IMG/VR virus record: IMGVR_UViG_3300023223_000669
Location: 32,001-96,000 of that record
Direction: 5' to 3' (one strand)
Source: a virus
Length of the DNA stretch: 64,000 bases
This document shows, piece after piece, positions 1 through 64,000 of this stretch (positions are counted from its first letter, which is position 1; the number at the start of each line of letters is the position of its first letter). The notes beneath the pieces were generated by a model. It did no database searches, was not told the DNA's origin, and worked only from the letters and a program-made list of their open reading frames with translations. A program made the position numbers and the translations under genes.

Positions 1-47
1 TTTATAATCGATGTCATGTAGTGTATTATTATGTGGAGGACTATCTT

Positions 48-629
48 ATGAAGATTGAGCTACTCAAATGCAAGAACCCAAATATCTGCAAACACTGTGG
101 GTCGGAATTTCCTAACTGGATTCTAGTCGATGGCGTCAGAAAGAATCTCTCGACTAGAAGCTATTGTCTAGGCTGTAAGCCTTACAGTAGTGGCAACACT
201 AAAAGACTCTCACGATACCGCGAAATCAATGGTCACGAACAGAAACTTTGTTCTGTTTGTCAAAAATGGAAAGATGTAGAATATGCATGGTATAAAGTCA
301 CGAGGGGTGACAAAGTATATACCAACTCACATTGTAAGGATTGCACTAATGCTCGCTCTCGGTGTCTTGCTGCTGATCTTAAGAGAAAAGCCGTCAATTA
401 CAAAGGCGAAAAATGTTATGATTGTGGTGAGTTGTTTCCTGATTACATTTACGACTTTCATCATCGTGACCCGTCTGCTAAAGACTTCAAAGTATCAAAT
501 CACCTAACACGAAACATGGACTGGCAAAAAGTAAAAGATGAACTGGATAAATGCGATATGCTTTGTTCCAACTGCCATAGGCACCGCCATTACGATAAGG
601 ATAATCCTAACTACTGTCCGACTCGCTAG
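48..629 (+). CDS. HNH endonuclease with N-terminal Zn-finger motifs
   Basis: CxxC pairs, DFHHRDP...ELDKCDMLCSNCHRHRH; ATG at 48 follows GGAGGA. Confidence 0.8.
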   Translation: MKIELLKCKNPNICKHCGSEFPNWILVDGVRKNLSTRSYCLGCKPYSSGNTKRLSRYREINGHEQKLCSVCQKWKDVEYAWYKVTRGDKVYTNSHCKDCTNARSRCLAADLKRKAVNYKGEKCYDCGELFPDYIYDFHHRDPSAKDFKVSNHLTRNMDWQKVKDELDKCDMLCSNCHRHRHYDKDNPNYCPTR

Positions 630-834
630 GTCGTTTTTCTTTAGGATAATCTAGCGAATGAAATCCGCTGTTACCGGGTGTGCCTCGAAAAATGATGCCG
701 CCACCCTTACCGATAAGTCTTTTCAGTTTCAGCTTACCACAGGTGGGGCATTTCCTTCTCTTACCCTCAATGATATACTGAAAAATCTCGTGCATGCTGC
801 CACATTCGCGGCAAAGATAGTCGTAAGTAGGCAT
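607..834 (-). CDS. FmdB-family zinc-ribbon protein
   Basis: MPTYDYLCRECG...KCPTCG...KRLIGKGGGIIFRG...SGFHSLDY. Confidence 0.85.
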   Translation of the reverse strand: MPTYDYLCRECGSMHEIFQYIIEGKRRKCPTCGKLKLKRLIGKGGGIIFRGTPGNSGFHSLDYPKEKRPSESDSS

Positions 835-1122
835 TTAGTCTTTTAGTGCTTTTACAAGACCCTTAGCTCTCTCGAAATCACCATCGAATACAATGAGGAC
901 ACGCTTAGCTCTTTGAATTTCCCGATTTCTAGTGTAGCCCATGTTGTCCCACGATTCGTGATAGTAACCACAGCCATCAGTATGATTGCGATGGCACAAT
1001 TGCTCATGTAGAAGCCCGCCAAGTTTCTGTGCATCTGTCAGGGCCTCAAACTTGGCTTTGGCCACTTTGACTGCGATCAACTTGCCTTCAAGCTCCTCGA
1101 TTTCTTTGTCGTGATCTTGCAT
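835..1122 (-). CDS. hypothetical protein
   Basis: ORF packed in leftward run; CH...C..H motif. Confidence 0.65.
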   Translation of the reverse strand: MQDHDKEIEELEGKLIAVKVAKAKFEALTDAQKLGGLLHEQLCHRNHTDGCGYYHESWDNMGYTRNREIQRAKRVLIVFDGDFERAKGLVKALKD

Positions 1123-1125
1123 AGC

Positions 1126-1305
1126 TTATTGAGTCCTTGCATTTGCGATAACGAAATCGAGTACTTCGTCGTCGGTCAGGTCTTTTAGCTCAGGGATAAC
1201 GGCTCGAAACTTGGCGGCCAGAGACACTGTTGTCTCTGCGACCTCTTTAGGGGTCAATTCGATCCCCTCTTCGGCCAAGCCGTTGCGTAGTTCGCTATCT
1301 TTCAT
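1126..1305 (-). CDS. hypothetical protein
   Basis: MKDSELRN start, ATGA overlap with upstream ORF. Confidence 0.6.
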   Translation of the reverse strand: MKDSELRNGLAEEGIELTPKEVAETTVSLAAKFRAVIPELKDLTDDEVLDFVIANARTQ

Positions 1306-1448
1306 TTCGTGATCTGATACAAGAAAAACGGCAGTAGAAAGCCGAAGAGGAACCATCCGTGCTTCGGCACGCTGCGGACGGTTGTGTACGTTGCAGCCCG
1401 AGTAACTTCGGGGATGCGAGACATGACTATGGTTTTAAGGGTGCTCAT
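1302..1448 (-). CDS. small membrane protein
   Basis: 48 aa MSTLKTIV...GWFLFGFLLPFFLYQITK, ATGA-type overlaps at both ends; below ORF-track cutoff. Confidence 0.5.
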   Translation of the reverse strand: MSTLKTIVMSRIPEVTRAATYTTVRSVPKHGWFLFGFLLPFFLYQITK

Positions 1449-1642
1449 TCGCTGTAATTGGCAGGAGTGAGGGTTTTAACCTTTATCCCAAATTCATCGC
1501 CACCGGATGTCAGTGTGATTTGGGCAAGAATATCGTCACCCTTTATATAAATGTCCTTCACCGTGCCTACTTGGCCGGTTTCGAGACGGACTACGGTACC
1601 GATTGCGATACCGTCTTTGGGTTGTGCATCAAAGTCTTCCAT
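1445..1642 (-). CDS. hypothetical protein (SH3/KOW-like)
   Basis: IGTVVRLETGQVGTVKDI. Confidence 0.55.
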   Translation of the reverse strand: MEDFDAQPKDGIAIGTVVRLETGQVGTVKDIYIKGDDILAQITLTSGGDEFGIKVKTLTPANYSE

Positions 1643-1686
1643 TACGGTTACAGTATACCGTCGTTTCGAGGATTGTCAAGTAAAAG

Positions 1687-1947
1687 CTATGTCTTGAGCC
1701 TTTCGCTAAGTGCGTCAAACGAGAAGGACCGTTCCACGTTCAAGAGTCCGGGTAACGTGGGAGACTCGCCGTGAGGGCCAGCACAAGCACGCGAGACCTT
1801 ACCCCATAGTTCTTGCAATTCTTCCTCTGTCTTGGCTTCCCGGCAAAGGGATGCCAGGTTCTCATCGTACCAAGCATCGATGCCTGTAAGAATTATACGG
1901 AGACGTTGTGCTAAATCAGAGATAAGGTCTAAGTTTATGTCACTCAT
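1687..1947 (-). CDS. hypothetical protein
   Basis: ORF in leftward run. Confidence 0.6.
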   Translation of the reverse strand: MSDINLDLISDLAQRLRIILTGIDAWYDENLASLCREAKTEEELQELWGKVSRACAGPHGESPTLPGLLNVERSFSFDALSERLKT

Positions 1948-1973
1948 GGGTCACTTTTCCTGCATACAAAAAC

Positions 1974-2138
1974 TCAAGGAATGTACCAGACTGGTCCGCC
2001 ATGCTTGGGATTGAAGGAATGAAGGGCCGGGAAGTTCTCTAGTAAATTCTCTAGTGTTACTAGGGCCTCGCGGACCTCCTGCTGGGTTGTCCCAGGCTTG
2101 AACACCAGGACCGTTCCAAGCTGATTTTCTAGGTCCAT
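1974..2138 (-). CDS. hypothetical protein
   Basis: 54 aa MDLENQLGTVLVFKPG...HGGPVWYIP translated by hand. Confidence 0.5.
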   Translation of the reverse strand: MDLENQLGTVLVFKPGTTQQEVREALVTLENLLENFPALHSFNPKHGGPVWYIP

Positions 2139-2530
2139 GATGATTCTCTAATATATCTTATCTCTACGTCCCACCCTTCGCCTTTACAGAAAGACAGTAC
2201 TTCTGCAATGCATTCCGCCTCGCCCTCATTCTCGCTGTGGAAAGAAAAGAATGTGTCCTCCCAATCCTTAAGATTGCCTTCAAAGATATCAGGAATTTCG
2301 ATTGTTAGATTGTATTCAAGTTTGGGAACAGGGGGCACGTCTATAGGCATCCAGGCGGCACCGGGGAGTTCTTCGATACGTCTGCATGTGTCCTCGCCAA
2401 TAAACCATACCCAGATCTGTTGATCGGCACCAGAATGAACGGGACCCACACGAACAGGCTTAGGAGTTCTGCCGCCAGGGCGTTGCAGCCAGTATAAGCC
2501 ATGTATGGTAGGTTTGTTTCTAGTCCACAT
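2129..2530 (-). CDS. hypothetical protein
   Basis: MWTRNKPTIHGLYWLQ..., typical small phage ORF; start uncertain. Confidence 0.55.
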   Translation of the reverse strand: MWTRNKPTIHGLYWLQRPGGRTPKPVRVGPVHSGADQQIWVWFIGEDTCRRIEELPGAAWMPIDVPPVPKLEYNLTIEIPDIFEGNLKDWEDTFFSFHSENEGEAECIAEVLSFCKGEGWDVEIRYIRESSWT

Positions 2531-2816
2531 TATGATGTAATCCTTTTTACCATACCCAAAACAGCCATCTATGGACACGAGGGTTGGAAGGCAGCGTCAA
2601 ACGACGAGGGTACCAATGTCGCCACCAGCGGCGTTGATTAGAGTGTATCTTAATGGGCCACTTCATCAGGCTACTTTTCCTGCTTATACAGCAAATACAG
2701 ACAGTCTAGCCCGATTAGCACCAGTAGCAGACTGTAAAACTCTTGCGAGTTGTCGGCAAAGTACCATGCTACCAGAAAGTCAATGCCCACGGTGAATAGG
2801 AATTTCATAGTGCCAC

Positions 2817-2844
2817 AGTATACCGCCGTTAGGGCCTAAGTCAA
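2817..2844 (-). promoter_or_regulatory. sigma70-type promoter
   Basis: TTGACT-16bp-TATACT; ATG 8 nt downstream (2808). Confidence 0.8.
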
Positions 2845-2858
2845 GCTCAAAATCATCG

Positions 2859-3092
2859 CTATTTCATCAGATTACCACTAAAGATATGGTGGTCTGGATG
2901 CTGTTTCGAGAATTCGCGAGCCTCGGGGTAAGACTGGAAATCGTGAATGCAGAGTGTTCCACCAGGCCCAAGATGGGCTACCCAATACACTTTTGTTGCC
3001 AGAAGCTCACCTATGACCGCAAGCTGGTCCTGATGCTCAAGAGCAAGGATTTCGCGAGCAAGCTGTACGTGTTTGGGTTTACGTAGTACCAT
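2859..3092 (-). CDS. hypothetical protein (junction array)
   Basis: ATG supplied by GGAGCTTGAAAATG motif. Confidence 0.6.
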   Translation of the reverse strand: MVLRKPKHVQLAREILALEHQDQLAVIGELLATKVYWVAHLGPGGTLCIHDFQSYPEAREFSKQHPDHHIFSGNLMK

Positions 3093-3228
3093 TTTCAAGC
3101 TCCAACCGTTGTTTTAGCAGAGCCAGGAGAACTTCAACGTCATAAGATTGTGATGGACCTGAAAAACTTGTATTGACCTCCAAAACAAGAGGAAGACCCG
3201 CAATCAGGACTGATGTTGTCACCTTCAT
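3079..3228 (-). CDS. hypothetical protein (junction array), ends ELENGTT
   Basis: 49 aa MKVTTSVLIAG... translated by hand. Confidence 0.5.
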   Translation of the reverse strand: MKVTTSVLIAGLPLVLEVNTSFSGPSQSYDVEVLLALLKQRLELENGTT

Positions 3229-3234
3229 TATGTT

Positions 3235-3423
3235 CTACTTCTTTTCAAGCTCTCTTCCAAGAGCCACAGTACCAATCATAGCAAGCCTGAGAATCTCTTC
3301 CCAAGTAGCAAGGTCTGTACTGGCATCTGCAAGATGCTCGACCAATTGGATGCGTTCGGAGGTACTACGGCAGGCCGCATATTCTAGGACGATATGACGT
3401 GCGTTTTCTTGCCATCTATTCAT
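3235..3423 (-). CDS. hypothetical protein (junction array), ends ELEKK
   Basis: MNRWQENARHI start provided by the motif. Confidence 0.6.
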   Translation of the reverse strand: MNRWQENARHIVLEYAACRSTSERIQLVEHLADASTDLATWEEILRLAMIGTVALGRELEKK

Positions 3424-3583
3424 TTTCAAGCTCCTCCTCCGGTAATACCACTAATTCTAGATGCAACTCTTCCTCGGAGAGAGAAAGAAAACCCTCCATG
3501 AGAGCAGTAACTTGATTGTCACTTGCCCAATAGGCCATGACCCAGATATGCTTGATCTGTTTGGTGGTAAGTTCCACTTTCAT
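3416..3583 (-). CDS. hypothetical protein (junction array), ends ELENE
   Basis: 55 aa MKVELTTKQ..., ATG 8 nt after -10. Confidence 0.55.
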   Translation of the reverse strand: MKVELTTKQIKHIWVMAYWASDNQVTALMEGFLSLSEEELHLELVVLPEEELENE

Positions 3584-3591
3584 GATGCCAC

Positions 3592-3619
3592 AGTATACCC
3601 TCGTTAGCGGCTAAGTCAA
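3592..3619 (-). promoter_or_regulatory. sigma70-type promoter overlapping upstream stop codon
   Basis: TTGACT-16bp-TATACT. Confidence 0.8.
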
Positions 3620-3964
3620 GTCCTTTTCAAGCTCCCCATTGATCCCACGTAGCAATTGAAGGGTCTCGTTAGCAATCGACATGAGGCCGCTGATCTTGGC
3701 AGGATCGGCACCACGGCGGATAAGCTCATCGCAAACCACATGCAGACTGATTAGATTGATGGCTGAGCATAAATCATAATTGCGTTTACGAAAGCGATCG
3801 TTGCGTGCAAAGGAATCGTCTTTTTCAAGCTCACTGACAGCAAAATCCCTAATAGGATAAGGATGAGTCATAAGACATACAGCGAATGCTCCGTTGGGAT
3901 AGATGGTGACGATTGTGCCGCGTTCGCCGGTTGCTTTAACTCTAATCATGTCGTGTTCTTTCAT
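3611..3964 (-). CDS. hypothetical protein (junction array); SH3-like N half; internal ELEKD and terminal ELEKDLT
   Basis: KEHDMIRV...GERGTIVTIY; two motif copies in frame. Confidence 0.65.
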   Translation of the reverse strand: MKEHDMIRVKATGERGTIVTIYPNGAFAVCLMTHPYPIRDFAVSELEKDDSFARNDRFRKRNYDLCSAINLISLHVVCDELIRRGADPAKISGLMSIANETLQLLRGINGELEKDLT

Positions 3965-3967
3965 TAG

Positions 3968-4168
3968 TTATAAACTAGCTCCTGCGGCGTCTTGAGCGTT
4001 TTCAAGCCCTTCGTCGTCCCTACCGCGACTATAAGCCCAATCCATTTTCTGAATGACTAGATCAACGAGTTCGTCCCAGAATTCGGATGGCATCTTGCTG
4101 TAAATGTGACCGAGGGCGTTCGTGGCCTTGAGTTCGGTCTCTACAATCTCTCGCATTGAGTGCATCAT
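3968..4168 (-). CDS. hypothetical protein (junction array)
   Basis: ATG 6 nt after -10; GLEN motif near C terminus. Confidence 0.6.
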   Translation of the reverse strand: MMHSMREIVETELKATNALGHIYSKMPSEFWDELVDLVIQKMDWAYSRGRDDEGLENAQDAAGASL

Positions 4169-4174
4169 GGTGTC

Positions 4175-4202
4175 ATTATATCCTCGTTAGAGCCTAAGTC
4201 AA
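4175..4202 (-). promoter_or_regulatory. sigma70-type promoter overlapping upstream stop codon
   Basis: TTGACT-16bp-TATAAT. Confidence 0.8.
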
Positions 4203-4367
4203 GTCCTTTTCAAGCGAACGTCCCAAGTATTCCATAAGAGACAACATACTCTCTCTAGAAAGCAAAACCTTGACGCCGGGGACATCCTCGAAGGACTTGG
4301 TACACAGGCTGATGCCTCCGTCGCGAGGGTCACGTTGGACAGATAAGTAGCGGTTGATTTCCATCAT
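4194..4367 (-). CDS. hypothetical protein (junction array), ends SLEKDLT; paralog of 4374-4637
   Basis: 57 aa MMEINRYLSVQRDPRDGG...LSLMEYLG translated by hand. Confidence 0.6.
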   Translation of the reverse strand: MMEINRYLSVQRDPRDGGISLCTKSFEDVPGVKVLLSRESMLSLMEYLGRSLEKDLT

Positions 4368-4373
4368 TATGAT

Positions 4374-4637
4374 CTAATCCTTTTCAAGCTCTTTAGGGAA
4401 GCGAATAGAGGTCCAAAAACTGTTGTGATGTATTACTTGGACTCCTGTATCCTCCATTTCAAGCAATTGTCCTAAAAACTCCATAAGAGACAAAGCATTA
4501 TCTTTGGACAAGGAAAGACTGGGGCCATCGCCTGTGCTGGTCTTCACGGTAAGTATTATACGACCATCAGTAGGATCGTATGTTGCTAAAAGATCACCAT
4601 TGGTGATGCTACGTGCATTTTGTTGCCATTGATCCAT
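4374..4637 (-). CDS. hypothetical protein (junction array), ends ELEKD
   Basis: YDPTDGRI...LSLMEFLG. Confidence 0.65.
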   Translation of the reverse strand: MDQWQQNARSITNGDLLATYDPTDGRIILTVKTSTGDGPSLSLSKDNALSLMEFLGQLLEMEDTGVQVIHHNSFWTSIRFPKELEKD

Positions 4638-4643
4638 TAGAGT

Positions 4644-4820
4644 CTAATCCTTTTCAAGCACACGCCTAGCAAAACACTTACTACCCCTACAAGGAACATT
4701 ACGACGATCCTTATGAGAGAACATGCGAGGGAGCCCGTAGCCACCTTGGCTCCAATAGGCTTTAAGCGTACGGTCACAGTATGAGCATTGTGCCAGTGTA
4801 TAGGATTTAGTCTGTGTCAT
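4644..4820 (-). CDS. small Cys/His protein (junction array), ends VLEKD
   Basis: MTQTKSY...CSYC...H...C..S..C. Confidence 0.55.
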   Translation of the reverse strand: MTQTKSYTLAQCSYCDRTLKAYWSQGGYGLPRMFSHKDRRNVPCRGSKCFARRVLEKD

Positions 4821-5103
4821 TTTTAAGATTAGTTTTACAGAAGGCCCAAGAGGATCCGTCGCGTTGATTATGAGAGATCTTAATGTCCCAACCAGCAGCC
4901 TCAAAAGCCTCCTTGAGCATCATGACTACCTTTTGGTGCTTGGGTGGAGCACTTATATAAACGGGATTTAAGCGACCAGTATACCATTCTTTTTGAAGTA
5001 CAGCGTTGATCTTTTCTGTATACTTTTTATACTCTGCCTCAATTGTAGCATTTTGTAGCTTGGCGGCTTCCTCGGGTGTTATAGGTTTTATATTCTCATT
5101 CAT
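4807..5103 (-). CDS. hypothetical protein
   Basis: MNENIKPITPEEA...AFEAAGWDI; ATG 6 nt after -10. Confidence 0.7.
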   Translation of the reverse strand: MNENIKPITPEEAAKLQNATIEAEYKKYTEKINAVLQKEWYTGRLNPVYISAPPKHQKVVMMLKEAFEAAGWDIKISHNQRDGSSWAFCKTNLKNDTD

Positions 5104-5109
5104 GGTCTT

Positions 5110-5137
5110 ATTATACCACCATTAGAGTCTAAGTCAA
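5110..5137 (-). promoter_or_regulatory. sigma70-type promoter overlapping upstream stop codon
   Basis: TTGACT-16bp-TATAAT. Confidence 0.8.
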
Positions 5138-5344
5138 GTCCTTTTCAAGCTCCTCTCCAAGTGATACCAAAACAATACCAGATGAATGGAAGAAAGAACC
5201 GTGTGAGTGAATGAGACAATACATGAAGCACCATTGGTTGAGGGATGGATCATACCATAGCTCTGCGTGTATTAGCTCATAATAGGCTGTATCCACGTTG
5301 CTCCGCGTCTCCTGGGTGTAAGATATAGGTAACGGCGTACACAC
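5129..5344 (-). CDS. hypothetical protein (junction array), ends ELEKDLT
   Basis: ORF; start uncertain. Confidence 0.5.
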   Translation of the reverse strand: MCTPLPISYTQETRSNVDTAYYELIHAELWYDPSLNQWCFMYCLIHSHGSFFHSSGIVLVSLGEELEKDLT

Positions 5345-5376
5345 ACTCTCTAGTAGCCTTTATGTATAGCCCCCTC

Positions 5377-5586
5377 CTAGGTCACCAGGGCCGCTGCGAT
5401 AGTGACTAACGCCCCAATCAGGAGCAGCCAGGCCATGCAGTAACACGCCCATCCTAGTCCTTCTCTTACTGTAATTTTGCTTGAAATAGGCTTACAGCCA
5501 CAGTCGCCCCACAGGACCCTAGCCGCAGCCACAGGTCCGCTCATGTGCGTGAAGCATTTAGCACATATCTCCATTATGTCTTTCAT
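5377..5586 (-). CDS. small Cys-rich membrane protein
   Basis: MKDIMEICAKC..., C-terminal hydrophobic helix, ATGA overlap with 5583-5681 peptide. Confidence 0.5.
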   Translation of the reverse strand: MKDIMEICAKCFTHMSGPVAAARVLWGDCGCKPISSKITVREGLGWACYCMAWLLLIGALVTIAAALVT

Positions 5587-5689
5587 AATTTTAAGCATAC
5601 AATCATCACAACACCAACAGTAAACGCTACAGTCAATAGCGTCATGATGACGATCAAGTTTTCTCTTTGCTGCTTGGTCATGGTGATCC

Positions 5690-5756
5690 ACTATACCACA
5701 TAAGTAGGCGAAGTCAAGGGAATTCGCTTGACAGCGGGATGGTTTTGGTGTATTAT
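5690..5756. promoter_or_regulatory. back-to-back sigma70 promoters (divergence point)
   Basis: leftward TTGACT-16-TATAGT (5717-5690); rightward TTGACA-17-TATTAT (5728-5756). Confidence 0.7.
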
Positions 5757-6087
5757 GTGTAATGAGACAAGAGGATAGTCCTGGCGAGGGCTTGAAAAGG
5801 ACAATTGTGAAGGTTTGTGGCAGCAGACTGGCCGATATCGGCCGCACGAGCGTTTTTCCTCGTATTACCTTGACATTGGGCGTTTTTGAGCGTATAATGA
5901 GGTATGCAAAAATTCATCACATACGACGATGGGAACGAGATTCTCGTGACTACTCCCGAAGCTGAAGCAGAGGCCATTCGTCTCTATTTCATTGAAGGTG
6001 GTCGCCTCCTCGATGATTTCGATCGTGAGGAACGTACTACTGAGGCGATTTGTATTACATTCATGAGCAAGGTAGGGTACTAATTGA

Positions 6088-6164
6088 CGCAGGGTGGAGC
6101 AGCAAGGCAGCTCGTCAGCTTCATAAGCTGAAGGTCGTGGGTTCGAATCCCACTCCTGCTACCA
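6088..6164 (+). tRNA. tRNA-Met(CAT), initiator-like
   Basis: full cloverleaf, CAT anticodon, TTCGAAT T-loop, encoded CCA, C1:T72 mismatch, A11:T24. Confidence 0.95.
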
Positions 6165-6315
6165 GTACAGGCGGTGTAAATGACTAATGCCACACCGTGC
6201 AAGAGGGGCTTTAAAAGAGAGGACAAAGCGATTGGGTCCGTCGATTTTCCGCCAATCGTGAAAACCTCAGCCGCAGACGGGCGGAAGCGGTGATAAATTT
6301 CATCGCCCCCTCAGG

Positions 6316-6347
6316 AGACCGGGGCCGAAAAGGCTCTGGTCTTTTTT
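6316..6347 (+). terminator. rho-independent terminator of tRNA transcript
   Basis: AGACCGGGGCC-GAAAA-GGCTCTGGTCT followed by T run. Confidence 0.8.
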
Positions 6348-6728
6348 ATGCCTATAGAGGATGGGGGTCATCATGCACAGTGGTTCATAAACTATTTATG
6401 ATCCGCCGTGTAGCATTGCTTGAAAATCCTGCAAGTACCACGTTTTCCCTTACTATGTAATTGCCACAAAATCGTGGCAGGCTGGGAAATGCCCTTACTG
6501 TATTCTGGCCCTCCTCGCCCGCTCGGCGGGCGAGGAGGGAAAAAGATTCCTCACCGGGAACAAAGTTCCCGGCGGGAAGCCTGTTCTCGGTGGAAGGACT
6601 TTACCAGCGGGTGCATTATGTTTTTAGGGTGGGAAATGCGGTAATTCCACACATTCATATATAATTTTTAAATGTGTTCTCTCAGACAGTCACGCCTGTT
6701 TTACGCTCGGCGTCCTCGATACGCTCAC

Positions 6729-6808
6729 ATCATACTACACTCACGGTAGAATGCAAGCTTGAAATAGATTTTCTTTTCGCTTGCCTTTTCGCGAAATTAC
6801 GTTATACT
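6729..6808. promoter_or_regulatory. back-to-back sigma70 promoters
   Basis: leftward TTGCAT-16-TATGAT (6756-6729); rightward TTGCCT-16-TATACT (6781-6808). Confidence 0.7.
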
Positions 6809-6862
6809 GCTGGCGTCAACACAAAAACGCCCCGCGTGGGCACAATCCAAGAGGGTAAACAT

Positions 6863-7093
6863 ATGGCCAAGGCCAACACCGAAGAGAAACGCGGCAGGGG
6901 CCGCCCCGCCAACTTCCCGAAGGACGTGGAAACCATCGCCCGCCTTTACAAGCTGCCCGTCGCCACCGTCGAGGCCGCCGAGCAAGCCCGTAAGACGCTC
7001 CCGGGCGACCGCCTGGAGCCCATCGGCGTGACCATCGACCGCCTGATCAATCGTGGTCTGCGGGAGGTCAACCGCCGCAACCGCAAGTCGTAG
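6863..7093 (+). CDS. small basic DNA-binding protein (AT-hook-like plus possible RHH)
   Basis: KRGRGRPANF; C-terminal TIDRLINRGLRE. Confidence 0.6.
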   Translation: MAKANTEEKRGRGRPANFPKDVETIARLYKLPVATVEAAEQARKTLPGDRLEPIGVTIDRLINRGLREVNRRNRKS

Positions 7094-7268
7094 AACATCC
7101 TACGCGGGGTCTTTTCGAGCCCCATCAGCTCTGCTGGAATCACAATAGGATACTATTCACTGATTCGGAGCCGCTGATGGGGCTCGATCTTTTATCAGAA
7201 TTGCCTTGCTTTTCTGCCAATCGGTGCTATACTGCTGGTGAATCGCAACCCTAACCAAAGGTAATACC

Positions 7269-8324
7269 ATGACGATTCAAGGTTATTTCAATGCTCGCCT
7301 GGAAGGCGACACCCGCCCCAAGGGCATGTTCGCTGGTATCGAAGGGGAGACCTCCGAAGATATCATCGAGAGCATCCAGGACTTCCTGGTAGCTGCTGGG
7401 CGGAACTACGGCATCCTCCGGGTGCCTGCCTATGTCAACGATCCGTTCGGTGGGGTGGATGATGATGGGAAAGTCGTTCCCGCTCTCCGCGAGGTCGAGA
7501 ATCAATTTCACCTCGCCCGCACGAACGACGGGCACATCGTTTCACCGCATACGGTCACCGCACAGTATGCCCCGATGACCCTGATGGATGTCGCGACCGA
7601 GGTGCAGCCGTTTTGTGATAACGGTTGGGCTACCCCCGATGCCGTCTATGATGGCAAGAATGGTAGCGTTGAGCTTCTTTCGCTTCGCCTTGATGCTGGC
7701 GGTAGGCTTCCCAACGGGGAACTATGGTCGCATCATATCGTGTTCCGTCTCCCGCATGGTAGCGGCGGGAAAATCAAGGGCACGATCATGAGCCACCGCA
7801 ACACTTGCTCTAACGTGTTTAGTGCAATTGGACGGGGCTTCGAACTCGTGGTCACGCACCGTTGTTCCGCCAAGATGACGGAAGATGAGCGTCAAGCCAT
7901 CATGTCCGAACGGGCACAAGCCGCCATCTCTGCATGGGCTCAAGTCCAGGACTACCTCGATACCCTTTCCAAGCGTATCGAAACGTGGTCCGCACAAGCC
8001 GTCTCCTTCGCTCAGGCGGAGGGACTGACGGACAAGCTGCTGGGTATCACCGATCTCGATAAGGCCAGCACGCGGAAGAAGAACGTCCGAGAGGCCATCC
8101 TCTCCGGGTTCTCCATGCCGCAGTATGGCACGTTCGGGGCGACTGTGTACGATTGGATGAACGCCGTGACGTTTATCAACTCCAGCCCGAATTCGGCCAT
8201 GGTGAAGAAGTCCAAGGTTTCGGCCGTGGACCGTCTCATCCGCATCATCGACCCGAACGGCTCAGGCTACAAGCTTGAGGCAAAGGCCGAGAAAATCGCT
8301 GCCGCGTTCGTAAGCAACGCCTAA
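7269..8324 (+). CDS. DUF932/TIGR03299-like protein
   Basis: 351 aa; VTAQYAPMT..., HGSGGKI...RNTCSN, ..THR, TVYDWMNAVT pattern typical of the family; own promoter at about 7206-7233. Confidence 0.7.
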   Translation: MTIQGYFNARLEGDTRPKGMFAGIEGETSEDIIESIQDFLVAAGRNYGILRVPAYVNDPFGGVDDDGKVVPALREVENQFHLARTNDGHIVSPHTVTAQYAPMTLMDVATEVQPFCDNGWATPDAVYDGKNGSVELLSLRLDAGGRLPNGELWSHHIVFRLPHGSGGKIKGTIMSHRNTCSNVFSAIGRGFELVVTHRCSAKMTEDERQAIMSERAQAAISAWAQVQDYLDTLSKRIETWSAQAVSFAQAEGLTDKLLGITDLDKASTRKKNVREAILSGFSMPQYGTFGATVYDWMNAVTFINSSPNSAMVKKSKVSAVDRLIRIIDPNGSGYKLEAKAEKIAAAFVSNA

Positions 8325-8330
8325 TCAAAC

Positions 8331-8372
8331 CCTCAAGGGGCCGCTTGACAAAGCGGCCCCTTGAGGTATACT
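8331..8372 (+). promoter_or_regulatory. palindromic promoter cassette 1
   Basis: CCTCAAGGGGCCGCTT-GACA-AAGCGGCCCCTTGAGG then TATACT; TTGACA at the apex. Confidence 0.85.
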
Positions 8373-8378
8373 CTGTCA

Positions 8379-8597
8379 ATGGCAAGACACACTATCGGTT
8401 TCAAACGTGGTTCCGTCCGGGGTGCTCCGCCAGATGTGTACATCGGATTCGGGACCTACGCTAACGAGAATGACAGAGAACCCTGGGCAGACGCTTTCAA
8501 GCTCTGCAAGCATTACGGCATCATCGCCCTAGGTTTGGTTCTCCTGTTCTTTGTCGGTTCCGTTCTTTGGGTTCTCGGATGGATACCCGACGACTAA
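8379..8597 (+). CDS. small membrane protein
   Basis: C-terminal TM helix; ATG 6 nt after -10. Confidence 0.6.
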   Translation: MARHTIGFKRGSVRGAPPDVYIGFGTYANENDREPWADAFKLCKHYGIIALGLVLLFFVGSVLWVLGWIPDD

Positions 8598-8605
8598 ACA
8601 TAAAT

Positions 8606-8646
8606 CCAAGGGGCCGCTTGACAAAGCGGCCCCTTGGTGTTATACT
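8606..8646 (+). promoter_or_regulatory. palindromic promoter cassette 2
   Basis: CCAAGGGGCCGCTT-GACA-AAGCGGCCCCTTGG, TATACT. Confidence 0.85.
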
Positions 8647-8654
8647 GTAGCATC

Positions 8655-8837
8655 ATGGATAAAGAAACAACAATCTTCGCGACCATCGGGGTCTTCGTCC
8701 TCGTGATCCTGACCGCCCTATGCACATGGGGTCTCACCCGTGACACAATGCGGACCGACGCCATGGCCCACGGTGCGGGTCATTGGGTCATCGTGGACAG
8801 TGACAATGCTTTCGTTTGGGGACCGGCCCCAGAATAG
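8655..8837 (+). CDS. small membrane protein
   Basis: N-terminal TM helix. Confidence 0.6.
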   Translation: MDKETTIFATIGVFVLVILTALCTWGLTRDTMRTDAMAHGAGHWVIVDSDNAFVWGPAPE

Positions 8838-8964
8838 CTACAAGTTTTTCAAGACCCCTTAACGTATATCATACGTGACCGCCCCTGCCGATATGGCCTG
8901 CCATATCGGCAGGAATATGTTTCCTGCCAATTTGGCCGAGTACACGCTGCTCCTCAACACTACC

Positions 8965-8993
8965 ATTATACCGCCCCGAAGGGCGGTAGTCAA
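8965..8993 (-). promoter_or_regulatory. leftward promoter into non-coding tract
   Basis: TTGACT-17-TATAAT with CCGCCC-TTCG-GGGCGG hairpin in spacer. Confidence 0.75.
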
Positions 8994-9161
8994 GCTAGAA
9001 AACACAAACCATACAAACTAAGTGCTCGATGTCGTGTAAAATGGGCCGCTCAAGGGGGCTGGGATGCCGCGTGCTGGCATATCTCGACCCGCCCGCGTAC
9101 CCATAGCACGCAGAGCGTGCGAAAGCCCGGGAGGGACGAGGAGAGGGCGGGTCGAGCGATT
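8988..9161. repeat. ~173-bp non-coding element, copy 1
   Basis: collinear blocks shared with 13542-13713 at offset 4552. Confidence 0.85.
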
Positions 9162-9206
9162 TCAATTTAGAGCTTGCATTCTCCCGATTGTGGGGTATGA
9201 TAGGGC

Positions 9207-9431
9207 ATGAAGCAAGAAGATAACAATCCGTTCCGCCCCGTGGCTCCCCGCCCCGGTGATGCCCTGTTTGGGGGTCGCCGTGAGGCTATCGCTGCCTCTC
9301 GCTGCATGCCCGCCCCTGTCGGGTGCGGCGGATCCGTTTCGGTTCAAGGGTTCCGCGACGATCTCTCCCGGAAAGAATTTCGCATCTCTGGTCTTTGCCA
9401 GGCATGTCAGGATTCTGTTTTCGGAACATGA
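9207..9431 (+). CDS. small Cys-containing hypothetical protein
   Basis: C...C...CQACQD; promoter TTGCAT-16-TATGAT at 9174-9201. Confidence 0.65.
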   Translation: MKQEDNNPFRPVAPRPGDALFGGRREAIAASRCMPAPVGCGGSVSVQGFRDDLSRKEFRISGLCQACQDSVFGT

Positions 9432-9877
9432 AATCGCATAAGTTTTGGAAAAAGGCTTCCATCCCGGATCAATGCTGGGAATGGCAAGGTGGGAAATCTG
9501 TTCCTGGTGGATATGGAAAGACAACCCGGAAAAATAGGACAGAATATGCCCATAGAGTAGCCTGGGAATTATTTCACGGCGAGAAAATTCCCGACGATCT
9601 TTGTGTTTTACATAAGTGTGACAATACAGCATGTGTAAATCCTTTCCACCTATTTCTAGGAACGAAGGGAGAAAATAATACCGATCGGGCAAACAAAGGC
9701 CGTAATGGCAATGTAAGAGGTGAAGCCCACGGTAATGCAAAACTTTCTGCTAAACAAGTCGAGCAGATTAGAAAACTTTACACAACGAAAAATTATTCTC
9801 ATAGTGATCTAGCAGAAATGTTTTCGGTTTGTGCGGCTACAATCGGAAAAATTTGTAGACAAGAAAGATGGAAATAA
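9428..9877 (+). CDS. HNH endonuclease (HNH_3 type, C-terminal HTH)
   Basis: CWEWQG...AHRVAWE...VLHKCDNTACVNPFHL...GTKGENNTD. Confidence 0.9.
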   Translation: MKSHKFWKKASIPDQCWEWQGGKSVPGGYGKTTRKNRTEYAHRVAWELFHGEKIPDDLCVLHKCDNTACVNPFHLFLGTKGENNTDRANKGRNGNVRGEAHGNAKLSAKQVEQIRKLYTTKNYSHSDLAEMFSVCAATIGKICRQERWK

Positions 9878-9935
9878 TCCTTGCCCAAAAGTCGATTTCC
9901 CTTGCTTTCCGCCCGTAGGATAGTATACTGCTGTC

Positions 9936-10100
9936 ATGGATGAAAAGCTGTTTGAGCGTTTCGAGGAAGCCGTCCAAGAGTATTTCGACCACGGCACGGC
10001 AGCGGGCCTTGCAGCCAAGAAAACCCTTCGCGAAGAGGTGGGCGACGAAATAATGGTAGAGCTTGCCGACGAGTATCGAAAACGTAAGGGAATGAAATGA
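9936..10100 (+). CDS. hypothetical protein
   Basis: 54 aa MDEKLFERF..., promoter TTGCTT-16-TATACT directly upstream. Confidence 0.6.
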   Translation: MDEKLFERFEEAVQEYFDHGTAAGLAAKKTLREEVGDEIMVELADEYRKRKGMK

Positions 10101-10417
10101 CAGAATACCCCGAAAGTCAGATAGGCTGGATCCGCGAGCGTCCTGCTCGTGCCCTGAAAATCTATTTCAAGGGTAGCCGATCGTCTGCCATTACGGAGAT
10201 GTGCATTGGATGCATTGGCTCCGCTCAAGAGGCTAAGAAATGCGAATGTCTTGATTGCCCCTTGTGGCTGTTCCGTCCAGGGGCAATCAAGGGGCAGGTA
10301 CCGGAGCACGTCCCTTCGTCGGACGAGCTTGCAAAGCTCGCCGACGAGAAGGTATCGCCCGCCGTGCGGGAGCACGCACGGAGGCTAGGCGAGTCGAGGA
10401 AAAAGGTGACGGAATGA
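10097..10417 (+). CDS. hypothetical Cys-rich protein
   Basis: CIGC...CECLDCPLW. Confidence 0.65.
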   Translation: MTEYPESQIGWIRERPARALKIYFKGSRSSAITEMCIGCIGSAQEAKKCECLDCPLWLFRPGAIKGQVPEHVPSSDELAKLADEKVSPAVREHARRLGESRKKVTE

Positions 10418-10740
10418 AATTCGAAGAAGCATTAGCTATCGTTTTTTGTCTAGCCCAACAGAATCAACTCGAAAACGACGTTATCGAGGATGATCCGGTT
10501 TTGCTGAAAGAATATGAACGCCAGACAGAAGCTATTGAGATTGTGAGTGATTTTGCTCATAACGTAGACCTTTCCGAATTCGACGCGGACGACGAACCGA
10601 CGGGGCGGCCCGTTGTTGTGACGTGTCATTCATGCGGGGAGGTACTTGATTCGCATGATGAAGGTGAAGATCAAACATGCGGCGGTTGCGGTTCTTGTGA
10701 CGTGACGGTGGATGCCAATGGACCACCTATCGGCTCGTGA
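10414..10740 (+). CDS. hypothetical protein with C-terminal Zn ribbon
   Basis: CHSC...CGGCGSC. Confidence 0.6.
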   Translation: MKFEEALAIVFCLAQQNQLENDVIEDDPVLLKEYERQTEAIEIVSDFAHNVDLSEFDADDEPTGRPVVVTCHSCGEVLDSHDEGEDQTCGGCGSCDVTVDANGPPIGS

Positions 10741-10795
10741 AACTTCTCCTTTTTCTCCTTGCTTATTGTCATACGTGGGGTATAATCCTGATACT

Positions 10796-10963
10796 ATGGA
10801 TAAGGAGAACAAAGGGATGATACAAGTAGAAATCACCGAAGAGGATGCTGTAGAGCTTCGCTGGATCATACGATCCAGGGGCGGCAGCGGACTACGTAGC
10901 AAACTCAAAACCGCCTTATTCGGTCTCAAGCCTGAATGGGCTGAGGAATTCGAGGAAGAATAA
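10796..10963 (+). CDS. hypothetical protein
   Basis: promoter TTGCTT-16-TATAAT upstream. Confidence 0.55.
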   Translation: MDKENKGMIQVEITEEDAVELRWIIRSRGGSGLRSKLKTALFGLKPEWAEEFEEE

Positions 10964-10966
10964 GAC

Positions 10967-11293
10967 ATGGAAATCATTACCGAACAAGTCGCGGGTCGCA
11001 TGATCCGCCAGGAAAGTGGCGGCAGGCTCTTTGGCGTTACCTTCCGCAAGGCGGACGGCAACGTCCGTAGGCTCGTCGGCCGTCGCGGCGTGCAACTCGG
11101 CGTCAAGGGCACCGGCAACCCCGAGCCCGTTGGTATCGTCCGGGTTCACGAGTTCGTCACGCGAGCCGAAACGGTCCGCGACGGCAAGGGCCTCTACGCG
11201 GGTGACGGCAACGCCACCACGCAATGGCGGAGCTTCCGGCTCGATCGGCTGGAGAAACTCCGCATGGGCGGAAAAGAGTACCAGGTCGCTTAG
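10967..11293 (+). CDS. Sm-like/SH3 (WYL_2/DUF2693-like) protein
   Basis: FGVTFRKADGNVRRLVG...WRSFRLDRL. Confidence 0.6.
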   Translation: MEIITEQVAGRMIRQESGGRLFGVTFRKADGNVRRLVGRRGVQLGVKGTGNPEPVGIVRVHEFVTRAETVRDGKGLYAGDGNATTQWRSFRLDRLEKLRMGGKEYQVA

Positions 11294-11310
11294 CCTTCGG
11301 CTAAAGAAAA

Positions 11311-11351
11311 CCCAAGGGGCCGCTTGACATGGCGGCCCCTTGGGGTATACT
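11311..11351 (+). promoter_or_regulatory. palindromic promoter cassette 3
   Basis: CCCAAGGGGCCGC-TTGACATG-GCGGCCCCTTGGG, TATACT. Confidence 0.85.
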
Positions 11352-11357
11352 ACTAAC

Positions 11358-11588
11358 ATGAAATTAGAATTCGACAGTATAGAGGAAGTCAAAGCATTCG
11401 TGGTCAACCTTGGTGGCGTGAATACCGCTACCTTCAAGCATCCCGGCGACGTAGCTCTCACGCTTGCCAAACTTGCGAATGAGGGCATGCGTGGTGGTAA
11501 AATTCAGGCTATCAAAATCTTTCGAGCTGTCACTGGACATGATCTCAAAGCATCAAAGGTAGCGATCGATAATGTTTGGGATTATTAG
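11358..11588 (+). CDS. ribosomal protein L7/L12 C-terminal-domain-like protein
   Basis: GKIQAIKIFRAVTGHDLKASKVAID. Confidence 0.75.
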   Translation: MKLEFDSIEEVKAFVVNLGGVNTATFKHPGDVALTLAKLANEGMRGGKIQAIKIFRAVTGHDLKASKVAIDNVWDY

Positions 11589-11622
11589 CTTGCTTCCTAG
11601 TATAGCCGTGCTATACTAGGGT

Positions 11623-11769
11623 ATGAACGAGCAAAACGAAATCCGTGGCGACGAGCGTGAAGACGCTTTCGAGAATGCCCCCGAGCAGTCCGAGCTTACC
11701 GAGAAGGAGCTTGACGAGCAGGAGGCCATGCAGAATCCCGGCGGGGATCCTTGGCGACTGGAGTGGTAA
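11623..11769 (+). CDS. small highly acidic protein
   Basis: 48 aa MNEQNEIRGDEREDAFE...; promoter at 11590-11617. Confidence 0.5.
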   Translation: MNEQNEIRGDEREDAFENAPEQSELTEKELDEQEAMQNPGGDPWRLEW

Positions 11770-11923
11770 TGATGGACCACGGTCCTGCTGTCCGTAAGCC
11801 CAAGATGGTCATAACCGTTTTATGCTTATGGGTAATCCTCGTTTTCGGGCTTGACATCTTGAAAGCATGGGGTATACTCTAGTGGTTCGAATGATCGAGC
11901 AGAGTCAAGTAGGAGACTGAGCC

Positions 11924-12130
11924 ATGAAAGAGAAAGACACGAAGGCCTGGAGGGAAGTTAGCCGTATGCAACGAGAAGCCGCAAAAGAGACAAAAGGTGA
12001 ACTGGTGGCATCGTGCAGGCTGCACGAGAAAACTATCGTTGCTCTGATCGAAGAGAACAAGTGCCTACGGCTAAAGCTTTCTCAAGCTGAGAAACACCTA
12101 GCTAACCTTGGTGCTACCAAGGAGGACTGA
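11924..12130 (+). CDS. coiled-coil hypothetical protein
   Basis: AGGAG RBS; heptad pattern. Confidence 0.6.
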   Translation: MKEKDTKAWREVSRMQREAAKETKGELVASCRLHEKTIVALIEENKCLRLKLSQAEKHLANLGATKED

Positions 12131-12180
12131 GCCACGAGTGTAAACCATATGCTCCTTGAGCGGAGCGAAGGGACGAAGCA

Positions 12181-12375
12181 ATGAAAATCCGCACCATTTC
12201 GAGCAACGACAAAAAAGGCACGGCTATGATCGTGCTAGTGCAGCCCGATCCCAATAACAAGGGACGGGATATGAGCGAAACTCGCCACCTCAAGGGGAAA
12301 GGCGATTTCTGGACGGACAACGACGGAAACGTGTTCACCCGCAACGGTGCTAGCTTCACGCTGAGGGGCGAGTAA
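12181..12375 (+). CDS. hypothetical protein
   Basis: ORF in rightward run. Confidence 0.55.
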   Translation: MKIRTISSNDKKGTAMIVLVQPDPNNKGRDMSETRHLKGKGDFWTDNDGNVFTRNGASFTLRGE

Positions 12376-12626
12376 TGCTAACCAGCAAGGAAGCAAAACG
12401 CAAGGCGGCGGTTATAGCGGTCCGTTGTCGTGTCATCGCCGACATTGCCGTAGCCGTAGGGAGCGAAGCGGTCAAGCTGCCCGAGGGCCACCCTAACAAG
12501 AAGCAAGTCCGCATGTGCCTTGAAACACTCAAGAAAATCGTGGATAAAGCGACCGAAGAGGCCATGCTTTACCTGGCCTTTGCGGACGAGGTGCCCGAGC
12601 AAGTCTTGAGAGATCGCCTCAAGTAA
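12375..12626 (+). CDS. hypothetical protein
   Basis: TAATG coupling. Confidence 0.6.
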   Translation: MLTSKEAKRKAAVIAVRCRVIADIAVAVGSEAVKLPEGHPNKKQVRMCLETLKKIVDKATEEAMLYLAFADEVPEQVLRDRLK

Positions 12627-12631
12627 TCACA

Positions 12632-12674
12632 ATCGGGGGAAGTCGCTTGACTTCCCCCGATGATGTGGTACTAT
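12632..12674 (+). promoter_or_regulatory. palindromic promoter cassette 4 (different arm sequence)
   Basis: ATCGGGGGAAGTC-GCTT-GACTTCCCCCGAT; TTGACT-16-TACTAT. Confidence 0.75.
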
Positions 12675-12679
12675 ACAGC

Positions 12680-12871
12680 ATGGAAGCACAGCACACATGC
12701 CGTTTCTGTGACGCCCCTGTGACGGATCCCCTAGCAATCGAACGAGCAGAGCGTATTGCTCGCAACGTCAATGCAAGGGGCAACCATGTCACGGGGCAGC
12801 CCTGGATTACGCCGGTACGCCCCGCCTATTTCTGCTCCCCTGAGTGCGTATACGCCAAGTATATAGGCTGA
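12680..12871 (+). CDS. small Zn-finger-like protein
   Basis: CRFC...FCSPEC. Confidence 0.6.
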   Translation: MEAQHTCRFCDAPVTDPLAIERAERIARNVNARGNHVTGQPWITPVRPAYFCSPECVYAKYIG

Positions 12872-13038
12872 TGGAACGCGGACGCCGAGTAAGGCATTAC
12901 GCCATGGGGCACGAGCAAACGCCTTCGGGTGATAGCCTGGAGGTGCTGGGTAAGCTAGCCAAGGCGATCCTTTGGATCGCCTTGGTGTTTTTACCCTTAG
13001 TTTTTCTTGACTTCGTGTGCGGACGGGGTACACTGTAA
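12871..13038 (+). CDS. small membrane protein
   Basis: C-terminal TM helix. Confidence 0.5.
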   Translation: MERGRRVRHYAMGHEQTPSGDSLEVLGKLAKAILWIALVFLPLVFLDFVCGRGTL

Positions 13039-13040
13039 TC

Positions 13041-13319
13041 ATGCAAGCAATCGAAATACATTCCCTTTTTCAAGCGGACGAAGCATACCGCGAATTGGGA
13101 GCAACGCATTACCACGACTCACACTATCCCGGCAGTCGCCGTATGTGCGATTGGGGTTGGAGAGAGGGCGGCCTATTCTCCCGCCACTATTTCAACGCCG
13201 AAGGAACCGAGATTGGCTTAGTTATTCCCGACTTCTTCCCTCTGGACATGGGGGTCCAAATATTCGATAAGCCCCGCGTGTGGGGAATCGAGCACGACCT
13301 ACACCCGCTGACTGTATAG
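13041..13319 (+). CDS. hypothetical protein
   Basis: ORF in rightward run. Confidence 0.6.
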   Translation: MQAIEIHSLFQADEAYRELGATHYHDSHYPGSRRMCDWGWREGGLFSRHYFNAEGTEIGLVIPDFFPLDMGVQIFDKPRVWGIEHDLHPLTV

Positions 13320-13519
13320 CGGCCGGGCGTAGCACTTGGGAACATAGTTCCCAAAAATCGTACAAGGTACACAATAACGCTTTTAATACACTACTTTTAC
13401 CCATTTCCCGATTGTAACGGTTGGGTAGCCTGTCGCAGTTTTACATAACTTTTACATTCCCGGATCTGCCAAAATGGCAGTCTGTCCTGCCAAAATGGCG
13501 GTTACGAACTGGACGCTAA

Positions 13520-13547
13520 ATTATACCCTGTTTTACGCCTATGTCAA
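13520..13547 (-). promoter_or_regulatory. leftward promoter into non-coding tract
   Basis: TTGACA-16-TATAAT. Confidence 0.8.
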
Positions 13548-13713
13548 GTAGCAACACAAACTTTACAAACCAGATGCTCGGTCCCGTGTAAAATGGCCCG
13601 CTCAAGGCACCTCAATTGCCTCGTGTTAGCATATCTCGACCCCACCGCGTAGGGCTTGCACGCGGAGCGTGCGAAGGGCTGGCACGAGCGAGGAGAGAGC
13701 GTCTGGAGCGATT
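13542..13713. repeat. ~173-bp non-coding element, copy 2
   Basis: see 8988-9161. Confidence 0.85.
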
Positions 13714-13777
13714 GTTCGAGAATTGTAAGTCTCACATTTGGTTGTTGCTTCTCCCCCATTTTACGGTATTGTTCCTT

Positions 13778-13963
13778 ATGAGAAACGCAAACGGGATGAC
13801 GCGGGAAGAAAATACCGCCCGCCGCATGGTCATCGTGACGGTGCTGAAAAAACTTCGCACCGTGGTCCGGGAAGGCAATTCCGCCTACGAAAGAATGGCA
13901 CAGAACATTCTGACCAGGGAAAATGATGCTGCCGATGCCTTGATTCGGGAAGCCCTTTCCTAG
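13778..13963 (+). CDS. hypothetical protein
   Basis: promoter TTGCTT-16-TATTGT at 13745-13772. Confidence 0.55.
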   Translation: MRNANGMTREENTARRMVIVTVLKKLRTVVREGNSAYERMAQNILTRENDAADALIREALS

Positions 13964-14116
13964 CAAGGGAAATCGAATTTCCCCCTCATGTTTAGCACCC
14001 CGGATGCCGATAGTATACAGTAGGAAGGAAACGAACATGAGACTAAGAAATAAAATCCTGGCCCTCGCTTTCGCCGTTTCACCCTTTGCTTACATGGCTG
14101 TTAGGGTGATGACGAT

Positions 14117-14374
14117 ATGAGAAAAAAATACCCTGGCCCCGATGGAATTCTTTGCCACCTATGCGGGATCCGCTTGGACGACCCGCGTCATATGGCATGG
14201 GAAAAAAAAGACGGTACTTGCCAAATCTTTCTCCATAGCTTCTCGGATGACGAATCCGGGACAGCGTACCCTACCCTTGTCTGTGAGGCCCCAGGGTGCA
14301 ATACCCTCCACCGTGGAACAATCCGCCCGTGGGCATGCTCATCAGCATGCTATGCGGAAATAGTTTCCCTGTAG
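14117..14374 (+). CDS. Cys-rich hypothetical protein
   Basis: CHLC...CEAPGC...CSSAC. Confidence 0.55.
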   Translation: MRKKYPGPDGILCHLCGIRLDDPRHMAWEKKDGTCQIFLHSFSDDESGTAYPTLVCEAPGCNTLHRGTIRPWACSSACYAEIVSL

Positions 14375-14618
14375 CCTAGGCGATAGCAACGCCTAGGGGT
14401 GGCCCTTGGCCCCCCTATGGCGTTATCTTTTTTCGTGCGGGGCTAAGCTACGCTCGGCTCGGCCATCATGCGGCATGGGCCAGCACACGCCCCTACAGCA
14501 TATGAAATTTCTTCCTGGGGGTACTGTATCATAACTGTAAGGCACGAATTTGGTTTTTGCTTTTCCAAGCGGATAGGGTATACTGACAACGGATTCGGAA
14601 ACCAAAGGAAACGGAACG

Positions 14619-14879
14619 ATGTCATACGCCGCAAACAAAACAGTGACCGACAGCCTGGCCCGCCAGATTGCCGCTCTGATGGGTCGCCCCCATGGGATCC
14701 GCCTCTATCTGAGGGGCGAATACAGCACCCCCGAGGAGCTTCGGCAGGCCGAACGTAAGGCCCGCGTAATGGCGGAGTGCGAAGCCATCAACGGAGAGCA
14801 ACGGGCCGCCTCCAGGCAGGCCGCCAGTCAGGCCGCATGCGAAATAGTTTACGGTCGGGCCGCCAAGGGTGGAAAATAA
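14619..14879 (+). CDS. hypothetical protein
   Basis: promoter TTGCTT-16-TATACT upstream. Confidence 0.6.
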   Translation: MSYAANKTVTDSLARQIAALMGRPHGIRLYLRGEYSTPEELRQAERKARVMAECEAINGEQRAASRQAASQAACEIVYGRAAKGGK

Positions 14880-15124
14880 TGTACACCCTTGCTCTCACCT
14901 CGGCAGACCTCAAGACGATCGCCTTCGTAGGCGGAAGATACTTCTGGAGCGAAAGCCTTTCCAGCCTGGGCTTGGGGTGGAACAAAGTACCCGAGCATGA
15001 GGCATGGGAAATCGTTTCCCATTTTACAGAGGATACTGAGGGGGGACATTCTTTCTTCCCCATGCTATCCCACACGAGCAGCCTAGCAGGAAAACTTTTC
15101 ACATTCATGGAGGAGATCGTCTGA
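14879..15124 (+). CDS. hypothetical protein
   Basis: TAATG coupling. Confidence 0.6.
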   Translation: MYTLALTSADLKTIAFVGGRYFWSESLSSLGLGWNKVPEHEAWEIVSHFTEDTEGGHSFFPMLSHTSSLAGKLFTFMEEIV

Positions 15125-15309
15125 TGTGGAAAAAACTTCTCATCGGTGCTGCTCTCGTGGTGGGGGGCTACGCTGTCGGGGCCAAGGCCCCTAGCGTCTA
15201 CTGTGGTACGCTGGAGGGGTGGGCCGATGGCACGGGCTCGCCTTGCGAGGCCGTAGCGGCCCATTTCGAGCCCTTCTGTGCCCGCCATTGGTACGAGGTG
15301 ACACAGTGA
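15124..15309 (+). CDS. small exported/membrane protein
   Basis: signal-like N terminus, GGAG RBS. Confidence 0.55.
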   Translation: MWKKLLIGAALVVGGYAVGAKAPSVYCGTLEGWADGTGSPCEAVAAHFEPFCARHWYEVTQ

Positions 15310-15431
15310 AGAAAATACGCACACGAACATTCTTCCTAGTGCAGCTAACGGTATTTATTGCTGCATTGCGAGTGTTCGCATACGTCAACGGCTTCGGGTA
15401 GCAAGAATTTCCGTCTCGTTTCGTTTCCGGA

Positions 15432-15466
15432 GTGCCCCCTGCCATCGTGGCAGGGGGTACTTTTTT
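15432..15466 (+). terminator. terminator ending the rightward early block
   Basis: GTGCCCCCTGCCA-TCG-TGGCAGGGGGTAC-TTTTTT. Confidence 0.85.
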
Positions 15467-15544
15467 CATTCCAGCGGTCGGAAATTCTTTCCGGAAGGGG
15501 CCTGGTACCTCAACCACAGGGCAACATGAAAATCCAATTAATAG

Positions 15545-16183
15545 CTACTCATCCCTTTCGCTGTGCGACCAACTCCCATCCTCATTGATCATGACGACCA
15601 ATCGCCTCTTCGGCATCACCCCTTCCACAAGAGTCTTGTGGAAGAAGAATACTAGCTCCTGGAAGACCTCGCATGCTCTCTCGCGGCCCATTGTGTTATA
15701 CCGTTTCTCGGCTTGGCGATAGCCATGCCGAAACCAATCCATATAGTTGTATGGCATACGCGTATGCCGCGAGAAGGCTTGTCGTAAACGGGCCTCAATT
15801 ATAACGTCTAGATGAGGCTCGGGACTCCGCCTCTTTAGGGGCGGACACTTGGTTTTTACCATAGTCTCCACATTGGTTTTCAAGACCAAGTAATGATCGC
15901 GATGCACCCACCAGAATGGATTGCCCACGTCAAAGACCTTAGGAAACTTGATAACAAAATTCCCTGCCCTCATCCATTGTTCACAGCCATGAGCCATCGC
16001 TTCGTCTTCGAAGGACTGCATATCCCAATGGTCCATCGTGTCATGTGCTAGCCCCGGCACATAGGTAGAAGACCTATACGGCGGAACAGCACCAACGCGT
16101 TTCCAGCCATATCGCGTCCTTGCGTAAGGTAGATAATACTCACACGGCTCAGACTGGAATTCCGCTAGGATCATTAGTCCCAT
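15545..16183 (-). CDS. hypothetical protein
   Basis: 212 aa; GLAHDTMDH...EDEAMAHG possible metal site. Confidence 0.65.
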   Translation of the reverse strand: MGLMILAEFQSEPCEYYLPYARTRYGWKRVGAVPPYRSSTYVPGLAHDTMDHWDMQSFEDEAMAHGCEQWMRAGNFVIKFPKVFDVGNPFWWVHRDHYLVLKTNVETMVKTKCPPLKRRSPEPHLDVIIEARLRQAFSRHTRMPYNYMDWFRHGYRQAEKRYNTMGRERACEVFQELVFFFHKTLVEGVMPKRRLVVMINEDGSWSHSERDE

Positions 16184-16377
16184 CGCGGGCCATCTTTGTG
16201 ATTACCTTGCAAGGCGTTGACCACACGAGTACACTCGCTGAAACCCAAACCCGTATGTGCTCGTAGTCTGCGTACGGCGGTAACGTATTTGCCCTCTGAG
16301 ATCAATCGTGCCATCCGATCTAACAATGACTCGGGCTCGGGCTCCTCGCCCGGTGACGATGTAGTTTGTGTTGACAT
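16174..16377 (-). CDS. second L7/L12-CTD-like protein
   Basis: GKYVTAVRRLRAHTGLGFSECTRVV. Confidence 0.55.
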   Translation of the reverse strand: MSTQTTSSPGEEPEPESLLDRMARLISEGKYVTAVRRLRAHTGLGFSECTRVVNALQGNHKDGPRWD

Positions 16378-16594
16378 AAGGCGTCTGTCTCCTAATTTCT
16401 TCTCTGAATTTACGATACTTCTCTATTTCGACAGCCGCCTGCTGTCGAGAGGCGTTTTGGTATACGGTCATCTGCCTTGCGTATGAGCCATACTGCGAAT
16501 ACGCAGGCTGCGGCGGGCGAATAGTACTCTGGCCCTTAACAGAACTACAAAGCACGATTATTAGCAGAGCAAGCCATATAAGTTTGTTCTTCAT
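16202..16594 (-). CDS. putative secreted protein (overlaps previous ORF)
   Basis: MKNKLIWLALLIIVLCSSVKG signal peptide. Confidence 0.5.
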   Translation of the reverse strand: MKNKLIWLALLIIVLCSSVKGQSTIRPPQPAYSQYGSYARQMTVYQNASRQQAAVEIEKYRKFREEIRRQTPYVNTNYIVTGRGARARVIVRSDGTIDLRGQIRYRRTQTTSTYGFGFQRVYSCGQRLAR

Positions 16595-16595
16595 T

Positions 16596-16877
16596 TTAAG
16601 CTCCCTGCGGGGGCGTTAGTCCCCGCAACCAATATCCAGTGTCTACATAGTAGTTTCGTTGTGCAAGTATGATAGGTGTTTCCATCGTGCCCGGTTTTCC
16701 ATCGAACTTGTAGACAGCCTTTTCATTGGCTTCATCATATAGAATATCATAGGCGTGTTCGTTGCAACGATACGTCAGGAGTCGGATCGCAGGATCCTCC
16801 TCCTGGGCAGGCTCCGCCGCTCGCTCAAGCTCTTGAGCGAGTATTCGCTCAATGATAGCGTCTACATCACTCATCAT
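16596..16877 (-). CDS. hypothetical protein
   Basis: ORF in leftward run. Confidence 0.6.
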   Translation of the reverse strand: MMSDVDAIIERILAQELERAAEPAQEEDPAIRLLTYRCNEHAYDILYDEANEKAVYKFDGKPGTMETPIILAQRNYYVDTGYWLRGLTPPQGA

Positions 16878-17212
16878 CCAAGATCCGTATAGTTGATGTA
16901 GATTTCTTCGCCACTTCTGATGTATCGATTGGCATGGAATGAACCATAGTCATCGGGGACGACATTGGGTATATCCATATGATTGATATACCAACCAATC
17001 GACATACGATGCCAATTCCGAGGACACCACCACCCCTCGTCGGTTTGTAGGGCAAACCGACGAACGAAGAACGCATCCTCATCATCGAGTCGTTTCACAA
17101 GACGCCCACCGCCATCTGCGAACAGCGGCACGACAGTCCCTTTCTTAATTGGCTTGGTTGTAAATATTCCGACGCCTGCGTCGGAAATCTTACTTGGTTT
17201 TAGCATGAGCAT
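16874..17212 (-). CDS. SET-domain protein (putative lysine methyltransferase)
   Basis: GVGIFTTKPIKKG...YINHMDIPN...IRSGEEIYINY. Confidence 0.85.
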   Translation of the reverse strand: MLMLKPSKISDAGVGIFTTKPIKKGTVVPLFADGGGRLVKRLDDEDAFFVRRFALQTDEGWWCPRNWHRMSIGWYINHMDIPNVVPDDYGSFHANRYIRSGEEIYINYTDLG

Positions 17213-17510
17213 GGCGGCACCTACCAAATATAGAATTCAGAACTAGGACACAACAACACGAGTGCCGCCATACCCAAGATTAGAACAATTTTGATCTTCT
17301 GACCAAGTACAAAGTGTTCTTCTGTTTTATACATCATTACTCTCCAATTCGTCATCGGAGTGTCCACACTCCGGGCACTTTAGGACGGGACGAAGTTCCG
17401 TGTCTTTGGGCGATGGTCCGAAACATCCAAAGTCTCCTGACACAAAAGCCTTACCAGGTTTCATTTCTATCTTACAGCGGGGGCATTTCATTTGTCGCTA
17501 CGCTCCAAGT

Positions 17511-18491
17511 TTACTTGGGCCAAAATACTACCATAGCGTATCCTTCGTAACCGGCCGGATTCCGTTCAACCCGCCAACCGGAGAATCGTCTAATGAGATA
17601 CTCTTCGATATGCTCGTTACCTTTGGCGTCATCGAAACTCACCGAGAGGCCAGTCTTGTTTTCATATACCGTACCTGCAACAGAATCGTTGCGGCGAATA
17701 TACCAATCATCGAGCTTAGTCTCGATCCGTTTCTCCATCGCGTCCGCGATAGCTTGCTCCTCAGGCGTTAATTCAAGTAAATCAGCCAACTTCTCCGCCG
17801 CCTGAGTGGCGGTGACCATAGCTTCGCCGGTTGCTTCTACTTGCTTTCGTAGCTTCTCTAGGCGTTCAGCAGTTTCCGCGAGCCCACCCGTGGGCGGCTC
17901 AACCATGACGCCTTTGGCGAAAATATATTCGCCGGGGGCTTCTCCCGGCGGTACCCCTGTATCTGCGGGATCAGAAGACCGTTTAACGTTTCCTTTCGAA
18001 TCGACTGCGGACACTGTACGTCCGATGTTGGCTCTTATTGCCTTGCCGTTTTCATCAATCATTTTAATGAATGGACCATCTGGATCCTGAGGGGCATTCG
18101 GTCCCTCCTCAGGCATCTTAACGATATTTGTGATTATACGTCGAGGATCGATGATAGCTGTTTCATGCTTTTGCAGACCCTTTTTCAAGGCGTCCATATA
18201 CACTTCGTTCCGCTCGGCGGCAGTTTTCTTGCGTTCCTCAAACGCATCATCCAATGCTTTACTGTGATGCAATTCACAAAACGCCAGACCAGTTTGATCC
18301 GTCAATTGAATAGGAGCATCACCTATAGCATCCTGGTCGCAGTAGTCACATTTGACATTCTTCATAGGTAATCTCACTGTCTTTATCCATCCTCGTGCCT
18401 CGGCGTGCTCCTCACAAAACGAAATGAATTGTCGTTTCGTAATAGAGCCAAATGAACCAACGGCCAGTTTATTGCATAGCTGGCATTTCAT
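17511..18491 (-). CDS. hypothetical protein with two N-terminal Zn-finger-like units
   Basis: CQLC...FCEEH; CDYC...FCELH. Confidence 0.7.
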   Translation of the reverse strand: MKCQLCNKLAVGSFGSITKRQFISFCEEHAEARGWIKTVRLPMKNVKCDYCDQDAIGDAPIQLTDQTGLAFCELHHSKALDDAFEERKKTAAERNEVYMDALKKGLQKHETAIIDPRRIITNIVKMPEEGPNAPQDPDGPFIKMIDENGKAIRANIGRTVSAVDSKGNVKRSSDPADTGVPPGEAPGEYIFAKGVMVEPPTGGLAETAERLEKLRKQVEATGEAMVTATQAAEKLADLLELTPEEQAIADAMEKRIETKLDDWYIRRNDSVAGTVYENKTGLSVSFDDAKGNEHIEEYLIRRFSGWRVERNPAGYEGYAMVVFWPK

Positions 18492-18691
18492 TCTATCTTC
18501 TCCGCATCCACCACGGCCGACGAGACCTCATCGGTCGAGTCGGGCGTAAGCATAAGACCCTCTTGGGCCATTACGATAGCCTCCTCTTGAGAATTAGCTT
18601 CAACAAGATAATTCTCAAGAATCTGCTTTTCTAAGACAACTCGAAAGACGCTCATGATTTTCTCCATAGGCAACAGATAGCACAGAGACAC
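18488..18691 (-). CDS. hypothetical protein (DpnD/PcfM-like)
   Basis: YLVEANSQEEAI. Confidence 0.45.
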   Translation of the reverse strand: MSLCYLLPMEKIMSVFRVVLEKQILENYLVEANSQEEAIVMAQEGLMLTPDSTDEVSSAVVDAEKIE

Positions 18692-18785
18692 ACGGCAGCC
18701 ACATGCTCCAAGTGTCCTTTTGAAGCCTCCAATGACACCATTTGTACCAAAGTGGTGTCATTGAGATATGTCCAAAGTCGGTGGA

Positions 18786-19202
18786 TCATTCTCCGTGTCC
18801 TTTTGCAAGGTCCACTTCAACCATAGCATGATAGAGATTAATCTTAAGTCTTTTGATCTCTCCCGCTGGATCCCATAAACCATATGTCAAATGTACATCG
18901 GCTCTAGGATCCCTTACCCAAAATTCTACTTCCCAAAACCTAAGTCGTAACTTACCGTGTTCAGTTATCCATTGACCATTGATGTTATAACCGTCATAAC
19001 CAGCCTTTTGAAGCACACGATGAATTTTGTCGCGAGTATGACTAGCATCAACACGCACAATGGGAGACGTGAATGAATGCCCAGGGCCACCCTCACAAGA
19101 TGCAAAGGTCTTGATATCGCCCACCATCAGATCGTGAACAATAGGAGCGATCTGATCATCGCACATTGACGTAATGAGTCTGATTTTAGTTTCTTTCTTC
19201 AT
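18786..19202 (-). CDS. hypothetical protein, TYW3-like motif, paralog 1
   Basis: DDQIAPIV...KTFASCEGGPGH. Confidence 0.55.
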   Translation of the reverse strand: MKKETKIRLITSMCDDQIAPIVHDLMVGDIKTFASCEGGPGHSFTSPIVRVDASHTRDKIHRVLQKAGYDGYNINGQWITEHGKLRLRFWEVEFWVRDPRADVHLTYGLWDPAGEIKRLKINLYHAMVEVDLAKGHGE

Positions 19203-19371
19203 TTTTAAGAACCGCACATGCAGATCCGCGACCATCGCGATAGCGACGGATCTCAACCTCAGTTGTCGGGAAATACCGCTTCAAGAACGACATGACTTCA
19301 CGCTTGACGGTCCCTGCGACAAGCAGGGTGTCTTCCGCATAAGCAATATAGATGTAAGTTGATCTAGCCAT
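19186..19371 (-). CDS. hypothetical protein
   Basis: ORF in leftward run. Confidence 0.5.
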   Translation of the reverse strand: MARSTYIYIAYAEDTLLVAGTVKREVMSFLKRYFPTTEVEIRRYRDGRGSACAVLKNEERN

Positions 19372-19561
19372 CGCTATTCAAAGCCTTTGAGAAACCACAC
19401 GTAGTACAAATCAGGACACGATGAATGAATACGTTCAGCGAAATACCTTTCTCAAATTCGGGATGAGGGCATTGTGCTTGCAATTCTTTAGCTTCATCAA
19501 TGAGCTTCTGTGAAGCCGCACCAAGTTCATCTACGCGTTGTTTGATTTGTTCAGGAGTCAT
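19364..19561 (-). CDS. small protein with CPH...CTTC
   Basis: coiled coil plus Zn ribbon. Confidence 0.55.
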   Translation of the reverse strand: MTPEQIKQRVDELGAASQKLIDEAKELQAQCPHPEFEKGISLNVFIHRVLICTTCGFSKALNSDG

Positions 19562-19902
19562 TTGTTTTCGTCTAAAAGAAACCTAAGGCCCCACCACTCA
19601 ACCTCTAGAAAATCAAGTTTGTATTCTCGACAATAGATTTTGATATAAAATGCATCATAGCCTACCGCAGATAACACTTGATATGCTCGCCTACTGTCTT
19701 CATCAAGATCCTCGGAATGGAATCGTACTATAGGTTTATTGAAACAATGACCCTTGCCACCACTACAAGACGTAAACGTTTTGAAGCCTGCTTCGCGAAG
19801 CAGAGTGACAACGGGTCGGATTTCAACATCAACCTGAGTAATGTCGAATTCATGATCATCCATACACTTCATGGAGATAGGCGGTTCAGATTGTACCTTC
19901 AT
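19558..19902 (-). CDS. hypothetical protein, TYW3-like motif, paralog 2
   Basis: DVEIRPVV...KTFTSCSGGKGH. Confidence 0.55.
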   Translation of the reverse strand: MKVQSEPPISMKCMDDHEFDITQVDVEIRPVVTLLREAGFKTFTSCSGGKGHCFNKPIVRFHSEDLDEDSRRAYQVLSAVGYDAFYIKIYCREYKLDFLEVEWWGLRFLLDENK

Positions 19903-19906
19903 GCCA

Positions 19907-20986
19907 TTAAAACCCTACCGCCGCAAGACCAAATTGACGACTGATATCAACTTCATTTTTCATATATCGTTTCCCGTACTTCTGCATATCAATATGTTGT
20001 CTAAGCTTCATAAGCTCCGCTTGTTTCACCGTTGACATGCCTTGAAACTGATCAACGAAGTGCCGTTCTTCATATTGCCATTGTGTCCATAGATTCAAGG
20101 CATATTCATACATCAATGGTTCAAGATAAATGAAATCAAAACAACGTCCGTCGCGTGTTAAGGCTGGATCAACTGTTACCAGTTGTTGATTTGTTGTAAT
20201 AATAATTTTGGCACGTCCCTCAAACAATCCATCAGAATATGATAGCAAATGTGACAGGAATTTTTTGCCCTTTTCAGTCTCACGATTTAGTAAATCAACA
20301 TTGATATCGTCAAGAACTAATGCATGAAACTCGCCGAATGTAACAGCGTGCCAAAAAGCATCTGCTAACAAAATATCTTCACTATTGACATAACCAACAG
20401 TATCACCCAAGTATTGACGCAACAACAATTTAATAAAAGTGGTCTTGCCAACACCCGGTTCTCCTGCCAACACTAGTAATGATTCTGATGATGCTTGATA
20501 ATCCTCAACCAACATTGTACTGTCAATATTGGGATATAGATTTGGATCTATAACAAATTCGTCTGGACTAATGTTTTTAATGTTCCAGGAGTCTGGTTTA
20601 TAAAAAAATCGTAATGAGACTTGATCTTTCTCATCAGGAAAAGCCATATATGTACTTATAGACTTTAGAAAATCATATGTGTCTTCATCACTAACCATCT
20701 TAGTAAAAACAAAAGCAATCGTGTGAGAGAACATCAAGTAGATATCTTCCAGATCAACAAAAACGACATGATACGGTGAACTAAAATCAGCAAATCGATG
20801 AATAGCTTTTGCCGTTACAGCAAGATGATCTAGAATCACATTAACATCTTTTACTTCTATTTGGGTTATATAACGATACCCTTCATACCGCAGCGATGTT
20901 ATTTTAGACTGAATAGTATGAGACGGCGACATTTGGGTCGCGTAAGGAACACATTCAATAGGCGGTTTTTGATATTCTATTTTCAT
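19907..20986 (-). CDS. AAA+ family ATPase
   Basis: GEPGVGKT, LVLDD, IIITTN, LTRDGRCF. Confidence 0.9.
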   Translation of the reverse strand: MKIEYQKPPIECVPYATQMSPSHTIQSKITSLRYEGYRYITQIEVKDVNVILDHLAVTAKAIHRFADFSSPYHVVFVDLEDIYLMFSHTIAFVFTKMVSDEDTYDFLKSISTYMAFPDEKDQVSLRFFYKPDSWNIKNISPDEFVIDPNLYPNIDSTMLVEDYQASSESLLVLAGEPGVGKTTFIKLLLRQYLGDTVGYVNSEDILLADAFWHAVTFGEFHALVLDDINVDLLNRETEKGKKFLSHLLSYSDGLFEGRAKIIITTNQQLVTVDPALTRDGRCFDFIYLEPLMYEYALNLWTQWQYEERHFVDQFQGMSTVKQAELMKLRQHIDMQKYGKRYMKNEVDISRQFGLAAVGF

Positions 20987-21309
20987 CGGTTTATTAGATA
21001 AATTGAATCGAGTTTTAAGCCAGAGGCTATCTCTAGAAAGTCTTTACAAGTCCAATCTGCAATAGCATATGAACGACGGCCATTTGTTCCACTAAGAATA
21101 TATTTAGATGATTGTCCACAACCACAACAACAAAATTGGTAATTAAAGAACCATGTCCTGCTTGGTCGTGCCATCACGCCTTCAATTTTCCAAGCAGAAT
21201 ACCAACGGCCAACAATGGCCAAGCGATCATGCTCATGGCAAGAGTCATAAAGCCATAGGACGGCAGAAATCGCGTGAACCACACACCCACCAGGAGATAA
21301 AGAACAATT

Positions 21310-21948
21310 TCAAGCATCGTTCCAACCTCGCGGAGCGAGAATATATCGCAGATCACCCGTAAGCTCTACGGGGCCGCCATACGTATCCACTCCTACATCG
21401 TAACGATTCTCTACATGCGGCAGATGAGATTTCGTCCATACGCCATTCGGGAATACCGTATGTTCCTCTGTTACCCGCTCGGGCGTGGGCACGACTTCGA
21501 CGTGAACATGCCCATGCAGACGCACAGAGCCATGGAACCGGCCATTCCAATCACCCATAGGATAATGGCACATTACGAACGAGGTCCCCTCGTGAGTAAG
21601 CTCGTATATATCGGGCAGAATATCAACATACAAGTCTTCGTAGTCCTCTACGATCTTTTTTAAGCCAAGCTGCTTATATTTCTTATTGGGCTGATCATGA
21701 TTCCCAGGAATCATTAGCTTATAACCATTGAGTTGACGAAGGATGTCTAGCACAAACTGCTCGTCTACTCCTGGTCCCATAGCAAGGTCCCCGAGGAAGT
21801 ATACTACATCCTCGGGAGTTACCCGAGAATTCCACCGCTCGATGAGAGCGGCGTTCATTACTACGACAGACTCAAACGGTCTGTCGCAGTAGCGAATGAT
21901 ATTTTTGTGCCCGAAATGCGTGTCCGAGCACATGAAGACTTTACTCAT
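21310..21948 (-). CDS. calcineurin-like metallophosphoesterase
   Basis: SDTHFGH, LGD, GNHD, HYP, HGHVH. Confidence 0.92.
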   Translation of the reverse strand: MSKVFMCSDTHFGHKNIIRYCDRPFESVVVMNAALIERWNSRVTPEDVVYFLGDLAMGPGVDEQFVLDILRQLNGYKLMIPGNHDQPNKKYKQLGLKKIVEDYEDLYVDILPDIYELTHEGTSFVMCHYPMGDWNGRFHGSVRLHGHVHVEVVPTPERVTEEHTVFPNGVWTKSHLPHVENRYDVGVDTYGGPVELTGDLRYILAPRGWNDA

Positions 21949-22342
21949 GATTCTGATTTGGCACTCGGGCGTTCGGTTCCATGTAAGCAGATTTAACGCC
22001 CGTGCTGTTCGGCATCATAATGAGTTCAAAAAATTCGTCCAGATAAGGGTCCTGGCGATTAGCCAGATACTCGCGAGCTTGCCCCATTCTAGAAGCGTCT
22101 CCGGATAGCCAAGCCAGCATTGTTTTGTCGAAGGACTGAATCAATCTGCGACGGATATCCTCAGCGTCCGTTGAAGAAATAGTAATGTGAGGAACTTGGT
22201 CATGTTCATACGGCTTGTTCCAAACACAAAGAGCCGTAGTGAGTGTAATACCCTCTGGCCGGATAACCGGCTGTTCGTTCTTTTGAGGGCGACGAACGAA
22301 CGGCAGGAAGCCGAAAAGACCCATGAAAAATCGTCTGTTCAT
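21941..22342 (-). CDS. hypothetical protein
   Basis: ORF in leftward run. Confidence 0.55.
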   Translation of the reverse strand: MNRRFFMGLFGFLPFVRRPQKNEQPVIRPEGITLTTALCVWNKPYEHDQVPHITISSTDAEDIRRRLIQSFDKTMLAWLSGDASRMGQAREYLANRQDPYLDEFFELIMMPNSTGVKSAYMEPNARVPNQNHE

Positions 22343-22343
22343 T

Positions 22344-22625
22344 CTATTTTACCTGTTGATTCTGAGGCCAAGACATTGATTCGGCCATTTGATCTTCGGT
22401 CATCCAGAAGCGACCATCGCCGCCGTTTAAGATGCCAACGAGATACCTGTCTGTTACTTCATCGATATAAAGGAAACGACCAGCCATCATGAATATGTGT
22501 CCAGCCTCATACCTTGGCATTCCGGATACAAACGGAAGAGTCCAATCTATTTCTTGCTCTGGCGTCTGACAAGACGCCGCAGTATACCCGATAATTGCCA
22601 CGATGGCAAGTAAAATCTTAGACAT
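22344..22625 (-). CDS. putative lipoprotein
   Basis: hydrophobic leader ending AASC. Confidence 0.5.
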   Translation of the reverse strand: MSKILLAIVAIIGYTAASCQTPEQEIDWTLPFVSGMPRYEAGHIFMMAGRFLYIDEVTDRYLVGILNGGDGRFWMTEDQMAESMSWPQNQQVK

Positions 22626-22830
22626 GTTTCTTCCAAATTGTGTCCATATAGTCTATCATGTCATCAATAGATTCGCGACTGTTGATGCTTGGGAAGCGAC
22701 CTTGCAGCATACGGCGAGCCTCGGTCAAACATCTGAGTATTTGACGGAGTGAATCTTTAGGCATGTCGTCTATCGGCTGTAAGGCCGGGAACACAGTGGT
22801 CGATCCATCAATGTGTTTCCAAGTAATCAT
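22618..22830 (-). CDS. hypothetical protein
   Basis: ORF in leftward run. Confidence 0.5.
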   Translation of the reverse strand: MITWKHIDGSTTVFPALQPIDDMPKDSLRQILRCLTEARRMLQGRFPSINSRESIDDMIDYMDTIWKKHV

Positions 22831-23810
22831 TATACAATGATCCTTTCGTCAGCAATATAGTCACACATGATCTCCACGAGGAAGTTGTCCCAAAATTTCA
22901 TATCTACCTTGTCAGGCAGATCACTCTCGCTGGCTAGTCGTTCCACGAACGCGAGGTCGTGATCTAAGATACGTTGGACATATTCAAGCGGACGTTCGCC
23001 TCGTTTGATGGCGAGCAACAAGGGAGCATCTATGAGTGGGAAATACACACGACCATAGGTCAGGATCTCAATCAATTCCTTAGACACCCGAACCGCGTGG
23101 CTAAGGGCCTTCCAATCAACGCCGCCCGCTTCGCGTGCAGCGTTAGCTCTCTTGCCGTAACGATCCAGAGTATTACATACGGCTTCATGCACAAGATACA
23201 GTGGCGTGCTTTCACCGAACCATTTACCTGCAATCTGTAGCTCACGGATACCTTGCGGATTCGTACGTTCGTCGTCCTTCGGTAGTTTGTCCCAACCACA
23301 CCAACTCAATAGTGGTACTGTGTCACCAACAAGACAATCCGGCACTACTAAAGCGTCACGAAACTCGATTAGCTTATCTAGCCTCGATCCTTTCAGACTG
23401 TATTTCGTGGCTTGCCCACGAGCGTAACCAATAAACGCATTCATTTTCTTGCTCAGGAGCAAGGAACGATGCTCCTGAATACGATCCCACACCCATCCAT
23501 AGTCCCCTCGGAAAGTGCAACTTTCCGGTGCGAAAAGCATATCGATAGCTACGGTTTGCCCCTGCGTTGCCAAACGCAAGAAGTGATGTAAACTATAATA
23601 CTCACAGTCTAGCTCGCCCGCTTTGTTTTTACGGGTGTCGTCCTTAGGCGTGGAGGCGGCAGTTTTTGGGATCCTGCCCAAAAAGATCTGTTCCACCGTA
23701 GGTAGAAAGATCCCCTTGAAATCGAGATCAGATGTCTCGGTCGCCGTCCCATACAGGTGGCTACCGAACGTCGTCTCGCAAATCAGGTTCGTTGGTTTTT
23801 CAGTCATCAC
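22830..23810 (-). CDS. Pol-beta superfamily nucleotidyltransferase (PF10127/RlaP-like)
   Basis: FGSHLYGTATETSDLDFKGIF...DWKALSHAVR. Confidence 0.88.
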   Translation of the reverse strand: MMTEKPTNLICETTFGSHLYGTATETSDLDFKGIFLPTVEQIFLGRIPKTAASTPKDDTRKNKAGELDCEYYSLHHFLRLATQGQTVAIDMLFAPESCTFRGDYGWVWDRIQEHRSLLLSKKMNAFIGYARGQATKYSLKGSRLDKLIEFRDALVVPDCLVGDTVPLLSWCGWDKLPKDDERTNPQGIRELQIAGKWFGESTPLYLVHEAVCNTLDRYGKRANAAREAGGVDWKALSHAVRVSKELIEILTYGRVYFPLIDAPLLLAIKRGERPLEYVQRILDHDLAFVERLASESDLPDKVDMKFWDNFLVEIMCDYIADERIIV

Positions 23811-24111
23811 CAGGAACCAAATCCAGATCCAAGGCTTCTCTCAGGTCACGATCTAATGCAATCCTATCCAACATGTCCTGGATTTGTCCAGCCGTTGCTA
23901 TGGATTCTTCGCCTTGGTCATTGGTAAACGTATAAATACGCACAACCTCAGAACTTGTAAGAATATACACATGGGAACCATGTATGTCGCACGGAGTATC
24001 AAGCACAGGCCCTTCTTCAAACACGACGGGTACAATGTCATCAGCGGTAACTAGCGGCGTAGTAGAGCAGCCAAGAACAGCTACAAGACTAAGGAGTAAA
24101 AGATTTCGCAT
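23800..24111 (-). CDS. putative lipoprotein
   Basis: MRNLLLLSLVAVLGC lipobox. Confidence 0.6.
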   Translation of the reverse strand: MRNLLLLSLVAVLGCSTTPLVTADDIVPVVFEEGPVLDTPCDIHGSHVYILTSSEVVRIYTFTNDQGEESIATAGQIQDMLDRIALDRDLREALDLDLVPGDD

Positions 24112-24592
24112 TTCTAATTATATCATCAGGATTGAATTTATGGACCGTGCGGCCCCTGATTCCCGCATAGTCTAAACAGTTTTTCGTACCACCCTTGGCT
24201 CCATTCCAGTAGGCAGCCAACTCATCACAATTGTCTACCATCCATTCGTTGCGTGTCTGTAATTTCGACGCAGCATATCCAGGCTCGCAAATATACAACA
24301 CCTGGGTACATTTGTCAAGTAATTTCTGGTATTCTTGTCGCGAAACACCAGGCCACTTCGCGTCATACCCTTCAAATGGTAGAGCAACAGTTACAGGCAA
24401 ATCTAGATGAAAACCGACTTCAATCCAAAACTGATCAATACCCAAGGCTCCCCCGGAGATCAACCCGGGTCGCTCCTCAGGCAATGCCTGTAGGAAGTCT
24501 CGCATATGTCTACGGATAGCCCGAAAATTCTCGTGGGCATCATAGCCACCAAGCTTATCCGGTCTATGTCCTGTCACCGCGTATGTTGTCAT
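24089..24592 (-). CDS. SLOG family (YspA/DUF1273-like) protein
   Basis: VTGHRP, ISGGALGIDQ, RNEWMVDN, GGTKN. Confidence 0.88.
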   Translation of the reverse strand: MTTYAVTGHRPDKLGGYDAHENFRAIRRHMRDFLQALPEERPGLISGGALGIDQFWIEVGFHLDLPVTVALPFEGYDAKWPGVSRQEYQKLLDKCTQVLYICEPGYAASKLQTRNEWMVDNCDELAAYWNGAKGGTKNCLDYAGIRGRTVHKFNPDDIIRNAKSFTP

Positions 24593-25128
24593 CTTGCTTC
24601 CTCTACCTGACGAGACTGTACTTCCGCAGGCTCCCATGTACGATTACGGTAGAAACCCCATGTTCGTCTTTTCAAGCCAAAGCGAATAAAGAGACTCCAT
24701 GTACCTTCCTGTCCTTCCGGAATGGTAATTCTATGTGCCGCATGTTTTGAACGCACATGAAGCAGGGGGTGTAATGGGCGACGAAGCTTCATGATAGAAG
24801 GACCATATGGCACATTCTGTCGTTCTGGCATTTCTTCGTTGTATGCTCCAGCTAAAAGCACACTGACGCTATTCCAGGGATGGTCATGTAGACCATCATT
24901 ATCATCTGCCCAAAAACGATGAATGTAGATACCTACCCAGGGTGTCGAGAAAATATAGAATCGCTCAAGATAGTCCTCCTCTGCTCCGCCGCGTTCCCGA
25001 GGAATCATACGGCGGCCACCAATACGGACCCTCTTGCGAAAAAAGTTCCGTGTACCCACACGTTCTAGCAGAGCGGCGAACCGCTCGAACCATCGTTGTT
25101 TAGGCTCTCCAGAGGTCTTCGTCGTCAT
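24589..25128 (-). CDS. cupin-like phage protein
   Basis: IHRFWADD...LHDHPW...AYNE...AHRI. Confidence 0.7.
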   Translation of the reverse strand: MTTKTSGEPKQRWFERFAALLERVGTRNFFRKRVRIGGRRMIPRERGGAEEDYLERFYIFSTPWVGIYIHRFWADDNDGLHDHPWNSVSVLLAGAYNEEMPERQNVPYGPSIMKLRRPLHPLLHVRSKHAAHRITIPEGQEGTWSLFIRFGLKRRTWGFYRNRTWEPAEVQSRQVEEAR

Positions 25129-25627
25129 AGCGTCTACCTTCGTCTTGAAGGTCGAGTTCTTCGTTCACTACATTATGACGTGTATCTGGTATCGTGTCAA
25201 CCTGAATTCCGGCCTTCTGCACAAGTTCTATCCCAGCAGTATCAGGATAATCTTCATACGATTTATAAATCCGAGAATAGACAATCCTCTTGATGCCCGC
25301 CTGAATGATCAGTTTTGCACACTCAAAGCAGGGTGATAATACACAATACAATGTAGACCCTACAGAGCTATTGGTACTGCAAGCAACCTTTGCAATTGCA
25401 TTAGATTCAGCATGGAGACATTCCTGTTTAGTGACAAGACCATCTGGTCCCCCAATCTCACAACAGTTATCAAAACCCGAAGGCGTACCATTCACGCCCT
25501 CAGCAATAATTCCGCCCTTAGGCGAAACGAGAATAGCTCCCACTTGGTATCGCTTTGCATGCGATAGTTGTGCCATTGCGTATGCACATTCCATATACGC
25601 TTTGTCGAGGTTCGCCTGATTAGCCAT
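25100..25627 (-). CDS. dCMP deaminase
   Basis: HAESNAI, SPCFECAK. Confidence 0.92.
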   Translation of the reverse strand: MANQANLDKAYMECAYAMAQLSHAKRYQVGAILVSPKGGIIAEGVNGTPSGFDNCCEIGGPDGLVTKQECLHAESNAIAKVACSTNSSVGSTLYCVLSPCFECAKLIIQAGIKRIVYSRIYKSYEDYPDTAGIELVQKAGIQVDTIPDTRHNVVNEELDLQDEGRRYDDEDLWRA

Positions 25628-25629
25628 GT

Positions 25630-26190
25630 TTACATGCCGCCTTTGCCTCCAGGATGAGGTCTATCAGTAGTGTATTTGAACTCTGCGAAGAATCGTTCGA
25701 TATAGGTTTGCTTAATTCGTTCATAAATGGCCTCGGCATTTAACTCGGGCGTATCAGCACTAGCCGCTCTAATCTGACGAGCAAGCTCTGATAGAGTAGC
25801 ATTCAAATCAGTAAGTTGATGTGCAATACGAACAGCAATTTGTTGGGCTGTAGCCCTGCTCGTCAGATGAAGTAATTCCTGTAGCTTGTCTTTGAGTTCC
25901 GGCATAAAGTTTGCCACAAGACGCTGTTGGGCATCATACGCCTTGCGTTTCATGACAATCTCTTTCGGCTCATCTGCCATGATAAAATCGCCGCCATGCT
26001 CCGTGGGGCGGTTGTATACATCGTTTGCTTTTAGTGGCGAATCCGCTTCAACCATTATACCCGTATATGTCATTGTCGCCGGTTTGAATCCATTGATAGC
26101 AAACCCTGCCGCGTCCTCAGAAGCAACATAAGCATAAGTTCGATTCTCGGGAGTATTTCCCATCACGGCATATACAAAGTATTTAGTCAT
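25630..26190 (-). CDS. hypothetical protein
   Basis: ORF between deaminase and macrodomain; start approximate. Confidence 0.6.
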   Translation of the reverse strand: MTKYFVYAVMGNTPENRTYAYVASEDAAGFAINGFKPATMTYTGIMVEADSPLKANDVYNRPTEHGGDFIMADEPKEIVMKRKAYDAQQRLVANFMPELKDKLQELLHLTSRATAQQIAVRIAHQLTDLNATLSELARQIRAASADTPELNAEAIYERIKQTYIERFFAEFKYTTDRPHPGGKGGM

Positions 26191-26635
26191 CATACTGTAC
26201 CAACACAAAACGATCTCCCTCTAGGAGAGAATCAACGACAGGGCGAACTTGTCGTTCCCAATCCAGACCGCCCAAGCCACAGCCTAGCGTGGGCAAGAAA
26301 ATGGTATTGCCATGGCCCACGCTAGAGAGCAATCTAGCAAAACTACTAAGCTCTGTACAACCACGTTCGATCCATTCAAGCCGCGATGGATCACGCCAGT
26401 TGTGTTTGGTAGGCATACAAATCACGGGTCGATGCACAAATAAGATATCGTTCAATAACCGAATATGATCAGCAAGTTCCTTAGGTAGTTCAGGAAACCG
26501 TCTTGCCGCTTCTTTGGCCATACCCGCACCCATAACAGCATTACCATCACGACGTAGTGTTGTATTTGTAGGAACAACTACCCAGCCATCTGCATCATGA
26601 GCTATCTGCCAAATATCACCCTTTGCGTATTTCAT
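26183..26635 (-). CDS. macrodomain (ADP-ribose binding/hydrolase) protein
   Basis: VVPTN...VMGAGMA...PTK...PTLGCGLGGLDW. Confidence 0.88.
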   Translation of the reverse strand: MKYAKGDIWQIAHDADGWVVVPTNTTLRRDGNAVMGAGMAKEAARRFPELPKELADHIRLLNDILFVHRPVICMPTKHNWRDPSRLEWIERGCTELSSFARLLSSVGHGNTIFLPTLGCGLGGLDWERQVRPVVDSLLEGDRFVLVQYDD

Positions 26636-26645
26636 CGTTACTCAC

Positions 26646-26673
26646 ATTATACCGCCACGTCAACATAAGTCAA
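26646..26673 (-). promoter_or_regulatory. sigma70-type promoter
   Basis: TTGACT-16-TATAAT. Confidence 0.75.
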
Positions 26674-26704
26674 CTTAATGTGGCAATATTTTACGTCTTA
26701 CGAC

Positions 26705-27034
26705 CTAGACAGAAAAACTTTCCCCACAGCCACATGAGTTCCTAGCGTTCGGATTCGTGAACTTGAACCCGCGACCCATCAAGCTGGTTTCAAAATCAAT
26801 CTGAATCCCGTGCAAGTAGAGAAAACTCTTGGGGTCACAAACGACCTGGATGCCTTCTTGCTCAAAGACTTGATCTATCTCAGAAGGAGCTTCATTATCG
26901 AAACCAAGAGTGTATGAAAATCCTGAGCATCCTCCGCCTTTAACACCAACGCGAAGATATGCGTTCTGTCCAAGGTTTTGCTCAGCCATGATACGTGTTA
27001 TTTCTAAAACAGCTCTGCCAGTAAGTGTAATCAT
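26705..27034 (-). CDS. iscA: A-type Fe-S carrier (HesB/IscA family)
   Basis: GVKGGGCSGFSY...NPNA...CGCGESF. Confidence 0.93.
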   Translation of the reverse strand: MITLTGRAVLEITRIMAEQNLGQNAYLRVGVKGGGCSGFSYTLGFDNEAPSEIDQVFEQEGIQVVCDPKSFLYLHGIQIDFETSLMGRGFKFTNPNARNSCGCGESFSV

Positions 27035-27038
27035 TGTA

Positions 27039-27395
27039 CTACGCGTCGTTTAGTATTATCCACAATAGCGACATCAGCAAAACCGGTAGAGACATCAGTA
27101 TCAACCAAGCACGCTGCTTCCGTGTTGTACGATGTAGAAATATTTGTTTTAATAACCATCGCTTGCCTGTGCATGTCCAAAATAGATTGTTACGTCCTAC
27201 TAATTCTCTCCTGATTAGTAGTTGTTCTTGATAGTGATCAAGCGACCTCTTCCACATTTCTTGGTAGTGTGGATTGCGGATATGCTCCGCTCTGAGCATT
27301 TCGATATGGCATGCCTGCATACGAGCACAAAGTATCTCTAAAGCGTACTTGACCGACCGTAGCCATAGACGCCGCATTTTGATCTGGGAAACCAC
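27039..27395 (-). CDS. hypothetical membrane protein
   Basis: C-terminal TM helix. Confidence 0.5.
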   Translation of the reverse strand: MVSQIKMRRLWLRSVKYALEILCARMQACHIEMLRAEHIRNPHYQEMWKRSLDHYQEQLLIRRELVGRNNLFWTCTGKRWLLKQIFLHRTTRKQRAWLILMSLPVLLMSLLWIILNDA

Positions 27396-27401
27396 GGAAG
27401 T

Positions 27402-27692
27402 TTATTTGTTTTTGTGCCATTCGTTTAATACACCCAACAATTCGTGTGCTCTGACCTCACACTCCTGACGCACGCCCTTAGATTCTGTAGTCGCTAACCT
27501 TTCTAGCACTACGGCCAACCGTGTGTCAATCGCTTTCAGAAGCTTTTCAATGGAAGCTTTTCTCTTGCGTGTTTTTAAATATGCTCCTACTAGTGTCACA
27601 GCTAAATCAACCCCAAGAGCAACCTGAGGAACAAGAATCTTAAGGCTCTGTCTAAGAACAGGATTACTCAGTATTTTCGTTACCGCATCCAT
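27402..27692 (-). CDS. hypothetical protein
   Basis: ORF in leftward run. Confidence 0.55.
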   Translation of the reverse strand: MDAVTKILSNPVLRQSLKILVPQVALGVDLAVTLVGAYLKTRKRKASIEKLLKAIDTRLAVVLERLATTESKGVRQECEVRAHELLGVLNEWHKNK

Positions 27693-28065
27693 CTTGTTTC
27701 TCCACGTAATCTGTAATCGCGGCTTTTATCGCGTCTTCCGCGAGGACACTACAATGGATTTTAACAGGCGGGAGTGAAAGCTCTTTGACAATCTCGGTGT
27801 TCCGTACAAGTTTCGCTTCCCCGATGGTCAGCCCCTTGATCCACTCTGTCGCAAGTGACGAAGCAGCAATAGCTGACCCACATCCAAACGTCTTAAATTT
27901 AGCATCTACAATAACGTCTCCTTCCGCCTGGATTTGCAGTTTCATCACGTCGCCGCATTCAGGGGCCCCAACAATCCCCGTGCCCACCTGTGCCGACTCC
28001 TTATCTAAAGAACCCACATTGCGGGGATTATTGAAGTGATCTAATACTTTATCAGAATAAGCCAT
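27664..28065 (-). CDS. iscU: Fe-S cluster scaffold IscU
   Basis: MAYSDKVLDHFNNPRNVG, APECGDVMKLQ, FKTFGCGSAIA, LPPVKIHCSVLAEDA. Confidence 0.95.
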   Translation of the reverse strand: MAYSDKVLDHFNNPRNVGSLDKESAQVGTGIVGAPECGDVMKLQIQAEGDVIVDAKFKTFGCGSAIAASSLATEWIKGLTIGEAKLVRNTEIVKELSLPPVKIHCSVLAEDAIKAAITDYVEKQDGCGNENTE

Positions 28066-28066
28066 A

Positions 28067-28753
28067 TTACTTCCACCATTCAAAATCGGGGTCGTTCGAA
28101 AGACCAAGGTCACGAAGTTGCTTTTTGCCAAGCTGACGCTTACGTTCCACAACCTCTACCATAGAATACTCTACAACATTGGCTTGTTTGATAAAATCCC
28201 AACGCTGGTGAGCCTTCTCTTTCTTGATGTACCAGACCTCGAACCAGCAGGCGTTGATACGCTCGAAACGGCGATCTCCAATCTGACACTTGTCGGGGTC
28301 ATACTGAGGTTTACGTTGCCAACGATGATGTTCCGTATCCTCACGTAGAAAGCCCTTTGCGTCAACATAGAAGTGACGCCAACGGGGCCAACGTTGGTCC
28401 TTCTTGACTAGTCGCTCTCTCCAAGTGTCAACCTCGAACTCCACATGCTCGCGAAGGTGCTTACCACGCAAACTACGAGCATCAGCATGCTCGCAGATTT
28501 CGCTAAACACCTTGTCCCAGGGACGCCCCACGTTAACACGCAGAAATTTGACAAGAGGAGAAATACGGTCGGCAAGCTCAAGACCCCAACCATTGTAACG
28601 TCGTCTCATCCCCTGCCGTTCCGGCAGGGCATCTAGTTCATCGATAGTTTTGCCGCTAATCTGGGTTCTGATCACGCTGTCGTAACCGCCCCTGCGAACC
28701 GTGTCGATGATCACGTCTTTCATATCTGCACGCATTTTGTACCTCCGATTCAA
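28067..28753 (-). CDS. conserved hypothetical basic protein
   Basis: FLRVNVGRPWDKVFSEIC...HLREHV. Confidence 0.65.
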   Translation of the reverse strand: MNRRYKMRADMKDVIIDTVRRGGYDSVIRTQISGKTIDELDALPERQGMRRRYNGWGLELADRISPLVKFLRVNVGRPWDKVFSEICEHADARSLRGKHLREHVEFEVDTWRERLVKKDQRWPRWRHFYVDAKGFLREDTEHHRWQRKPQYDPDKCQIGDRRFERINACWFEVWYIKKEKAHQRWDFIKQANVVEYSMVEVVERKRQLGKKQLRDLGLSNDPDFEWWK

Positions 28754-28872
28754 CTGCTACCAAAATGGCAGCAACTTCGGCGGCTCGGATATCTAGGTGC
28801 AGGTGTTCGGCTTCATGACGCCTATTACGGTAGTCGTCAAGGCGAAGCCTGAGCCAGCTAACCAGAGCTGTC

Positions 28873-29154
28873 TTATCCAACAAGTTGTACCGATTGGATT
28901 TTAAATTCGATTGTCAGACCTTTTGTCAATTCTAAATATTTGGCCTTCACTAAGATTTGTGAGTTCTGCAAATCTGCATTACCCTCAATCCTAGATCTGA
29001 GCCACGCATTCATTACTGGCTTGATCAGATCAATCGCTTGCCGCTGTTCCTCAGTGGCACTTTTTAGCCCAATCGGGATAGAACGGCGAATTCTACCGTT
29101 CTGGACGACAACCTCGGTGTTATAACGTGCTTTGATCATGATAGCATTATACAA
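28873..29154 (-). CDS. hypothetical protein
   Basis: ORF in leftward run. Confidence 0.55.
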   Translation of the reverse strand: MYNAIMIKARYNTEVVVQNGRIRRSIPIGLKSATEEQRQAIDLIKPVMNAWLRSRIEGNADLQNSQILVKAKYLELTKGLTIEFKIQSVQLVG

Positions 29155-29157
29155 CGT

Positions 29158-29892
29158 TTAGTCCTGGTTGTCAAGTAAAAATTCACAATCATCCACATGT
29201 TGCGGTACTCCACCCGGGCGAGTCCACAAGTTAATCAACGTGTGATAAGCAAGACGAATCTCCAAATCGGAGAGTTCTGTCTGGGAATTTCCTTTCACCT
29301 GTCTGGGATACATGACATAATTTTCCGCATCCACCCCGATTGGCAGGATCATCCAACCGGTATAGACACCTTTTGCTTCCCATCCAACCACATGAGGAAC
29401 GCCTAACATATGACCAATCTCATGTAAAGACGTTGAAAAGGCACGTTCTGGAGTCTCTTCCAATTCATCAGCATCCAACAGAATCCTACCGTCCTGTATC
29501 CACACGCCAAGGAGCTTATCTTTCATTTTGAATTCACTACCTTGAAGATCGATCAAACGAACACCAATGATATCAGGACGATTCACCAACCTCATTGGAT
29601 ATTCCATAGACATGACATGGACTTTAAAATGTACTGGAATATGCTTAGCCCATTCTGTTAGGGCTTGCATCATTGCCTTCCACGTTTCAGGATATCGTTT
29701 AACCTCCCAGAGACGTACCTTAAGATTTATACGTACATAAAAATCTGGTGGTAGACCTCGTGCCCCTGTATACCCAGATATGACCGTAAAGTTAGTCTGC
29801 TCCTCTGGACTAAGATCTAATGGAGCCACACAGGCGATACAGGCTAGACAGGAAGCCAGCAACGCAATTAGGAAACCGGTCGTACGATTCAT
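29158..29892 (-). CDS. metzincin (matrixin-like) metalloprotease, exported
   Basis: HEIGHMLGVPH plus Met-turn YVMYP; hydrophobic Cys-containing leader. Confidence 0.82.
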   Translation of the reverse strand: MNRTTGFLIALLASCLACIACVAPLDLSPEEQTNFTVISGYTGARGLPPDFYVRINLKVRLWEVKRYPETWKAMMQALTEWAKHIPVHFKVHVMSMEYPMRLVNRPDIIGVRLIDLQGSEFKMKDKLLGVWIQDGRILLDADELEETPERAFSTSLHEIGHMLGVPHVVGWEAKGVYTGWMILPIGVDAENYVMYPRQVKGNSQTELSDLEIRLAYHTLINLWTRPGGVPQHVDDCEFLLDNQD

Positions 29893-30145
29893 TAGCATTC
29901 CCCAGGCGAAAGAACAGCCGCCCACAAGGGCGACTTTACAGGCCATTACCAATAGTTATTACGCTAAGTGACTATCTGGAAAAAGCTTGAAAAAGGGAAA
30001 AGCATACATATCGTGTACTACGTATAATATGTCGGCCCTCTGTGGGCCATAGAGCTACGTGGCACCGTGTTGCTTCGCCTCTGTTTGTCTCGTCCTGTAT
30101 GGGACTATTATGACATGATTTCACGACTTCGTATAGCACTTTCCC

Positions 30146-30409
30146 ATGAAAACATCAGTACACAACGAAGCTGACTTAGAGGGCTATCCCAAGCCCCTGC
30201 CGGAAGGCATGATAGCGATCCATTTCAAGATGGTCGCAGTAGGCCCTAACACGATGGCCGCAGCCGAACACCGCGGGCCGAGGCTTTGCCAAATTGTTCG
30301 CGAACAGCCCGGGTATTTTTTGTTGAGCCAGGATGGCTCAGGTTTAGGTCTACGAGAAGCCATGCATGGGCTTGTAGACAATTTTTGCGATGCTCAAGAA
30401 GGTAAATAA
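30146..30409 (+). CDS. hypothetical protein
   Basis: first ORF of rightward late block. Confidence 0.55.
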   Translation: MKTSVHNEADLEGYPKPLPEGMIAIHFKMVAVGPNTMAAAEHRGPRLCQIVREQPGYFLLSQDGSGLGLREAMHGLVDNFCDAQEGK

Positions 30410-30410
30410 T

Positions 30411-30773
30411 ATGAGTCAGAGAAGTAAAAGGTCCAAAAAGGGCAAAGGTGTTCACCAAGATATTAGTGGTTCGACCCTCAATATGGGTGGTCTCATTGCT
30501 CGACATGATAGAGGTAAAGACCCGGAAGTCCGCGTCCCTTTGAAAGCGACGGGTGACATTCCCGCTGAAAAGGCTAAGGGTCTTGCCCAAGCATCTCCTC
30601 TTTTCCAGCCTATCAAAGACGCTGTTAAGCCTGAGTCCAAACAGGAAGAAGCCAAGGCCGTTGCTGAAGCCACGGTCAAGGAAGAGAAGAAGGAAGAGAA
30701 GGCCAAGCATCCTGCTCCTAAGCAGCGTGTTCTTCGTAAGAAAGAAGAGAAGACAGAAGACAACGCGGAGTAA
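30411..30773 (+). CDS. Lys/Glu/Ala-rich low-complexity protein
   Basis: composition. Confidence 0.6.
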   Translation: MSQRSKRSKKGKGVHQDISGSTLNMGGLIARHDRGKDPEVRVPLKATGDIPAEKAKGLAQASPLFQPIKDAVKPESKQEEAKAVAEATVKEEKKEEKAKHPAPKQRVLRKKEEKTEDNAE

Positions 30774-30774
30774 C

Positions 30775-31368
30775 ATGACAGCAAGCGGTGTAGCGGCGAG
30801 CAGCACCCCCTCCTATGCCGACGTTTCTGACATTGTTGAAGCGTTAGTCAACATAGAGGGGCGACGAACCCCGATCCCTGGGATGGATTTTGAAGATACC
30901 GCTCAGGAGATCAGGATGGAGTGCGTTCGCGTGCTTCAGTTCTACGATGCCTCCCGCATCGGCCCCTCGCCTTTCAAATATCTCCAAACGTGTGTACGAA
31001 ACTTTTTGTACAATCAGCGTAGAGGTATTTGGGTACCGAATAATCCCCCTTGCGTTCGGTGCCCGCTTTGGGATAAGATGAGAAAGCTTTGTACTATTGA
31101 AGAGGTAGGTTGCGATAAAATCGTATTGTATCGCGAGAACATGGCCACGAAGGCTGCCCTCAAGCAACCAGCCACGCTGGAAATTGATGTCATGGATTAT
31201 CGCCATGAGCAGGAACTTGAGGCAAAACTTCTAGACCGAAGCATTCGTGACGCATTGCCCGAGCATTTGATTGAATACTATGACAAAATGCTCTTGGGCG
31301 AAAAGGTGCCGCCTCGGTACAAAAAACAAGTTCGAGAGATTGCTACGGGGGTGATTAATAATGCCTAG
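30775..31368 (+). CDS. sigma-factor-like protein (region 2; likely late transcription factor)
   Basis: DFEDTAQE...YDASR...FKYLQTCVRNFLYNQRR. Confidence 0.7.
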   Translation: MTASGVAASSTPSYADVSDIVEALVNIEGRRTPIPGMDFEDTAQEIRMECVRVLQFYDASRIGPSPFKYLQTCVRNFLYNQRRGIWVPNNPPCVRCPLWDKMRKLCTIEEVGCDKIVLYRENMATKAALKQPATLEIDVMDYRHEQELEAKLLDRSIRDALPEHLIEYYDKMLLGEKVPPRYKKQVREIATGVINNA

Positions 31369-32143
31369 GACAACACCGCTCGTACAGAGAGATCGTGTAA
31401 TCGCCCTTGTCAAACAAGGCATGAGCAATACCGAAACCGCTCGTCAGATGAAGAAAGAATTTCCTGATGAATGGAGTTCGCAGTATGCACACCGGACGGT
31501 TGCACGTATTCTTAAGGATGCCGCAGAGGAAGCTATTATCGAGCCCTCGGTTGATCCGGAAAAAACACTTGATGAGATGAGTCGTGAAGAACGTTATCGA
31601 TTCATTGAAACCAGACTCCAGCAAACACCACGTTTCCGTATGGCATTTCGTAACTTCAAAAAAGAAGAAAAAGAGGTGTTCGTTGATGAGTATTTGAAGA
31701 TTGTTAAATCTACAGACACATTAACTGAGGCTGAGGAACAAGCTTTGTTTGCGGCCATCCTTGAGCTTGTTCTTGGATTACAGGCATTAGGTAGAAAAGA
31801 ACAACTAGAGCAACTGCGAGAACGAACGTTAGCTGGTGAGATTCCAGATGGCGACCCAAAGCATACTCGTAATGTTGATCCTAGATATCAAAAAGAACAT
31901 AATGACCACATGAAGCTTTATCATGCCGGTATCAGCGAACTGAAGATGTCGCGTTCACAACGACTCAAAGAGGTCCGTTCTCAGAAGCAGACGCTTGTAG
32001 ATTTAGCAGAGGAGCTTTCGCAGAAAAATGCACAAGCGGAAGTTGCAGACGAGATTGAACGTCTAGCGAAACTTAAAAATGATGAACTAAAGCGTTTGTT
32101 GGACCTCGGCCATATTTATGGCGTTTTTGAGGAATATCAGTAA
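31361..32143 (+). CDS. HTH protein, candidate terminase small subunit
   Basis: N-terminal HTH (GMSNTETARQM), helical C terminus, located upstream of TerL. Confidence 0.45.
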   Translation: MPRTTPLVQRDRVIALVKQGMSNTETARQMKKEFPDEWSSQYAHRTVARILKDAAEEAIIEPSVDPEKTLDEMSREERYRFIETRLQQTPRFRMAFRNFKKEEKEVFVDEYLKIVKSTDTLTEAEEQALFAAILELVLGLQALGRKEQLEQLRERTLAGEIPDGDPKHTRNVDPRYQKEHNDHMKLYHAGISELKMSRSQRLKEVRSQKQTLVDLAEELSQKNAQAEVADEIERLAKLKNDELKRLLDLGHIYGVFEEYQ

Positions 32144-33087
32144 TGAAGATTGCTATGTTGTTTGCGAGTTGGGAGGACTACGGGGAACCTTGGAGTACGC
32201 CCCAAGGCGTCAGAAATGAGTTTCTTGCTCGTGGACATGATGTGCAGGAATATAATTTGTACCATGATAATGGTAAGATAAATCCCATCAACAAGATGCA
32301 CAATTATTCTAATCAAGGCATTAATCTTTTGATGAGTGATATACGTCTTGATATTTATAGACCGGATGTTATTTTTTGTATGGATTACGGACCGTGGGAT
32401 GCCGTTCAATTTGACAAAAAATATTTTCCTGGTGTGATTTTAGTCAACGAGGCTGGTGATGAACCCCAGTCTCATCGTATGCAAATGCAAAAAGCCCCGA
32501 GGGTACATATAATTTTGTCTCCAGACCGCCAATGCGTCGAACGTTATAAAGCGTATGGCTTTAATGCGGTTTACTGGACACACTTTGCGGACACCCGCAT
32601 TTTTTATCCTCGTCCCGACGTAAACGTTGAATTCGATTGCGTGACCACATGCGGTTCGCGTGGCGGAGGTTTGACGGAGGAAATCAAAACTGCCCTCGGG
32701 GAATCATTCAATAACGAACGTTACTTTCATGGCAACGAACACGCCCAACGTCTATGTATGGGCAAGATGGTGTTTCAGTGTTCTCAATTTAAAGAGGTCA
32801 CTCGCCGTATCTTTGAGGGTATGGCCTGTGGCAAAATGGTGATTACTGATTGTCTTCCAGAGGAGACAGGTCTGTCAGAGGTGCTCATTGATGGCCAAGA
32901 TGTCGTGTACTACAATGATGCTCAGGACGCCATCGAGAAGATTCGTTACTATGCTAGTCATGACGAGGAACGAGAAGCCATTGCCCTTAGTGGTTTGGAA
33001 AAAGTCTTAACTGAGCATTCGGTTGTTAAGAGAGTTGATGATTTTGAAGCGGCCATTGCTGCCGCAAAGGAAGCCTTATTAGTATGA
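32143..33087 (+). CDS. glycosyltransferase (CgeB/GT1_2-like, GT-B)
   Basis: RRIFEGMACGKMVITD...IEKIRYY...REAIA..G. Confidence 0.85.
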   Translation: MKIAMLFASWEDYGEPWSTPQGVRNEFLARGHDVQEYNLYHDNGKINPINKMHNYSNQGINLLMSDIRLDIYRPDVIFCMDYGPWDAVQFDKKYFPGVILVNEAGDEPQSHRMQMQKAPRVHIILSPDRQCVERYKAYGFNAVYWTHFADTRIFYPRPDVNVEFDCVTTCGSRGGGLTEEIKTALGESFNNERYFHGNEHAQRLCMGKMVFQCSQFKEVTRRIFEGMACGKMVITDCLPEETGLSEVLIDGQDVVYYNDAQDAIEKIRYYASHDEEREAIALSGLEKVLTEHSVVKRVDDFEAAIAAAKEALLV

Positions 33088-33377
33088 AGTTTACCCCCAG
33101 ACATAATTATATCGTTTTACAGATGGACAAACCTGCCGAAGTATCAAAGCATGGTATTTTGCTACCTGAGTCTGTACGAGAAGATCGTTTGCCTGCGACC
33201 GTTTTGGCTGTTGGTCCTGGTGTACCTGCTGGCGACAAAAATGAGCTTGTTAAGATTGATGATCTCGATGTTGGTGATCGCGTTGTCTTCAATAAGTTTT
33301 CTGCGTTGGAGCTGGACGATACGGAACGTATTTATCTGATTCGTGATACGGATCTAGGATGTACTATCGATGACTAG
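33084..33377 (+). CDS. groES: co-chaperonin GroES
   Basis: PRHNYIVL, GILLP, VLAVGPG, VGDRVVF. Confidence 0.9.
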   Translation: MKFTPRHNYIVLQMDKPAEVSKHGILLPESVREDRLPATVLAVGPGVPAGDKNELVKIDDLDVGDRVVFNKFSALELDDTERIYLIRDTDLGCTIDD

Positions 33378-34173
33378 TAGCGAACGACAACTTGAAGGGC
33401 AGCGATGGGATTTTAGTCGTGCTCAATATAAGGATACTGACGATGTATTCCTAGAGCCTGGATTGTTTTCTATCATTGTATTGGCCCATGGTCGCCCTAC
33501 CACTACTCGTCAGTCTATTCTGTCCACCCTTGATTCTCTTCGTATGTACGATGAAGAAATCGAATGGATCTTCATTGAAAATGGTGGGTCGGAAGCCAAT
33601 TACGTTTTCTTTCAAGGACTTAATCTTGAACGTAAGGTTATTGTGCGGCAAAAGAATTTTGGAATAAACGAGGCACTCAATCAGGGCTGGGCCCTCTCGC
33701 GTGGTGAGTATTGTTTCATTCATGAGAATGACTGGGTAGCAACGCGAGAAGCGAACTTCCTGCAATACGCCAAGGAGATTTTCGAGGAGAAACAGAACGT
33801 GGGTATCATTCAGTTGAGAGATCCTTTGGATCCCCACGAGAATCATGGTAGCGGAAAGCCTTTTTTCAATCCTTGGAGTTGTCGTTCTGAAGTATTAGAA
33901 CGTGCCAAAGTCAAAATCTGGAAGGAGACAACTAAGAGTGGTCATACTTATATGATCTCTGAGTTTCCTAATGGTTTCTGTAACAATCCGATGATCATGA
34001 GAAAGAGTGTATATCGTGAGTGCGGTCCTTATCCTGAAGCTGAATTAGGTTGCGATCCCCGGCACGGGGAGAGCCTTTATCAAGAACGTGTTGCAAAACT
34101 GGGGTGTGCCATTGCCCATATTGGCATGCCGCTGTATTGGCATATGGGCAGAGTACAAACACAAGTGGTCTAA
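33370..34173 (+). CDS. glycosyltransferase family 2 (GT-A)
   Basis: SIIVLAHGR, IFIENGG, NFGINEALNQG, FIHEND. Confidence 0.85.
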   Translation: MTSSERQLEGQRWDFSRAQYKDTDDVFLEPGLFSIIVLAHGRPTTTRQSILSTLDSLRMYDEEIEWIFIENGGSEANYVFFQGLNLERKVIVRQKNFGINEALNQGWALSRGEYCFIHENDWVATREANFLQYAKEIFEEKQNVGIIQLRDPLDPHENHGSGKPFFNPWSCRSEVLERAKVKIWKETTKSGHTYMISEFPNGFCNNPMIMRKSVYRECGPYPEAELGCDPRHGESLYQERVAKLGCAIAHIGMPLYWHMGRVQTQVV

Positions 34174-34183
34174 GGAGAATAAA

Positions 34184-34456
34184 ATGAATTATGTAGAAAC
34201 GATTGGTAATATACAACTGTTTGGTAACGAAGTTAACGGCAATTATTACGTGGGTGATCCTTTACCGGAGCAGCCTGCTAATAATTTTACTATTACGACT
34301 ACCCCCTGGACATATGGTTGTTGGCATGTAACAAAGTCTGCCCGCGAACAAGTCCAAGAAGAAATTCTCACCAAGATGGCAGAAGCTATCGAAGGTGATG
34401 ATTTGAAGAAAGCTCGCAAGCTGGTTAAGCTCGCGAAAGCCCTGAAGGAACTATAA
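34184..34456 (+). CDS. hypothetical protein
   Basis: AAGGAG RBS. Confidence 0.6.
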   Translation: MNYVETIGNIQLFGNEVNGNYYVGDPLPEQPANNFTITTTPWTYGCWHVTKSAREQVQEEILTKMAEAIEGDDLKKARKLVKLAKALKEL

Positions 34457-34457
34457 A

Positions 34458-34718
34458 ATGGTATTACAATCTGGTATTAGAGTAAGAGTGGATGGTCAAG
34501 AAGCCACTGTTGAACTGTCATGGGCCTCTGGTAAGCATACGCAAACTACGCTTAGTGACGGTCGTACAATTGTTGATCTCGAAAAGGCTATTGCTGATGG
34601 TGACGCACAAGTACTTGATGCTGCACCCGCACCCGAACCAAGTATTTGGCATCGTAGTCGTGTGACTGAGAAAGAGATCGAGCGTCTTCCTACGGAAGAC
34701 GAAGACCTGGAGGAATAG
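34458..34718 (+). CDS. hypothetical protein
   Basis: ORF in late run. Confidence 0.6.
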   Translation: MVLQSGIRVRVDGQEATVELSWASGKHTQTTLSDGRTIVDLEKAIADGDAQVLDAAPAPEPSIWHRSRVTEKEIERLPTEDEDLEE

Positions 34719-34720
34719 AT

Positions 34721-34888
34721 ATGGATTTTACTAAAGAAGAATTAAAGATTATTAGTGCCGCATTGCATTCTGTCATGGCCTCTTCTTGGGCATATGTCCC
34801 AGATAGAGATTTTATTGCACGAGTAGATCGTGTTCGTGTCAAAGCATATCAAATGGCCAATGAGGAACTTGTAGTATCTGAGGGCTAA
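34721..34888 (+). CDS. hypothetical protein
   Basis: 55 aa MDFTKEELK..., GGAGG RBS. Confidence 0.5.
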   Translation: MDFTKEELKIISAALHSVMASSWAYVPDRDFIARVDRVRVKAYQMANEELVVSEG

Positions 34889-34890
34889 TT

Positions 34891-35409
34891 TTGGACACTA
34901 AACAATGTACTCGTTGTCGTGAGACAAAGACGCTATCTCATTTTAGCCATGACAATAGACGCAACAGGGCCGGCCTTAAAAGCTGGTGCAAACAGTGTTG
35001 TGCAGGTTATATAGCACAAAATAAAATGAGACATGCTGATTATACAAAGATAAGTAGGATGAAGTACAGGAGTGAATGGCTTGCGTTCTTTGAGTCTGTT
35101 TATGGAGAGGACCCTATATGTCAGGTATGTGGCACAGACTTAGCATGGTATTCTGATCACAGAGCAGATGGTAGATATGTAGTAAATTTTGACCATAGAC
35201 ATGGCGGTGAAGCATCTATCAAGGGACCTCCTGCTTCTTGGTGGGGCAGTCATGCATGTACGTTAGAAAATCAGAAGACTTGGTTAGAATGTGATTTTGG
35301 TATTCTATGTGGTAGATGTAATAGTTGTTTGCCTACCATGGGTCGTGGTGAGTGGCTACAAAAGGCATTGAGATATTATGGTTATTCCGAAACCAGTTCT
35401 TATAATTGA
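34891..35409 (+). CDS. HNH/EndoVII-like endonuclease
   Basis: CTRC...CKQC; CQVC...DHRH...LCGRCN. Confidence 0.75.
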   Translation: MDTKQCTRCRETKTLSHFSHDNRRNRAGLKSWCKQCCAGYIAQNKMRHADYTKISRMKYRSEWLAFFESVYGEDPICQVCGTDLAWYSDHRADGRYVVNFDHRHGGEASIKGPPASWWGSHACTLENQKTWLECDFGILCGRCNSCLPTMGRGEWLQKALRYYGYSETSSYN

Positions 35410-35866
35410 CACGAGGGAAAAGTATCCGTGGGATTTCGAAGGAGATCAAGCCTTCGAAGATGTCCGTTATGAGAAACTTGACGCGGGGGACTATAGTATA
35501 GAGGGTCTTGAGGATATTATCGTGATCGAGCGTAAGGCCACGGTAGATGAGTTGTTCGCGAATTTCACCAAAGACAAGAAGAGGATTATCGCTGAATTCG
35601 AACGCCTCAAGAATCATCGTTTCAAGATTATTGTCGTGGAGGAAACCTGTGACGATATCATGAATCCTAATAAGTACTACGTGAACAAGAAGAAAATCAA
35701 TCGCAAAAGTCCCAAGATGCCAGTAGCGGTTGTCACTTCTAACTTAACGAAGCTAATGCTAGAGCATGATGTTCACATCATCTATGGTGGCATGAGAGCC
35801 CAGGCGATGGCTAAAGGTATTCTGTTGCACGCATACGATTTACACCGGAAAGGGAAACTACTATGA
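35378..35866 (+). CDS. ERCC4-domain nuclease
   Basis: IIDTREK, LDAGDYS, IERKA. Confidence 0.9.
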   Translation: MVIPKPVLIIDTREKYPWDFEGDQAFEDVRYEKLDAGDYSIEGLEDIIVIERKATVDELFANFTKDKKRIIAEFERLKNHRFKIIVVEETCDDIMNPNKYYVNKKKINRKSPKMPVAVVTSNLTKLMLEHDVHIIYGGMRAQAMAKGILLHAYDLHRKGKLL

Positions 35867-37911
35867 GAGCAACAGAAGTAAAGAAGCTCCGTGGGTCTCC
35901 CTGGAAAACAGAGTGGGAAGTTGAAGACATTAAGCAAATCTTCCATGAGGCAGGACCGTTTGAAGGTCTCTATCACATGGCGTCTTTCAACATGGCGTGG
36001 TTTGTTGAAAAGGTCTTTAATAACCAACAAGGAAAGCCCTTGCGGTTGGAGTCTTTCCAACAAGTCATGTTCGATCTTCTATGGTACAAGAAATTCCCCA
36101 TGCTTCTGGCTGCCCGTGGTGCTGGCAAGACGTTCATCTTAGCCTTATATGCACTGGTGGTAGCTATACTAAAGCCTGGTTCCAAGATCGTGATTGTTGG
36201 CTCTGGTTTCCGTCAGGCTAAGCTTGTATTCAAGTATATCGAACAGCTATACGAGGCCAGTCCATTGGTCAAGGAAGCCATATCACACTGGGGCGGTCCC
36301 AAGTTTGGATCGGATGCAGCCACGTTACGTGTTGGCCTATCTATGATTCAAGCTATCCCTATTGGTGATGGTCAGAAGATTAGAGGTATGCGAGCAACCG
36401 TATTGATTGCTGACGAATTTGCGTCTATCCCCGAAGACATCTTCGATATCGTTATCGAACCTTTCACCGCCGTTCACATGAATCCTGCCGAGCGTGCAGC
36501 TCAAAAGAGATTTGTGAAACGACTGGAAGCACTTGGAGCGGACCCGGGGCTCATCAATATTATTGAGAGCACACAGGGATTTGGTAACCAAGTTATCCTC
36601 TCGGGGACTCCTAGCTATAAACATAACCATTTCTACAAGAGGTGGACTATTTACTTGGCGTTCATTAGGTCGAAAGGCGATCCACAAAAGCTCAAGCACG
36701 CTCTCGAAGAGAGACAACTGGCATCTACTGGTAAACTAGTAGACATCAGTGATGATGATGTAGCACACGCAGAGGTGTCGTGGCATCACTATGCTATCTA
36801 TCAACTTCCATACACGGCTTTGCCAGAAGGCTTTATGGAAGAAGATATCATTCGCAAGGCGAAAGCTACATATCCTGCTCACAGGTTCGACATGGAATAC
36901 ATGTCGTTGTTCCCAGATGACACCGATGGTTTCATCAGGCGTTCTTGGATCGATGAAGCGACACCTAAGGGGCCAGACCATATTCCTGTTGCGGTAGAGC
37001 TATACGGCAATCCTCGTGACACATACGTTATGGGTGTTGACCCGGCTCGTTTCAATGACAACTTGGGCGTGGTAGTTTTCAAGCTGACAGATCGTGGACG
37101 AGAGCTTGTCTATTGTCAAGCATGGGATCGTACAGAGTTCAGTGTTTCTGCTCGACGTATTAGAGAGATCGTGAATAGGTTTCATATCGAGTACATCGTC
37201 ATGGACAAAGGTGGCGGCGGAGAAGACATACGTGAGTGGCTATGTAAGAAGGTAGACGATATAGAACCTAAAGATTTCATCTGGGTCATCCCGGAGCAAA
37301 TGGAGAAGTTTACTGGATCCAAGGCTAACATGTCGGCTCCTGGTCGCAAGATTCTTGAAATGGTTGATTTCACGCCCGCCTGGATTTCGCAAGCAGCCCA
37401 CGGTGTTGAGTCTAACATCCAGCAATGCCACATCCTATTCCCTGATCGTGCAGACGACAATAGGATCTATGACCAATACGTGCGTCATTTTGGCTTAGAT
37501 ACTATCAAAGAAGGCGAGAAGGAAATGTTACAGCGAGACCTCTGGGGTTTGGACGAATGGGAGGCTGAGCAGATTGCTGACCAGACGGGCGAGAAGACTC
37601 AGCGTGCATTCGGTGTCATGCAAAACATCTTTGAATGCATGAACGAAACCTGTGCAATCATGAGAAACGTAAGTCCTAAGGGCACAGAGAGCTTTGAATT
37701 ACCCAAATTGGCAGAACAGCCCGAAGGACTTGACATGCGTCGTCGTGACCGTTGGTCAGCCCTGATGCTGGCTAATTTTGCGGCTAAAGTGCGTTTGGGC
37801 ACGGGTCACCAGCCTAAGCACAATCCTGGCGTGGTGCCCAACATGGGTGGTCGTCGCGGCGGCAGCTACACAAGTCGTGGTGCTCATCGCAAGGGATCTG
37901 TCGCGTACTAG
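35863..37911 (+). CDS. terL: terminase large subunit
   Basis: ARGAGKT, LIADEF, LSGTP, MGVDPA. Confidence 0.9.
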   Translation: MRATEVKKLRGSPWKTEWEVEDIKQIFHEAGPFEGLYHMASFNMAWFVEKVFNNQQGKPLRLESFQQVMFDLLWYKKFPMLLAARGAGKTFILALYALVVAILKPGSKIVIVGSGFRQAKLVFKYIEQLYEASPLVKEAISHWGGPKFGSDAATLRVGLSMIQAIPIGDGQKIRGMRATVLIADEFASIPEDIFDIVIEPFTAVHMNPAERAAQKRFVKRLEALGADPGLINIIESTQGFGNQVILSGTPSYKHNHFYKRWTIYLAFIRSKGDPQKLKHALEERQLASTGKLVDISDDDVAHAEVSWHHYAIYQLPYTALPEGFMEEDIIRKAKATYPAHRFDMEYMSLFPDDTDGFIRRSWIDEATPKGPDHIPVAVELYGNPRDTYVMGVDPARFNDNLGVVVFKLTDRGRELVYCQAWDRTEFSVSARRIREIVNRFHIEYIVMDKGGGGEDIREWLCKKVDDIEPKDFIWVIPEQMEKFTGSKANMSAPGRKILEMVDFTPAWISQAAHGVESNIQQCHILFPDRADDNRIYDQYVRHFGLDTIKEGEKEMLQRDLWGLDEWEAEQIADQTGEKTQRAFGVMQNIFECMNETCAIMRNVSPKGTESFELPKLAEQPEGLDMRRRDRWSALMLANFAAKVRLGTGHQPKHNPGVVPNMGGRRGGSYTSRGAHRKGSVAY

Positions 37912-37970
37912 GAATCTTAGTGTATTAGATACCTGGAGCAATCAAGCCGCAATATAATCGCCCTGACGTT

Positions 37971-38372
37971 ATGAAAACCTGCATTCTCTGTCATACTAAG
38001 TTTAAACGATACGTCATGGTCGATGGCAAAAAGCTGGATTTAAGTAGTAGACGAAGATGTTTGATATGTAGTCCGTTTGATGGCAAGACAGGACCACGTA
38101 AATTGACTCCTGACGAAAAGAAGCTATCTATACGCAAATCAGATTTGAAGCGTCTTTATGGCATTACACTTGAAGATTTTGAGAACATGCAGGCTCGACA
38201 GAATAACAAGTGTGCCATCTGCGGAGTGGATCCTCCTGAGAGCAATAAGCGTCGTCTATCCATTGATCATTGCCATATCACTGGCGATATTCGTGGCCTT
38301 CTCTGTACTCGCTGTAATACCATGTTGGGATGGTTTGAGACTAATCGTGAAGCCGTAGAGAGTTATCTATAA
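37971..38372 (+). CDS. endonuclease VII-like homing endonuclease
   Basis: YGITLEDF...QNNKCAIC...DHCHITGDIRGLLCTRCN. Confidence 0.9.
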   Translation: MKTCILCHTKFKRYVMVDGKKLDLSSRRRCLICSPFDGKTGPRKLTPDEKKLSIRKSDLKRLYGITLEDFENMQARQNNKCAICGVDPPESNKRRLSIDHCHITGDIRGLLCTRCNTMLGWFETNREAVESYL

Positions 38373-40807
38373 TGACACGAAATAAAGCGAACGCTGATAG
38401 ACAAGTACGTGAGGACGCTATTTCACGTACTGCCGGTGCTGATTCCATGCTGACAGCCACGTCTCGTGCGAATGATACAGCCCGCAGTAAAGCTTATTTT
38501 TACGGCAACCTTGGCGATAGTGTCGAACGCCGAATGGGTGGCGGCGATCATCTATTAGGCGGAGGCAACGATAGTTTCGATGGGGCGTTTGGTCCTAATT
38601 CCTCATGGCAAGCCCAGGGATTTGGTAACTATTTTGGTACCGGCCTAATTAACGGCTATGGCCGGATGAACTCTGGCATTCACAGCGGCGGCGGTGGTGG
38701 CTTTACCTACCTTCGCCGTTTTTCTTCTAACTCTGTTTTCAATCACCAGCTTATCTCTCAGTGTATGCTGGCGTATCTAGGTTATGGTGTAGTTAGAAAC
38801 ATCATCGACCTGTACTCGGACTTTGCCACCGAGGGCATCTCAATCGATCACCCCGACGAGAGTGTTCGGAATTTCTACAAGACGTGGGCCACAAAGGTTG
38901 ATCTGCGTGATCGTGTCCATAGTCTGTTCCTTAATTTGTTCGTGTCGGGCAATGTGTTTGTTCACCGTCGCTGGGCAACCCTCTCTACTCAAGAGAAGAG
39001 AGCGATGAAGTCCGCTCAGGGGGCTGAGAATATCAATGACATGCTCATCATTCGTGGCAACTCAAAAGACACAACTATCGAGGGCCGCGAGGGTGGTTTT
39101 ATTGATTGGTTTTTAGAGCAGAAAGAAATCCATCTAAGCGACGATGATAAGAATGGTAAGGCAATAGGCAAAGCCCCTGAGTCTCCTCAGGATGAGCAGA
39201 TGCCCAAGAACCCCAAGAAGAGAATCCCCTGGGGGTACACTTTCTTGAATCCGCTCCAGATGGAACTACGTGGCCGTAAGCTGCGTGGCGACCATTACTG
39301 GATTATGGCCATCGACAAGCGAGACACGCTTGATTTTGCTCGTGGCATCGGGTTCTACAGTAGCTACAATCAAGACCTAGGTACGACAGAGATGAACTTG
39401 CCTAAAGAGTTCCTTAATCGTATCCAGCGTTACTCGGGGCCGGGTGCAGGGTATTCCGCCGAAGTTAAGTTGAGTCGCGAGGAGCTGTCTGTATTACAAG
39501 CTCCCGGTAAGTGGGATTGGTTCGATTGGGCCGTCCCGTTCTGCTACCCGGCCCTGCGTGCGTTGTCCTTCAAGGACTGCATTCGCAATATGGAGATGAA
39601 GGCATGCCAGTCTGTTATCAACTCTATTTTCCTTTTCAAGCTAGGTAACATCGAGAAAGGTATGCCAGCCGAGGACGAGCATTTTGAACGTCTTGCGGAT
39701 ATGCTGCAAATGCCGGGCCAGGCCCTCAATATCCTTTGGAACGAAGCTATTGAAGCCGATGTGATTCAGGCTGACGTTAAAGGTATCTTTGACGATGGTA
39801 AGCATCAGTCTGCCGACAAGGACATCTTGACCGCCCTTGGTATCCCCGAAGTGCTTATCGGCGGCAAGGGTGGCAATTTCTCCAATTCGTTTATTGCGGT
39901 TTCAACCGTGCTTGAGCGTTTGGAGTCGTATCGTAATAAAGTTCATGCTTGGTTGATGAATGAGTTGAAGATCATCGCTGATTCGATGGGCTTCAAAAAG
40001 CTACCGACAGTTCGTTTCGGTCGTACGAGTTTGAAGGATGAGAAATCTCACCAAGCATTCATGACTGGACTGTATGACCGTGGTATCCTCTCTGCTGATA
40101 GTCTTCTGACCGAAGGTGGTACAACCGCCGAGATTGAAGCTTCCAAAATGAAGGAAGAGAAGAAGAAGTACAAGGAGAAGGATATCTTTGAGCCGAAAGG
40201 TCCGTTTGTCAAAGATCCTAAGCCAGTACCCGGCACGCCGGGTGCTAAGCCGCCGGGTGGTGCAACCAAACCGAAGCCCAAGACGCCAAATGGTCGTCCT
40301 ACCAATACGAGTACTGGGCCCACTGGTAAGCAAAGCAACCCGCGTGGTCCCAAGGGACAGAATGTTGCATTCATTCTTGAAACGCAAGAAATTCTGTTGC
40401 GTCGTGGGCGAGCCATGCTCGATCAATTAGAAACATTCATTAGTGACCGTGTGCTGTCTTCAAAGGCTCGCGAGAATCCAAATTTGAGACATGTCAAGAA
40501 TTTGCGTGCTCAAGAACGTGAGCGACTGGAATGGTTGATCTACAACGTGTTCAGTCATATGCCACCACCGCCGGATGAGGAAGTCAAACTCAAGGATGAC
40601 TTCATTGTGAATATGCTCCGCTCTGATGCCTGTGAAGATGTCAAAGTAGATGTGTTTAGCACCTACACGGACAAGGTGGTTGAGTACAGTAAGACATATG
40701 GGAAGTCGCCCACACGCGAGATGCGTAGACAGTTTATGGTATCCGCCTGGACTCAACAGGCGATCATGCAGCATGTTGCTGAAAAACCTGATATTCTTAG
40801 TCTATGA
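38372..40807 (+). CDS. portal protein
   Basis: 811 aa after TerL; VVRNIIDLYSDFA, GNVFV, ALGIPEVLIGG. Confidence 0.8.
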   Translation: MTRNKANADRQVREDAISRTAGADSMLTATSRANDTARSKAYFYGNLGDSVERRMGGGDHLLGGGNDSFDGAFGPNSSWQAQGFGNYFGTGLINGYGRMNSGIHSGGGGGFTYLRRFSSNSVFNHQLISQCMLAYLGYGVVRNIIDLYSDFATEGISIDHPDESVRNFYKTWATKVDLRDRVHSLFLNLFVSGNVFVHRRWATLSTQEKRAMKSAQGAENINDMLIIRGNSKDTTIEGREGGFIDWFLEQKEIHLSDDDKNGKAIGKAPESPQDEQMPKNPKKRIPWGYTFLNPLQMELRGRKLRGDHYWIMAIDKRDTLDFARGIGFYSSYNQDLGTTEMNLPKEFLNRIQRYSGPGAGYSAEVKLSREELSVLQAPGKWDWFDWAVPFCYPALRALSFKDCIRNMEMKACQSVINSIFLFKLGNIEKGMPAEDEHFERLADMLQMPGQALNILWNEAIEADVIQADVKGIFDDGKHQSADKDILTALGIPEVLIGGKGGNFSNSFIAVSTVLERLESYRNKVHAWLMNELKIIADSMGFKKLPTVRFGRTSLKDEKSHQAFMTGLYDRGILSADSLLTEGGTTAEIEASKMKEEKKKYKEKDIFEPKGPFVKDPKPVPGTPGAKPPGGATKPKPKTPNGRPTNTSTGPTGKQSNPRGPKGQNVAFILETQEILLRRGRAMLDQLETFISDRVLSSKARENPNLRHVKNLRAQERERLEWLIYNVFSHMPPPPDEEVKLKDDFIVNMLRSDACEDVKVDVFSTYTDKVVEYSKTYGKSPTREMRRQFMVSAWTQQAIMQHVAEKPDILSL

Positions 40808-41316
40808 ACAAACTCTGTAATGGATGTGACACCATTAAACCGGCAGATGAGTTTCGAAAAGACAGAAGAAACAAATCTGGTTTGGGTTCTCGGTGTTTAG
40901 AATGTTGTCGATCCTATGATCGCAGCGAAAAGGCAAAGGCAGCATTACGAACTTATCGTAAGACTCCTGAAGGCAAGTTAGCATCTAAGCGTTTTCGACA
41001 GTCGGATAACGGCCGTTTAGCACGTTTGCGGTGTCACTATCGTCGTAGAGATCGTCAATGCAATCTTAATACATATCTTTCAAGTGAAGATATAAAATAT
41101 ATTCGACTGCGTTTTGATAATCAATGCTTTAAATGTGGCGACAAAGATGATCTTACCATTGATCATCATCGTCCTCTGGGCCGTGGATATGGCCTGTCGG
41201 TGAATAATGCTGTTTTACTTTGTCGTTCGTGTAATAGCAGCAAAGGTATTCGCATGCCATGGGACTTCTACGCTCCTGAGGAACTAGAGTACCTAAGTAG
41301 CCTATCGTTAGTGTAA
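40804..41316 (+). CDS. HNH endonuclease
   Basis: CFKCG...TIDHHRP...LCRSCNSSKG. Confidence 0.9.
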   Translation: MNKLCNGCDTIKPADEFRKDRRNKSGLGSRCLECCRSYDRSEKAKAALRTYRKTPEGKLASKRFRQSDNGRLARLRCHYRRRDRQCNLNTYLSSEDIKYIRLRFDNQCFKCGDKDDLTIDHHRPLGRGYGLSVNNAVLLCRSCNSSKGIRMPWDFYAPEELEYLSSLSLV

Positions 41317-41324
41317 TATGAGTT

Positions 41325-42254
41325 ATGGAGCGTACCCACGCCAAAATTGTCAAACGTGGTAACCAGTGGTGTGTTGTCTCTGAAGACGGTACTAAGAACC
41401 TGGGCTGTTCGAACACTCGTGAGGGTGCCGAAAAACGGCTCAAGCAGGTTGAGTTTTTTAAGCACAAAGGGTCAGCAGATATGGATTATAAAGACGCATT
41501 CGGCAATCTTGGTAAGGCATTGAGCCAGGGGTTCACCCCCGATCATCTCGGCGGACCTGGTAGTCAACCTCCCAAGGTAGAGGTAGAATCCGAGACGCTG
41601 AGCGTGGCAGATAGTCTAAAGGAAGGAACTATTGCCGGCTTTGTTTGTGAGCGTCTTCTAGACACCAAGGATCACTTCCCTGTCATTACGCAGACCCAGG
41701 CTCAGTCGAGCATGGCACGCGTTATGCAACTGACCGAAATCCCTGGTTGGTATGCTGGTGACCTGTCGGAACTCCGCCAGGACGTATACGCTGGTATCAC
41801 AAAGCTACACCCGGACATTGAACTCAATGTGCGGGTGTCTGCCGAACAGGCGGTTGGTCTTGGTCTTTCTGATGGCGAGACGCCTGCTGCGACTTCGAAG
41901 ACCTCTGTGAAGGACCCCGAAGATGATCGTAAGCGAGATATGGTTCCTCAAGTTGCTCGTCCGACCCTGACGAGTGCCCAAGTGGAAGCAGCTCTTAATG
42001 ATGAAGAAACACGCAAGGCGGTTGCTGGCCGTCTTATGGAATTGCTTGATAAGCAAATCGAGCATATGAAGAGTGCTAAGAAAGTTGGTCAACGACTTTT
42101 GAAGGGCGGCATGAAGGCTGAGGAGTTTGATCAGCTCAGCACATATGTTCAAGAAGATATTCTTCGCGAGCTTATGTCGCGTGGCGTTAACGCTGCCCAG
42201 GCTACTGAAGATCGTCGCCGCGAATTGCTAAACCGCATGCAGAACAATGGCTAG
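41325..42254 (+). CDS. head-associated protein of unknown function
   Basis: position between portal and protease; IVKRGNQWCVVSEDG.KNLG motif. Confidence 0.55.
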   Translation: MERTHAKIVKRGNQWCVVSEDGTKNLGCSNTREGAEKRLKQVEFFKHKGSADMDYKDAFGNLGKALSQGFTPDHLGGPGSQPPKVEVESETLSVADSLKEGTIAGFVCERLLDTKDHFPVITQTQAQSSMARVMQLTEIPGWYAGDLSELRQDVYAGITKLHPDIELNVRVSAEQAVGLGLSDGETPAATSKTSVKDPEDDRKRDMVPQVARPTLTSAQVEAALNDEETRKAVAGRLMELLDKQIEHMKSAKKVGQRLLKGGMKAEEFDQLSTYVQEDILRELMSRGVNAAQATEDRRRELLNRMQNNG

Positions 42255-42435
42255 TCGTCAGTTTAGACCTGAAGCGTTTTGGCTTATTGCTCGTCAACGC
42301 CAATTTGATAGAGATGGTCAGCCGTTTGAGTTATTGATTGGCGAGATCAATCCTTTTAACCAACCTCAGAAACCAACTGATGGTGGTAAAAAGAAGAAGA
42401 AGAAAAAGAAAAAGACAACGGTACGGCCGTATTAA
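42247..42435 (+). CDS. small protein with poly-Lys tail
   Basis: GGKKKKKKKKTT. Confidence 0.5.
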   Translation: MASRQFRPEAFWLIARQRQFDRDGQPFELLIGEINPFNQPQKPTDGGKKKKKKKKKTTVRPY

Positions 42436-42447
42436 GGGGGACTCATT

Positions 42448-42759
42448 ATGGCTACTGCATTAAATTCTGGTTTCACCAACAACATCAATACGATTCAACT
42501 TCGTGTGAATGGTGCTCATTCGCATCGTGTGACGGATCGTCCTATTGATGTGACTGGTGATGGTATCGAAGAACAAGTGACTGTCGCCCATGTTTCCGGT
42601 CATGCGGTTGGCGTTCCCAGTGCTCCGGGTGGTGTAACACGCAGTACGGTAACCATTCCTGCTGGTTCTGCACGCACCATTATTGCTCAAGTTACTGAGA
42701 CTGATGGTGGCGTTCACACGGATAATGATGTACTTGAAAACACCGAAGGAGTTAGCTAA
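42448..42759 (+). CDS. hypothetical virion protein
   Basis: RBS AAGGGG; beta-rich. Confidence 0.55.
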   Translation: MATALNSGFTNNINTIQLRVNGAHSHRVTDRPIDVTGDGIEEQVTVAHVSGHAVGVPSAPGGVTRSTVTIPAGSARTIIAQVTETDGGVHTDNDVLENTEGVS

Positions 42760-43256
42760 TGGCTCGTGAAGACTATATCGACGAATGCCTTGATCCCCGC
42801 AAGCGACCCATAGACCGCAATCGTGGCCTACAGGCCGATGGGTTTGCAGAGGCATTACAGAGGGCAGCCGGTAAACCTTATGATGAGGTTCCCGACGAGT
42901 TGGGAGAAGGCGGCGTTCGCTCCACGCCCGGCACCGATATTGCTGACCCATATGGCTCACAAATCCAGCCGAAGGGGGTTCCGGTGTGGGACCATCCCCC
43001 TTTGACTCCTAAGGAAGAAGCGGTATATTATGGTGTCCATATCCATAGCGAGTCAAATCCATTGGGTTTGCATTCGCACGTCCCCGGTGGGACATCTGGT
43101 GGAGGCCACAGCCACGGCCCCCAAAACCGCTTTGGCTCACATCATCACAAGACGGAGAAGCCGTTATACGGTATTACCCTTGATGGTGTTCACGTTCACG
43201 ACGGAAACAACTATCCCGATGGGTCACATAACCATTGCCCAGAGAATTTTGGGTAG
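42759..43256 (+). CDS. His-rich protein
   Basis: repeated HxH motifs in C-terminal half. Confidence 0.65.
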   Translation: MAREDYIDECLDPRKRPIDRNRGLQADGFAEALQRAAGKPYDEVPDELGEGGVRSTPGTDIADPYGSQIQPKGVPVWDHPPLTPKEEAVYYGVHIHSESNPLGLHSHVPGGTSGGGHSHGPQNRFGSHHHKTEKPLYGITLDGVHVHDGNNYPDGSHNHCPENFG

Positions 43257-43283
43257 TAGTTTTGCCGTTTAGTTTATTAGTCG

Positions 43284-45176
43284 ATGGGCATGAAATATCG
43301 TACAACAGTAATTGCTAGAGCAGACGTGGTAAAGCCTAACTCTGATGAGTTTAAGGCTATGGCCGCATCTCTCAAGGATCGCTATGGTTTCGATCTGAAA
43401 CCACAGATGGACTTGATGTATGTACGTTCGTGTCTAGTTTCTGCTGGAGCCGGTGTTGGTGTAAATGATAATGACGACATCTTCACTCGTGATGAAGCCT
43501 GGGCGGCTCGCCATACGCCCGTCTTGAAGCCATTTAACTGGCAGCATGAAGACAAAGATATCATTGGCGTAATGTATACGGTGCAGGCTCGTGCTGTTGA
43601 TAATGGTGACATTCTTGACATCAATGATGACACCACGCCTGACCGAGATTTTGACCTGTATGTAGAAGCAGCCATTTTTAGCTTAGTACACGAAGATCGT
43701 GCCGCCGAGATCGCAACTAGATCAAAGGGCGGTAATCTTTATGTGTCTATGGAAGCATGGTTTGATGATTACAACTACGGGCTATATGATAGCGAGACTG
43801 GTACTTTAGACCGTACCGTAGCTCGCAATGAGAAAACCAGTTTCCTTGACAAGCATTTGCGTGCGAACAGTGGGACTGGTATTTATCGTGATCCTGAATC
43901 CGATCAGGATATGCGGATCGGTCGCGTCCTAAGGTCCATTACCTTCGGAGGCTGTGGTTTTGTTGATCATCCCGCCAACAAGCGTTCTGTTATTGAGGCT
44001 GTTGAGCCTATGACTTCGTTTGGGGAGCGAGATACCGAATTGCAAATTGAAAGACTACTTGAAAGAGTAAAGGTTTTGGAATCTCAAGGAGAAGTTATCG
44101 AGGAGGTAACTCTAATGAATACTCAAGCTAGTAACCCGGGGACAAAGCCCGAGGAACTTACTGCGGCGGTCGATACTGCTCTCGATAAGAGAGACAAGGT
44201 TGCTGCGGAAAGACAGGCAAAGGCTTCTCTTGAAGCTCGTGCCTCTGAAGCTGAAGAGAAGGCTGGAAAGCTAGAAACTCAGGTTCAAGAACTGACAGAA
44301 GCTAAGGAAGCTAAGGAAGCCGAAGTACAGGCACTCCAAACTCAGATGGAAGAATACGGTCAAGCCGTTGATAGTCTGGTTCAGGAGCATACTGCTGCTG
44401 GTGCAACTAGCGATACTCCTGCTGAAATCGCTGCTATCGATGCAACGACTGATGGCGATGGTGCCTGGAAGGCCAAGCTTGCTTGGCTTGAAAAGTCAAC
44501 TGCTAAGCTAGCCACTCGTGCCGCTCGTGCTGATGAGCTGGAAACCCAGCTTGCTGAAGCCGAAGCAGTAGTTCGTGAGCAGGAAATTCGTAGTTTGCTC
44601 GGTGAGACCTTCTCCGAAGAAACTGTTGAAGTCATGATTACTCGTGCCGCTGATCTTGATGAGGAAGCTTATCAAGCATGGCGTGACGAAAAAGAACTCA
44701 TGGTTATCGAAATGGTTGCTGCTGCGAAGCATGCTAACGATAAGAAGCTTCCGCCGTTTATGCAGAAGAAGAAGAACGGCGAGGACAAGAATGGTAAGGA
44801 AGCTAAGGCGGAGAACCCGTTTAAAGCTCTCCTAGAGCAACGTCGTGTGGAAAGTGGATCGGCTTCGCCCGATACGCCGCCGATGTTGTCGGACAGAATT
44901 AATCCTCCTGGAGACGATGGCGTCAAGAGTGGCGTTACTCCCGCTTCTCCAGGTTTAAGTACACCGCGTCACAAGATTGCTGGCTCTGCCGGGGACGACC
45001 TTGCTGGACAGCTTGACAATGTTCAAGCTGATGGCGACGTTTCACTTGCCGGATCTCAAGCTGGTGATGATGGTGAAGGAGTTAATGCGTTTCGCGTTCT
45101 CGCGAGCGTCGTAGCTCCCGTAGAAGAAGAAGATGAAGGCTCGGACTCACGTCCGGACTTCGATCCCACTAAGTAA
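43284..45176 (+). CDS. prohead protease/scaffold fusion
   Basis: NDNDDIF, FNWQH, VSMEAWF, FGGCGFVDHPAN, then long acidic coiled coil; upstream of capsid genes. Confidence 0.75.
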   Translation: MGMKYRTTVIARADVVKPNSDEFKAMAASLKDRYGFDLKPQMDLMYVRSCLVSAGAGVGVNDNDDIFTRDEAWAARHTPVLKPFNWQHEDKDIIGVMYTVQARAVDNGDILDINDDTTPDRDFDLYVEAAIFSLVHEDRAAEIATRSKGGNLYVSMEAWFDDYNYGLYDSETGTLDRTVARNEKTSFLDKHLRANSGTGIYRDPESDQDMRIGRVLRSITFGGCGFVDHPANKRSVIEAVEPMTSFGERDTELQIERLLERVKVLESQGEVIEEVTLMNTQASNPGTKPEELTAAVDTALDKRDKVAAERQAKASLEARASEAEEKAGKLETQVQELTEAKEAKEAEVQALQTQMEEYGQAVDSLVQEHTAAGATSDTPAEIAAIDATTDGDGAWKAKLAWLEKSTAKLATRAARADELETQLAEAEAVVREQEIRSLLGETFSEETVEVMITRAADLDEEAYQAWRDEKELMVIEMVAAAKHANDKKLPPFMQKKKNGEDKNGKEAKAENPFKALLEQRRVESGSASPDTPPMLSDRINPPGDDGVKSGVTPASPGLSTPRHKIAGSAGDDLAGQLDNVQADGDVSLAGSQAGDDGEGVNAFRVLASVVAPVEEEDEGSDSRPDFDPTK

Positions 45177-45188
45177 AGGAGGCTAGAA

Positions 45189-45656
45189 ATGGCTTTATTG
45201 CAATCTCGACAGACGCAGCATACTAATATTGACTGCTCTGTTTCTGGTGTTGCTGAACGTGGTGGTATTCTATCTTTCGTTCCCGGTGTTGCTGGTCTCT
45301 GTGAATATGCGGATGCTACCGCTGTTTCGGGGGCATTATCCAACCCTGCTGGTCTATTGCTTGATGATGTAGAAGCTCTTAACTACTACAACCATCCTGA
45401 GTACCGTCAGCGTAACGTTGTTCCGCAAGGAAGCGTGGTTGGTATTGCTACCGAAGGTGAGTTCCTCACTGACATGGTTGAGACAGCAACGGCCGATGGA
45501 GCGTCTGTAGGTACCTATGTTCCTGGCGACGACTTGTTTTTGGCGGATGATGGCAACGTAAGTCGCCAGCAGATCGCTGCCTTGCGTCCTTCCGTTGGTA
45601 AAGCCCTTGCGGCCATTACTGCTGACGGCTTCCTCAAGATCCGCGTGGAACTATAA
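45189..45656 (+). CDS. capsid decoration/stabilising protein
   Basis: directly before MCP; GLLLDDV...VGIATEG. Confidence 0.65.
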   Translation: MALLQSRQTQHTNIDCSVSGVAERGGILSFVPGVAGLCEYADATAVSGALSNPAGLLLDDVEALNYYNHPEYRQRNVVPQGSVVGIATEGEFLTDMVETATADGASVGTYVPGDDLFLADDGNVSRQQIAALRPSVGKALAAITADGFLKIRVEL

Positions 45657-45667
45657 GGAGACCTCAA

Positions 45668-46693
45668 ATGAATTATCAACGTTATCCGCAAGAAGCAATT
45701 GACGCCCTGCGTGCAACTGCTGCACCGGACTCTGATGTCCGTGCTCGTGCTCAAAAGGCTTTTGCCGCTGAGCTAAATTCGCCCCTTCGTCAAGGGGTTT
45801 TTGATCGTGACAACCTAGGTGGCATTTACGAGAAGCAAGTCCTTGCTCCTGGTGCTCAAGCCAACTACCCGCTCGACTTCGTAAAGCCGGGTGAAGAAGA
45901 TGAATTCATCGCCTTCACTTTGCCGAAGCAGGGTCGTGTGCCGGAACGTCACGTCGAAGGCGACGAGTTGTGGGTGCCGACATTCCAGATCGGCAACGCA
46001 ATCGACTGGTCGCTTAAGTATGCTAAGGAAGCTCGTTTCGACGTTATTATGCGTGCGATTCGTGTTTACGAGGCTGGTTTTGTTCGTAAGATTAACTCTG
46101 ATGGTTGGCGTACCCTGCTTGGTGCTGCTGATGGTCGTGGCCTCACGGTTTCGGCTACCGGTGCTGCTCCGTTCACGGGTTCCACGCTCGCCCCGACTCC
46201 TGCTGCTGGTCAGTTCACCAAAGAACTTATTAGCCGTATGAAGACCGCGATGACTCGTGGTGCGGGCGGTAATGGTAACGCTGGGCGTCTGACTGATGTT
46301 TACCTTAGCCTTGAGGCGATGGAAGACATTCGTGCGTGGGATGTAGACGAAATTGACGAGTTCACTCGTCGTGAAATCTTCGTTTCGCGTGAGTATGGTC
46401 TTGCCCAAATTTACGGCGTTGTTCTTCATGAGATGACCGAGCTTGGCGAAGGTCAGGAGTACGAGGAATTCCTCGAAGTTACTCTTGCCCGTGCCCACAC
46501 TGGTTCGCTCTTGGAGTACTGCATCGGTCTTGACCTGTCCACAATGGACAGCATGGTCATGCCGATCCGTGAAGAACTCCAGACTTTCGAAGACCCGGCT
46601 CTCTACAGAGAGCAACGTGCGGGCATCTTCGGCTGGATGGAGCACGGTTTCGCCGTACTTGATCCGCGTCGTATCCTGATTGGCGAATTCTAA
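45668..46693 (+). CDS. major capsid protein (HK97 fold)
   Basis: 341 aa, strong RBS and biased codons, followed by terminator; GWMEHGFAVLDPRRI. Confidence 0.85.
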   Translation: MNYQRYPQEAIDALRATAAPDSDVRARAQKAFAAELNSPLRQGVFDRDNLGGIYEKQVLAPGAQANYPLDFVKPGEEDEFIAFTLPKQGRVPERHVEGDELWVPTFQIGNAIDWSLKYAKEARFDVIMRAIRVYEAGFVRKINSDGWRTLLGAADGRGLTVSATGAAPFTGSTLAPTPAAGQFTKELISRMKTAMTRGAGGNGNAGRLTDVYLSLEAMEDIRAWDVDEIDEFTRREIFVSREYGLAQIYGVVLHEMTELGEGQEYEEFLEVTLARAHTGSLLEYCIGLDLSTMDSMVMPIREELQTFEDPALYREQRAGIFGWMEHGFAVLDPRRILIGEF

Positions 46694-46717
46694 GCCGAAC
46701 AGCGACAGCTAGATCCT

Positions 46718-46757
46718 AAGGGGGCGGTAGGGTGTGAATCCTACTGCCCCCTTTGCT
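46718..46757 (+). terminator. terminator after MCP
   Basis: AAGGGGGCGGTAGG...CCTACTGCCCCCTT. Confidence 0.75.
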
Positions 46758-46766
46758 TAGTGTATT
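46758..46766 (+). promoter_or_regulatory. candidate late promoter TAGTGTATT (also 19, 37918, 41309, 43270 variant, 50752)
   Basis: recurs at gene junctions in sense orientation. Confidence 0.6.
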
Positions 46767-46810
46767 CTTTAGTAGGTCTCACGCACAGGCACTTTAAACA
46801 GTAAATCATC

Positions 46811-47683
46811 ATGGCTGGCGAAACAAAAGTATTAACAGTGGGTCAGGCAGCTTCGGCACTTGATATCTTTTTGTCTGCTAACGGAACGGCCGTGAGTGGA
46901 CAAAATGTTGGCTTCGAGTTGTTTGATGCAGCGAACGTATCTGCCGCCAGTGGTGTTGCATTGAATCCAGCCTTGGGAACATACCAAGCTGCGGGATCTA
47001 TTCCCGCCGGATTCCAGATTGGCACATGGCGTGTGGAGTGGAATATCATTACAGCGGCCTTGGAGCTTGTGACAGCTACCGAGCCCTTCTGTGTGCAAGC
47101 CATTCAAGTTACTATTGGCTTTGTGCCAACAACCGATAAGACTAGTACGATCTATGAGGCCGTACGTTTAGATATTGGCGACCCTGACGGACAGGTATTC
47201 AATGATGATTTCCTCAAAAGGAATCTCACGAAAGCCGTGCGTAGACTTAACCACCGTCTCGGATTGTCACCCACCGCACGACCTAAAGGTATTCCTGGTG
47301 GTTTCGGTGGGCCTCGTTTGAAAGTTTCCCCCATTGTTGCCGATGTAGAAGCTGGCACAATCACGCCTTGTAATGATGAAATACAAGATTTGATGATTTT
47401 ACAGATGGAATATATCATTATTTCAAGTGAACTCACTGCACTTAAACGTTTGGCTGCTACCTCTAGCTCTGGTCCTTATGCTGGTTTAGTTGGTTCTGCT
47501 AGTCAGGATGGTATCTCGGTAACCAACGCGGACGGCATAAAAGTTTCGATTTCTCCCGGTCGTTTAAATGTCAGGGCTGACTTGCATAAATTTGATGTCA
47601 AGCGTCGTGGCGAAGAACTAGAAGCAGCCATAAGAGCATTTTTGAATAGAATGACTGCTAATTTTGGCAAGCTAATCTATTAA
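46811..47683 (+). CDS. head-tail adaptor-like protein
   Basis: after MCP; AVRLDIGDPDGQVFNDD. Confidence 0.6.
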   Translation: MAGETKVLTVGQAASALDIFLSANGTAVSGQNVGFELFDAANVSAASGVALNPALGTYQAAGSIPAGFQIGTWRVEWNIITAALELVTATEPFCVQAIQVTIGFVPTTDKTSTIYEAVRLDIGDPDGQVFNDDFLKRNLTKAVRRLNHRLGLSPTARPKGIPGGFGGPRLKVSPIVADVEAGTITPCNDEIQDLMILQMEYIIISSELTALKRLAATSSSGPYAGLVGSASQDGISVTNADGIKVSISPGRLNVRADLHKFDVKRRGEELEAAIRAFLNRMTANFGKLIY

Positions 47684-48288
47684 TGTTTAATAAAACTTGT
47701 AAACATTGTGACGGGGATTTTGTTGCACAGAACGTGCGATTATTGTATTGTTCTGTCAAGTGCAAAAACAAACTCAAGTCTGAGAAGATCATGGCTAAAC
47801 GTTGTAGTAATAAAGATGCCTACAATGCTTATCAAAGACAATGGCGTTCAAAAAATTCAAATCATTGTAGCCAATGGGAGAAAGATAGATATGCCACTAA
47901 CGAGCGTGTACGTGAACAAAAAATAAAAGCTGCTAAAAAATGGCACAGGAACAATCTTGAACGCAGCCGTGAAAACAACAGGCGGTATTATTTGGCCAAC
48001 TACGAAAGATTCGCTGCTGCCAATCTGGCCCGCCATTCACGTCAACCCATGGACAAAGAACTTGTCTTGCAGATTTTTGAAGAAGACAACTATACATGTG
48101 TTTATTGTAGTGTTCGTGGAGGCAAGCTGACCATTGATCACAAGATCCCCGTATCGTGCGGCGGTACTAATGATCGTAACAATCTGTGTACGGCATGTCA
48201 CCGATGCAACTGTTCCAAGGGTGCAAAGACTGTTCAAGAATTTGAACAATATATGTTAGAGGTATTGTATAGTGCTTGTGTTTTGTAA
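47683..48288 (+). CDS. HNH endonuclease
   Basis: CVYC...TIDHKIPVSCGGTNDRNNLCTACHRCNCSKG. Confidence 0.9.
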   Translation: MFNKTCKHCDGDFVAQNVRLLYCSVKCKNKLKSEKIMAKRCSNKDAYNAYQRQWRSKNSNHCSQWEKDRYATNERVREQKIKAAKKWHRNNLERSRENNRRYYLANYERFAAANLARHSRQPMDKELVLQIFEEDNYTCVYCSVRGGKLTIDHKIPVSCGGTNDRNNLCTACHRCNCSKGAKTVQEFEQYMLEVLYSACVL

Positions 48289-48616
48289 AAACCCCCGTGG
48301 TATTCTGCATCTACATAGTTTTAGAATCCATGGACGCGAGACCAAGTACAAACCCTGTGACATTCCATTCGATCTTTACAACGCAAACAAAGACGCATTG
48401 GTCGATGGCACCTATCGAGAGATCACTCTTCGTGGTCTATTCGGTGTTACATTTCCTGAAATTGCTTTCACATATAACGAAATTCGTTGGCTTCCAGAAA
48501 GAACATTAGATACAATAGGCCCTCTCATGGTCGATCAGTATGATTCAACATGGTCTCATAAGAAAAAAACTGATCAAATCAAGGTAGCACTTCGCAATGT
48601 CTCTCCGTCCTCTTAG
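48272..48616 (+). CDS. hypothetical protein
   Basis: ORF in neck region. Confidence 0.55.
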   Translation: MLVFCKNPRGILHLHSFRIHGRETKYKPCDIPFDLYNANKDALVDGTYREITLRGLFGVTFPEIAFTYNEIRWLPERTLDTIGPLMVDQYDSTWSHKKKTDQIKVALRNVSPSS

Positions 48617-49172
48617 ACAGACCGAACAGGTCAACATCGATTTCATCACTCCTCATACACAGGAAAGGGGTGGATGTCTAAGCTTTGTACTATCTTCTGG
48701 TCTGTTTATTGTAGAGTATGCGGCAAATCCCAGCGGACTAAAGACACTAGGTATTCAGCTCAATGATATTGAGAACATGAACCTATCCCGACAATACCAT
48801 CGGACATATTCTCATCCGGCCGCTACAACCGACGTGCCTTGCGGTATTGTCGGGGTAGCAATCCAAGGAGATTTCATTACTGATTGGTTGGAATTAGTGG
48901 GCACCGTATTTCCGGGCGATGCCGCCTTTGCTGGTCCTAGCGGTACCTTCACCAATGTTGCTACGGGCGGTGGGCAGAGAATTGGTAAATTCATTGGTGT
49001 GCTAGATCCTGATCCACACACGGTAACGTGGCGTGGTCTTGGGTTTAGCCGACTGTTTGTAGACCCTTGTGATAAAAAGCAGAAATGGGAAAACAATCCT
49101 GCTGATGCTATACATATTGTTTCGCCGGGGTATATTAAGATTCGTGTAGATTTTGGTGCGAGTAATAGATAA
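48597..49172 (+). CDS. paralog of capsid decoration protein 45189-45656
   Basis: VEYA...GIQLNDIE...VGVAIQGDFITD versus CEYA...GLLLDDVE...VGIATEGEFLTD. Confidence 0.65.
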   Translation: MSLRPLRQTEQVNIDFITPHTQERGGCLSFVLSSGLFIVEYAANPSGLKTLGIQLNDIENMNLSRQYHRTYSHPAATTDVPCGIVGVAIQGDFITDWLELVGTVFPGDAAFAGPSGTFTNVATGGGQRIGKFIGVLDPDPHTVTWRGLGFSRLFVDPCDKKQKWENNPADAIHIVSPGYIKIRVDFGASNR

Positions 49173-49711
49173 TGGTTCTTTTACCCAACAATGAGAATTT
49201 TGCTGCTGCGAGTGGCATTATCGATTCTGATTTCTTGGAGTCTATTTATCATTCCTTGATGGACGAGACGTACGTTGATTTGGGCCGTACTGTGATATTG
49301 CATCTTGATCCGGCGGTTGAGCAGGATGTAGTGACGCAAGCTCAGGCAGCCCCCCAGATGTACAATCCGTTTTTTGGGCGTACGCCTGTGCCACAGATAA
49401 ATACACGTAATCCTGGTGTCAAAATCACGCACCGTGATGTGCAGTACGAAGCACAAATTCGCATTGGTCCTATCAAGGCAGATGAGGACACTCAGGGCAT
49501 TGGCGACCTTGCCGAAAATGAAGCCATGATCACGCTGGTTATCGAATCACTACCCCATCTGAAACAGACACAGACCATTAGTATTGAAGGACGACGTTAC
49601 AAGCTTGACAATACTCGTCCTATTGGGTTCATTCAGAGACGCTATATCATGGTGAAACTGACCGAGACCCAAGAGAGGGAACCTCCCACACCCACTAACA
49701 CGATTGGTTAA
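49172..49711 (+). CDS. neck/head-closure-like protein
   Basis: position; SIEGRRYKL. Confidence 0.5.
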   Translation: MVLLPNNENFAAASGIIDSDFLESIYHSLMDETYVDLGRTVILHLDPAVEQDVVTQAQAAPQMYNPFFGRTPVPQINTRNPGVKITHRDVQYEAQIRIGPIKADEDTQGIGDLAENEAMITLVIESLPHLKQTQTISIEGRRYKLDNTRPIGFIQRRYIMVKLTETQEREPPTPTNTIG

Positions 49712-49713
49712 CC

Positions 49714-50739
49714 ATGGGCCTGGAATATAAATTACGCAGCTTGCTCAAGCTCAACTATAAACTCTTCGCGGACATGCACATGCTTCGTGAGGGGGCGTTT
49801 ACTAGTATTGCAAGTGGTGACACGTTCTATGATGGTCGTCCATTGAGTTTGTTGTTACCAGATACAACGTCAGACGATTTATTTGTCGCCATAGGCGACG
49901 GCCAAGTCTGGCAGTCTCCTTATCGTCAGTGGGTGTATGAATCTGGTGTACCTCTTGATGGTACCAATGTTCCAGCTCCTCCTGTTGTTGCTTCTGGTGT
50001 CTTCATTGAAGGTGCTTTCCGTGGAGTAGAAGATCCGACGTTCGGGCATACCATTGATTATACCAATGGCCGTATCATCTTTAATACGCCGCAGTCTTTG
50101 GACTTAGAGGTTCATGCGGATTTCTCTGCACGAGATGTGCGTATTACTTTCGAGCACCAATTCAATCAACAGTTTATCAATGGTGTACTAGAGACACAAT
50201 ACTTTACCAACCCACTCACGTCGATGCAGTTGGTGTATCCGTCTGGTAGAATTCAGAATTTTCCAGCGGTCTTTATAGAAGTAGACAGACGAACACTTGA
50301 AGGATATGAGCTTGGCAATCGTAGTGCGATCATTACGGACGAAGTGAAGTTTCATATCTGGGCTTTGGATGACATGCAGCGTGATAACATCGTAGACATC
50401 TTGACTGGTCAGTGGCGTAAGTCTCTGCCCATGATTGATTTTAACATTGCACCTCTGCCACTGTCTGGGATTTTCAACACCCTATCTCCTGAATATGTAC
50501 CATATCAAGAAATGCTACGCAATAGGGAATTGATTACGACGATTGGGTCTGGTGTACCTATCAAATATATGTCTTATATCGATGAAGTGGACAGTATGAA
50601 TCTACCACCAGCCGAAGAGTACGAAAGAGCCCTCGTGACGTATCATGTTAAGGTTTTCCTGAATGCTCCGACAACGCCGCTGGGACATCTGTTTGGGCCT
50701 ATCACAACCCTCCCCACCATACAGGATCCAGGCATCTAG
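49714..50739 (+). CDS. tail completion/terminator-like protein
   Basis: before major tail gene; FPAVFIE...KFHIWALDDMQRDNIVD. Confidence 0.55.
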   Translation: MGLEYKLRSLLKLNYKLFADMHMLREGAFTSIASGDTFYDGRPLSLLLPDTTSDDLFVAIGDGQVWQSPYRQWVYESGVPLDGTNVPAPPVVASGVFIEGAFRGVEDPTFGHTIDYTNGRIIFNTPQSLDLEVHADFSARDVRITFEHQFNQQFINGVLETQYFTNPLTSMQLVYPSGRIQNFPAVFIEVDRRTLEGYELGNRSAIITDEVKFHIWALDDMQRDNIVDILTGQWRKSLPMIDFNIAPLPLSGIFNTLSPEYVPYQEMLRNRELITTIGSGVPIKYMSYIDEVDSMNLPPAEEYERALVTYHVKVFLNAPTTPLGHLFGPITTLPTIQDPGI

Positions 50740-50760
50740 ACGCCTTATATTTAGTGTATT

Positions 50761-51210
50761 ATGAAAGTGATGGGAACTCACATTTGCGAATGGGGTCTTT
50801 GTGGCCGACTCGTGCAGGAGACCAACAAACGCACAGGGAAATCTTACATTTACTGTAAGCCCCATAGGGATGGTCGTAAGGGTACTAAGCACGCTTATTA
50901 TTTAAAGAACAAGAAGAAGTGTAACGAGAGATCTAGAGCCGACTGGCGAGATGCTCGCCGTCGCTTCTTCGAAATGTATGGAAACCATTGTATGTGTTGT
51001 GGCGTTGAGGGCGAAATTTTTCTAGCACTTGACCACATCAATGGTAATGGAAAAGAACACAGAGCAAAGAGAAGTAAAATTGGGGTTTATAAGGACGCCT
51101 TAGCTAAGCATCAACCTGACGAATACCAAGTGCTCTGTCATAATTGCAATTTTGCCAAATATCAAATGGGGAAGTGCCCCCACAGTGAGTATGCTTGCCT
51201 AGGGAGGTAA
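50761..51210 (+). CDS. HNH-like endonuclease
   Basis: CMCCG...LDHING...LCHNCN. Confidence 0.8.
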   Translation: MKVMGTHICEWGLCGRLVQETNKRTGKSYIYCKPHRDGRKGTKHAYYLKNKKKCNERSRADWRDARRRFFEMYGNHCMCCGVEGEIFLALDHINGNGKEHRAKRSKIGVYKDALAKHQPDEYQVLCHNCNFAKYQMGKCPHSEYACLGR

Positions 51211-51216
51211 CTGACC

Positions 51217-52632
51217 ATGGCCATTAATAATAGAGTTTTCTGGGCGATCGAGCAAGTCGCCATTAAAGATAACGCTGCTCCGCCGACTGGGGCCGTCGCT
51301 CCTGTTAACTCTCGCGAGTATATTACAGGACCGCTTGCTTCTGGTGTCGATGAGGTAGCTGGACTATGGGAAGTTCCCCGTGGTCTTCAAAGTATTGGTA
51401 TTAGCACGACTTTCAACCTAGAACAAGTTTTCCAGCTTGGTCAGGTTGAGTTGTACGAGTACTCGGAACGTCAACCGGACATTGAGGTTACGCTGTCGAA
51501 AGCTATCGACGGTACGAAGCCTTTGTACTTCATGGTGACGGACCCGGCCTCGGCCAACGACATTGTTGCTCGTACCGCAAACTATCGTACAGACATCGCC
51601 CTACAAATTTATCCTGATACTCAGTTCCGTGCTACGGGTCAACCGCAAGCCATCGTAACTGCATCGGGTTGTTATGTTTCCAACCTGTCTTACACTTTCC
51701 CGATTGATGGGTTTGTGTCAGAAGACGTAACGCTGGTTGGTAACGACAAGATTTGGGGTGCGATGGTTGCTGTCTCTGGTCAGACGGCTGGGCATGACGG
51801 TGGACAAGGTGCTGGAGAGCCTCTTGTTCTCTTCCCGTCTGAAGACGATGGTGAAAACCCCAATGCTCCTGAGGGTACGCCCTCTGGTGTCTTCGGTCAT
51901 GATGGTAACACTTCTGCTCTGCTAGAGGGTGGTGCTGCTGAATTGGCCGGTGGTGCTGACCGCTTTGGCGTGATCATCGTTGGTTCTGGTGTTCAGCGTC
52001 GTGAAGAGGTTGATATTGCTCGCTCGATCCTGCCGATGGATGTTCCGGGTATTCTTACTCCGGTACAGTCGGGTATTGATGGTGCGTTCGTCAATGGTGG
52101 TTTTGGTGCTCAAGGGCCGGGAACGGCACTTAATACTGACCAGCTTGTTGCCGACGCTAATACGGACTTTGTTGCCGAGCACATCCAGACCATTACGGTT
52201 TCGTTCTCGGTGGCCCGTGAGGACATTTTCGAGCTTGGCTCGAAGCGTCCATTCGTCAAGACGCCTGACTTCCCGCTGGAAGCTACGTGCTCTATCGAAG
52301 TAATCACGGCTCAAGGTGACCTTGTTGATGCGACATCGGATCAAGATTGTGGACCGGACAATACGTCTGAATCCAATACAATCATCCTCCGTACTTGCGA
52401 CGGTCTACAAGTTGACCTTGGTGATGCTAACCGTCTGACGGGTGTTGAAATGGGTGGTGGTGAAGCTGGTGGCGACAATATGACTGTCACCTACAACTAC
52501 AGCTCCTTCAACGTCTTCAATGTTTCGCACGACTTCTACCAGCCGAACCACCGTATCCTGGTGTTCCAGACTGGTCTGAGTCGTTTCAACGTGGGTTCTG
52601 TAAGCTTCCTGCGTACTGATCTGGGTATCTAA
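51217..52632 (+). CDS. major tail (tube) protein
   Basis: 471 aa Gly/Thr/Asp-rich, biased codons, followed by terminator. Confidence 0.7.
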   Translation: MAINNRVFWAIEQVAIKDNAAPPTGAVAPVNSREYITGPLASGVDEVAGLWEVPRGLQSIGISTTFNLEQVFQLGQVELYEYSERQPDIEVTLSKAIDGTKPLYFMVTDPASANDIVARTANYRTDIALQIYPDTQFRATGQPQAIVTASGCYVSNLSYTFPIDGFVSEDVTLVGNDKIWGAMVAVSGQTAGHDGGQGAGEPLVLFPSEDDGENPNAPEGTPSGVFGHDGNTSALLEGGAAELAGGADRFGVIIVGSGVQRREEVDIARSILPMDVPGILTPVQSGIDGAFVNGGFGAQGPGTALNTDQLVADANTDFVAEHIQTITVSFSVAREDIFELGSKRPFVKTPDFPLEATCSIEVITAQGDLVDATSDQDCGPDNTSESNTIILRTCDGLQVDLGDANRLTGVEMGGGEAGGDNMTVTYNYSSFNVFNVSHDFYQPNHRILVFQTGLSRFNVGSVSFLRTDLGI

Positions 52633-52647
52633 TCTAAGATATCCTTT

Positions 52648-52690
52648 GGGCGGCGGAGTGCCGGGGGGTCACTCCGCCGCCGTCTTTTCT
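52648..52690 (+). terminator. terminator after major tail gene
   Basis: GCGGCGGAGTG...CACTCCGCCGC then CTTTT. Confidence 0.75.
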
Positions 52691-52791
52691 ACCCCCGGTG
52701 CTAGGTACAATACGACTCCGCGTGATTATGCACGCTTGGGCAACCTATATGGTTGTCTGTCCTAGCACCGCTAACGCGGTGCTTTTTTATT

Positions 52792-53979
52792 ATGTCTGTC
52801 CAAGAGAACATCAATAGGTTATTGTGGGATAGGAGACTCGTGCTATTTCCACAAGAACTGGAAGTACCCGATGGTCTAGAGTATGTCGTGCTCAAAGACC
52901 TCTCTCTGGACGACCGTAACTACTATCTCTTCATTCGCGATCTAGAAGAAGCCAAGGCCCGCAAGGAGGGCGTCCCTACAGAGGGCGAACTCATGGAGAA
53001 AGCTCGTGCGGCGGGCTATTGGACTAAGGACGATGATGACATTCAGGAGAGGGCAGACGAGCATATCGCGTTCCTGGAGGCCGAGTTTGTTGCGAGAGCC
53101 AAATTCAAGTCGCGGCAAAATATCATTAAGCTCCAGTTAGAGGACGCTCATGCGAAGAAGGAATATGTTATTCGCAAGCGGAATGAGCTACGTCAGCGGA
53201 GTGCCGAGTACCTCGCCCACGAAATCGCGAGCTTCATGATGCTGAGGCGAGTCGCCCTCAGACCAAACAGCGAATTGCTTCTACCGGATGATTATACATA
53301 TCTGCATTTCAAGGAAGAATACATAGTATTTATGTTTTTCTTGATTCAAGAGATGATGTCAGAGGGGGCACTAGATATCGTTGATATCAGAGAGATGGCT
53401 CGTTCTACAGAGTGGCGTTTAACGTGGTCTCTCAGTCGGGAGAATCTTCCCGCCTTGTTTAATAGAACTATCGGTGATCTTAATATCAATCATAAGATGC
53501 TGATCTATTGGAGCAGAGTATATGACTCTGCTTTTGAAAGCACAGAAACCCCGGATGATGAAGTGATCAATGATGATATGAGATTTGATGAATGGTTAGC
53601 CAATCGTGACCTCGGAAGACGAGAAGACCATTCTGATTCCAAAACAGCACAGTGTCAGGAACATGGCCAGGTGCTTGACGGTGAGTATGTTGAGAAATGT
53701 GTTTGTGGTGCTAAGGCGTATAACCATGGGAAGGGACTTGGCGAACGTCGGATACATGCTGATCATTGTTTGTATGGCACGTTCCAGAGATACACACAAC
53801 AAGAGAAGGAAGCTACGGCCCGTAGAGTCTATGGTCGTAACTCAAAGAATATCCGCAAACTGATTGATACTGAGCAGCAACGCGTGTTACAGAAAGGCGA
53901 GATTGAAGAACAACATCTTCGCGGCAAGAAAACACGAGCCATGCTTGGTATGCCAACTAAGGTAATTAAAATCAAATGA
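52792..53979 (+). CDS. tail assembly chaperone-like protein
   Basis: position between tail tube and tape measure genes. Confidence 0.45.
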   Translation: MSVQENINRLLWDRRLVLFPQELEVPDGLEYVVLKDLSLDDRNYYLFIRDLEEAKARKEGVPTEGELMEKARAAGYWTKDDDDIQERADEHIAFLEAEFVARAKFKSRQNIIKLQLEDAHAKKEYVIRKRNELRQRSAEYLAHEIASFMMLRRVALRPNSELLLPDDYTYLHFKEEYIVFMFFLIQEMMSEGALDIVDIREMARSTEWRLTWSLSRENLPALFNRTIGDLNINHKMLIYWSRVYDSAFESTETPDDEVINDDMRFDEWLANRDLGRREDHSDSKTAQCQEHGQVLDGEYVEKCVCGAKAYNHGKGLGERRIHADHCLYGTFQRYTQQEKEATARRVYGRNSKNIRKLIDTEQQRVLQKGEIEEQHLRGKKTRAMLGMPTKVIKIK

Positions 53980-54527
53980 AGCACCCCTCAAGAGACCAGC
54001 TTATCAAGAGCATGGATCGTAGAGTGAAACATCTCATGATCCGTGTGCTGGAAAAATTCGAAGACAGATTCCCGGATCTAGATGAAACCCGGGAAGGACA
54101 GATTTTCAAGGGCGACCTCCGTAATGCATTCAACGATGTCATTCGTGCTCAACGTGATGAGATCCGAGACTACGAGGTTGACTATAGACCATTGAAACTG
54201 ACAGACGACAATATTCTCGCCATGACACAGACGTTCATGAGTGCTGTACAGAAGGTAGAATTTAGTTTTACTGATAATGGTCAACCATATATCATGTTTT
54301 ATGCTGATGAAAGTAACATTAAGGTTCTGGACGCCTTACGTGCTGAGCTTGAAGCTGGTGTGGTAACGCGTAGCGATAACGATGCCGTTTTCTCTATTGT
54401 TGGAGTCAAAGCTTGTATCGATAGTGTACTACCCTGTATGGACAAATACAGACTCCACGCTAAAGTTCATGCGGAGTATGTAGTTTGGCGTCAGGAAGTA
54501 GTACGTATGTATTTTCATGAACAATAA
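53976..54527 (+). CDS. hypothetical protein
   Basis: ATGA overlap. Confidence 0.6.
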   Translation: MKHPSRDQLIKSMDRRVKHLMIRVLEKFEDRFPDLDETREGQIFKGDLRNAFNDVIRAQRDEIRDYEVDYRPLKLTDDNILAMTQTFMSAVQKVEFSFTDNGQPYIMFYADESNIKVLDALRAELEAGVVTRSDNDAVFSIVGVKACIDSVLPCMDKYRLHAKVHAEYVVWRQEVVRMYFHEQ

Positions 54528-54987
54528 AATTAAACAGCGATTTTGGGCGAAAGTTGATAAGGCGTCCAGCACCGATGGCTGTTGGTGTTGGATTGGTTCT
54601 AAGACCGTTCAGGGATATGGTCAGATGAGGATTTGTGGTAAGCAGATTTATGCTCATCGTCTCATTTTTGATATACTTGGTCTGTCCTTAGATCCTGAAC
54701 TTTGTGTACTACATAAGTGTGACAATCGTTCTTGTGTGAATCCTGAGCATCTCTTTCAGGGTACACGTTCTGATAATGCACGCGATATGAAACTTAAAGG
54801 CCGGGCTCGTGGAGCTGATGGTTCTAAAAACTATAACGCGAAGCTATCAGAAGCGAACGTCATTACCATTAGAGTTTTATTGGAGCAAGGAATGACACAT
54901 CAAGCGATTGCTGATCGCTTCGATGTTAGTCGTACGACAGTGACAAATATCAGTAATAACCGCATTTGGCGGTGTGTGAGGAGCTAG
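54517..54987 (+). CDS. HNH endonuclease (HNH_3 type; related to 9428-9877)
   Basis: CWCWIG...AHRL...VLHKCDNRSCVNPEHL. Confidence 0.9.
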   Translation: MNNKIKQRFWAKVDKASSTDGCWCWIGSKTVQGYGQMRICGKQIYAHRLIFDILGLSLDPELCVLHKCDNRSCVNPEHLFQGTRSDNARDMKLKGRARGADGSKNYNAKLSEANVITIRVLLEQGMTHQAIADRFDVSRTTVTNISNNRIWRCVRS

Positions 54988-54989
54988 GT

Positions 54990-55769
54990 ATGGTAGAACG
55001 AGAATTCAAGGCAATCGATCGACACGGAAATCCGGTCGATTTCGAGCTAAAACGGCCCGAAGTGAACGAGGAGCATGAAGGCGAACGTCAGTATCGGATC
55101 GCTTACAGTAAGGCCCTTGTGGAAGGTGTTTTCCCTAGGGAAAAACTCAGGGAAATCATGCGAGAACACGGGATGTGGACTGAGGACGATGACTCTGAAC
55201 TTAAGAAAACTGTAGGGAAAATCGCACTATCTCAGATCGATCTCAAGAACGCAGAGGCCGCAGGGGACGACAAGGGATGCATGAAGGCCGCCACGACTAT
55301 TTCTGAGGCACGTCTTCGCATGTGGGAGCTGTTCTTAGTGCAGCAGAGTGTCTATATGAACTCTGCCGAGGGTGTAGCTGAGATGGTCAAGACAGAAGCC
55401 ATCATGGCTTCTTGCACCCTTTTAAAAGTTACTGGTCAACGCTATTGGGAGAACTATAGTGACTATGTGCGTGAGCGTGACTTAAATACTAAGTCTACAG
55501 TGTACGCTCATGTTATTGAAAAACAAGCGAAGATCCTAGATGACGCCCGCAAGGGTTTGATGTCTGATTATCCAGAGTATCAGTATCTCAAGACTACTGA
55601 GGATCGTATGTTAGATCGTGAACTACAGGAGGAGGTTGCGAAGGAACTATATGGTCGTGCCGAAGCGGCGATTGAAGCTGATAAGGCAAAGAAGCCCGTG
55701 AGAAAGAAGCGTAAGAAGGTGGGGAAGAAACGTGGTAATAGGGTGGAAACTAATACTAAAAAGTCCTAG
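54990..55769 (+). CDS. tail assembly chaperone-like protein
   Basis: position; shares GxWTxDDD motif with 52792 ORF. Confidence 0.45.
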   Translation: MVEREFKAIDRHGNPVDFELKRPEVNEEHEGERQYRIAYSKALVEGVFPREKLREIMREHGMWTEDDDSELKKTVGKIALSQIDLKNAEAAGDDKGCMKAATTISEARLRMWELFLVQQSVYMNSAEGVAEMVKTEAIMASCTLLKVTGQRYWENYSDYVRERDLNTKSTVYAHVIEKQAKILDDARKGLMSDYPEYQYLKTTEDRMLDRELQEEVAKELYGRAEAAIEADKAKKPVRKKRKKVGKKRGNRVETNTKKS

Positions 55770-56382
55770 AAAGGGCATTACAGGTAGACTGAATCGAGCG
55801 GTTAACTTTGTTTTAGTCGATCTTGATAAATGGATTAAGACAACATTCGTCAAGGCTCTTGTACATGGGGGCCTTGGTATTGAGGGTATCAGGGAGACTC
55901 CTTTCTACAAGTTTATCTCCAGTCCGGAGGGCCTAAGCCAGCTTGGCATTGAGCCTACGGAGCCGCCCAAGCTTTTGAAGGCGTACGAGCGTACTATTAA
56001 AGTATCTCGTAAAGGTCGTCAACTTATATTAAGATTCGGTGACGTAGCTTTGTTGAAGTTGGCAACTCCGCATCCGGCAAGGGGTACGGGCAACCTACAG
56101 GTTCAATCGTGGTTAGAGTGGATTGTTGACGACGTGAACGTTGGACGCGGTTTTGTTCCGCGTGAGCGTATACCTTCGGGGGCGGATAAAGCTATACGTC
56201 TTGGCCAACCTCTTGGTGGTTTGATGCTTCCTCGGGGAGCGTTGGGTAGTTCTGGCCTATGGCGATTTCCAGTCCAATTACAAGATTATGAACGTGCATG
56301 GTTGAAAGGCAATGTAAAGAGTATTGAACAAGCACTTCTAGCGAAGATGGTCGAATTACTAGTGAAGAGAGCCAATGGCTAA
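55732..56382 (+). CDS. hypothetical tail-region protein
   Basis: ORF before tape measure gene; start uncertain. Confidence 0.55.
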   Translation: MVIGWKLILKSPRKGITGRLNRAVNFVLVDLDKWIKTTFVKALVHGGLGIEGIRETPFYKFISSPEGLSQLGIEPTEPPKLLKAYERTIKVSRKGRQLILRFGDVALLKLATPHPARGTGNLQVQSWLEWIVDDVNVGRGFVPRERIPSGADKAIRLGQPLGGLMLPRGALGSSGLWRFPVQLQDYERAWLKGNVKSIEQALLAKMVELLVKRANG

Positions 56383-59300
56383 GATCCAACTAGAAGCTAT
56401 TCTAAAGCTGGTTGACGTACAGATCAATCCTGCTGTGTTCCGCAAAATCAGCCAGGCTGTTGCGGGCATGCCTGCTTCATTGGGTAAGACCAACGTGCAG
56501 CTTAGGAAAGCTAGCACGAGTACTAAGGCTCTAAATCGTAACCTTCAGAAAACAAAGCAAACACTTTCGAATAACGAACGTGCGGCCCGTCTGTTCTTGC
56601 AGCGTATGGCCCAGTTTGCAATTCTGCTTCCAACGTTCGCCACTCTTAACCGTGCCATTCAGGGTAGTGTTAAATTCCTGTTTGAGTTCGATAGTGCTCT
56701 GCGAGATATTATCCGAATTGATATCTCTGGTTTGTCAGACCGCATGGAAGAGGTTGGTGATGCAGCCCTACGAACTGCGGTTAATTTTGGAGTAACCGCT
56801 ACTGAAGTTCTAGGCGTTACTCGTATTTTCAAGCAAGCTGGCTTTACGATTGAAGAATCTCAGGCCAAGGCTGAAGCGGCTATTTTAGCGACTCAAATTT
56901 CGACGCTTTCGTCTGCCCAAGCGGTTGAGGTTTTCATTGCGGCCGCCAAGCAGTTCGGTGCTGAAGGCGAGAATGCGGTTGAAGTGCTGGATCGTCTAGC
57001 GAGGGTTGAAGACCTTGCTGCCGTCAATGCCTCTGATGTGGCCGACGCCTTTAGAACCGGTGGTAACGCTCTTGCTGAATTCTCTGGTAGTATTGATGAT
57101 TCGATTGGTCTGATCGCCGCCTTGAGAGAGCAAAGTCGTAAGTCTGGTAGAGAAATTGGTACGTTCTTCAAGACTATTCAAACGCGTGTGTTTGCCGTTG
57201 GTGAAGCTCGTTCTGCTGTTGAAGCTCTTGGTATTCAAATTGAAAATCTTAATGGTACATTGCGTCCAACCTTGGATGTCTTCAATGATTTGAAGAAACG
57301 ATTTGATGGTTTGACTCAAGCACAGCGGACTAACGCCGCTAAAGGGATTGCTGGTATCCGTCAGTTTGAATCTCTCTTGGCCGTTTTGAATTCGCTTGAT
57401 AGGGCAAATGAACTGGCTGCGGCATCGTCTAAGGCCGCTGGTACCGCCGAAGAGAAGCGTTTGATTACGGACGCTAAACTTGAGCGTCAGCTTGGTAAGT
57501 TGATTGCCCAAGGTCAGGCTCTTGCGGAAGCCCTTGGTGATGCTGGTTTGGAAGATAGTCTTGCTGGCGTTTTGAAAATTGCTACGGGTCTCCTCTTTAT
57601 ATTCACGAGGCTGGTAGATGTTATTGGTGATATTGGCGGTAGCCTTGTTCCCCTATTGGCTCTTGGCGGTATCACGCTTGGTCGTAGTGTCTTTGGTTTG
57701 GCTGCGGCCGGTGCGGGCAAATTGGGAGGTAAAGTTGGTGGAACCGCTGGTACTACGCCGGTAGGTGGCGGTGCTCAACCTGGCCGGGTGGATCCGTTCA
57801 CCGGGGTACTCGCACGATCAATCACTAAAACTGCAAGCAAGGTAGAGAGTTTTGGCAAAACGATGACCCGTGTCAAGGATATTACAATAGCGGGTGCGAA
57901 AGCGACACAAGCACAAGTTACGAAGACGATTGCGGCCGGTCGAATTCAAGGCACGGGGTTTGTTGCTGCTATCGCTGCACGACGACAAAATACTAATGCG
58001 GTCAGAGAGAACATTGCTGCGTTAAAGGCTTCTAATGCGGCTCGCCTTGCAGAGAGGAAAGGCAAAGGTTTATTTGGCGGCGGTGTTGGTGGTACTGTTG
58101 CTTTGACCCTGCTTGGTACCGCCCTCCCGGCAGCCCTTACTGGTGTTGTCGCACAATTGCGTAAGGTTGATGGCCTTCTTGCTCAGACCAGTGCTAGTAT
58201 TCTTGATGTCAGTAAGAATGGTCTTGGACTTGCTGCTCAATTTGCCATTCTTGGCGGTAAAGCTTCTGCTGTTGCTGGAGCGTTTGGTATTGTACAATCG
58301 GCTGCGATAATTCTTATTGATTCTTTCAAGGATGAGGCGGCGGCCCGCGATGAACTGCGTGAGGGTATTAAAAATCAAAATAAAGAGATAGAGGCTCGTG
58401 CTAAGTTAGCTTCTAAAACTGATGTAGGCGAAGATTTTACAGCAAATCTTTTTGATGTTATTGCCCGTGGTGTTCGTGGTCGTGAAACTGGAGCTGAGAT
58501 GGTTGCTGGCCAGCAACAAATTTTTGCAGAACTTGGTAGGCAGATTGGAGCGACGGGAGAGCAAGCTGCTAAGATTTTCTTGGAGAAAGCAACTGCCGAA
58601 ATTAGTAAAGCAGATTTGAGTCCTGAGAAGTTGGGATTTGGTGGTCTTGTTAAACTTGCTGTTGAACTTCAAAGCGGCAATTTCTCTGGTCTTGCTGACC
58701 AGACTGTATCATCTACTCGTGGTCTTAGCAAACTTGTTGGTGAACTTAAAAAAGGCGAAGCTGGTTTTGTTGCCAATGTCAGGGCTCAGAAAGATCTACT
58801 GAGGGCTCGTGCTGAAGAAAATGGCACGTTAATAGAAGCGGAACAACTTATTGCTCGGGTTGAGGCAGGTACTATTTCTGGTCTTGGAGCTTTCTCCGCT
58901 CTTAAATCGATTTTAGATGATACGACTCGTGCTACGAATGCCGCCACTGGGGCTTTTGAGATCGTTGAAATATCCTTTAAACAATTTGAAAAGGTACAAA
59001 AAATTCGTGGTTTTGCAGATAGTATTCGTACATTAGGATTCGAATTGGAGTTGGCTAAACTTGGTCCTGATGCATTGTCTGATTCTCTTGTTCGTCTGAC
59101 ACAAAAGTTCTTGTTGACTGAACGTGAATCTACAAACGCTATCGATCGTCTGACAGACGAGATGAATGTTCTATTCCAGAATTTAGGAAGTGAGTTTACA
59201 GTGGGCCTCAATCCCGCTGGCGTATCTGCGGCTGAATTCTTTCAAGTTATCAAGGATGGTGTTGCAGGTATTGACGTTGACAAAGTGAAGAAATTTGAAG

Positions 59301-61813
59301 ATCTTATTTTTAATCCGGATCCAACAGCATTTTCAAAACTTGAAAAAGCACAACAGGCAGGTGCTCTTAAGATTCTGAGAAATCTTAAAGCACGAATGCA
59401 GGAAGAACTTAAGATCACGGATGCAGGAAACGCACTTCAGAAAGAGCAGAGTTCTCAACGTAAAACTTTGCTGGAATCAGAAGCTAGGTCTGCTCAGGAT
59501 GCTTTTGCTGCTACTGCAATGTTCAATGCGGAATTGGTCAAGTTTGGTAATACTGTCAATACTCAGGTTTTGGCTGCCTTCCAAAATATTGGTTTGGCTG
59601 ACGTAGAGACCGTATTGGCTGGTGGTGAGTCTGAGCTTAGTGAGGCGGTGCAGAATTTGATCCGTAATGCGTTTGCTGATCCTGTGGCGAAAGCTCAGGT
59701 GGAACTACAAGCCGTGACAGCTAGTACCGAAGCTGAGTTACGTATTTTGGCTAGAGAGCTAGCTATGGTGGAAGAGAGCTTGGCAAGTGAAGCCGTTGCT
59801 GCCCAGAGAACTACTTTAGCGTCTCAGAAGCGTGCTATTGAATTGAAAATCGAAACGACTAAACAGGAAGGTGCGATTAGTGCCACCGATGCTAAGATTA
59901 AAGTTTTGGAGTCTGAACAAGAAGCAGCGGAAGACGCTATTGAAGCAGAAAAGAAACATGCTGATCTGCTAGAGAAATTAGCTGATGCCTCTCGTGCTTT
60001 TGCTCAAGAGCTTAAAGATGTCGAGCGTGCTTTCCAGGAGTTCTCTGAGGAAAAGATTGCTGATCTATTAGGCGACGAAACCGATGCTCGTAATGATCTC
60101 AAAGAAGCTCAACAAGGGGTTTTGGAATCAACGGCCGCCGTTGCTGATGCATATGACAATCTCATTAGAGCCCAACTAGAATTCAATGGTGCCATGGCTG
60201 AGGCTCAAATCAAGAGCAATCAGTTAGCACGCGATATTGCTATTCTGACAGGGGAAATCTTCACGTTTGATGGCCGACTTGCGTCTCTTGGTAATGCGTT
60301 TAGAGATGTGCTCAGTAAGTCGAACATCACGCTAGAGAAACGTATTGATCTGGAGCGTCAGCTTGCAGAGGAAACGCTATCCTTCTTGCAGCAGGCCAAG
60401 GAAGAGATCATTGGTGCTGGCTTGGGTATCTTTGGCCAGACAGGTGCAGAGAATCAAGCTCTTGGTCAGGGTATCGCTGGCCTACAGCTAGTAGCAGACA
60501 CATTGGGCGGATCGTTTGAAGCATTCTTGAACCTAACCCAAGGTGAACTATCTAGTGTCACAGAGAATCTACTAGCCCTTCCTGCTGAGTTCAGACAGCA
60601 GATTCTTGCTGCTCTGTCATTCTTGCCTAGTACAGTCAGTGTCGGTGGCTTCAGTCCTGAGCAATTGCGAGAGGCTATTGGCCAAGTTGGTGCTGGTGTG
60701 GCTCCTGAAGAGGGTCTACCGTCTATCGAAGAACTCAATAGTCAACAGGTTGAGCAACTGACTAAACTACAAGAGCTTGCGATTCAGGATGCTCAATTAC
60801 AGTTTGCTCAGGTACTTGCTGCCCAAGCACAACTGGCTGCGGCAGAAGAAGCAGCCGAAGCCGCAAAGCTACTAGAAGAACGTGCGACAGAAAATCTGGT
60901 GGCTGTGCGTGATGCTGTTCTTGAAGAGAAAGTCATTCTGGATCTTGCTAATCAACAGCGTGTTGAATTATTGAATGCGGTCATTGCGGCAGACGATAAG
61001 AACACGTTGCTTCAAATCGAAAGAGAGGCTCAATTGTTCGCAGAACAAAATGCTACATTCAGGGATATTGGTGATAACATTGTGCGTGGTATCGCTTCTG
61101 CCATCTCTGGGCGTCTTGCCGTTATCGAAGCTGCGGCCAATGTGAACAATGCATTTGCAGGACATATTCCTAATTTGTCTGGTGGCAGTTTGACGCCCAG
61201 AGAAGCCGCGTCTCTACTACGTGCTGGTGCTCGTGAAAAGCGAGCTATGCCTGGTGGAGCCGGTTTGGCCGTGGCCAACACCAGCGAAGCCATCATCCCG
61301 ATGCGGGCTGGGGGTTTCATGCCTAATTTCCAGGAGGGCACCAGTGAAATCTCTGCTGGCATCTCTGCTGTTAAGAATATCAATGAAACAGTGGTTGCTG
61401 CCATTGCTCGCTCTGTGACTGCGGCTTTGGCTGATCTACAAACCGGTGGTGCTGACACGGCAGAACTTTTGACAGAAGTTATAGCACAGCTCAGCTCTTT
61501 GAACAATACTAATGAGGACATCAAAGCCAGCAATGATACTGTAGCATCTAATACACAATCTGTGGATGCTGGTGGTACCGGTGGTGCAACAGGCGGTGCC
61601 CAAAGAGTGGAGATCACATTGCAGACCAACCAGAACAACCGTGTCAGTGTAACGGGCCTAGAGAACCTGAGAGCAGAACTAGAGGCGGCCGTGATGGAAA
61701 CAACAGCTCGCCAGGTGGATGATCAAGTATCTGCACTTTTCCAGCAGCTCGAAGACGTGGTACTCTCGCTTCAAGAGCGTGGCATGCTAACATCATTCGG
61801 TCAAACGAGGTAA
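56375..61813 (+). CDS. tail tape measure protein
   Basis: 1812 aa Ala/Glu/Leu-rich; TP901-type core (SGREIGTFFKTI), C-terminal GFMPNF. Confidence 0.9.
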   Translation: MAKIQLEAILKLVDVQINPAVFRKISQAVAGMPASLGKTNVQLRKASTSTKALNRNLQKTKQTLSNNERAARLFLQRMAQFAILLPTFATLNRAIQGSVKFLFEFDSALRDIIRIDISGLSDRMEEVGDAALRTAVNFGVTATEVLGVTRIFKQAGFTIEESQAKAEAAILATQISTLSSAQAVEVFIAAAKQFGAEGENAVEVLDRLARVEDLAAVNASDVADAFRTGGNALAEFSGSIDDSIGLIAALREQSRKSGREIGTFFKTIQTRVFAVGEARSAVEALGIQIENLNGTLRPTLDVFNDLKKRFDGLTQAQRTNAAKGIAGIRQFESLLAVLNSLDRANELAAASSKAAGTAEEKRLITDAKLERQLGKLIAQGQALAEALGDAGLEDSLAGVLKIATGLLFIFTRLVDVIGDIGGSLVPLLALGGITLGRSVFGLAAAGAGKLGGKVGGTAGTTPVGGGAQPGRVDPFTGVLARSITKTASKVESFGKTMTRVKDITIAGAKATQAQVTKTIAAGRIQGTGFVAAIAARRQNTNAVRENIAALKASNAARLAERKGKGLFGGGVGGTVALTLLGTALPAALTGVVAQLRKVDGLLAQTSASILDVSKNGLGLAAQFAILGGKASAVAGAFGIVQSAAIILIDSFKDEAAARDELREGIKNQNKEIEARAKLASKTDVGEDFTANLFDVIARGVRGRETGAEMVAGQQQIFAELGRQIGATGEQAAKIFLEKATAEISKADLSPEKLGFGGLVKLAVELQSGNFSGLADQTVSSTRGLSKLVGELKKGEAGFVANVRAQKDLLRARAEENGTLIEAEQLIARVEAGTISGLGAFSALKSILDDTTRATNAATGAFEIVEISFKQFEKVQKIRGFADSIRTLGFELELAKLGPDALSDSLVRLTQKFLLTERESTNAIDRLTDEMNVLFQNLGSEFTVGLNPAGVSAAEFFQVIKDGVAGIDVDKVKKFEDLIFNPDPTAFSKLEKAQQAGALKILRNLKARMQEELKITDAGNALQKEQSSQRKTLLESEARSAQDAFAATAMFNAELVKFGNTVNTQVLAAFQNIGLADVETVLAGGESELSEAVQNLIRNAFADPVAKAQVELQAVTASTEAELRILARELAMVEESLASEAVAAQRTTLASQKRAIELKIETTKQEGAISATDAKIKVLESEQEAAEDAIEAEKKHADLLEKLADASRAFAQELKDVERAFQEFSEEKIADLLGDETDARNDLKEAQQGVLESTAAVADAYDNLIRAQLEFNGAMAEAQIKSNQLARDIAILTGEIFTFDGRLASLGNAFRDVLSKSNITLEKRIDLERQLAEETLSFLQQAKEEIIGAGLGIFGQTGAENQALGQGIAGLQLVADTLGGSFEAFLNLTQGELSSVTENLLALPAEFRQQILAALSFLPSTVSVGGFSPEQLREAIGQVGAGVAPEEGLPSIEELNSQQVEQLTKLQELAIQDAQLQFAQVLAAQAQLAAAEEAAEAAKLLEERATENLVAVRDAVLEEKVILDLANQQRVELLNAVIAADDKNTLLQIEREAQLFAEQNATFRDIGDNIVRGIASAISGRLAVIEAAANVNNAFAGHIPNLSGGSLTPREAASLLRAGAREKRAMPGGAGLAVANTSEAIIPMRAGGFMPNFQEGTSEISAGISAVKNINETVVAAIARSVTAALADLQTGGADTAELLTEVIAQLSSLNNTNEDIKASNDTVASNTQSVDAGGTGGATGGAQRVEITLQTNQNNRVSVTGLENLRAELEAAVMETTARQVDDQVSALFQQLEDVVLSLQERGMLTSFGQTR

Positions 61814-61816
61814 GCC

Positions 61817-63319
61817 ATGAACGTACTATCTGAAGTCCCGAGACCGCCCTTGGCAGCAGTTGTTGTTCAATACAACGGCTGTGTGCTAACGCCCGCACCG
61901 CTGATTGATTGGACAGTAGAGCCCCAGTTTAGTGGTAGTGGTACGCGTCTTGCGGATCTCAACCGTCTGACGCTGACGGGTACGATTCTTGTATCACCCT
62001 CGGGTAGTTATGAGCAGATGTATGTTAAGCAGGAAGAACTGCGTACCGCATTCTCTGTTGACGAAAAAGACTTTGTTATTCTGGCTGGTCCTGCCAATAA
62101 GAGCCTAGCCGAAGGGACTGTTATCTGTTCTGGTTTGAAACCAAAGGTCACCAGTCTCAATATTCCGGCAGACACTCAGTTCATTCGTATTGACTACACG
62201 ATTGAGCTGGAAGACCTAGTTGCTGCCTCTGGTGTCACGAACGTTACATCTAGCCTAACTGATCAATGGTCGTTCACGGAAGATCCTGATTCCTGCACAG
62301 TCAATGTTTCCCACCAAGTTAGTGCTGAAGGTGTCGATGGAGAAACGGATAAGTTTGAACAGGCCCGACGTGCCGTTAAATCCCGTCTTGGCATTGACAA
62401 GCTTCCACTCAGTATCCCATGCTTTGTGGAGCCGAACGCATCGGGCCTATTCGGATTTACTCATCCAGCAGTAGCCGGTGGCGGGCCCATTTTCGAAGTA
62501 TCGGTTCAACGTGAAGAAGTAGCTGATGTTGTCAATGGTACCTATTCTGCTACTGAAATATTCACTATTGTTAGTGGTGTACCATTCTTCTTCACACAAC
62601 GCACGGAAGCATTTGAAGAAGGTGAGGATGGTGTAGCTAACGTTACGATTGCCGGGACGGTACAGGGGCTTGGTCGTACGGTACCCGATTTTCCACTTGG
62701 GGGAGTTGGTTTTGAACGTGCTTGTTCTGGGTTCGTCAATACTGTGCGTCCACAGTTACAGTGGGACGCCTCTGGTGTATATGAAAAATACAAACAGGGT
62801 GTTTCTATTAGTGGTTTGGCCCTGTCGAAACCTACGGCATTCTCTACTACACAAAACGTATGTCGTGGCACAATAGATTTTTCTATTACATTTACTGATG
62901 ACCTAACAGCTCATTTACCCAGTGGTATTGTAAACAGATCATGTAGTGTTGCAACCATAGAGGGTATCCGACTGTTTGCAAGCCACGCAATTCCATTCAG
63001 ACGACTTGGTAATATTGTTCAAGATATTAAGACATCAACAGAGGGCTCTATTTCCATTGTGTGTCAGGCACAGGCTAGAAGTACTGGCGACAACGCAGCA
63101 GACACCAATCGTGCTATCCAGTTTGTTCAAGATGAAATCAATAGGCTCAAGAATCAACATGCTAATCCCGCTGATTTTGTGACTTTGCGTATTGCCAATC
63201 TGAACCAACAGTTTAGTGATACTGATCTTACTAGTGCGGTTACACTTGATTTTGCCTTTACAGTCGATCTGGCAGCCGTGCCGAACGAGACTTCTGATAT
63301 TTCCCTGAGGACACTATAA
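61817..63319 (+). CDS. distal tail/baseplate protein
   Basis: immediately after tape measure gene; beta-rich. Confidence 0.55.
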   Translation: MNVLSEVPRPPLAAVVVQYNGCVLTPAPLIDWTVEPQFSGSGTRLADLNRLTLTGTILVSPSGSYEQMYVKQEELRTAFSVDEKDFVILAGPANKSLAEGTVICSGLKPKVTSLNIPADTQFIRIDYTIELEDLVAASGVTNVTSSLTDQWSFTEDPDSCTVNVSHQVSAEGVDGETDKFEQARRAVKSRLGIDKLPLSIPCFVEPNASGLFGFTHPAVAGGGPIFEVSVQREEVADVVNGTYSATEIFTIVSGVPFFFTQRTEAFEEGEDGVANVTIAGTVQGLGRTVPDFPLGGVGFERACSGFVNTVRPQLQWDASGVYEKYKQGVSISGLALSKPTAFSTTQNVCRGTIDFSITFTDDLTAHLPSGIVNRSCSVATIEGIRLFASHAIPFRRLGNIVQDIKTSTEGSISIVCQAQARSTGDNAADTNRAIQFVQDEINRLKNQHANPADFVTLRIANLNQQFSDTDLTSAVTLDFAFTVDLAAVPNETSDISLRTL

Positions 63320-63873
63320 TGGTTGACTTTCCCGATGTCGAATGGATACAACAGGATCCTGCTGTGGACCCTTCTGGATTCCGTGATGCCAAAACCGTAG
63401 GGTTCCTCAAGAATATTGATACATCTGCCGGTGGTGTATTAGATTATGGCCAGTTGAATACTACGGGCTCTGGTGCTATCACAGAAACAAATCTGGCCTA
63501 TGCCCGAGTGAATACTTTTGGTGATGCCAGTGGCGTATTCAACATGCGTGTATTTTTGACGAATGTTACTTCATGGGGAGCAGGTACATTCCGATTTTTG
63601 GAGCGTAAAGAATTACATTTCGTGCCTAGTCTAGTATTAGATTCATCTGCTGAAAACACACCAACGGTCGTACCAACAGCCGCGAATTTTCTTGGTACAA
63701 TCACGGAGCCTGAATTCCCATTGGGCAAAACATTGATGAGTGGTGTTTTAGATAATGATGCGAGTCAATATTTGCATGTGGCCGTTGAGGTAGGAGTTGA
63801 TGTTCCTATTGGTACGTATGGTGGTGCTGGTGCTGGTACATTCCGCTATAGACTTCTTTATGACTTCTCATAA
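63319..63873 (+). CDS. tail-region hypothetical protein
   Basis: TAATG coupling. Confidence 0.6.
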   Translation: MVDFPDVEWIQQDPAVDPSGFRDAKTVGFLKNIDTSAGGVLDYGQLNTTGSGAITETNLAYARVNTFGDASGVFNMRVFLTNVTSWGAGTFRFLERKELHFVPSLVLDSSAENTPTVVPTAANFLGTITEPEFPLGKTLMSGVLDNDASQYLHVAVEVGVDVPIGTYGGAGAGTFRYRLLYDFS

Positions 63874-64000
63874 TGTCTGATGATATCGAATTACGTAAGG
63901 TTGGCGAAGTAGACATAGACTCTCTGCCTCGCGGCGTGAAAGCTATCATCTTTGCAGACAAGATAGTTTTTGCCCGTCGTACGGCTGGTCGCTTTGTACC
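63873..64000 (+). CDS. partial ORF running off the window
   Basis: MSDDIELRK..., TAATG coupling. Confidence 0.5.
   Translation, partial: MSDDIELRKVGEVDIDSLPRGVKAIIFADKIVFARRTAGRFV

Follow-up and report, generated by a model that had tools for sequence, protein, structure and literature searches.

In the 64,000-nt stretch of viral DNA that we analysed (the window; positions 32,001 to 96,000 of IMG/VR record IMGVR_UViG_3300023223_000669), 12 micro-genes lie back to back on the minus strand between positions 2671 and 5344, and copies of one short motif are placed at or near their ends. Judged by its sequence, the array is a hyperplastic early region, and we consider it probable that its micro-genes are exchangeable cassettes linked through a short adaptor whose core is GCTTGAAAA.

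According to the ORF calls, the genes on the minus strand are A (5129-5344), B (4807-5103), C (4644-4820), D (4374-4637), E (4194-4367), F (3968-4168), G (3611-3964), H (3416-3583), I (3235-3423), J (3079-3228), K (2859-3092) and L (2671-2808). Codon usage favours the annotated frame over the other five for all 12, and eight of the ten genes that we tested are identical to public gene calls. These eight proteins are all singletons in a collection of 15 billion proteins, and an exact-sequence look-up found no further contig encoding any array protein. No Pfam family was found for the array proteins, and PHROG gave only weak matches, for B and G. The products belong to unrelated kinds of protein or peptide (Cys-rich Zn-ribbon-like, membrane, charged helical), with mutual similarity limited to D, E and I: D and E have a 56-nt stretch in common at 73% identity, and D and I a common N-terminal motif. 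To judge by their sequences, D, G and K seem to have arisen by cassette fusion.

The sequence-only reading of this DNA had listed ten co-oriented copies of the motif, and all ten positions are exact: read as TTTTCAAGC on the plus strand, it occurs at 3092, 3242, 3423, 3624, 3822, 3999, 4207, 4381, 4651 and 5142, a span of 2.06 kb. The whole window contains 19 copies, while 0.84 are expected from dinucleotide-preserving shuffles, none of which (0/100) reached 19; the complete 183.1-kb phage genome has 24. All ten array copies share one frame, in which they are translated as Leu-Glu-Lys/Asn, and both this common frame and the C-termini listed for consecutive ORFs were correct on translation. Beyond that list we noted three degenerate copies, at 4456-4464, 4817-4827 and 2836-2848.

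The three junction variants that had been described from sequence are real, and all of the features that follow are on the minus strand. Gene A ends with copy 1 (5142-5150) in a promoter-type junction, where promoter P1 (5110-5137) consists of TTGACT, 16 nt and TATAAT, and the ATG of gene B is 6 nt past the -10, a position that suggests a leaderless mRNA. The B/C junction (4817-4827) has a one-mismatch (G-to-A) variant of the form in which the motif runs into an ATG. At the end of C, copy 2 (4651-4659) forms a stop-start junction equal to the P1 junction minus its 6-base -35, so that the sites starting at 4644 and 5129 are identical except for that absent stretch. Copy 3 (4381-4389), at the end of D, is another stop-start junction. 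Within D there is a degenerate motif with three A's (4456-4464) that aligns with the end of the paralogous gene E, and D is therefore likely an in-frame fusion of two cassettes. Copy 4 (4207-4215) ends E in a promoter-type junction with P2 (4175-4202), copy 5 (3999-4007) lies 12 codons ahead of the stop of F, and copy 6 (3822-3830) is read through within gene G, a 117-aa ORF. G itself ends with copy 7 (3624-3632), again a promoter-type junction, with P3 (3592-3619). Copies 8 (3423-3431) and 10 (3092-3100), at the ends of H and J, each supply with their final A the first base of an ATG, that of gene I and that of gene K, and copy 9 (3242-3250) ends I in a stop-start junction. In P4 (2817-2848), a truncated motif (2836-2848) is fused straight to the -35, which looks like the result of an 11-bp deletion between two CTTGA repeats.

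A repeat search placed the promoter-type junctions in families of 43-51 nt (4 and 3 copies) and the stop-start junctions in a family of 32 nt (4 copies). The four consensus sigma-70 promoters each lie directly downstream of a motif copy, the truncated one at P4 included; they match 10-11 of 12 consensus positions and occupy 4 of 12 junctions, the remaining junctions having no promoter. Genes start 6-8 nt past the -10 or immediately after the motif, with no consistent Shine-Dalgarno site, and 0 to 36 nt separate the motif from the next start codon or promoter. None of the three frames stays open at 8 of 10 junctions here and at 17 of 49 clade-wide, compared with 2.5% of random segments. No array junction has a terminator-like site. 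None of the eight junctions that we folded is significantly stable (z-scores -1.6 to +1.7, mostly positive), and six of them are less stable than the shuffle mean. An Rfam search of the junctions gave no match and there is no conserved structure, the sole symmetry element being a 4-bp TTAG/CTAA mini-palindrome.

The adaptor gives the upstream gene its last codons (Leu-Glu-Lys/Asn) and is followed by one of two proposed expression modules. The first is a predicted strong sigma-70 promoter with the ATG 6-8 nt past the -10; in this type the A-run of the adaptor, ~40-43 bp upstream of the predicted start point, is in the place of a proximal UP element and may act as one. The second is a stop codon with the next ATG 0-10 nt away, an arrangement that probably couples translation of the two genes. 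Most adaptor copies close all three frames ahead of the next ATG. Given that the same adaptor is found in direct orientation at nearly every junction of this phage and of its relatives, short-homology recombination between adaptors would delete, insert, re-partner and fuse genes that would still be expressed, either within one genome or between co-infecting relatives. The likely agents would be the RecA-like recombinase of the phage, annealing or replication slippage. The whole-genome search for a recombinase that the sequence-only reading had proposed turned up the RecA-like gene and no tyrosine or serine recombinase, with PF00589 and PF00239 giving no match in the complete 183-kb genome and positive results in control genomes.

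Conservation of the motif acts on nucleotides and not on the peptide, because its codons are invariant, the wobble G ahead of it is kept, and another frame is used in a relative. The codons CTT-GAA are found in 10/10 copies, which has a probability of 1.7e-9 under peptide-only selection, and the G at the wobble position is retained in four different preceding codons, for Glu, Val, Ser and Gly. Two genes of contig L062 end in another frame at the TGA contained in the motif, and one L062 copy is located past a stop; genes in the related records G005 and G007 likewise stop at the motif TGA and do not carry the peptide, and at some junctions of relatives the motif follows the stop codon. These results also decide against the alternative that the C-terminal Glu-Leu-Glu-Lys tail serves as a tag for sorting, degradation or packaging, which we regard as extremely improbable: 8 of 12 array proteins end with this tail and there are like tails in relatives, but the ten copies have no synonymous variation at all, and one copy is internal to its gene and another falls 12 codons short of the gene end. 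Across the clade, the preference for the main frame is roughly 30 to 5. A frame preference this strong would not be expected of a pure DNA adaptor.

All 9 related records contain the motif, with 4-35 copies compared with 0-3 for the reversed word, and terminase identity across the motif-bearing phages is only 59-78%. The exact conservation of the core over phages this diverged suggests direct selection for some function. By sequence comparison this clade is not related to T4. Among cultured phages, a tRNA was the only nucleotide match, and none has a related terminase more than 25% identical. Scanning viral contigs for exact 18-mers yielded just an unrelated coding sequence, present in seven of them, and a scan with the neighbouring 351-aa gene as a single protein found no match; an alignment-based scan contributed one more related record. 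The array locus is syntenic, lying between conserved genes, and almost no cassettes are common to relatives; in at least eight related phage records the same locus holds nearly all-different orphan genes with the same junction core. The extended junction sequence is uniform inside a genome and different between genomes.

Alignment across phages, which had been suggested as the way to recognise shuffling, shows different ORFs between conserved motifs and a gene indel bounded by the motif. In these comparisons, which are all between related phages, genes have been gained or lost, re-partnered and fused at the motif. A 163-bp gene in L068 is missing from the 96%-identical G005, and its edges are 13-bp direct repeats containing the motif; it is the only one of ~8 indels between G005 and L068 that is exactly motif-bounded, and other indels between close relatives are not. 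For two cassettes in relatives, homology is confined to the stretch from motif to motif and the neighbours differ. One cassette, compared between G005/L068 and G007, has 78-83% identity over the motif-to-motif stretch, and its flanks are at background identity. The part of gene G downstream of motif copy 6, its C-terminal half, is a separate motif-bounded 63-aa gene in G004; DNA identity of this cassette is at background and the homology rests on the protein match, and a homology search with the same part of G returned only itself. There is an excess of homology ends near motifs, a count that is partly circular in that repeated junctions match one another.

These comparisons also bear on whether the array arose by serial tandem duplication of one founder cassette, with bodies that diverged and a promoter-proximal end kept by constraint or gene conversion. 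The copies are in one frame, the units are alike in size (150-270 bp), D resembles both E and I, and there is one paralogous pair inside the G004 array, all of which would fit such an origin. However, the proteins are of unrelated kinds past D, E and I, other, unrelated genes lie between the same motifs in relatives, cassettes move between contexts, and L062, G005 and G007 use another frame, so we think that tandem duplication is a quite improbable account of the array.

Regulation is a less remote alternative, although we consider it unlikely. The motif would then be mainly cis-regulatory, bound as DNA by a transcription factor of phage or host or recognised as RNA by a nuclease or translational repressor, and would be kept by early-gene regulation with recombination incidental. 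In support of this, the core is conserved more strongly than the cassettes that it bounds, a copy is retained in a diverged intergenic region before the structural genes in four genomes, and in the promoter spacers of relatives the motif has a fixed place (TTGACA, 2-3 nt, motif, 4-6 nt, -10), ~21 bp from its site upstream of the -35 in the array. The word also occurs in long ORFs above synonymous-codon shuffles (22 vs 5.0 and 26 vs 5.4 on the two strands). On the other hand, the spacing from motif to start codon or promoter is variable, as described above, many promoters in the clade have no motif, the count outside arrays equals the sub-word prediction (74 vs about 68), the motif core is just the commonest 7-mer among similarly common words, and conserved structure and Rfam matches are lacking at the junctions. 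MotA/AsiA homologues were not detected, in a search where control genomes were likewise silent. We had also entertained genome-wide selection on the 9-mer and dropped it, as the codon-shuffle excess is explained by the generally common 7-mer core.

T4 middle promoters carry a MotA box about 12 bp ahead of the -10. In the stop-start junctions of the array, the motif begins with six bases that are similar to the core of this box and precede a -10-like hexamer by 11-12 bp. In contrast to T4 middle promoters, the transcript start in the array would follow the ATG and the spacing is not retained in the other junction types, and with no MotA/AsiA homologue found (the control being silent too) we set a MotA-box-like middle promoter aside.

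A bolder version of the adaptor reading, which seems improbable to us, is that the clade maintains a selected 'universal gene socket'. Here the 9-13-nt adaptor would close all frames and restart translation or boost the next promoter, and a specific nuclease, annealing protein or binding factor may favour it as a target, allowing capture and exchange of orphan genes far above chance microhomology.

Exchangeable cassettes with a short adaptor, our preferred reading, have a close counterpart in the PeSL (promoter-early stem-loop) cassettes of the hyperplastic regions of T4-type phages (Arbiol et al. 2010, PMC2839356; Comeau et al. 2014, PMC4122927). In both, orphan early genes of a hyperplastic region have copies of a junction element on either side, the upstream gene stops in A/T-rich sequence ahead of a sigma-70 early promoter, the element bounds gene indels or replacements between close relatives (here seen in relatives only), the phage encodes a RecA-type recombinase, and the expression signals in the element travel with the gene. 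They differ in that the array core is 9-13 nt (32-51 nt in the longest families) and PeSL is ~100 bp, that array junctions lack the stem-loop that serves PeSL as terminator or attenuator, that the array motif is part of the coding sequence of the upstream gene and favours one frame, and that its core directly precedes either a promoter or a start codon. Array starts also seem leaderless or coupled whereas those of PeSL are Shine-Dalgarno-led, and the phage clades are unrelated. A further trait of PeSL cassettes is that they form excised mini-circles. The sequence-only reading had suggested that the array may be an undescribed cassette-exchange system. The idea of exchange is supported by motifs at cassette boundaries with expression signals and by gene exchange in relatives, but the system is not of an undescribed kind; rather, it is a shorter, partly coding variant of PeSL or 'short boundary sequence' shuffling (PMC2839356, PMC4122927, PMC3029335).

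Orphan genes for host takeover and anti-defence reside mainly in the early regions of phages, where gene turnover is poorly documented beyond T4-like phages. In this uncultured, non-T4 clade, a core of just 9-13 nt, partly within coding sequence and common to promoter and stop-start junctions, can mark the points of single-gene exchange. It offers a simple sequence handle to locate such regions, a compact three-frame stop with restart or promoter that can be tested as a synthetic gene adaptor, and a natural test case for the homology length required by phage recombination. For RecA-type exchange, 9-13 bp is short.

Integrons (attC sites, IntI integrase) are likewise arrays of small genes that vary in content, point the same way and have a recurring element at their junctions. 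However, the phage has no tyrosine recombinase, the array junctions have no hairpin-forming imperfect inverted repeat, and the cassettes have internal promoters where an integron has one common promoter; the array is not an integron-like system. Other related cases are the gene junctions of lambdoid phages, with their short conserved boundary sequences, and the ~50 bp that mycobacteriophage Island3 genes 67 and 68 have in common at their C-terminal ends (both summarised in PMC3029335). There, as here, a short gene-end sequence is used for homologous exchange of otherwise unrelated genes, and the Island3 repeat encodes C-terminal residues of adjacent genes, as in the array. Those are isolated junctions, whereas the array core is found at nearly every junction of 12 genes, clade-wide, and is tied to promoters or start codons. 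The features by which short boundary-sequence recombination is recognised, namely a conserved boundary, non-homologous flanking genes and homology breakpoints inside the boundary, are all found in these phages.

The TTTTCAAGC 9-mer recurs in an array of 12 back-to-back ORFs of 45-117 codons (genes A to L), which run on the minus strand from position 5344 down to 2671. All ten array copies listed in the sequence-only reading are present at their coordinates (3092, 3242, 3423, 3624, 3822, 3999, 4207, 4381, 4651, and 5142), the C-termini listed there are correct, and 10/10 copies translate in a single frame as Leu-Glu-Lys/Asn. Because the array genes are on the minus strand, the motif reads GCTTGAAAA in the direction of transcription. 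The window has 19 copies of TTTTCAAGC, compared to 0.84 expected from shuffles, and the complete genome (G000) has 24; G000 is a virus record of 183.1 kb with direct terminal repeats, and the window covers its bases 32001-96000.

With a codon-usage score trained on the phage's long ORFs, stop codons excluded, the annotated frame was top of six for all 12 array ORFs, and 8/10 that we looked up match public gene calls identically. No Pfam family was found for any of the 12 proteins, and PHROG matches were weak and limited to genes B and G. Four junctions have near-consensus sigma-70 promoters on the minus strand, with -35 hexamers at 5137, 4202, 3619, and 2844, and at each of them the ATG is just 6-8 nt past the -10, which suggests leaderless mRNAs. 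At the non-promoter junctions, either the motif is followed by one codon, a stop, 6-10 nt, and the ATG, or the final A of the motif is the first base of the ATG. Grouped as repeats, the junctions span 43-51 nt for the promoter type and 32 nt for the stop-start type. When three degenerate copies are added (one within gene D, one at the B/C junction, and one, truncated, at the fourth promoter), every array junction has the motif or a derivative of it, and the motif is absent from all seven junctions of the conserved genes directly downstream. The junctions were unstructured on folding and matched no Rfam family. In 8/10 array junctions, no reading frame stays open from the motif to the following ATG, and in the remaining two the frame left open is the next gene's own; across the clade, three frames are closed in 17/49 junctions versus 2.5% of random segments, although one of these three stops comes from the motif itself. 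Just past the array is a tRNA-Met gene (anticodon CAT; 6088-6164, plus strand), and 2 kb from it is an HNH endonuclease gene (21-629, plus strand; PHROG 2255, E = 2e-39), which is not conserved beside the arrays of relatives.

One explanation offered for the recurring peptide was a C-terminal tag. Given that CTT accounts for 23.5% of Leu codons and GAA for 56.6% of Glu codons in this genome, finding CTT-GAA in 10/10 copies has a probability of 1.7e-9 under peptide-only selection. A G precedes the motif, in the wobble position of codons for Glu, Val, Ser, and Gly. Two genes of the related metagenome contig L062 use the motif's internal TGA as their stop, in a different frame, and one motif copy there is located past a stop codon; other-frame or post-stop use is also seen in the related phage records G005, G007, and G004. 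One frame is nonetheless favored clade-wide, roughly 30 to 5. Since the codons are invariant, the wobble G is kept, and relatives have other-frame and post-stop copies, all of which contradict the tag, the conserved unit is DNA or RNA and not a tag.

A search with the terminase matched ten viral records, with identities of 59-78%; among cultured phages, none exceeded 25%. The motif is in all nine of these ten records that were searched, with 4-35 copies versus 0-3 of the reversed word, and all five relatives examined in full have a syntenic motif cluster, with a conserved Zn-ribbon gene on one side and a conserved gene pair (139 and 351 aa) on the other. Comparison across relatives, one of the checks proposed earlier, gave different ORFs between conserved motifs at this place; array gene content differs almost wholly between phages. 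Eight of the array proteins are present in a 15-billion-protein collection, every one of them as a singleton, and part of gene G, used as a homology query, matched nothing but itself. The extended junction is uniform inside one genome and different among genomes (G004 has four repeats of its own 28-nt version), with the core alone common to all, a pattern that would be expected from exchange among copies.

Exchange at the motif is directly supported by several comparisons. G005 and the contig L068 are 96% identical across 4 kb, and L068 has a unit of 163 bp, containing an ORF of 61 codons, for which G005 has no counterpart; the unit is flanked by two direct copies of a motif-containing 13-nt stretch, of which G005 has a single copy joined to the right-hand flank. 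An 80-codon gene of G005/L068 is 78-83% identical to that of G007 precisely from motif to motif; its flanks are no more alike than background, and its neighbors differ. Downstream of this gene, G005 has a promoter-type junction and G007 a stop-start junction. A free-standing 63-codon gene of G004, with the motif at both ends, is 49% identical to the last 57 residues of gene G; in this phage the motif upstream of that part is read through, so gene G appears to be a fusion. Gene D aligns to its paralogue E as far as a motif copy short of one A, a loss that brings the downstream 27-codon frame into phase. Gene K is apparently a chimera of two genes 136 kb apart in the relative G001. Against exchange at the motif, the majority of indels that separate G005 from L068 or from G006 are away from it. 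The proposed recombinase search of the complete genome found no tyrosine or serine type; it did find a RecA-like protein (155 bits) at G000:110700-111485, beyond the window.

Cassette exchange is supported in substance, by the gene indel and motif-to-motif homology in relatives and by the apparent fusions in this array, but not as an undescribed system, and on these comparisons we consider the array a variant of an already known kind. The closest described system is found in T4-type phages: promoter-early stem-loop (PeSL) cassettes, in which an early promoter carrying a stem-loop is repeated, flanks orphan genes in hyperplastic regions, and mediates indels and mini-circles (PMC2839356, PMC4122927). 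The array has the same logic but departs from PeSL in stem-loop, length, and Shine-Dalgarno, and it belongs to a phage outside the T4-like group. The array also agrees with an older model of short, conserved sequences at gene boundaries and resembles mycobacteriophage Island3 genes 67 and 68, which share a C-terminal repeat (PMC3029335); it is not an integron. Elsewhere, promoters at 8994 and 12646 (genome 40994 and 44646) resemble classical PeSL elements in that a G/C-rich hairpin is placed between their -35 and -10 or surrounds them; this phage would thus have the stem-loop type too. In G005, an element beginning with a GCTCGAAAA variant has at least six copies (8190-13969 and genome-wide), whose inverted ends enclose a long A-rich loop, and an unrelated, very abundant repeat family has words at 100-320 copies.

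The core may be kept for its place among the expression signals. At promoter-type junctions the motif's A-run sits ~40-43 bp ahead of the start point, a position that matches the proximal subsite of UP elements in sigma-70 promoters, and at stop-start junctions it forms an A-rich, unstructured lead-in to the ATG. A separate regulatory role of the motif is also possible. In relatives the motif is also found at a fixed place within promoter spacers (TTGACA, 2-3 nt, motif, 4-6 nt, -10), at 17943 and 17847 in G005, 18415 and 17836 in G007, and 15901 in G003; at 1652-1679 of the window a CCTCGAAAC variant replaces the 9-mer. Four genomes retain a copy ahead of rightward structural genes (window 29985-29993, plus strand; G001 58629; G005 22170; G007 17241), in an intergenic region otherwise diverged among them, with a hairpin downstream in the window and in G001. 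Against such a role, counts of the 9-mer outside the arrays do not exceed what its sub-words predict, and the motif's core is simply the top 7-mer in a set of similarly common words.

The early promoters have the form CTTGACT, 15-16 nt, (G)GTATAAT, and are found at 5110-5137, 4175-4202, 3592-3619, 2817-2844, and 1652-1679, and at genome positions 1948, 8445, 16797, and 37718. Because they place the ATG only 6-8 nt beyond the -10, many early mRNAs of this phage would be leaderless; most internal genes are missing a Shine-Dalgarno site. Immediately past the -35 in 4/4 array promoters is a TTAG-N3-CTAA mini-palindrome (2832-2844, 3607-3619, 4190-4202, 5125-5137), whose TAG terminates the upstream gene, and TTGACTTAG is found again at array promoters of G001, G004, G005, and L062. 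The most over-represented 9-mer is TAGTGTATT (minus-strand word AATACACTA), with 17 copies versus 1.6 expected, at 19-27, 25668-25676, 37918-37926, 46758-46766, and 50752-50760 and 12 more sites in the genome; it is enriched in G001 and G007 too. Several copies have GGAGG ~10 nt and ATG ~25 nt downstream, and this word may act as a phage-specific promoter, middle or late, for Shine-Dalgarno-led genes.
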